DNA of 40,421 nt, taken from positions 72,725-113,145 of the forward strand of contig JBNGIO010006038.1 of the NCBI GenBank assembly GCA_049999805.1, written 5' to 3'. The translations under genes were made by a program, and so were the position numbers. Of the stretch, positions 1 through 40,421 are shown piece after piece (position 1 is the first letter of the stretch; every line of letters starts with the position of its first letter). The notes beneath the pieces are model-generated. The model worked only from the letters and a program-made list of their open reading frames with translations. It did not search any database and was not told where the DNA came from. The DNA is from Folioceros fuciformis. Its lineage: Eukaryota.

Positions 1-2
1 GC

Positions 3-482
3 GAAGAAGGCAGCAGCACAGATTCGGGAGCTGCCGCCAAGCTTACGGAAGGAGACACCGGGGAGGCACAAGCGCAGGAGGCAGGCAAGGCAGGGCGCAA
101 CAAGCGGAAAGGAGCTGGTGAAAAGCGCAAGAGAGCTTTGGCAAGCCCGGCCGTTCCGAATGCCAACGGCCAGAAATTCGTCGAGCTGCAGCGGGTGGTG
201 GCGGAAATGCGCCCCCCGGTGCTGCACACTCTGAGGACGCCCAACTTCCAGCACGGCAAGGCAGCGCAGAACATACGCAGGGCGCTGCGGGAGATCCGGA
301 CCCTGTGCAAGCAGATCCGATCTGAAACTGTGCTCATAGCCAAGCACACTCCCAAGAGAGCGTACGACGGGGAGATGGGGGTCGGGCTGGCCAGGTACCG
401 GCAGAAAATGGCAGCGGCAGCTCCGGCAGGAGATCTAGCAGATGCAGCTGCTGCCCCTGTTGTTGCTTCTCCTCCCAGATGA
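3..482 (+). CDS. 3' part of a gene (5' end outside window) encoding a basic NLS-like segment followed by a histone H1-like/Hc1-type two-helix domain
   Basis: Frame open from nt 3 (EEGSSTDSG...RNKRKGAGEKRKRALASP...) to TGA at 480-482; QKFVELQRVVAEM...GKAAQNIRRALREIRTLCKQIRSETVLIAK resembles the bacterial Hc1/'histone H1' pattern. Confidence 0.6.
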   Translation, partial: EEGSSTDSGAAAKLTEGDTGEAQAQEAGKAGRNKRKGAGEKRKRALASPAVPNANGQKFVELQRVVAEMRPPVLHTLRTPNFQHGKAAQNIRRALREIRTLCKQIRSETVLIAKHTPKRAYDGEMGVGLARYRQKMAAAAPAGDLADAAAAPVVASPPR

Positions 483-811
483 AACAGACCGGTCTTGTCG
501 ATGCATTGTTGCACATTGTGAAATAAAGTCTTTGCCAAGAGGGACAAAGAGATTGACACATTGCTGAGATCAATGAATTGTACAAAATCTGCGGAGCAGA
601 GAAAGGAGCTACCTGCAGACGATCACTACAACCTCAGCTTCAACATCTAGCCAACCCTACAACCCAGCTTATCATACCTTCTTCCCCCTATATAGTGAGC
701 ACAGGGGATTCACCCCAGACGTCGTTCTTGTTGACGACCTTCACAACATCAGGGGAATGTACAGCTACAAAACTGCGTTGGCCCGCCAGGGCAGAGCATC
801 TCCAGGCACTT

Positions 812-3795
812 TTAGACACAAGGAAGCTTTGAGAAAGCCAGGCGAATGGTGGACCCGTTGAAGTTACCAGCATGCTTGCAGACGAGGGCCTCAGTGGCCT
901 GCTCCTCGGTTTCGAACTGGACCAGTGCCTGCTTCTTGCCATTGGACTCGAACACTTTAGCATTCAGGATCGAACCATGCACAGCAAGATGCTGTGTTAT
1001 CTCCTCCACACTCACATCGGGTGGCAGGCTTGATACATGGATCATTTTCGTGGGAGCACAACAGTACCGATAGTTCTTCGCAGCATTGCGATTGAAGCGG
1101 TTCAGATTCGATGTCGAATAGTCATGAGTGTCTGGAGACGGGTTGATTTGGGAGTGTTTGGAGAAATTCACATCCATCCGTTTGCCGAAAAGAGTCACAC
1201 CCTACAAGTCCACCCATCAAATTATTAGCTTCCTTCCGGCTCTCCAAACAAACAGCTCTCAAATAACACAAACAAGACCGTCGCACAGACCTTGAGATAA
1301 GTGAACGCCAGCTCGGATTGAAACCCATCACCCATCTGTATGAGGGCGTGGTCAGGCTTGTTGTGGAGAAGTTTGATGCGCATGATGTTCCCATAGTTCG
1401 AGAAGAGATTGAAAAGCTTGTCGGCGTCCAATTTCTGAAACACCACCAATTTAAAGTCAATGACGTGCGCACACCACCAACTTCATCCCATGTTCTACGG
1501 AACAAGCTATGCAAAGACCACACGTACTTCAGGATTCAGATTCGAAACAAGAAGTGTGCTTCGATCATTTGTGCCTGTAATGCCAGCCGGAAGAACCCCT
1601 CCAAAAGCAGCAGCGGCAGCGGCTGCTGCAGCATTCCCCATCGGAACCTGGAGGCCAGACACCTCATAATCAGACTTGCCAAAGGGAGCTTGCGCGAACA
1701 CGTGATGACTCTATGATGAAGCAAATTACCGCTAAACTTGCATCTGTTACCTGGTAGGAATTCATGCCAATGCCCTGGGGAGGGCCACCAGACTGCTGAT
1801 AACCGGCTTCATGGCAAAGATGAGTCCCACACAATTGAGTCATTGAAGGCGGGGAAAGCATAACTTCTTGATGCGTGGGTGTTTCCAATAAGGACAATCC
1901 ATTTAAGTGCAGCTAAAAATAAAATATAGCCCCATCAACCAGGAGATGTAACTAAAGAGAATACCTGGCATTCCTGGTCGCGGTCCACCCCCCATGCTGT
2001 AAATATTACCACCCTCACCAAAAAGAGAAGTCTAAGCAATAGAAATCGGGAACCAGTCAGTCCACTTGCGAGTGGAACAGTCACATGAAAAACACAAATG
2101 GCGAAACACTACTTCAGAAAGATGCACACGTACTACCATGACGTTGTTATTCAGAGGATTGCCAACAGGCCGTGATTGTTCAGACGGCAATTGTGCATTT
2201 GTAAAATCCCTGTAGTTTAATAGAGGAGGAGGCATCATTTCCTAGGCACATTGGCATCTCTATGGCTGTTCTTCAATCGAGCAATGAGCACTCATCATGT
2301 GAGGAATGAGAAGAAAAGTACCTGGTCCTCTCATTGTTATAATTAACTTGTAGTTCTTGAAGGCTGGAGACACAAAAAAGGAGAGGAAGATGAGCACTTC
2401 AGACGCCCACGACTAAATGCTGATGAAACGTTGCCAACCCAGGACCTTACTTAGAAAATTGAATGTCCAGGGTACAACAGCCATCGTAAATGTTGCGGCC
2501 CTGTTCCATGAAACAAGTAAACCATAAGATTGTGAAGTACAATGCTGTTATCACCATACAGAACATAGTAAGGTGACAGTCAAAAGGTGACCTACTTGTA
2601 AGGTGCTTCGCGCTTGAGTGGCACTGAGCTGGGACGAATACTGCAGCAATGCTTGCAGTCCTGCAAGGGCAAGTCACATTCACAAAGTCTACAGTTGAGT
2701 CTAATACACAGTCATCCCTGGGCAAAATTGGGCAGAAGCGCATGAAGCAGCCCAAGTTCAGTAGCCTCAGGAGACAGGAGCAGAGTACCGATGTGCCTTA
2801 CTAACCCTGGTCATATAGAAGAAGAGAAAGGCAAGATAGATGTAGAGAAGCAAGAGAGGAGACGAGAGAGAAGCTGACCAGCTGACTTCTGGAACGTGAC
2901 GATCTTCTCGACAAAGCCATGAGGGGAAAACACTTGGTGCAGCACATCCACGGTAATAGGATAGAGCGGGTTGTGAATAGTGATTAAGAGAATTCGATTG
3001 GGCTGCAGTTCCTGAAGAAGGCCCAAATGTAGCCAGCAAAGAAGGAGCCAGGACGACGGAGAAGAGAGGACAGGGGTGAGAGAGAGCGAGTACTAAAGCA
3101 GCCTCCTGGAGGCGAAAAGAGAGCACAGAAGACAGCCAGCATGCGGAGAGAAAGAGTAACCATAAAGTTTGGGAAAGAGTTGAGAGCAAGGGGACGGACA
3201 TTCAACTCAGCTTGGACGCCGGCAAACGCATACCTGGTCATTGCTCTGCCGCCGCGGCTGTCCAGGTTGGTCCATCGTAGTAAGCTCCTGGTGCGACGAG
3301 AACTGCATGTAGACATTCCGGCCCCTGCGAAATTCCACATTTTCACATTTCCGCCCCTCCCATTTCGCCTCCACAACACACCACACCACACCAAGTTTCG
3401 AAACCGCACCTCACGGTCGGCTGCACCGTAGAATAGTACTGCATAACGTTGATTGCGCACTGTATATCCTGCATCTGGAGCAAAGCCTGCAGGACACCGT
3501 ACCCAAACCCACGCGTAAGCTACATACCCTCGGATGGCAGAACCAGGCTAGCTGGGCCAAACACAGCCATGCACCTGATTCTTTGCCCGCAGCATAACTA
3601 CCCTTTGCACCATTCCGAACGACTGCGCCAGTTGCAAGAGATCATGCTGCACAGAAAAGCAGGACGAGGCAGGGGTCAGGCGGCCGCGCCGTCTCAGGAT
3701 GCCAGCATTTGCGCTTTCCTCAGCAAGCCAGGGCTCACCTCGGATATCTCCGGCCCCACGTTTCGTATGTGCAGCACCTTGGACGGCTCAGTCAT
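812..3795 (-). CDS. PTB3: Polypyrimidine tract-binding protein homolog 3 (4 RRMs), 14 exons, ~478 aa
   Basis: Exons 3795-3739, 3646-3575, 3486-3410, 3324-3234, 3011-2879, 2660-2596, 2500-2451, 2363-2322, 2209-2137, 2031-1965, 1806-1751, 1647-1528, 1434-1291, 1201-812; all GT-AG, total 1437 nt in frame. Peptides MTEPSKVLHIRNVG, GRNVYMQFSSHQEL, PNRILLITIH, GRNIYDGCC, GITGTNDRSTLLVSNL, NLNRFNRNAAKNYRYCC match plant PTB3. Confidence 0.95.
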
Positions 3796-4308
3796 GTTGC
3801 CTGCAAGCCACCAGGCAGCCCGGCGCTCGCTCACCGTGCGGCAGCGGCCAGACCGCGCTTAGGGCAGGGCAAGGTCCGTGGCAGGTGCTCGAGCCTTTGG
3901 CACTGCCGGCAACGGAGGAGCAGACGGGCGTGTCGTCGTTGCTCGCTTTGCTGTGTTTCCTCGTATGTCCATAGCGGGTGCCGGTGCCCGCATCTCCCTC
4001 CCGCCCGCCATCTTTTTTATTTTTCACTTCCTTTTTTCACCCGGACCTGTTTCCTTTTCTAACTTCTTTCACCCTGGTTGCCTTACTTATTTCGACTTGG
4101 CCACCTCCGCCTACTGGCTATGGTATATATAAGATCCTCGCACCGCCGGGTCGTGGCGCACAGGCTTCTGCAATCTCCGGCCTTAGTTGGTGGCGAGACC
4201 CCTGGGAATTCGCGTATCCTGGGCCGAGCTTCGCGTCCTGCGTGCTTGGTCCCGGCTAATCCGAGATAGAGTTTTTCTGAGGCGACTCGAGGAATCTGAC
4301 AGGGCATC
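3796..4308. promoter_or_regulatory. Short divergent intergenic region (probable bidirectional promoter) between PTB3 and PEX13
   Basis: ~510 bp between head-to-head start codons; TATATATAA at ~4124-4132; pyrimidine-rich patch 3990-4100. Confidence 0.5.
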
Positions 4309-5674
4309 ATGTCGGGTGAGTTGATTGCTCGTTGCTTGGCTCGTGTTTGCGGTGGCTTGTTATGGAGGCGAATGACATGTGTTTCCGGGCGCCGGTGGGA
4401 GGAACGCGTGTTTTGAGTGAGCTGAAATTGCTGATCGTGGCCGTTTGAGCTCAGCAGGAGAGCTAGGGCTGTGGGATTGTTGTGGTTGAATGGTAGATCG
4501 TGGAACGTCGGGGAATTGGAAGGGGAGCTGATGGGATGTGTTGCAGGCCGTCCGCCGAAACCCTGGGAGCGAGCTGGAGGAACTCATGCAGCAGCTGCTG
4601 CTCCTGCTGATTCCGGAGCTGCCTCGACCAGTGAGGTGAAGCCCGGAGAGAGCCAGATTGCGGCGGGGACAGGAGTCAGTAGCCCGAATGTCGCGGGCAG
4701 GCCCATGCCACCGAGGCCCTGGGAACGACCGAATGTGGGTGAGTGATGGCTGTCTGCTGCACTTGGACATGAGATGGTGTTTGTGGCAGTGCTGATGCTT
4801 TTTATTGCATTTGATTCAGGAGGATATGGAGGTTACAGTAGCACAGTCGGAGGTTATGGTAGCACATTGGGAGGTTATGGTAGCGCTGGGTATGGAGGTA
4901 TAACACCTTACAATCGTCAAACGTATGGGAGTTATGGAGGGGGTTACGGTTCTGGATACGGAGGCTATGGTGCCGGAGGAATGTATGGCAATAATATGTA
5001 CAACCGGTATGGATCGTATGGGGGTATGTCTGGTATTGGGTACGGCGGGGGAATGATGGGAGGTCCCTACGGTGGCGGCCTTTTGGACCCGAACAATCCG
5101 AACGGACCTGGTGGTCCGCCTCCGCGGGCACCCAGTTTCTGGCAGACCATGTTGCGTGTGGTACGTGCAGACAGACTCTGCTCGTGTACTGCGAACCCTA
5201 TTCTGCAAGAACGGGGAGTCCTCTCCAACCGCTAGGAGGGAAATTCTGATAAATGTTTCTGTTGTTCACTCAGCTGCATGGGGTCGTCTGTGTCTTTGGA
5301 CGAATAACAATGCTGGTTGATGAGAATACGCAAGCTTTCCACTTCTTCATCACTGCCCTTTTACAGGTACTCCACTGGTTGCACGAGGATCGAAGTCAGG
5401 CTTTTGTCAATTTGAATCGACTGGTTGCACGAGGATCGAAGTCAGGCTTTTGTCAATTTGAATTCTAACACTGTTGGTGCTGCTTTCACAGTTAGCAGAT
5501 CGAGCTGGATTGCTGTATGGTGAGTTGGCACGGTTTGTCTTCAGGTTACTGGGCATCCGAACAAGGAAACGGAAGGGTGACGCCTCTGAGTCGAAAGGTC
5601 CAGAAAGAGTTTTGTCACTTGATGATAAGCCACATCACGAAGGTGGCGGGTGGGACAATGTGTGGGGAGGTTAG
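4309..5674 (+). CDS. PEX13: Peroxin 13 (plant-type peroxisomal docking protein)
   Basis: Exons 4309-4315, 4547-4738, 4820-5160, 5274-5366, 5492-5674; [17 protein letters not shown], long G/Y-rich tract, [39 protein letters not shown]-terminal WDNVWG. Confidence 0.92.
5374..5463 (+). repeat. Perfect 44-bp direct duplication inside the last PEX13 intron
   Basis: actggttgcacgaggatcgaagtcaggcttttgtcaatttgaat at 5374-5417 and 5420-5463. Confidence 0.95.
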
Positions 5675-6009
5675 TAGTTAAGGGCCAGCGTCGAGAGCAT
5701 TTTCTTTCGCTGGTTAGGAGTAGTCAGTACCCCTACCATCGTCAAATGTACTATACCGAGATGTTATTCCTCTCCTGGCTTTGCTTCATCATAAGGTGCG
5801 TGTACATACTGACTGTACACGCAGTGCTTGCGAACATCGATGAATGAGTGTCGAATCACAAAACGATTCATGTATGGATGATGCCCTGAGGGGTCATACT
5901 AATTCGATAAAAGGTTTAACGGTATCAATGCGCAATGTGAAAGCCTGTTCCACTGTGCACGGCTTATGCTGCGTTTGTTGCGCAGTAGCTTTCCCGACCT
6001 CTAACGTCA

Positions 6010-7783
6010 TCACGCCATCCTTGGAGAGGCGTTTTGCAGAGCATTAAGCATCAGCATGGCACCGAGAAAGTTTACTGCACCCAACTGCCATGCCCAAGAA
6101 TCTCAGAATATACTGATTGGCGATGGCAATGGCAATGGCAATAAACGGAACTGCATTTCCGACAGACTCACCAGAAGAAGAGGGGGCGATATGGCACCTA
6201 TCGAAACAAGCCAGCAGAAACTGAAGAACAAGAACTGCCAATGAAGAACAGAAAGATGCGTCAATGACATGCGTGTCATGCCGCAGTGGCTTTGAAATCG
6301 AAAACGACGTGCAAGCGATGGCTTAAGGCTTACCATCCTCCCCACTACTGTGGACAGGTAGAAAGCATCTGCACCATTCATGCCCTGTACATCACCCAGA
6401 GCAGTGCCGATGTAGTAGACTCCAAAGACCTACAGCCACCACCCCATTTGATCACGTCATTCCTCTGAAGACAGCTGTGCGTTTATTGCAACACAGCACC
6501 TGCCAGAAAGTGCTGTTGTTGCATACCACAGCAAGGATGGCTCCAACTTGAATCCAGCCAACAGAGACGCTGTGAAGGTCAAAGAGAAGACCTGCAATAC
6601 TTCAATCTCGTTATGACAAGTGATGAGCCAAGGATAAGGCAGCCGAACAGGATACTGCGATAGGCTACTCACCAAAGATTTTCTTGGGAAACAGGAGAGT
6701 TGCAAATCCAAGAATTGAGATGTAACACCCTGTGAACAAAGCTATTTGTGCTGGCCTTCGCATTTTGTCCACAGTCCAGCCCTTCTCCAATCTCTGAGTG
6801 CTCCTCATCCTTCCCATTCGTCGTGTTCCAACCATTAGCAGGTCTGCAATGGCTTCTTCGCTCACATTGAACTTGTCAAAGCGCTGTTCTGATGCTGGCC
6901 GAATGCTGCAGTCATGGAGAGGGGAAGCAGGTCATACACCATTCATGCCACCGGAACTCCACCTCCAAAGGGCTCCTGACATCCGAAAGAGAGACGCTAC
7001 ATCAAGGCTTACAAGGAGGTAAAAGGACTGCTGCTTTTACCAAATCACCCCATCCTTTGACAACGATGCCACTTCAGGGTGAGGAGCAACCTCTCCATCG
7101 GGACCAGCTGCCATTTTGTCAGAGATTCGAATCTCGTCAGGCGCCATGCTAAGAGCCACAATGACGGCATTACTATCACCCGACCTCCCGGCATGAGCAT
7201 CTCCCAGAAGCCGACCCAGAACGATCACATCTCCATCTGCCACAACATGACCTCCCCTATTTACATCACCCATGACCTGTTACAGAATAGAAACATGGCA
7301 TTAAAGCCAACAACACAATCAATTGACGAACCAGTAGCGCCATCCTTTGTCTCAGAACCATAAGTCGTGACTTACTACGATAGTGCCTGGATGCTCCACA
7401 AATTCTCCGAACCGAATTGTTCTTCTGATGTACAGGCAAGGAGCCCCTTGAGCTGCTTCTTTGGATTTTTGCTTCTCCTTGGGTGCAGTCACCTGATGAA
7501 GCCAGAACCACGGAAGATCAGGTTTGCCATAAACCTGGAACTCCGGCTTCCTATTCCAGAAGCCCGAGCCTCCTCCTGCTTGCGCCCTCGGAACATGTCT
7601 CTGTTCCGCCATCGTTCTTCTTCCGGACCAAGTCCCCACCGTCTCTCCGCCACACGCATCACTCAACCATGGTCCACTCCTGAGACCTAGAGGCACCTGC
7701 GCACTTCTAATTCTACTGGCGCTACACCCGAATGCGGCCTGATCCAGGCGACACTCGACTGGCAGCGGGAGCTGGGAAGACAT
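6010..7783 (-). CDS. MinC-like protein: putative transit peptide + MinC C-terminal beta-helix domain + C-terminal 4-TM membrane domain, ~391 aa
   Basis: Exons 7783-7376, 7276-7041, 6905-6673, 6591-6527, 6429-6334, 6234-6172, 6084-6010 (1176 nt, in frame, GT-AG). LYIRRTIRFGEFVEHPGTIVVMGDVNRGGHVVADGDVIVLGRLLGDAHAG...AVIVALSMAPDEIRIS...PEVA is the MinC_C signature; start codon choice uncertain (in-frame ATG also at 7918). Confidence 0.85.
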
Positions 7784-8505
7784 GGCAGACCCGCATCCCA
7801 CTCTGCCTGTGAGCTGCCGCCACGCAAGAAGGCTAGGCTCCGGTATTGATGAAAACTCTTCCCGGGCCTGTGTCTTGATGAAGTCGTTGCCCCACGCAAT
7901 GTGCACAGTCCGGGCCATGGCTGCTACTTCAAACGTCTCACTGGATGTTGTTCTGCCGTAGTTCAGGTTCTTTGTCCACACACTTCAATCTGGTTACAAA
8001 AATCTCATGCCTGTGCATCTCAAGAAGAGCGACGTTGGCTGTTCCAGAGCCGATGCCGATGTCTGTGTACGAGATGATCGGGATCGCTGACAGATAGCCA
8101 AAGGTTGCTGACATCCCCAACGAAGTTTTTCTTCACTGAGAGTGGACTTACCCTGAGTTTTCAGCCAGCGATGATATGGCGTTGGGTGATCGGATAGCAG
8201 TCCACTCTGCTTTCTTTTTTTGGTTTCATTACGTCACAAAGCCCAAAGGCATAACTAGGCGTGTCCTGAGCAGACAAAGAGTCCGGTAATACTCCCTCCA
8301 AGATGGCATGTCAAGGAGTCTGGCCACCGACTTTCCTTTCGTCCAATAGGCATGGAGGCTTCAACCGCAGCAGCACAGTTGTGTACCAGCCGCAGCAACT
8401 CTGACTCGTCACGAACTGGACAAGTAAATACCATCAAGGGTGAGCGATGTCGTCAAACTGACATCAGGGGGATGGGCGACTGTTTGTGGACAGCTGTCAC
8501 TGACG

Positions 8506-11500
8506 TCAAGAAGAATTGGTCTCGTATGGATGAGACAGCCAAGGATGTTTCAGTGCCTCAGAGGAGCTTGGACGCTTCTCTGGATTGATCTGTAAAAGGA
8601 AACCGACAAAATTGACAAATCCTTGATCTCCCATACGCAAGCGGTGTGCTAGCGACGTCTTCTTGGGCAAAAGATACTCCAACTGGTCCGTGTCCTGCAG
8701 AGAAGCAGCCGTCTCATGTGACCCCGAGCAGTTCATCAGGGGAAACCCTCTTGCGACCAAGGGGGATGGGACATGGCACACTAAATGCAGTCCCTAAACA
8801 CGAACATTTTCAGGGCATAAAGGAAGTATACTCACCGGATTCCGCTCATACAGAGTGTGATTTCTTGTAAAGTACTTGTGGGTGTCATGTCCTCTAGCAA
8901 GCATATCAGGGTCGAATGGCCCAAGAATACCCACCACTCTTGCAAGCAAAGTCGCAATAGAATCATTCTGGAAAAGTACCTGCATCGACCCACAACTTCA
9001 GGGGGGAATCTAGATGTTTACGTCCGTTGAGTTCTCACCCGATCTATCACAACAGGAAATGGAAGAAAGGGGTGGAACTTACGTTCCCAGAACAAAGCTC
9101 TGCCAGTATGCAGCCCAGAGACCAGATGTCTATCTTCTGGTCATAGGGGAGTCCTATGATGACTTCGGGTGCGCGGTAGGACCGTGACTGCACGTAAGAG
9201 CAAAGATGGTCCGTTTGAAAGCAGCTACTGCCAAGGTCAATCACCTTGACCTCGCAGCGGCTATAGCTCTTGACCAAAATGTTTTCAGGCTTCAAATCGC
9301 AGTGGATGAGACCCAAACCATGAATGAATTCCAGCGCCTCTAGACATTGTCGCGTGATAGACTGCAAATAAGCACAAGGTACAAATTCAACACGTAAGAG
9401 GAGAATACAATGAGAAGCGAATGAAATCAGACATCCACTCCAAATGAGTGATAGTCTGCAGATGAGCGCAAGCTACGACCTCAACATGTAAGAGGCCAAT
9501 ACAATGAGAAGGGATGAAATCAGATATCCACTCCAAATTAACCACGCAAATCCCTACATCAACAGAAAGTATGCTCACCTGCAATCTATGCATTGTAAAA
9601 TATACCTCACCTCCGGACTCCCTATTGTACTTGTGAAACTCATAAAGATTTGCACGCAATAGCTCGCACACAATAAACAGGTGCTCCTGTTCTTGCATTT
9701 CGTTAAAAACTTGCCAAGGCGCTTCCTCTTAATCTCATAGAAACACATGTAATTCACACGAATGTGCAACACTTACTCGGTGATAGAAATAGTCATAGAG
9801 CCGCAGGACATGATACTTGTCAGCAGGATCGTTTTTGTTGATGAACTTGAGGAGCTTGATTTCATCAAGACTCTGATCAAAAAAATCTTTGTTATTCTTA
9901 ATAATCTTCATGCAGACATCCATTCCCGTTTGCAAGTCGTGAGCTTGAATTGCTCTGCTGAAAGCTGCTGCTCCTAAATACTCTGTCACTTGATAGCGCC
10001 CAGCTATCACCGAATTTATAACAACGGGGAACTCCTTGTCTTCCTCGAATCCAGTCCTACAAGACACTTAGCTTATCACTGGGTATTAGATGGTAAAAAG
10101 TTTTCACGACAAAGCATACACAGGCTACAATACCTTCAGTACATCTTTTACACGTTCTGGTGAATGCACCTCAGAATTGCACAAGCAGAAATGTCAAGGG
10201 CATGACACTTGTATGCGCACTCAAGTCTTCAATGGGATGAGTGGGCATCCCAGTGTCATGTCCTTGAACCAGAAAGACCATGCACACCATGCCGCAGCTT
10301 CTGCCTAATCCTGAAAGACCATGAAAAACAAAGACAACAGCTTTTGCAGACAACTCCCTTACTTATTTTTTCGATGCACTATTTTCAGATGAAACGTCTC
10401 AAACTCTTCTTCCTCCAGTTGTGGGTGTTTTTGGAACAACGTTCCAGCTCGAGGAGCCCGGGAGATCTGATGCAGGTCCCCATCCTCGTGCTCAAGCTTT
10501 TCTGTCCTCAGTTTCTCCTGCTCCTCTTGCTTTTTGTCTACAAGCAGTTGCGCATCGCTTTGACCTTGCCTGAGAGTTAGTGATAGCGCTAGATCCAACT
10601 CCAGCTCTTTACCCGGGTCATCCTGTCTCCTATTCTCAGGATCCTGCTCTGCCCCTTGCTCCAGCCTGTCTGTCAAACCCTGTTCACGACCTTGACCGAG
10701 ACTCTTCCTCTGCCTCTGGTCTTGCTCCTGCCGCTCCTCTTCCTTCTGCACTTGCCCCTGCCCAGACCACAGCCGTAGCGGGCCCTGCCCATCCTTTTCC
10801 AGCCCCGGCACCTCACCATGCCCTCGTCCCTGCTCCTCCTCATGCCTCTGAACTTCACCTAACTCTTGCCTTGCTCCGGTGCCTGCCGCTGGCCCCGGGC
10901 CCAGCCGATCTTCACCAGGTCCGTGTCCCGAACCCTGGGCTGTCGCATGCCATGGCCCCGTCTCTTGACCCTGTCCTTGCTCACCTCCAGAAACATCCCT
11001 TGCGTCATCCATATGAGCTTGACCAACCGTAGATAGACTTAAAAGAGCCTCAGTCGTAGAGGCAGCAAGAGGGCCGGACTCCGTGCTCAGCCGCCTCCAT
11101 GAAGCCAACGTGCGATCAGGTGCTATGATACCATCCCCAAAGCTGGTGCTTTGCGTCGTCACAGTTGTCAGGTCCTTCACTGCCCATGGGGAACTCTTCA
11201 AGTCTGCATTCAGCATCACAGTAGTTTCACCGGGTCCACAAGGCGGGGAGAACGAAAACCCTTCAAATCCAGAGGCCTCACCAACTTCTTGCTGGTGCTT
11301 GACCTTCACCGACGGGTCAGCCACAAGTCTTGCCCGCTCTGTCATGCACCACTCATGAACGCATGGTTCCACGCAAACACTGGGAACACTCTCCCCTCCA
11401 TCCAGTGGCGGTCCCACTAGTCTGCCTTGCTCATCAACAGCTTGTGCCTGCGAACTCCTGCTCTTCCAAAGTGCAAACCCGCCAGCCCTGGACCCTCCTG

Positions 11501-12757
11501 CGTCAAAATCCAGGAAACCGTCTCCTCCATTGCTGGACGGCCCGCCGTCATCCCTCACAACATCACCCCTCCTCTCACCCCAGAACTGCACTCCATAACT
11601 ACCCTTCGCAAGGCTCCCGGACACCGGAGGCTCAACCGCGCTGGATCGGAAGTCGTAGAAATCAGAATCCGGCACTGCGACGTGCACTTCACCGCTCTGC
11701 GCATCCGCTTGCTGCACGGTTGTGTCCACCAGATCATCCGGACTGCCAGGCTTCAGACTCTCCACAGCCTCCAGCTTATCCGACTTATTCAAATAATACT
11801 CCTCTCCGGAGAAATACGAGTCGTCCTCCACAAACGACGGATTCTCCAAATCATCCCTCTCATTCTCACTCTCAGGTAGAGCCTGGCTCCCTAGACTGGG
11901 CGTTGCCTGCTCATCCTCACTCGGATAATCCACCTCATGTGTCAGAAACCACTCCTCGTCTACAATAGGCTGTCTGTGATACCCAGGATCATCATCATTC
12001 TCATAACTGTCCGAATTCCAATCTTCGTCCGAAATATCACTCCCAAAATCACTCGGCCCCGCTTCGGCAGTCGCAAACCCTGAAAGCAGCTCCAGCCCGT
12101 TTCCCACAATACCCTGGCTAACTGATGGCCGGCCAATTCTTGCGCCTGCAAATGCAGCACATTCCACGTTAAAAGCAGACACCACCGCAGCCGAGGAAAA
12201 ACAAGCAATCATTTTGTGGCCCAGTCCATACAATGCTTAGCCTTCAATCCCACCTTTCCCTGACCGATGCACAGCACTTCCCGATTGAAAGGGATCATCA
12301 GAGCTGCCTCGCCACTCCATTGCTGCAAACACGAACACAGCTGAGAATTACATGCCTCCCAACGACTTTACAGCAGCCGACAGGGCAGCCTAGCCTGTCT
12401 GACAAGCCATCTGTATACCTGAAGACGCTGTATCCCGGCCAACAGGTACATCCAGAAATGAGCCCAACCCGGAGGCAAACTCTGGTACACTCAACCACGT
12501 GCAAGGGTCCGCTGCTACTGCCCGCTCTTCCATGGAACCAAGGTTGTGCTCCAGCTTGTGACCTGCTGAGTGAAGCTTGAGAGGAGGAAGTTTGGGAAGT
12601 TCTGCAGCAATTTGAGCCAGCGTCTTGTCATTCATCTTTCTCTCGGCCTGATCTCGTTCAATCCTTGGGGACGACTTCCCCCTGGCACAGCATGTTGTTG
12701 CACCACCACACCCACACCCCGCCCTGCTTGCTCCTGCTCTTCCTCCCGCACGCGCAC
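8506..12757 (-). CDS. Plant-specific DYRK-family (DYRKP-type) protein kinase; 5' end uncertain
   Basis: Exons ~12757-12419, 12145-10363, 10056-9777, 9686-9579, 9361-9083, 8979-8836, 8694-8506; motifs [72 protein letters not shown]. Confidence 0.92.
9404..9538 (+). repeat. Imperfect ~41-bp direct repeat in a kinase intron
   Basis: aatacaatgagaag-x-atgaaatcaga(c/t)atccactccaaat at 9404-9445 and 9498-9538. Confidence 0.85.
10194..10267. repeat. Intronic inverted repeat / hairpin
   Basis: tcaagggcatgacact (10194-10209) pairs with agtgtcatgtccttga (10252-10267), one G-T position; inner gggatg...catccc stem. Confidence 0.75.
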
Positions 12758-12779
12758 CTTTACAACATACAAGCAATAC

Positions 12780-13380
12780 ATTATTACTAACACTTTTATG
12801 CTCTCTGCCGCCCTTTGTATATAGCCAGGCTCATTATAGCTCCCATTTCGTGGGGGAAGAAAATCAGAAAAAATAAATTTGTCCGTTACCTTCCGTCTCA
12901 AAAAATTCAAACACAAATGGACATGTGTGCAATTCTATTAGGATCAAAACCCTAAACAGGAACTCCTTAGTTAGGATTAGGTTAACTCATTCAATCTTAT
13001 TTTTTTACTTTAAAATATATTTATGATTTAAATAAGTCATACAAATAGTTCATAAATTTGCCTTGAGTTCATAACTACAAATTTATTACGTTCAGGCAGT
13101 TATCGTATCGATTATTACATATAATAATAATTTTATATAAATATTTTTCTTATTATTCCTTCTGATTAAAGGAACCAATATCCCACTACTACAAAAATAC
13201 ATTTTATCAAGTGTACCTATCTTAAGAAAACTTAAATTACTTTTTTATCAATTAAAAGCAGCTTAATAAATAAACGATCATTAATTACTTCAATGACCTA
13301 GAACTTTATCTAGTTTTGAAACGTTTTACTTACTTTTGCTACTTTTATATTAAAATATTCTAAATACAATCTAATATGCA
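12780..13380. other. Strongly AT-rich non-coding block (possible TE remnant)
   Basis: Abrupt compositional shift from GC-rich exon to long A/T runs; no credible ORF. Confidence 0.6.
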
Positions 13381-13765
13381 GCACGAGGACCACTATCAAA
13401 ACATTCCACGTTTAGTGTGCACAGGTTTTGCCCTCTTCCGGAAGAGCCTTCCTCCCTTCTGCGGAATCTACAAAATCGACAAGTCCTTCCCATATTATCC
13501 CACAAGTTCATATGGATCAAGTGAAAGGGAAAAATCCCCTCCGTCAACAAGGAGTTTAGGCACTTACAACAGTGTGGATGTGAAGATTGTTGCCCGGACA
13601 AAAGGCGCGCTAGACTCCCTTGGACTTTCTTGAGAGGTTAGTTACGAAATGGAGCCTCACTTCACCGCACTTGGATGCAGCTGGCTTGGTTGGATGGAAG
13701 ATGAATCAGAGTAAAATACATAACCATGTACGTCGAGGTTTCACAAACTCCCGAGTACGTGTCAG

Positions 13766-14243
13766 CTAAGGGAGCGCCGGGGCGCGGGAGGGCTGCTGCT
13801 CAACCGAGGGCGCGGTTGCACCCGCCATGGCTTGACGTTGCTGAGATCTGAGCATGGGAATGTCGGCGTAATCGGCGTAGTTGTAGATGAGGAAAGCATA
13901 GGCGCCTCCGAACACGGCTAGCGACACAGCCAGCACTCCAAACCACAGCACTCCTCCAAACGACTTGCCAAGCTGCACCTCCAGCTGCGACGGATTGCTC
14001 GAGGTATCCTCCGTCTGCCGTTCCACCTCCGGAGCCGGCTCCCGCTCGTCAGAGCCCTTGCCCNNNNNNNNNNNNNNNNNNNNNNNNNNNNNNNNNNNNN
14101 NNNNNNNNNNNNNNNNNNNNNNNNNNNNNNNNNNNNNNNNNNNNNNNNNNNNNNNNNNNNNNNGCGGTGGCCGCTGCGCTACTGCTGTTGCAACGGGAGA
14201 GAAAACAAGAGCACGATGCAGCTGCCGCGCCAACCTGCGCCAT
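13766..14243 (-). CDS. Small single-pass membrane protein of unknown function, probable plastid transit peptide; spans an assembly gap
   Basis: MAQVGAAAASCSCFLSRCNSSSAAAT before the gap; after the gap an acidic linker, hydrophobic GGVLWFGVLAVSLAVFGGAYAFLIY and stop at 13766-13768. Confidence 0.6.
14064..14163. other. Assembly gap (100 N)
   Basis: Run of N. Confidence 0.99.
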
Positions 14244-15500
14244 CTTGCTCGCCTACACTTCGTGCTGCACGCGAGGTGCTTGTGAGAGGAATGCGCTGGA
14301 ACAGAGCTAACAATCGAGCACCGTTAGCTGTAACTGAGATTAGTGGTAACGGCCTACGGGCGGCCGGTCAAGAAAGGAAGCGTGTGGAGCCGGCGGGCCG
14401 TGAGTAGCGGAGGATGATTTTGGCTGGTGACTTGGTGGAACTAACCGTGGATATGTGATGTGCATTCATTGTCGCGAGATGTGTCGTCTCTCACATCGCG
14501 CTCCTCTCTTTCTTGTTCTTTATTTCAAGCAAGCTGCTCGCCTGCTTAATAAGCTTCTCGCAATGTTGATTCCAGGTCTCTTGGCTCCATCTGGATGTTC
14601 TGCCTTACAACTCCAGCTTCCTGTGTTTCTGTCGTCATAATTTTGGCTCAGTCTTTCTTGCATTGAGACGTTGTGGAGATGGTCCTGGTAAAAATTCTTG
14701 CCAGCACCGAGAAGCTGGGGCCTTGTTTGCAGTTCTCGTTGCGTCTGAAAGTTCATTTCGTAATGGATCTTTGATCGCTAGTGAAGTGTAAAATTACTTA
14801 CTTTGCAGACGATGTGCGTTTGCAGCGGGCTTGGATGCCCATCTGTGCTCACGGCCTTTGTGTCGTTGCTTGTGCGTTCAGATTAGTTCGCTGGATACGG
14901 AAGATGGTCAACACGGGTGGTCAGAGTGGAAAGATGGTGAAATATAGAAAGCTTGCCCTCACTGTTGGCTTGTCCTCAGAATGATTGATCAGCTGAGCTC
15001 TCCGAATCGTGGTTTCTTGATTGACAAGCGTGTGCTCACTTTGCAGTGGGAGAAGCTTGTTAGTGGACATTGGCGTTGTAAGAACTACTGCATACTACCG
15101 GTATACTGCACCGGCTCCCTGTTGTGATGATGAACCGGTCTTTTTTTCTCATGCAGAATGGTGCTTTGCATAAAGATTATGAACAGCAAAGTCCGCAAGA
15201 CTACATGATCGCGGAGCTGCTGCAGCAGCTGCATTTATCAGTTGTTGGAGTCACTGGCAGTGTAGGGACAGTTACTGTCCAAGAGCGCCTGACAGTTGAG
15301 GGGACGTTCACGAGTGATGAACGAGTAGGCAGACTGTGAAGGGAGGGGGGCCTGCTACCACAATGAATTTTTCCTCGGGTTCAGAATGCCAAGTATCCTG
15401 CAAGTAGATGCGGTGTCAGCTGTGGGACACGAGATTGAAGCTTGCATGGCGTTTTTCCATGTGTGACGGAAGTTGAGCTACTGAGCAATACCTCCATGCC

Positions 15501-16889
15501 ATGGGACGACAGCTGAAATACGAGGACAGGTCACTACGGGAGATCCATGGCACTGCAGCCCCCGGCAGCGACGTCTCTGCATCGGGATCCCCGCGTAGCC
15601 ATAGAAGATCCCACAGCAGCAGCAGCAACAGCAGTAGCCGGAGCAGGACGATGTCACCTCCCAGGAGTCTGCGAGGGTTCGGCAACCTCTGGTCCCCGAG
15701 CCCCAGGCCGGCACAGCCACACCCACAGCCTAAGCCACATGCAGGGACGGGAGCTCCCATAGCCAACGGCAACGGCACATCCATGCGGAGCAGCCGGAAT
15801 GTGAAGCACTTGGCGCCATCGCAGGTGACGATGCTGAAGGAGCTGGGGGAAGCAATGGCCAAGGATCCCAACGGCCTCAGCAACGGCGCGGATACTATAG
15901 TGGGAGTGAGCAACGGAGGGGCTTACACCATCGGGCCTCTGTACCAGGGGGGATATGCGGCGGGTCTACAAAGCTCCCGCGCGGCGGGCGCAGCGACAAG
16001 GGGGTCGGTGCAGGGGCGGAAGATGCCGGTGGTGATGCCGCTCTTCATGCTGGCCAATCTGGCATACTTCATGGCCACCATGTACCTGAACAACTGCCCT
16101 CGCCAGGGACAGGGTCGCGCGTGTGTCGGCAGATTCCTGCACCGGTTCTCGTTCCAGCCGCTTGAGGAGAACCCGCTACTGGGCCCGAGCTCCGGGCGGC
16201 TGGCGGCCATGGGAGCAGTGGGAAGAGAAGGCGGGTGGCGGCTGCTCTCCTCGATCTGGCTGCACGCCGGGCTGCTGCACTTACTCACGACGCTGGCGGG
16301 CCTGGGCCTGGTTGGAGTCCGGCTAGAGCGTGACCTGGGCTATCTCAGCGCCGGGCTGGCGTACGTAGTGGCGGGCGTGGGAGGAAGCCTGCTGTCGGCA
16401 CTGCTCTACAGCGGGGAGGCGGCGGGCGGCGGCTCGGGAGCCTTGCTAGGCGTGCTGGGAGCCACTAGCGCCGAGATAGCCACCAACTGGAGCTACTACC
16501 GGCACAAGCGCAGAGTGCTCGGCTGCTGCGCGCTGCTGCTGGCGGCCTGCGCGTGTGAGGGCGCCATGCCCAACGTGGGCAACTGGTGCCACCTCGGAGG
16601 CTCCGTCACCGGGTTTCTGCTCGCCTTCGTCTTCCTGGTGCGCCCGCACCTGTGGACGCGCCCTGCGAACTCTGGCTACGACCCGGACGACGCCCTCCAC
16701 AGTTCCGGCCCCCACACGCTCGTATGGGCCCTCGCTTTTCTGCTGCTGGTGGGTTTGTGCGCCGGAGCTGTCATAGCGCTGCTGGTGGCAGCTTCTCCCG
16801 CGCGCGCACATTGCCTGCACCACTCTTTTTGCCGACACCTCACCTGCATTCCCACATCCCGCTGGCATTGCAACTATTTTAATAATTGA
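15501..16889 (+). CDS. Rhomboid-like intramembrane serine protease (plant RBL1-7 / secretase-type), single coding exon, 462 aa
   Basis: TMYLNNCP, FSFQPLEENPLLGPSS, WRLLSSIWLHAGLLHL, GGSG with catalytic Ser (16434-16436), NWCHLGG with catalytic His (16590-16592), C-terminal CIPTSRWHC. Confidence 0.92.
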   Translation: MGRQLKYEDRSLREIHGTAAPGSDVSASGSPRSHRRSHSSSSNSSSRSRTMSPPRSLRGFGNLWSPSPRPAQPHPQPKPHAGTGAPIANGNGTSMRSSRNVKHLAPSQVTMLKELGEAMAKDPNGLSNGADTIVGVSNGGAYTIGPLYQGGYAAGLQSSRAAGAATRGSVQGRKMPVVMPLFMLANLAYFMATMYLNNCPRQGQGRACVGRFLHRFSFQPLEENPLLGPSSGRLAAMGAVGREGGWRLLSSIWLHAGLLHLLTTLAGLGLVGVRLERDLGYLSAGLAYVVAGVGGSLLSALLYSGEAAGGGSGALLGVLGATSAEIATNWSYYRHKRRVLGCCALLLAACACEGAMPNVGNWCHLGGSVTGFLLAFVFLVRPHLWTRPANSGYDPDDALHSSGPHTLVWALAFLLLVGLCAGAVIALLVAASPARAHCLHHSFCRHLTCIPTSRWHCNYFNN

Positions 16890-17748
16890 CCTCGCAGACA
16901 CTTCTTTCACAACAATTTCCCGAATAATTTTTCACAACATAACGAACAAGATATTGCTACATTCCATGCTCCATACGATAGTGTGTGAGACTAACATTTC
17001 GCTCAAGTAGAAGGCGAGCACCAAACAAGGCTGTGCACAACAAACGGGAACGAACAACAAATAACAGCCAATCTTCCCTTGCAATTCAGGGGAGCAGGTT
17101 CTTGTCGGGGATTTATTGGTCTACACACAAGTCGGTATCTTACAGTAAAATAAGGGGAGATGTGCCACAGCTGCGTTTCCTCCTCCAGGAAAGAAGCGCC
17201 GAGAGTGCGTCTGTCCATCGTTAGGAAGCCATTTTCCTCCCATTCCCAGCCGTAAAATGTTTACGGAGAAATCAGCAGCAGGAGAAAGGTTCTGGTCTAT
17301 ATCTACAACCAACTAACTAGCTGCGGCGTGTTGAGGAAATTGAAAATTGAATGCATCGCACAGCCTGTCCACACTATCCGGAAATGGTCCACGGGCGGCA
17401 GAAAAAAAGTGTAGTCCATTCGGGCGTCAATTCTTTAGACATTGACGTGAGTGGTGCCTGCGCCTGCAGGGACAGCGCCAATGCAAACAAGCAGTCTGGT
17501 TAGGGCAGATTTGGAGGTGTGCGAGGGCAAAAGGTTAGATTGAAGAAGTTGGTTGAGGAAGATCAGCGATACTTACGAGAGTGCTGCTGCTGCTGCAAGG
17601 GCGAGCTAGAGTGTTTGCAGGAAGAAAAGGAAGAGGAAGAGGAGGATTGCAGCATCTGGGAGCATTCATCTAACTTCTACTGGCACAGCTTCGCGGTTGC
17701 ACCGTACGGTGCTTTGCTCAACGCTCGGGCCTGCTCCGAGCCTTGTTT

Positions 17749-18230
17749 CTACCTGGCGTAGGCGGTGAAGAAATCCTTGTTCTCTTTCTCCAGTTCTTTC
17801 CACACTGAGATACGCAAGGCAACGAAGGCGGTTAAGAAATGAAGACTTGGAAGGCACGATGCATACGGAAGCGGAGATAGGGCCAAGGCCGCTGCTTGCA
17901 GATTGTGGTGCGGCCTGCCTCACCTGTGAGCGTGATGACAGGCTTGACATGCGCGTACTTGGCAAGAGCCTTGACGCAGTCGTCGCGATCCATGTAGAGC
18001 ATCAAGCACCTCTCGATCAAGTACTGCACCTGGAGTGCCAAGGCACGGCGGTTGCATGAGTCTCACAACTCCAACAGGAATCTGCAATCGTTCCTTCTCA
18101 CAGACAAACGTGGTGCACAGGGCAGGGCAACGCAGCAGCCAGTACAGCGTACCATGAGAATGTAGGAGTAAGAAACATCCCCTTTTTGCCTAGTAGGCGG
18201 GGTGTGCGTCGGGGGGGAAGGTGGCCGCAT
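17749..18230 (-). CDS. Plant-specific TIGR01589 / A_thal_3526-type small protein
   Basis: Exons ~18230-18153, 18028-17924, 17804-17749 give SYSYILMVQYLIERCLMLYMDRDDCVKALAKYAHVKPVITLTVWKELEKENKDFFTAY; ends uncertain (TAG at 17749-17751 overlaps a possible GT donor). Confidence 0.85.
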
Positions 18231-18725
18231 CCTGACGCCGATCCGATCGACTCAAGTCGCAGTGAGACAAGGAAATGTTGTCCACCTTACACTCTAGCCC
18301 TCCTCTCCTCCCAAACCACGGCGACTACCGGCGGCTGACACTGACAAACTCCAGAGCAAACCAGCAGCCCCGGTTCCACATGATCCGACCCGAAGAGCAG
18401 CAGCAGGAGCAATTGAAGCGCCGCAATTGGTCCGCAAGCCTAGGACGAGGAGAAGAGGAGATCGGAAGACGACCACGGCGGCTCCAATTCCCGCACAATT
18501 GCCACGCACAAGCCGGCGCGGCAGCGGACGCAGGAAAGCACAATTCCCTTCCTTCTCTCCCGAAGCCTTAGCTCACCAAGCCAAGGCAGCAGCGGAAGCC
18601 ACCAGCAGCAGCGGCGGCGGCAGCCGGCAGAGCAACACGAAGACGGAGGGTGGAGCGAACGAGGAAAGAAGATGGTGGCGAGCGTGAGAAGGATGAAGAG
18701 AAGGCGGTGTAGAAATAGGGCGAGA

Positions 18726-18878
18726 GACGTGCGCAGCGCACGGCACCACGTCCCGTCCCGGGCCCGGCACCCTTCAACAATGTGCCTTGTTCACTGGACC
18801 TGCAACACGTAGGTAGGCGCGATGGCAGGGCCGCCCCGCCCCCTGACGGAGCATTTATCTTTCCACGTCCAACCACGT
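18726..18878 (-). promoter_or_regulatory. Cluster of ACGT-core (G-box/ABRE-like) elements upstream of the TIGR01589-type gene
   Basis: gacgtg 18726, ccacgt 18746, acacgt 18805, ccacgt 18863, ccacgt 18873; pyrimidine-rich putative TSS region ~18660-18710 on - strand. Confidence 0.45.
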
Positions 18879-19119
18879 TTACTCCCTCCCCCCAACGGCA
18901 GCTGCGGTTAAGACCCCATCCGTAATGGCCACCTTATCTCCACCCCTATCTCAACTCCTACTGTCCTATGGCTCCCTGACGCAACACATGAAACGCTGGC
19001 GCGGTTTGCGTGGGCGGTCGGGAATGTGGCCTCGGTGCCGGGAACTCCCAGGTTCGAATTCCGCAAAATGCTACGATTCATCCAACGTTATTTACCTCTT
19101 TATTTGCCCTCAACGGGGT

Positions 19120-19143
19120 GACGAGACGAGACGAGACGAGACG
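19120..19143 (+). repeat. (GACGA)n microsatellite
   Basis: gacgagacgagacgagacgagacg. Confidence 0.85.
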
Positions 19144-20751
19144 CCCGATACGGGCCGCCTCCCTCCCGCCCGTCTCTCTCCCCTGGCGTGTTGCGGAGCA
19201 GCAGAGAGAGGTCCACACATAACATACATACTGTACATACATTCGCACTCCACAGCTGGAGGAGGCATGTTGGGACTCGTGTGGCGCCGCCGCAAGTTGC
19301 AAAGTGGGGTACACCCAGGGTTGGGTAGGTGAATAGGAAGGGCATGTGGGGTCACGTGGAGAGGAGACCGGACGACCGCACCACACCCCGCACCGCACCC
19401 GCACCGTTCCGTAGACTGTACATGCAAGGTCCATACAGCAGGCAAGTTAGAGTAGCCTGGTGTCCCAGGAGCTGAGTCAGGAGTTTCGTGGCAGGCGCGG
19501 AGAAGGGAAAGGAAAAGGGAAGGAGGGTGAAGATCAAAATCTGGTGCCAGCCAATGGCAGCGCGAGACGCAGAGGAGCCCGCAATGCGACACAGCACGGC
19601 GCGCACTTCGAGACCTGGTACAGTAGTAGCAGTGGTAGCGGCCGCTAGCTCATCACTCCCGTCCCTCCCTCCCTCCCTCCCTTATCATCATGAGATTACA
19701 CAAAAGGCTATGATGAGAGCCTGAGGGTGTGGCAGACGGCAGTGCACGCATTTAAGTGGGGGGAGAGGGTAGTTGGTTACTTGTATCATTTGTATGTTAC
19801 TACTGTAGTAGCATTATAGCCAGGCAGAGGGTTCGGGCAGCGCCAGCCCCGCTAACCCTAAAATGAGTTAGCCAGAGGCCATCCCCCGGGAGCATGCATG
19901 GCTCCCAGCTCCGAGCCCCGAGCCCTCCCTTCGACAGCAATGCGACAAGGCAGAATATGCCCGGGAGGCCATGGGCCGTTTCACGGACGGCAGGGATGGC
20001 GCGATGCTGCCCATTCCCACCCAACTGGGCTAGATATTCTCCCGACCACCAGATTTGTAGTGCAGGGCCTACTAGGGTGCAGGGCGCAGGGTGCAGGGCG
20101 CGGCGCCTCCAGGAAAATATCTAGTTCCCACTAGAATAGCCGCTGCCCGTGAAAAGACAAAGGGAGGGTAGGGTCCGTGACTCCGTGCCAATGCGTCCTG
20201 CGTGTAAAAGTGGCCGGAGGGCCCAGGGAGAGTACACAGTGATAAATAAGTGTAGGGGAGGCAAGGCAAGGAAGGGCATATAAATGCTGGATGGCTCTGG
20301 CTCTGGCCTGGCATGGCCGCCTGGACGGCCGTCTTGCCTGCCTTACACATACCGATAACTCTGACACCCCCTATTCGTACTGTAATAACATACTGTCCAT
20401 GGGAAGGGGAGGACAGGGCAGGGCAGGGCAGGGCAGGCAGGCAGCAGGGACAGCAGCGACACACAGGTTTTGAATCTGATTTGATTACTCTGTAATTGGC
20501 CTCGGCCATGCGGTAGTCAGGGGAGGCCGATGTTCCTGGACGCGCTGTGGAATCCGGGAGCTGAATCCGGAGGATAGCGGGATAGAGGCCTCCGCACGCC
20601 TGGCCAATAGTGTGCGGCTTCGTCCCCCCTCCCGATCTCTGCTCAGCAACTGCCTGCTCTGATCTCATCTGCTCTACGGCTTCACCCGAACACAGAAAGG
20701 AAAACAAAAACAGGAGACGATGAAGCAAGGAGACGAAACGGAAGGGAATGG

Positions 20752-20928
20752 AAGGCAAGGAAGGGCAGGGCAAGGAGAAGCATGGCAAGGCGAGGCGAGT
20801 CAGGGCAAGGCGAGGCGAGTCAGGGCAAGGCGAGGCGAGGCGACGCAGGGCGAGGCAAGGCAAGGCAAGGCAAGGCAAGGCAAGGCAAGGCAAGGCAAGG
20901 CAAGGCAAGGCAAGGCAAGGCAAGGCAA
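20752..20928 (+). repeat. (GGCAA)n pentanucleotide microsatellite with degenerate GGCGA/GGCAG flank
   Basis: 15 perfect GGCAA units at 20854-20928, degenerate units upstream; related (GGGCA)n at ~20415-20435. Confidence 0.95.
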
Positions 20929-20980
20929 TTAGAAACAAACAAGAAGCACAAGAAAGAAAAGTAACGGACGGACGTTGGTG

Positions 20981-21080
20981 NNNNNNNNNNNNNNNNNNNN
21001 NNNNNNNNNNNNNNNNNNNNNNNNNNNNNNNNNNNNNNNNNNNNNNNNNNNNNNNNNNNNNNNNNNNNNNNNNNNNNNNN
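20981..21080. other. Assembly gap (100 N) with identical 47-bp sequence on both sides
   Basis: 20934-20980 equals 21081-21127. Confidence 0.97.
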
Positions 21081-22559
21081 AACAAACAAGAAGCACAAGA
21101 AAGAAAAGTAACGGACGGACGTTGGTGGCATGATGAACCATGATGTGGTTGGCACGCACGCAGCAAGCGCCAAGGCATCAAGGCCGCCATGATGCGCTAG
21201 CGGTCCATCCGCTGCCATGATGCATCTGTGTGCTCCCGCGTGCCACGCGCAAGTCCTGCCTCGTGGCTGGGTCGTGAGTCGTGACCTGCGCTCTCCGCTG
21301 ACGCACCACAACATTCATCATACCCTCACCACACCAACCCTGTCCGGGCCCCACTGGTCCGGTACAACCCGGGCCTCCACGCTCTGCGCCCGAACCAACG
21401 CGCTCCTTTTCCTTATCTACTTTTTATTCTTTTCTGGAATATTGCACACACATAAAAGATACACTTATTTCAACCCACCCGTGCACGGCCTTTTATTGCG
21501 CGTTCCACCATGGTTCCAGGGTAGCCCTACCAATGTCGGCTGTAGACAATGTATATTAATCCTGGAAGAACAGCGTTGGAAATTATGCTTTTGGCACAAA
21601 CCAAGTTTTGTTCAGGTTTCACTCCTCTAGATATTTTTAGTTTCTCATATTCTTTTTTTCTTTTTATTTACATTTAATTTTAAAATTTAACATCAATTAT
21701 GAAACTCAGTTTGGTGGTGTACTTCGTTATCACATCTTCTTGACACACGGCAAGGCAGGTCTCCGATTCAACTTGTTCGAAACTGTGGAATCCCTACAAG
21801 GACAACAGCTTGACACACATGAATCTAGTACACATGATCGTAATGTACATGCCCACACCACGGAGCCCACTTAATATAGTACAACACATTAATTTTTCCT
21901 CTATGCATATTGCTTGTAGTCCGACCAATGGGACACAACTTTTCTTAGGGTTCCTATAGCATGTTTTTAAGTATGACTTAGGTACACACAGGAAAAAACC
22001 ACTGTCATCCTTGCATTGCTATGGCATGTCAAAGCAAACAATCTCTCACTGTAACTATTTCAATGGTTTTTCTTGGGCATCTTGGAGAATAATTTCTTTT
22101 CATACCCAAGTTTTTCATTTCCCCTTTCCCAAACATACCAAACCACTCCCTGCACTAAAGGGGACATGGCTTAATGATTTGAACCATGTAGGAGCACGTT
22201 GGAGCCCGTTTCAAGTTGGATGTTGGGTGGCTTGATGGTAGAAACCCCAAACACAGCCCTATAACCATGGATGGGGGCACGCCCCATTCTTGCCAAAGGT
22301 TTGCTTGCAACAACATCTGAAATAATTTGGGTCTATCCACTAACCCTTCTTTCCTTTTTTTGTGAATAGGGTTTCCCCTCTTCCCACCCTCCTTGATCAT
22401 TTAGTTTTGTCATTTCCGAGTTGGGCTCGCTACACACATAGTACATTACATGTATTACAATGATTATAGCCATTCGTGGTGTGCACATGGGCTCGCCAAA
22501 GCTCTTTCACATTTGCATTGCTAACATAGGCCACAATCTACCCTGCATGCAATGAAGAG

Positions 22560-22635
22560 TATTGTTGTTTCATCATGGGGACAATTACATTGTCTCTTAT
22601 TGTTGTTTCATCATGGGGACAATTACATTGTCTCT
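22560..22635 (+). repeat. Perfect 38-bp tandem duplication
   Basis: tattgttgtttcatcatggggacaattacattgtctct x2. Confidence 0.95.
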
Positions 22636-23099
22636 CATTGCCCCGTGACCCGGTAGCAAACAACGGTGTGGGTGGTCTTCTTCCGTGGACATAGATGATG
22701 GGCTGGACGTGAAAGTCTTTAGCTGCTCAGGGTCCCAAACCTCGTCATCGAAGTACCGTGGCACTGGATTTCGCAAATCCTCTACGAGTGCATTATCATA
22801 TTTCCTTCATATCATACTTTCTTCGCATATCCAATATGAGCAACTTGTACTCTCGCTTACTCAGGTATGCAAGCCATTTCTCTGGATGCGCCAGGTAGGT
22901 TATTTTGGTCCTAGCGTGCCCAAGGGCACGCCAGAGCCAAAATAACCTGCCTGGCGGATCCAAGGGCACGCCTAGGGGCTCGCCATGGGCTGTACAAAGT
23001 GCCTGGCACACCAAAGACTGTCCAAAGTGCCTTTCGCGCCCAAGGGCACCCCATGGACTATCAAGAGTGCTTGGCATGCCCCTGGGTGCGCCAAGGCTA

Positions 23100-24000
23100 G
23101 TACAACTTGTCTGGCAAGAACATCTTCATTTCCAACGGCCGGGCCAGTGCCCCTGCATTGTCGATGTCGACCTCTTTGGGACATTGTCTACTGCTGGACA
23201 AACACCCTTGTAGTGCAAAACTTGAATCAAAATCTCACCTTGTCCGTTGCCAGCACGTTTTCAAAGCTGGTTCGCAAGTCCGCATTATTGCATCGGCGAG
23301 GTATCAGCTTGTCGGCAGACAACATAAGAAGGTGATGTACATTGGACTTGTGCTGAAAGAACTTTTGCTTCATAAGACAGATTAGCATTTTCACTCTTAC
23401 TTGGGCTCGAACCTTGTACTTCCATACCCAAAGGATGTAACCCACAACAGTTTTTTGGGTCTTGGAAGCATCGAGGTAGACATTCACCCAAAGAACCGGG
23501 ATGGGATCAAAGTTGGGCAAGGTGTAATCAACCCCTCCTTCGTGGACACACCATTTTTTGTCCAAGAGATCTTGTTCAGGCAAGAAAACAAATATGTCTT
23601 GCAATGCCCTTTTCTCTTTCCTTGTGAATGGGTTTTCAAGTCCATTCCTAGTACAACACCTAGCTCCTCCAGGAAGATCGTTGTCGGATCCATCTCCAAG
23701 GCTGCCTCACCTAGAGTTTCCCTTCCCCTGCTCTCGTGCCGGCCCTGGCTCCCGCAAACAAGCAGAAAGCTTCCTTGCCTTGTCGATGAAGTCGTCTTGT
23801 GCCCAGCTTTGGTGTCTTTTGATCCTCTTTTTGGTTTGGATTTTCCCATACCACTTCCTTGTCGTAGTTTGGCCTCCTATGCAGTCCTCCTTTTCCCAGA
23901 GCCCTTGGCCTCTCTTTTGGGGTGCACTCTCTTCTGCTTTCCATCTGCAAGCACTACCTGAACGTCAACAACATTGGCGTGCTTGGCTCAAACTTGGTGT
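23100..24000 (-). pseudogene. Degenerate ORF of unknown type inside the TE block
   Basis: Protein-like frame (…NPFTRKEKRALQDIFVFLPEQDLLDKKWCVHEGG…) interrupted by isolated stops; no recognised domain. Confidence 0.3.
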
Positions 24001-24743
24001 GTCGGCTGCGACATTTCCGAACAAAACAATAGCAACCTCGATTCAAGAAGGTAGTTTAGTATCCATATCACATATCTATCCAAAAACGTCACAATGAGGG
24101 GTATCTAAAAAGGTTCCAAAACTTGCTATTTCGGTTTCTACCCAATAAAGAAAAGAAAATCCTAAAGGCTTGAAGAGCCTACTTAGTTGCCCACATAGAT
24201 ACCGGGATATGGTCGGCCCTATACAAAATTTTCCCGAGTTGCAACAATCTAGCATGGACCACATCAAAATTCAATTGTTAGCTATCACATGATTCTGGTA
24301 CACTACACTGCGCTGCTCCTTGAAACCACAAAAAAAAACCGAGCTCTCACCCGAATGAGACCGTGCCTAGCGACGGTGATTATCCGGATATGCTTAACGA
24401 CGGACACTAAGCACATGTGTAGATGCCCAAGGAAGGCCAGCTTCTGCAGGTTTCTTAATCGCAACTAACTCCTTTAGGTTGCTCAACCATGATCAGGAGC
24501 ACAGCGGCTAGCAACAACAAGGAACCCGAAGCAATGATGACAAGAAGTGCTCACGACAACAATACACCAAGCACGAGATCAGGTGAGGTAAAAGACCTCG
24601 TCATGTGTCAGAAAAGGCCCTAAATAAGAGCACGCCTTGCCTCCTTCCTTGCTGATCCTATGCTTTGCGCCTATGCCAACCCACCGCTGCCGACCTCATT
24701 CTCTCGCCCAACAATGCCTTCCGCAGTAGCTCCTGATCGTTTT

Positions 24744-24797
24744 AACGCTACCTCCCACCCAAGCTAGAGCGGTTCAACGCTACCTCCCACCCAAGCT
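24744..24797 (+). repeat. 22-bp direct repeat
   Basis: aacgctacctcccacccaagct at 24744-24765 and 24776-24797. Confidence 0.9.
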
Positions 24798-25397
24798 TCC
24801 ACCTGCGTTGCTTGATTCCACCTTGTCTACTAGCCGCACATCCCGATTCCACCCTACAAGATATGGTGAAGGCCGCCGCCGCCCTGGTGCCCACTTAGCT
24901 AAGACAAGATGCAGATTCTAGCTCTTGAAGGTCAACATTGATGCAGGAAATTGTGGACGATGTTGATGGCAGACATAGTGCTCTCACCCTCTCCTTTTAC
25001 AAGTCCTGTTCTGGCGCGCACAACTTTTGTCTCCACGTCTTCCAACACCAGAGGATCTTGAGGTTTTTTGGTTGACCTAAAAAGTGGTGATTTAAGACAC
25101 GATGCGTTTTTTTGAGTAAGGCTAGTTCTAAAGTATGGTTAGACTAATTGTGGGTTTATTTTCCTAATTGCAGTTAGCCGAGATCGGATGCTGGTTTTTG
25201 CTTGTTGCAAATGGTCAACCAGTATTAATTATGCCAGTTGTTTGATACAAATGTGCTTAATTAAACAGTGCTATTCATGGAAGGTTCCGTTTCAAACTAG
25301 TCGCTAAAGCGGAGTGAGTAATATTTCTAGTGGCTGCTTCCTACGACACCTACGACATTGAAGGCGTCGTCTCTGTGCTTGGTGGTGGCGGGAGCTT

Positions 25398-27751
25398 ATG
25401 CGTGAGCAACTTTGGGGCCAAGAAGCACAGCCACCACTTGCGTTCAAGGTAACAAGAGTTGGCAGCGCTATAGATGGATGGCATGACGCAACACTAGAAC
25501 CAAGAATGAGAAGGATGCCTAGAGGATTGGGCATTGTACAGGGTTCATTGAGAAGATGTGTGGTGAATACGACGCCGGAGGTTCCAACAATCAGAAAATC
25601 TAGATCACTGCACAATTTGGTGCATACAGCAAGACGAGAAAGCGGACAGTAGTTGGACTCTTGTGCAGAAGATGGAGAAGAACGCAACAACAAAGCAGGT
25701 TCTGATGAAGACAACGAGGATCGTCTGCGTCTTTGCCAACGTAGGTTGTTTAGCAATACTCTATGCGCAAGTGCAATCGGGCAAGCTTTGACACCATCCG
25801 GAACGATAAATCCACATGTAGGAGACACCGGTGTAGCATCCACGCAAAAATCTCAATGCAAGACTTTGAAGGAGGGGAGTCCTTTGACAAAACGAAGGTA
25901 TGTACCGAAACGACATATCCGTGCAAAGAAATTGTGCATTCCAAGTTTGATATAGCGGACTTGGGAATCGCACTGCTGCCGCAAAGGGTACTTGCTGAAG
26001 ATTGGTAAGGAATGCATCGAGCAATTGAGGTATCGCTTTCTAACATTGGGCAGGGAGTAACAGGAGCTGTTTTGAGAAGGCCTGATGGATAAAAAGATAG
26101 GCTCATATGCATTGCCTTGTGTCAACATTTGTGTGGTAGCGAAGAAGAAAGTCTTGTGTTGTATTAAAAGCTTCCTGAAGGTATTTTGTATAGAGTGGGA
26201 CAAGTACCAAGACTTGAAAAACCGAGACTTTAAAAATGCTTCTTGGTCCTCAGAATTGCGCAGAAGGGCAAGATTAAGAGAAGACCATGTCTTGGAATGC
26301 ATTGCTTGGATGGATCACTTTTTTAAGCTCACTTCAGAGAGACTTCCCAATCCATTGCTATATCAGCTTTCAGACTCGTATACAAAAGGAGAGATATTTC
26401 TAAAGTACAAGCGGGAGGTCTGCAATGCAGGTCTCATGAACGTGTCCATTCCCACTTCTGCGCTCTATGGAAAATGTACTTCCCGAAGGTTAAAATTCCC
26501 AAGAGTAGCCAATTCTCGAAGTACATTGAATGTGAAATATTGAAATCGACAATGAAAAACACTACCGACCACTTACAACAAGGTGTGTCACTAACAACAT
26601 TTTCTTCCCATCTGTTAAGATTTTCTGGCAACCCGATGGTGCACCATATTGTGGTTAGTAGGCAATCCCGAAGATGATTAAACAATGCCACACCCTGGGT
26701 GGCATCAGTTAATCATAATGGACGAGCCATCAACCCGAGCACACCCTTGGACGTGCCATCACCTTGGGCGCACCCTTGGTCATGCCAGCATCCTTGAACC
26801 GCAGCTGGGTGCGCCCAGGTTGGTCCGTAATCCCTTGCATGATCCAGGGCACACCATCTATTATGGCGCGTCTAGTGGCAAGGTATGGGTCTGGGATATG
26901 GTATAACAAGAAGGCAGCGATATCCTCTATAATTATGGAGGGGGAGGCGTATCCAGCTTCAGAAGGAATGGATATATTAGACAGGCCTGCGGAGGCAAGG
27001 CATATGTATGTCGAACCCTATCAGCCTGCGGGAACTAAGGCAATGGAGGAAGCGAGGCTCGAAGCCATCTATCGTTGCTAAAATTAGGGAGGGTGATATG
27101 ATCGCTGTCCCTTGTGAAGGGGATTCGCAGAATTAGCCATTTTGGGTTGCCCAACTACAAGAGGTTAACACCACATCTATTGACCCCTGCCTTTTGGTGT
27201 AGTTGTGGATAACAGAAAATGCTAATGCATTCGGGGGTAGGTATTTGCCAGGGGAGATATGCCCATCCCAGCTAGCTGGAAGAGGGGGAAAACGTCCCCG
27301 AATTCGGTGTCCCCCAAAGTTGGATAAGTTGATTCTTTTGGAAACATATACATTGGCATATGCTTTTTCTCTAACTTGGGATAGCACACTCCAACTAAGG
27401 ATGTAGCAGCTCATAAAAACAAAGTTGTATGACCTGCAACCACTAACACTGAAAGAAGAGAGTCTTGTACAAGAGCCTTTGGATGGTGGTGGAGCAATGT
27501 GCGCATTAGCCAGGCGTGAACCACCGAATGGAGAAGAATATGTTATGTACGACCATGCAAACAGTGATCATGCTGGCATAGAAGATGCTGGCGGTCCCCG
27601 TAGATCAGCATCTGGGCCAATCACACGGAGAACGCGAGCACGATTGCAAGGAACCCACATGGTGGAGGGTGCTTTCGCTACGATGTTTGATGAAAGCCCA
27701 AAGCAAGTGTCGAAGAAAAAAAAAGAAAAAAGTTCCAGCATAAGCCTGTAG
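25398..27751 (+). pseudogene. Degenerate, internally deleted DNA-transposase-like gene (resembles N-terminal Cys-rich region of DUF7869/Sola-like proteins)
   Basis: One frame 25398-~26450 with stops at 25650, 25953, 26058, 26073 (HCCRKGYLLKIGKECIEQLRYRFLTLGRE*QELF*EGLM...CIAWMDHFFKLTSERLPN...YTKGEIFLKY), frameshift to FCALWKMYFPKVKIPKSSQFSKYIEC; second stop-interrupted frame 27071-27751 (IREGDMIAVPC...PFWVAQL). Confidence 0.6.
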
Positions 27752-30141
27752 CCCAGTTAGGGTGATGTACACGAATTTTTCCTTTACTTAGGGGCATGGC
27801 GCGCCCTTGGGCATGCCATGCTCCTACAATGGTGAAATCGGCTGTTTGTAGAGAGCCTAAGTCATGCTCGAATGAAACATCCTTCATTGATGCAAATACG
27901 AATTGCCATGCAAAATCAATATGTGCATCTTGTTTATCATTAAGTTGTTGTACACACACATGTGGATCCTTTGATTGTCGGGTTTGTTGATAGCAATTGA
28001 ATGCAATTCATCCATCCCAAAACGTGGAAACATGCATGATCTGGGTGAAAAGGTGCATGAAAGGTTTGGATCCCAAGCAAAGCACCATTGGTCTGGAAAG
28101 ACCCGAATTATTTTAGACAATGTTTTGCAATGTGGAAGGATGTCCTATTTGGTTTTAGCCCTAAAACTAGCATACGCCCCAAAGAGGACATGGAAACCCT
28201 GTGTTTGTAAACCTAGAGAGAGGGGTACGTCCCCTTTGGCATGCCATACATCACCAAGAGTTTACATGCATCACGGGGACATTAGGTTTACATGCATCGC
28301 AGGTGATCAACTAGAAGGAGGAGGAGGGTTAGCCATCCACGCATGACGAGCCTGCCATCCTCCTCCTCCTTCTTTCTAGCCCGTAGGGACCCTCCATGGG
28401 TGTGGACAATCGCTTGTCTCCTTTACCCTCTGTAGTAATGGGGGAATTGGCCAGTGCCTTAGGGGTGTGTTTGCTGTGGGGTGAGACCCTTTATAGCTTT
28501 GCCTTGCCCTCATGGGCTGTGAAATAAAGGTGGGCATTTTATTCCCGACTAAGGTTGTGCAAACCTTCCTACATTTGTATGTACCTTGTCTTCTTCACCT
28601 CCACCTAATTAGATGGCGAGGAAGGCATGGAAGAGATGTATGCTAGAAGGCACGGAAGGGACATCCCCTTCAACAAGTTATGGAATAGAGTGGCGAATAC
28701 CTAGAAATGAACCCGAGGTTGGTTAGGGATGTGCATGTATGCAAGAGAGCCATGTGCACACTTGGTTGAACGTTGCGAGGTTTGATGTGAACCTTGCAAA
28801 CCATAACAAAAAAGAAAGTGAATGAGTGTGAGTGAGACTGACCGCGAAGTGTGAGGGAGAAAATGTTATGGCACCCTGAGGTTTGTCCCATCAGGGAGCC
28901 TAGATGGCGCCCTACGATCGAAGGAGGCAGATTTTTGACGTCCAAAAGTTTGGACCGTATACCATTGCGCAAAACTTTGTATCAAAAGATGGCGTGACCA
29001 TATCGATATTCCATACGAAACGGCTAAGTATTCAAATCATGTTTTTAGTGTTCGACTTTTTAATATTATCCCTTGTTTCATAGAGATGTTGAAGTCCATT
29101 CTTTGTAAAGCTAGAGCCTTGAGCTTCAAAAAACTCAAGTTTGGTAGCGTCCAAAATGAATCGCAGATGAGCCAAGACGTTGAGACCCACGGAATGGGAA
29201 ACGTCGTTTTTTGCGCTTTCGCTTCATTCGAGGTCCTTTGATAAATGCCAACCATAGGCTGGCCCGGGGGCCCGCGCCTCGCGCGGCACGTCCCCCGAGG
29301 TAAGCCACGGTCGGGACTGAAAGACGGTTGAGCTGTTGCTGAAGTCTAAATCCGCAGCCCAGGCCAGGCAAGCAGCCAGCCGCCTTGCTACTTGCTGTTC
29401 CCTCTCGAGACATGAGCATCCATCACGGGACTCTGCTTGTCTCGAGGCTTCCTTGCTCTAGTCTTTGGAGATGTGCATGGGCACGACCAGTCATTGGCGG
29501 GCACATTCTCCTCGTCATACACTGGATGCTGCCAGCCAACTTCCAAACGCGCAACCGCCATTTGCCGGCCAGCAACTAGACAACACCGCCGTTGGCCTTG
29601 GCCGAGGCCTAGCCCTAGGCACAGCCCTGCTCCTAGTATCTACTAGTCGCAGTCCCAGTCTTAGTCCTAGATAGTATCTCCCGCTCCAGGATTCCGCTCC
29701 TTTTTTAGCTTCCTCGGCTTGCGTTGCCGGGAGCCCTCTCGCTCCCACAGAAGCAAACAAAAGCGTGCTTTTCCAGTCCCTCGCACCCCCACTTGTTGCA
29801 CTGCCTTGGTTTCCTCCAACTGCAGGATTCCTTTCCCGTTGCGGAAACCGGGGCTTCGTTTCGTACAGCGCCTGGAATCGGGGATGGATGGACGTATAGA
29901 TGCGCGTGATGCTCTCACAGAAGGACGCCGGGTATATGCAGTACAGAGGGGGCAGCGCACACAAGACACTTTTGATTCCACGAGACAAAAACAGTGTGGA
30001 TACAGACAGACGTTGCCTAGCACCAAGCAGGTGGAAACAGTACCTTTCGAAGGCCACTAGCTACGGAAAAGCATTTGCACACATGTGTGTAACAGACTTG
30101 TTCAGTGCATCTCCATACACAGGAGGAAGGATTGCATCTGT

Positions 30142-33100
30142 TCAGTATCTGCTACCCGTTTTGCGATGATGAATGGCTGTCACACGTTTCTCATCCTGCA
30201 GAGAGCACCAAGGCACTTGTGAGACGACGATGCTCGCTGGCTGCCGGCCGGCCTGGCTGACTGGTTTCCTGATAAGATACCCGATACCCAGTGTTGCGGA
30301 CATGGGAGTGGTGACAAAGGTGTACATACCAGCAGCTCTCCACCGTCCACTGTTGCGTACAGCACCCAGTGATCCCCAGTCTCCATCCGGCTTGTCACCG
30401 TGCACTCCATCCATGCGATCTGTCACAACAGCAGCATCACACGCACAGCGACAAGAACAGTGTCACATCACGGGGAACCCTAACGGGAAGGAGAGGGGAA
30501 CGGGACGGGGTGAAGAGATGTGGAAGCATACCGCGTCCACCAGAATGACACCCCCGTTGCCGGCGGTCTTCGTTTCCAGCCCCTCGAATCGGGGATCACC
30601 GGGAGCGAATTTCTTCAAGAGCTGCTTCATGATTCCCGAGGTGTTGCCTTGTCCCAGCACGTTCAGCACGAACTTGCCTCCCGGCAGCACCAGCCCCTCC
30701 ACTGCCCTCTCTTTGGCTACCTGCGATTGACGAGGACAAAACGTCTCTGATCACATGGCTTGCCAGGCACGGGTAGCTGTTGAATGCCGACAAAATGTGG
30801 CACACGCTACAGAGACTGCTTACAGCGATAGTCAAGCCCGGCGGGACGAAGCTGGCCTGGCTCACCCATGATGCCAGCATGGCGCTCTCTGCATCTCCGT
30901 TCTTGGCGCTCAGGACGCACAGAGAGCCCACGATCCTGCCCACGGCCTGCTCTACATTCGAGGCCAATGTGAACTGGGCGCCAGCTTTACTGCGCTCTTT
31001 CACCTTCTTCTTCCTCACGGCCTGGGCCAGGTCCGTCCCACTCTCCTCGCAGACCTGGAGGGTGGCTTCCGTGGGCTGTGTTCGTTCACACACAAGCAAG
31101 CAAGAAAATCAAAGATGTGAAACAGATCTGGAGCAGGAGACGCACGAAACCCATCCTCGCTCTTTACCTTGAATTTGCAACGGATGGCGGGGAATGCGAA
31201 CGAAAAGCCACCGTCCTTTAGCCGCTGTTCGATTTCATCTACAGCTTCTCCGCTCCATCCGAAGGAGCCGAACACCCCACACGGCTTGCTTCTGGAATCA
31301 GTGTCATTCAGGATCACTCCCAACGCGTTCTGCACGCACGTGGCACGTTAGGACCATCCATCCACACAACCAAGGAAGGGGAATGAATGCAACAATGGGC
31401 CAACCCAGCTCCCAATTCTCACCTGCACAGGAGTGGGCATGTGCCCACCTAGAGTTGGACTTCCCACCACAAACCCACAAGACCGTTTCACCACGGCAAG
31501 GACCTCCTCACTGCCGACCTCTTCGCAATTCACAGATTCGATTCCCACGCCTGCTTTGCTGATTCCTCGACTGCACCAACATGCATGAGAAAGAACAACG
31601 CACGTCAGGTCGTCTGTGACCAAGCAGATCCCGTGCCCAAACGGACTCGCAGCATTAACTACGTCAAGTCACGCAACCTGATAGCTTGGGCCAGAGCAGC
31701 TGTGTTGCCATAAGCAGAGGCGTAGATGACTGCCACAGACGCCTCCTCAGCCTGCTTCACCTTTTCGTCTGTCCACTGCAGACGTGCAAACATCTCGTTA
31801 TCACCCACATTGTTTCTCTTGCACGACAGAGGTGCCAACAAGCATGAGTACCGACCGTATGAGCAAAGCCGGATGGAGCTGGCTCACAACATGGAGACAG
31901 GCAATACCACGGACCCAGTAGCACTCACCGTGCGATACTCTCTCACGAGTTCAGTCAGAGCTGATCGAACAACAGGTCCATGAAGAGGGCAGAGAGCAGC
32001 AGTTACTATTGCTCCTTCAGGACCAAGGTCCTCATAAAATGCAGCTGATTTGCCACCTGGAAGCTTCAATGCGCTCAACACTGTTGCAAGAATGTAGCGT
32101 ACATCAGCCTGTGACATGGTCAAACATACTTCGTTAAACTCCACGTCACATACAGACAAGTTCTTGCCCGTTCCCCCTGGATGGCTCAGGACGATCGCCT
32201 TCAGGGTAGGTGGTTACCTTGACAATGTCGATCCCTGTTTTCCCGGAGTAATTCGGTTTCGAGAATTGGGCCACAACGGGAAGCTTCTCCAAACATGTCT
32301 TCGCCTGTGAAAGCAGAAATTCAAAATTCAGCACAAGAGCCAGAATGGAACAACGAGCATGTTTCGCCAAGTGGTCAGTGCAACGTCATGGTCTCTTTCT
32401 TCAATCACACAAAATCACAGGCTTTCTCTTGTGGCCGAGAGGTCAGGATAGAGCCCACACCTGTTTAGGAACTGGTGCAAGCATGCAGTCATAGAAAAAC
32501 CGCCAGTCCTCGCCGTAGGTCTCCCAACCCCCAGTGTCATATTCAGAGGCCCCACAAACATGGGCGCTGCGAAAAAGGTCTTCAAGTGTTCACAATTGAA
32601 GAAGTCATAGATTCATCAGTGCACAAGAGTATAAGGGTCCTGAAAGCAAGAAAGAAAGGCACCTGAACAACTTGTGCGTGAACAAGAGTTGAGTGGCTGG
32701 ATCGTAGGTGCATAATCCATCTGGCCACCTCGGGGTTGGTGTTAAGACGAACTGAAGCTCGTGCCCTGCACGGTCGCTATAACAGAGCACCATGGATCAA
32801 TTCCCACTTACAACCATGAAACAGGGACTGCAAGCTCGTCAGGATGAACCCAGACAGGCTCTTTGGACAGACAAGGCGCTGAGGCAAACAAGGACTCCAC
32901 GTGGTTGTAGGGTTTCACCTCCTCCGAGATCGAGCTTCTCATCCCCTCGGACTACTTTTACTGAGAAAACTTTGTCTAGCAGCTTCTCTGATATCGATGC
33001 CTTAAACACCTGGGCCGCAGGATTTGAGCAGTATACTTGAATACGAGGAGCTGCACAAAGAAAGGAAAACAACCATTACCCCTGCACTCACATCCAGGCA

Positions 33101-34023
33101 TACATTGGCAACGAAGCCACCTGTAGGGCTACGTGCTCCAACCTCCATCAGGAAGAGCTTCCCCCAAGCTTATCAAGCTTTCAGCTCGCTTTGGACTGAG
33201 ATGTCCAAGCACCAAGTACTTGATGCTCCCAAGCTCGACACTGCTTGCTAGTGCTTGGACGAATGCCCTTGAGAAGGCTCTATCAGGTACGTCTACCAAT
33301 GCTGTCGCATTGCTCCCTTTGATGATGTAAGAGTTGTCTGTTGTCCCACGTTTTAATCCATACTCAATCTAAGATGTGGTGATGCCAAGCATAAGCCTTT
33401 TGACAGCTTCCGACCATGGTTATCTAACATCCTAAACAGTTGACGTCATTGGGAACAGGGGAAATCAGGTCAGTATAGTGGGCGGATCAACATCCGGAAC
33501 ATACCTCGAACTTGAGCCTTTCCAAACTGCGACCTCTTAAGCTCCAGGTGTCGTTCGTCAGTTTCACGAGCTGCACGTCAGACTCCTGATACACACACAG
33601 AGAAATCAAAGCTTTCCTTCACGCCACTTCCAGAGTCCCAGCTGATGATGATGGGATACCAAACGCCTCAGCCTGGATGCATAAATGGGGGACACTCACC
33701 TCTCGGTAAGCGGGTGAGGGTGAAGCAGGTGCATCCGGTGGAGCTGAGGTAGCAGTGCCACTGCAGGAGACTCTGTGCCTCGAGAATGGCACAGGAAAGG
33801 CCTTGACGGAGCCCAAGAGAGTTGATTTGGGGCAGCGGCTGGATGACTTTCTCAAGGGGGAAGCCACCAAACAGGCAAGCCTGACTGCACTTTCGCAGCC
33901 AGGCGACCCAGAAGCGGAAGCAAAGACGGAAACGGAAACGGAAGCTATTCCGGTATTGCACGCAGACTCAGGAACAGCTGCCGCCCTGTGAACTGCCCAC
34001 GTACCCGGCACGCAAACTGCCAT
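30142..34023 (-). CDS. FLVA: Chloroplast flavodiiron protein, FLVA/Flv1-type (metallo-beta-lactamase-like + flavodoxin + flavin reductase domains)
   Basis: Multi-exon gene; transit-peptide-like MAVCVPG...; LKFEIEYGLKRGTTDNSY, GHLSPKR, TPTPRWPDGL, FTHKLFSAHVC, CPLHGPVV, YASAYGNTAALAQAI, GSPTLGGHMPTP, FGSFGWSGEAVD, GRIVGSLCV, ASWVSQASFVPPG, GDHWVLYA, HHRKTGSRY*; non-canonical iron ligands assign it to the A/Flv1 type. Confidence 0.93.
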
Positions 34024-34764
34024 ATTTGAGACAAGCAATTCAGCCTCCTGGAGGAAACCCACCTCCCCAGCAATGCAATCTTGGCTATTTTACACGATCC
34101 TTGTTGCATCCATCCTGGACTGCTAACCATGCAGGCACCGGATCCAACAAAGTGGATAAAGAAGGGTCGTGAAGCTAGGAGTGGAGGGAGATTTATCACG
34201 ACTTTGTTTAGCAGCCCATAAGCTGATTGGACTGTGGTCCCGGTATCCAGTAAGCGAGCTTGGGAAGGTGGTAGTGGCAGTGTGTGCAAGCTTCGTCAGC
34301 CCTGACTGACGGCAGCAGGCAGGCAGGACAGGGTAGCAGGCCTTGTGAGCAATGGGTTGTGTGCTCCTCACGGAGATCCGCCTCTGCACGCTGCCGTGCT
34401 CCTTTTGCTTCTGCTTGCTGCGTCCTTGCTAGGCCCCTGGTGTGGGAACTCGTGCACCTTCAAACTGCATCCGCAGTGCCGGCATCAGCAGCAGCGGTGG
34501 AGAGGCCTTTCCGGTGGCATGCATGTGTTCAGTCAAGAGTCTTTGCCAGCTGTGGTGAGTTCAATTCTTGTGTGTGGGTTCTTCTTGCTTCCATGTTTGC
34601 CACATTCATTTCGTTCAATCTGGGCAGGGTGAGCATACCTTCGTCTTTGTCTCCGGGGAATTTGGCAAGCATCAGTAGGTGGTTGCTGCATTTTTAGGGG
34701 TTGTGGGCGGAGTTGGTGCAGCTGGATTAGGAAGCACGTGTTGCGACAGGGGCAGTGGGGCCGC
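34024..34764. promoter_or_regulatory. Divergent intergenic region between FLVA and the dipeptidyl peptidase gene
   Basis: ~740 bp between head-to-head start codons. Confidence 0.45.
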
Positions 34765-37700
34765 ATGGTTGACAGGCAGGAAAGCGTAAAACGTCGATCC
34801 CTCGGAGATGGTCGCAGAGGTCACTGGGGCTTGCGCGTTGTAGATCTGCACAAGTCTGCAACTCCAGGTGGTGACGACGTCAAGCGTGCCCGTCCTCTTC
34901 TCCCAACAATGCCCTCCACGGACAATGAGGCCCCTCACGAGTATAACCTGTTCCCTGTGGAGGATATCGTGCAATGTCCCCTTCCTGGATACGTGGCCCC
35001 TGCCTCTGTGGCTTTCAGTCCGGACGACCGATTGATATCCTTTCTCTTCAGCCCCGACGGCACTCTGAGCAGGAAAATTTTCGCCTTCGACCCAGCCACC
35101 AGGCAGCAGCACCTGCTGGTGAGTCCCCCAGGAGGCGGCGTGGATGAGGGCAATTTGTCTACAGCTGAGAAACTGAGGCGTGAGAGACTACGGGAGCGGG
35201 GTCTGGGTGTCACCAGATATGAGTGGGCCAAGGGAAGCGCTTCCTCCCGGCTCATGGTGCCTCTCCCTGGCGGAGTAAGTTGCTTGGGGCTTGTCTGATC
35301 TGATCTCGTCCCGCCTGTAGGCTTTACTTACTTGATCGAGGACGATGCGATGGTGGGATTTCCTTGAAATCAAAATCCACATTATGGTGTGCAGCACGTG
35401 GGAGCCTGATATGAATCTTCGCCTTGGCAGATCTACGTACAAGATGGGCCTGGATCAGAGTTACGGCTGAGAATTGCAAGCACGTCTGGGGCTCCCATTT
35501 TGGATCCGCAACTCTCGCCGGATGGGAATTATCTGGCCTATGTCCATGAGGGTGAGATTTATGTCCTTCCCATCACCTCTGGTGACCCAGCACGCGTGAC
35601 ATCTGGAGCCTCCGCAACAGGCAAGGTAAGAGCCAGGGATGGTGTTTGAGTTGCCGTTGCTCTTAAGCTTTGCAGTGCAATGCTGCCCAACTCGCACAGC
35701 TCTGGGGTCTGAACATGAGTTCCATCATGGCATGCTGTGTAAAGAAGAGGTTGTGTGCCTTTTGCTGCAGGAGTTGAAAGCCTTGAACATTCTGTCCTGC
35801 TAAATGGTAAAAAGTTACCTGTCCTGATGCATCAACCCCTTGGGTTATTATGCAAAATGACAATGACCGGGTTGTTGCATTGGCTGTGGGGGCTTGGTAG
35901 GTGCAGATTGTTGTAGTGGCATGCGCACTGTGTTCACAGTTTCGCGGTTGTGTGGGTGATAAAAGTGCATCCATTTTCTGTGCGCCAAACGTAACAAGTA
36001 TCTGACTGGCCGTATGGGCGTGCTGCAGACACATGGACTCGCTGAGTACATTGCTCAGGTATCATCTGTTTCCGTGTGCTTTTGAAAATTCCCGGCAACT
36101 CTCTGTGCTGGGCTTTACTAAGTAGGCAGGATGGCTGTGGTTGGTATACACCAGGAAGAAATGGAGAGGAGAACTGGATTTTGGTGGTCACCTGATAGCA
36201 AGTCCATAGCCTTTGCTGAAGTGGATGATTCAGGAATCCCACCTTTTCGGATCATGCACCAAGGGAAGTCTGCAGTTGGGAGCGAGGCGCAAGAGGATCA
36301 TGCCTACCCTTTTGCAGGCCATGCCAATGTTATAGTACGTCTTGGGATTGTGTCTGCAACCGGAGATGATGCTGGTGGGGAGGTCACATGGGTAGACCTG
36401 AATTGTGGACTCGACGGCCAAGAACATGAGGAGGAGGAATATTTAGCACGTGTTGCATGGATGCCAGATGGATCACTCACAGCTCAAGTGCAAAGCCGAG
36501 ATCAAACCAAGTTGAAGCTACTTAAATTTCACCGTACCACTGGAAAGCGGCAAGTCCTCCTCGTTGAAGAAAATGATGTGTGGGTGAATCTGCATGACTG
36601 CTTCACTCCTCTTCAAAAAGGTTCAGGAAGACTTGCTGGGGGTTTCATATGGGCCAGTGAAAGATCAGGGTTTCGCCACTTATACCTTCACGATGGCGCA
36701 GGGAACTGTCTGGGTGCACTGACAGAAGGTGATTGGCTAGTAGAGCAGGTAGCTGGCGTGGATGAGAATGGAGGGATCATCTACTTCACAGGAACTCTAG
36801 ACAGCCCCTTGGAAACTCATCTCTATTGTGCTAAGTTGTTTCCTGACTTCAACCTGCCTTTGCCGCCTCCTAAAAAATTGACCCAGGGAAAGGGTCGACA
36901 CCTTGTTGTCCTGGATCACCAGATGGAGAAGTTTGTGGACGTCCATGATTCTCTGGACACCCCACCTCGTGTTATGCTGTGCTCTTTGGCAAATGGGGAG
37001 GTTATTGCACCAGTTTACGAGCAGCCAGCTCCGACGCCCCGAGCCCGGAGGTTACAGTTGGCAGCGCCTGAACTTGTGCAGATAACTGTCGCTGATGGCA
37101 CCACCTTGTATGGAGCTCTTTACAAGCCTGATGTCAACCAGTATGGTCCCCCGCCATACAGGACTGTTGTCAGTGTCTATGGCGGCCCAAATGTGCAAAC
37201 TGTGTGCAACTCCTGGGTGAACACTGTAGACATGAGAGCACAGTATCTCCGCAGCAAGGGTCTTCTCGTGTGGAAGGCAAGGCGCCCAGGCTTGTCGTCT
37301 TTTTCTGACTTTCTGTTGTCGGAAGTTGGTGCTTTTTCTGTGGCAAATGTTACGTGAGACAGCTAGCTGGGGATAGTAGTGCATCCATGATTGTCATGGC
37401 CGAACTCATCTCTTTTCTGCAGTTTGGCATCAGTTTACCATCTCAGTGGAACGTCTGAGTTATGTTTTCGTCTGTCGTTGCAGCTTGACAACAGAGGAAG
37501 TGCACGGCGCGGGATTCAATTTGAAGGTGCAATAAAAAACAACATGGGCGGAATCGATGTGGAGGACCAAGAAGCGGGTGTGCAATGGCTGCTACGAGAA
37601 GGCTTTGCTAAAGTGGGTCAGGTAGGAATCTACGGCTGGAGCTATGGTGGTTACATGGCTGCCATGTCCCTAGCTCGTTGCCCAGATCTATACAGGTGTT

Positions 37701-38035
37701 CTGTAGCCGGTGCTCCTGTCACTGCATGGGATGGATACGACACTCATTACACAGAGAAATACCTGGGAACTCCAGCAAAGAACCCTCAGGTTTTTGAGTC
37801 TACTTCTGTTATGTACCACATACACAGAATGCAAGGAAAACTGCTGCTTGTCCATGGTATGATAGACGAGAATGTGCATTTCAGGCATACTGCGAGGCTC
37901 ATCAACGCCCTCACAGCAGCAGGAAAAGAGTATGAGCTGCTGCTTTTTCCAGACGAGAGGCATATGCCAAGAGGTCTGCGAGATAGAATGTACATGGAGG
38001 AGCGGATTTGTGGGTTTCTTGATAGGAATTTATAG
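34765..38035 (+). CDS. Dipeptidyl peptidase IV / DPP8-9-like S9B serine peptidase
   Basis: Exons 34765-35274, 35431-35625, 36029-36058, 36155-37276, 37484-38035; [42 protein letters not shown] (Ser), DENVH (Asp), ERH (His); start could alternatively be ATG at 34909. Confidence 0.93.
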
Positions 38036-38853
38036 CATTTGTGAAGGAAGCACACATTATCCGAGATGCTTTTGTGGTTGTCCGGGGGTTGGGCTGCTTC
38101 TCTGTACATTTCGTGGATTCGTGTTGCTTCCACATGCGCGCTTAGACGGGTCTAAATTCACCTACTCTTGGAGGAGCGGTGTTAAATGTCTTACTAAGTC
38201 TGGTATCTCAGGGCTGGGAGGGAAGCAACTACTTAACACGCAACATTGTTTTCCCGAATGTTGCAGCAGCCCACCTGAACTGATGAGTTTCTCAACAACT
38301 CTAGTGGAGAATTAATAATGCTTGCTTCTAGATATCATGTCTTACGCAACAGGTACAAAAATAATTGCCACGGTGTATCCCTATAACAGCTTCATGCTAC
38401 AGGTCGCGAACTCTTTCGTGACATGTTCCAGTAGCCACTTCCCACGCATGAAAGGACAACTATCGCATTTCCTTGCTCGGGCCTGATGCTAAACTGCACG
38501 CTGAAAAACTCCTTTGATGTGCCTCATTGCTCTAATTGGTGTCACAATATTGGATCAAGCCCTTGCAGCCTGTGAGAATGCCTGGTGTGCACCTTACCTT
38601 AGGTCCTGCCAGATCCAGACGGATTCCCATGCGAATCATTGTTCAGGTTCCCGTCCAGCATAACTCTGGCTGAAGGACGAGCCGGAAACGTCTTACACGT
38701 TCCGTAGATCCTCACGGTACAACCTTTCCAGATGTTTTTGAGTGAAAGGAAAGGGGAAAGCAACACTACCTAAATTGCTCACTTATTAGCTTATTGAAAT
38801 AATTTTTTTGATCAACCCCAGAATTATTTTTGTAGGTTAGAGATGTTTCTTCT

Positions 38854-38880
38854 TTGCTAATGCACTTAGTGCATTAGCAA
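38854..38880. repeat. Perfect 13-bp inverted repeat with 1-nt spacer
   Basis: ttgctaatgcact-t-agtgcattagcaa. Confidence 0.9.
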
Positions 38881-39177
38881 GACCATAAAAGACAAAACTA
38901 CAATGAGCTAGATCATGGCTGTGATCATAAATGAAAGCTGATTGGATTTGAATCCAAAGAAAACACTCTCAATATGAGAACCAAATTGTCTCCTCCCTTA
39001 CCTTAAAGTCATTGGTTTTGAAGTCAATTCCTGTGACGGCTGCAAACTCCAGTCTTCACATAGAAGCTCCTACTACTCTAGGCTAGGCGCATGTTAGTTG
39101 ATGAGTGAAGGGTGTGTGTCCCTTAAGCTTTCACTTGATCTTCATAACCCACGAGGACATGCTTGGTTGCTCTTTCT

Positions 39178-39307
39178 GCTAACTTAGGCCTACCCTAAAG
39201 GGAGCTAACTTAGGCCTACCCGGAAGGGAGCTAGCTTAGGCCTACCCGGAAGGGAGCTAACTTAGGCCTACCTGAAAGGGAGCTAACTTAGGCCTACCCT
39301 AAAGGGA
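39178..39307 (+). repeat. Minisatellite, 5 x 26 bp
   Basis: gctaacttaggcctacc(c/t)(t/g)(a/g)aaggga repeated five times, each with palindromic taggccta. Confidence 0.95.
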
Positions 39308-40176
39308 AATAAGGGCCTAAATAGGGCAACCAAGTTTGGAGGTGAGCCACTGTTGGCTTTTGCTTATACTACAATTCAAGTTGTGTTGTCCTTAACGGAA
39401 TGACTAATGATTACGTGCATCTTGTTCATAACACATAGGCGGTTGTAACCACAACCTCACCCCTGTAGGGCTTGGAAAGATTTATTGGAGGCATGAAGCA
39501 TCGTCTTAGCTATGCTTACACTGTGTCCAAACTTCTCCTTAGATTATATCCCATTATGTATGTTACTTATATTGGAGGGAAGCTGCTTGTCCTTACCCAT
39601 AGCACAACAATTATAGACTTATGTGTGTTTTCCTAACTTGGGTAGACATTTGTCTATTTTAAAGATGGCGGATGGTAGACGTTCATCTTTTTTAAGTGTA
39701 TACAGGTCTGAAAAGAGTAACTGGGCATTCTTTTGATAGTTCTCTTAAAAAACTCAAAGTAAGTAAACATTCAATGCATCTTGACAGTGCTATCTGATCA
39801 TGAAGCTTGTAGCGGACTAAACAATTGAATCAAAGCTTTTGTTTACAAGTTTACATGTTCATGACCCAATATCCCAATACAAGTAGGAAGCTGTTGCTAG
39901 GCCAGCCACCTACCGGGATTCAGCCAGCCCGTCGACCGGTCACAATCCGACCACCCGCATGGCTGCCTGAGCCCCTCATTCCTGCTTGGATTCCACTAGC
40001 ATGGTTGCCTGGATCCTACCACCCCGGCCCACTCAGCCCCAGCAATCTGGCCAAGCTTAGATTCTCCACCAACCAGCCAGTCTGCTCGACTGATCCTGGC
40101 ACCCGCTTGCTTGGAGCACCGGTCACTTGGAGGCCAGTGCTCCCCTCTAATCCCCTGGCCGACCAAGTCTGGCCCC

Positions 40177-40186
40177 NNNNNNNNNN
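40177..40186. other. Assembly gap (10 N) with duplicated flanks
   Basis: ccaagtctggcccc on both sides (40163-40176, 40187-40200). Confidence 0.95.
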
Positions 40187-40421
40187 CCAAGTCTGGCCCC
40201 AGCCATCTGGAGCCCTTCCTCCCACGCAGTCAGGCTTCAGCGCCAGGCCGCCTGCACCGAGGCCACACACTGGCCTCTTGCCTTCCGGATCTAGCGAGGC
40301 AGCCAGCGTGCCTGGCTGCTTGGTTCCTGCAACCAGTCACTGCCCAGCTTCCCCAGCCGCCTTGTTGCCTGACCGATCCTGCCCACCACTCGGTTGCACG
40401 CCACCCACTGCCGCTGCTGGC

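Follow-up and report, generated by a model that had tools for sequence, protein, structure and literature searches.

A MinC C-terminal domain fused to a predicted four-helix membrane domain in the genome sequence of Folioceros fuciformis and in other green-lineage species

Results

The window, meaning the whole stretch of 40,421 nucleotides analysed here (Folioceros fuciformis, contig JBNGIO010006038.1), carries on its minus strand a gene of seven exons that joins a MinC C-terminal domain (MinC_C) to a four-helix membrane domain (4TM). We confirm the observation of this gene, made in a preliminary description of the same DNA (Table 1). Its exons span 7783-6010 and join into 1,176 nt, made up of 391 codons and the TGA stop. 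The introns, six in number and 99, 135, 81, 97, 99 and 87 nt long, are without exception of the GT-AG type. The joined frame of 391 residues agrees with the earlier proposal that five further GT-AG exons follow the first two in frame, and the assignment to a plant nuclear gene also holds, as trees of both domains place the window sequence with those of mosses, liverworts and a lycophyte. Translation could possibly begin either at ATG 7783 or at the upstream ATG 7918. We consider it very probable that the exons form a single fused gene belonging to one orthologous family.

Table 1. Features of the MinC_C-4TM gene, in window coordinates.
Feature	Position	Strand	Description
Possible 45-codon N-terminal extension	7784..7918	-	Upstream in-frame ATG 7918-7916; frame open from 7984
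Exon 1	7376..7783	-	136 codons from ATG 7783-7781; GTAAGT donor; N-terminal region and first 21 MinC_C residues (7438-7376)
RFGE motif	7403..7414	-	Occupies the place of the MinD-contacting RSGQ of bacterial MinC
Exon 2	7041..7276	-	MinC_C beta-helix core; matches to Pfam PF03775 and PDB 4V02 chain C
TGG TAA	7037..7042	-	In-frame stop for exon 2 upon retention of intron 2; donor GT is 7040-7039
Intron 2	6906..7040	-	135 nt, GT-AG, phase 2; splice on which the fusion rests
Exon 3	6673..6905	-	Last MinC_C strand 6905-6896; unconserved basic linker 6895-6773; TM1 6754-6689
Exon 4	6527..6591	-	FGLLFD loop, start of TM2 (GWIQV)
Exon 5	6334..6429	-	End of TM2, GD..G loop, start of TM3 with invariant Arg
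Exon 6	6172..6234	-	End of TM3, turn, start of TM4
Exon 7	6010..6084	-	TM4 with invariant Asn, short tail, TGA stop 6012-6010

The MinC_C beta-helix that had been read in exons 1 and 2 was recovered with the Pfam profile, to which exon 2 alone matches at E 3.1e-20 (PF03775; 72.5 bits, cut-off 33.2; covering 20-95 of the 102 profile positions). [quoted passage not shown] The nearest named bacterial MinC_C matches include the cyanobacteria Elainellaceae, Microcoleaceae and Gloeomargarita. Green orthologues match the Pfam family at E 1e-18 to 1e-28 and form one clade in the MinC_C tree (support 0.91), in which no cyanobacterial sister group is resolved.

At the site of MinD contact the window protein departs from bacterial MinC. 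We mapped its RFGE, via the RAGQ of Pyramimonas, to RAGQ in A. aeolicus and RSGQ in T. maritima and E. coli; the R and G are retained, and the S and Q are replaced. The Q is an E in all eight streptophytes from Mesotaenium/Closterium to land plants, the R is absent from five of the six other land-plant sequences covering the region, and R[AG]GQ is kept in the chlorophyte and Mesostigma members. MinC-C is described as carrying both the dimer interface and the RSGQ contact, and as inhibiting division only jointly with MinD (PMC6803595). Given the change in the window and the Q-to-E replacement across those streptophytes, MinD binding is not to be assumed, and it may be altered or lost.

Upstream of this domain the protein is poorly conserved: within exon 1, alignment to orthologues is limited to the final 35-49 residues, and mean pairwise identity in the N-terminal region is 0.15 among 11 green proteins. 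The N-terminal, FtsZ-inhibiting domain of MinC is as unrecognisable as the preliminary description had stated: the frame of 203 aa at the N-terminus matched nothing in Pfam at E<=1. Two orthologues (P0007 and P0154) fall below the cut-off of all full-length MinC models in NCBIfam and match them mainly through their C-terminal halves (TIGR01222: 70.2 and 80.9 bits against 95.25). A cyanobacterial MinC (P0001) likewise shows PF03775 alone in its precomputed domain list, and the window protein may hold a highly divergent remnant of the N-domain. The N-terminal region is probably a plastid transit peptide; its first 70 residues contain five acidic residues, which is atypical of a textbook example.

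The fusion depends on the splice from 7041 to 6905, since the frame of exon 2 otherwise runs into TGG TAA at the donor, and retention of intron 2 would yield a soluble product of 215 residues. Homology supports this junction, as the residues following 'DG' match the I-x-[IVL]-x-P-A strand of the orthologues with no gaps. Transcript-level support for the fusion comes solely from another species, in the form of a Pyramimonas MMETSP protein of 382 aa (P0154). We rejected an alternative in-frame donor GT 8 nt upstream (7048-7047), which removes three residues and spoils the gapless match to orthologues.

Exons 3-7 had been described as encoding four hydrophobic segments, and this was borne out by a Kyte-Doolittle scan, in which 19-residue windows above 1.5 start at residues 267-278, 298-310 and 337-366 of the 391-aa model, and by a match to a 4TM HMM. 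This HMM, trained on 11 foreign 4TM domains and not on the window sequence, aligns to the spliced model over positions 1-121 of 126, scoring 179 bits (E 1.7e-57). It also matches five exon-bearing six-frame pieces colinear with the exon order (positions 1-28 in exon 3, 26-51 in exon 4, 50-81 in exon 5, 68-105 in exon 6 and 102-121 in exon 7, the last at E 2e-4), and among 1,514 six-frame pieces of the window no other match falls below E 2.6. As a profile match, this is far above chance. All 27 columns that are invariant in the foreign alignment are retained in the window; they include TG.YI, the FD loop, GW, FY, GR and the N in TM4.

Individual exons align in the same order. Exon 3 matches residues 238-279 of the moss protein P0165 by BLASTP (E 2e-11), and exons 4, 5 and 6 continue contiguously along it (281-301, 302-333 and 334-354, with 16/21, 24/32 and 14/21 identical residues); exon 7 gave no BLASTP alignment to that protein, and 11 of 16 residues are identical to positions 372-387 of P0007. 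Mean pairwise identity is 0.54 in the 4TM versus 0.44 in MinC_C, and 0.65 versus 0.43 among land-plant-type sequences. In these alignments no other part of the protein equals the 4TM in conservation, which exceeds the needs of a mere anchor. Invariant polar residues (W, R and N/D) sit inside its helices, and the flank preceding TM1 contains nine K+R versus two D+E.

Neither the small exons, taken singly, nor the 4TM domains from 11 green proteins and 7 bacterial ones matched a Pfam family below E 0.01. No NCBIfam family covered the 4TM, and its profile matched no PDB sequence at E<=1. In the ESM Atlas the Calypogeia 4TM retrieved only generic clusters of small bacterial membrane proteins (0.86-0.90), which we treat as leads.

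The window protein aligns with 13 orthologues in which MinC_C, a variable linker and the 4TM lie colinear in one chain. The fusion is found in 13 named species of green algae, mosses, liverworts and a lycophyte (Calypogeia, Pyramimonas, Pycnococcus, Mesostigma, Mesotaenium, Cymbomonas, Myrmecia, Diphasiastrum, Closterium, Ceratodon, two Riccia and Marchantia), and among named matches the family is confined to the green lineage. It was revealed by an exhaustive HMMER search, where 11 of the best 150 MinC_C representatives carry the 4TM, and not by word-index searches with single exons, where exon 2 retrieved one cyanobacterial MinC and exon 3 nothing. Public databases already list such fusion proteins, under the names 'MinC' or 'hypothetical protein'; those of Marchantia and Pycnococcus are named MinC. 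Judging by the proteins compared, green-lineage 'MinC' or 'MinC-like' genes have the fusion as their standard architecture, and it is not peculiar to the F. fuciformis genome. We found no published description of it, and the arrangement is apparently undescribed so far; MinC trees in supplements or specialist papers may already comment on it.

The 4TM had also been said to resemble small uncharacterised bacterial membrane proteins, and this resemblance proves to be homology (hhalign of the green and bacterial profiles: 99.0%, E 4.8e-18, 116 columns, 27% identity). The green HMM matches all eight bacterial loci, representing seven distinct genes, at E 1.5e-10 to 2.6e-20. Homology to the bacterial proteins (121-135 aa; for example from Sphingobacteriales, Cytophagales, Burkholderiaceae and one Phormidium MAG) extends along the entire domain, whose invariant positions G, P, W, R and F they share. 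Unlike the green fusion, they stand alone and are without the GD..G loop insertion, and their TM4 carries Asp where the green sequences have Asn. No Pfam or NCBIfam family covers them.

The 4TM occurs in 30/401 (Bacteroidota) versus 1/401 (cyanobacteria) of sampled genomes, and the sole copy from the cyanobacterial phylum adjoins a TnpB-like ORF and clusters with Burkholderiaceae copies in the 4TM tree. Given that rarity, neighbour and grouping, a cyanobacterial (endosymbiont) origin of the 4TM is unsupported. The green sequences form one clade in the tree (support 1.0), whose long stem branches outside every bacterial sequence sampled, and thus the tree singles out no donor lineage. Across the 19 bacterial loci with flanking DNA (7 + 12) there is no recurrent neighbour, and cell-division context is absent at all except one (L012).

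Discussion

Bacterial MinC is soluble and reaches the membrane through MinD. Its C-terminal beta-helix, in cyanobacteria as in other bacteria, is homologous to the MinC_C of the window (PF03775; 4V02 chain C). The window protein differs from it in being without a recognisable N-terminal FtsZ-inhibiting domain, in carrying RFGE instead of RSGQ, and in being a predicted four-helix integral membrane protein rather than a soluble one carried by MinD; its gene, unlike that of bacteria, is nuclear and interrupted by introns.

Plants are said to have lost MinC, with ARC3 in its place (PMC13650779; PMC8227023), and a moss MinC-like sequence has been discussed as a possible ARC3 stand-in (PMC10030945; PMC2995336; PMC4641359 Table 1). 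The window gene most likely belongs to the same family as that moss sequence and the Chlamydomonas MinC XP_001692722, both cited in reviews. The passages of these reviews that concern the moss and Chlamydomonas gene treat it as MinC-like only and mention neither the missing N-domain nor a fused membrane domain. ARC3 is reported to restrain plastid Z-rings with MinD1 and MinE1, and MCD1 to be a membrane protein that recruits MinD1 (PMC13650779; PMC2995336). Their proposed roles overlap with that of the window protein in negative regulation of the Z-ring and membrane-bound partnering of MinD, but neither has a sequence relationship to it. ARC3 is stromal and has an FtsZ-like domain, whereas in the window protein a single chain would hold both a membrane anchor and what remains of MinC.

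We suggest, with a probability of roughly 0.6, that the best explanation overall is a membrane-tethered, stroma-facing MinC remnant acting on the plastid Min/FtsZ system. The predicted product would consist of the N-terminal region, the MinC_C half, a flexible basic linker of ~40-50 residues and the conserved 4TM, the last presumably recruited from a small orphan family of bacterial membrane proteins. By the positive-inside rule, both termini, and hence MinC_C, would face the stroma at a plastid membrane. The C-terminal half of MinC in bacteria is understood to dimerise, to bind MinD and, with MinD, to counteract FtsZ bundling; a MinC_C dimer held permanently at the membrane would work on the plastid counterparts, either by serving MinD1 as its membrane receptor or its partner in a co-polymer, or by competing for FtsZ at the envelope, and would not ride on MinD as the soluble bacterial protein does. 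The functional part of the preliminary description, an anchor or decoy for MinD at a plastid membrane, is likewise a putative role. A role in plastid division or at the Z-ring has slightly better than even odds, and action through MinD somewhat less than an even chance.

A different reading, which we regard as unlikely, makes the membrane module the functional core (a transporter, sensor or scaffold) and MinC_C a domain merely co-opted for dimerisation or regulation in the stroma, without a MinD-dependent role in division. The greater conservation of the 4TM in land-plant-type sequences and the invariant polar residues inside its helices would fit such a core, as would the degenerate RSGQ of land plants and bacterial homologues that stand alone, away from cell-division genes at 18 of 19 loci (L012 excepted). 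However, MinC_C remains constrained from prasinophytes to lycophytes (Pfam E 3e-20 here, 1e-18 to 1e-28 in orthologues), and chlorophyte and Mesostigma members retain R[AG]GQ. As the bacterial 4TM family has no known function, nothing points positively to transport.

The two halves lie only 135 nt apart, ahead of a good polypyrimidine-AG acceptor, and we therefore judge it highly improbable that the locus makes a soluble MinC_C of ~215 aa ending at TAA 7039-7037 beside a separate membrane gene of exons 3-7, or the fused form only as a minor isoform. The overlap of TGG TAA with the donor, in-frame Met codons in exon 3 ahead of TM1, a contig protein (P0004) that likewise ends '...GAIW', and the seven annotated isoforms of Diphasiastrum, some truncated past TM1, would all suit two products, but the residues after the junction complete a conserved MinC_C strand without gaps and the colinear fusion recurs in 13 named species, including one transcript-derived protein. 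No eukaryotic stand-alone 4TM appeared among the proteins retrieved, in a retrieval not aimed at stand-alone forms. For the MinC/MinD-like proteins of certain heterokonts a mitochondrial role has been proposed; that the window protein likewise belongs to a mitochondrial and not a plastid Min system is also highly improbable. Mitochondrial MinC and MinD are predicted in Nannochloropsis, but the same source describes green-lineage MinC/MinD relatives as presumably cyanobacterial (PMC3499364). The best named bacterial matches to the window include cyanobacteria at 50% identity, and the family's restriction to the green lineage among named matches also argues against a mitochondrial component.

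Returning to the tethered MinC remnant, a wider evolutionary scenario can be drawn, although we hold it to be rather doubtful. The green lineage may have rebuilt MinC early, dropping the N-domain and fusing the MinD-binding half to a non-cyanobacterial 4TM, to give an envelope protein that patterns MinD/FtsZ from the membrane. Such a protein would have persisted beside ARC3 from prasinophytes to lycophytes, its MinD contact remodelled in land plants (RSGQ to ...E), and its disappearance from seed plants would mark a hand-over to ARC3/MCD1.

The window locus and its 13 named orthologues indicate that in green algae and non-seed plants MinC has survived in a re-engineered, membrane-built form without the classical inhibitory domain. 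The fusion is thus a testable candidate for Z-ring placement in the plastids of algae, bryophytes and lycophytes. It also bears on how a MinD/MinE system can accommodate a MinC_C that is permanently anchored, and on the changes that came with the takeover by ARC3 and MCD1. An uncurated family of bacterial 4-TM proteins also gains its first biological context.

As a minor observation on the surroundings of the bacterial 4TM genes, DUF4440 lies downstream at two loci and mraZ-rsmH is divergent at one.

Evidence for a single fused gene

The MinC-like gene in the window is real and intact, and belongs to a conserved family of the green lineage. Its spliced model comprises seven minus-strand exons and 1176 nt (391 codons plus TGA), with GT-AG borders at all six introns (81-135 nt) and two in-frame candidate starts, ATG 7783 and ATG 7918. 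Re-deriving the model reproduced every coordinate of the preliminary description for this gene, including its four hydrophobic segments, which are helices encoded by exons 3-7 (hereafter 4TM). The last intron contains a hexamer microsatellite (TGGCAA x 4.2, 6118-6142). No Rfam family reached its gathering score across the whole window (1-40421).

Coding features of the window
Feature	Position	Strand	Remark
Exon 1	7783-7376	-	MinC-like gene
Exon 2	7276-7041	-	MinC-like gene
Exon 3	6905-6673	-	MinC-like gene
Exon 4	6591-6527	-	MinC-like gene
Exon 5	6429-6334	-	MinC-like gene
Exon 6	6234-6172	-	MinC-like gene
Exon 7	6084-6010	-	MinC-like gene
Protein-kinase exon	9047-9472	-	just upstream of MinC-like gene
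RRM exon	812-1201	-	neighbouring coding piece
Rhomboid domain in 470-aa open frame	15477-16889	+	neighbouring coding piece
DPPIV_N + Peptidase_S9 pair	36122-38035	+	neighbouring coding piece
625-aa open frame	10359-12236	-	no Pfam family

The earlier assignment of exons 1-2 to MinC_C stands, as exon 2 alone matches Pfam PF03775 (E 3.1e-20, 72.5 bits, cut-off 33.2) and the first residues of the domain come from the final 21 codons of exon 1. Exon 2 also matches PDB 4V02 chain C, the A. aeolicus MinC C-domain (E 2.4e-12), and is 50% identical to an Elainellaceae cyanobacterial MinC. As had been remarked, an N-terminal MinC domain is not detectable in the gene product, and the ~100 N-terminal residues resemble neither orthologues nor MinC. 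It is mainly through their C-terminal halves that full-length MinC NCBIfam models align to the orthologues, with scores below cut-off.

In the exon-2 frame, a TGG TAA falls precisely on the GT donor, and thus the fusion depends wholly on the 7041->6905 splice across intron 2. Most of the fusion question can be regarded as settled by homology, and we place the probability that the MinC_C and 4TM parts form a single gene at about 0.9. The proposed in-frame splice is backed by a match of the spliced model to an HMM of 11 foreign 4TM domains (179 bits, E 1.7e-57, positions 1-121 of 126), whose matches on six-frame pieces fall in exon order, with 27 of 27 invariant 4TM columns retained. Colinearity is also seen in single-exon BLASTP alignments to the moss protein, which are contiguous (238-279, 281-301, 302-333 and 334-354); exon 7 gave no such alignment to this protein, and shares 11 of 16 residues with the Calypogeia protein. 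Additionally, alignment across the junction is gapless, the window meeting after 'DG' an I-x-[IVL]-x-P-A strand that is common to orthologues and cyanobacterial MinC, and is lost if intron 2 is read unspliced. A separate 123-aa protein (P0004) ends '...GAIW', and the unspliced exon-2 frame of the window ends '...GVIW' before its stop, which hints at an intron of the same position and phase in another organism.

When exon 2 was searched exhaustively with HMMER, 2249 proteins were returned at E<=0.001, and a 4TM-homologous domain follows MinC_C in 11 of the best 150. Nine species are named among these fusions: Calypogeia fissa, Pyramimonas sp. (an MMETSP transcript-derived protein of 382 aa), Pycnococcus provasolii, Mesostigma viride, Mesotaenium endlicherianum, Cymbomonas tetramitiformis, Myrmecia bisecta, Diphasiastrum complanatum and Closterium sp. 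A profile search, not a census (6 passing among 8000 candidates scored), added Ceratodon purpureus, Riccia fluitans, Riccia sorocarpa and Marchantia polymorpha, which brings the named species with the fused form to 13. One Diphasiastrum locus has seven annotated isoforms of 301-399 aa (P0038, P0159-P0164), of which four retain MinC_C and, of the helices, TM1 only, and two others lack an internal 4TM part; the membrane module may thus be adjusted through alternative splicing.

Origins of the two domains

In a MinC_C tree of 38 sequences and 103 columns, all 11 green sequences fall into one clade (0.91), in which the window groups with moss, liverworts and lycophyte (0.79) and Mesotaenium comes next (0.83); the tree did not resolve the green-cyanobacterial relation. 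Named near MinC_C matches include Gloeomargarita and Microcoleaceae, and also Firmicutes and Anaerolineales. Green-lineage MinC relatives are presumed cyanobacterial in a passage of PMC3499364.

The 4TM module matched no Pfam family, NCBIfam family or PDB sequence, and has homologues in bacteria, where they are stand-alone proteins of 121-135 aa. The likeness to small bacterial membrane proteins noticed earlier is borne out by hhalign (99.0%, E 4.8e-18, 116 columns, 27% identity), and the green HMM matches 8 of 8 bacterial loci (7 distinct genes; E 1.5e-10 to 2.6e-20). Several G/F positions and W, R and P are invariant in both groups. A GD..G insertion in a loop and, in TM4, Asn in place of the bacterial Asp set the green proteins apart.

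In evenly drawn samples with at most 10 first-look candidates scored per genome, which makes the counts lower bounds, the family occurs in at least 30 of 401 genomes of the phylum of a Sphingobacteriales MAG and at least 3 of 401 of that of a Burkholderiaceae MAG (each starting genome counted among the matches), and at least 1 of 401 of the cyanobacterial phylum. This one cyanobacterial copy, in a Phormidium lacuna MAG (loci L005/L006; L005:1501-1884, minus strand), adjoins a Cas12f1-like TNB (TnpB-type) ORF and clusters with the copies from Burkholderiaceae, suggesting that the genome acquired it recently by transfer. In a FastTree tree of 39 sequences and 118 columns, the 12 green sequences are monophyletic (support 1.0), their long stem lying outside every bacterial sequence sampled. 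Thus, given also the lone cyanobacterial copy, inheritance from an endosymbiont does not seem the obvious origin of the module. The neighbourhoods of 19 bacterial 4TM loci have no recurrent partner. At one, in a Bacteroidia MAG (L012:2959-3354, plus strand), the gene is divergent from mraZ and rsmH, with which a division and cell-wall cluster begins, probably by coincidence.

Predicted function

Plants are described in passages of PMC13650779 and PMC8227023 as having lost MinC and using ARC3 instead. A moss has a MinC-like sequence that may compensate for ARC3, according to parts of PMC2995336 and PMC10030945, and Table 1 of PMC4641359 lists a Chlamydomonas MinC. A membrane-anchored or fused plastid MinC is undescribed in the full-text literature searched; the fusion proteins are already public in databases, some under the name MinC. 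The family is, in our view, most aptly regarded as a novel form of MinC, with the C-domain only and built into the membrane by a recruited bacterial 4-TM module.

The stretch before TM1 carries 9 K+R against 2 D+E. Membrane-protein termini can be placed by the positive-inside rule, which here predicts both termini, and so MinC_C, on the cis side, that is, facing the stroma for a plastid membrane. The most likely mechanism is that a stroma-facing, membrane-tethered MinC_C dimer would act on plastid MinD/FtsZ.

Bacterial MinC-C, in the relevant passages of PMC6803595, carries the dimer interface, contacts MinD helix 7 through RSGQ residues, and needs MinD to block division, attaching to FtsZ filaments and keeping them from associating laterally. 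PDB alignments place at the RSGQ position RAGQ or RGGQ in Pyramimonas, Cymbomonas, Pycnococcus and Mesostigma, RAGT in Myrmecia, RQFE in two zygnematophytes, and HNGE, GDAE, ADGE, YSGE or QSGE among liverworts, moss and lycophyte. The last residue is E in 8 of 8 streptophytes from Mesotaenium/Closterium upward. This lineage pattern makes MinD binding plausible in the algae; the window motif reads RFGE, which may or may not bind MinD.

A role in division is our somewhat favoured prediction for the green-lineage protein, and action through MinD a more tentative one. The main rival, that function is carried by the membrane module, seems rather unlikely, and draws on 4TM being the highly conserved region: mean pairwise identity among 11 green proteins, window included (five land-plant-type sequences in brackets), is 0.54 (0.65) for 4TM, 0.44 (0.43) for MinC_C, 0.15 (0.15) for the N-terminus and 0.09 (0.08) for the linker. 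These values leave out Closterium, in which a duplication is plainly mis-modelled, as well as Riccia sorocarpa and an N-truncated Marchantia model. The Closterium (P0002) and Mesotaenium (P0060) models have long insertions or duplicated MinC_C turns within the beta-helix, for which faulty gene models or a genuine expansion of repeats are the probable explanations.
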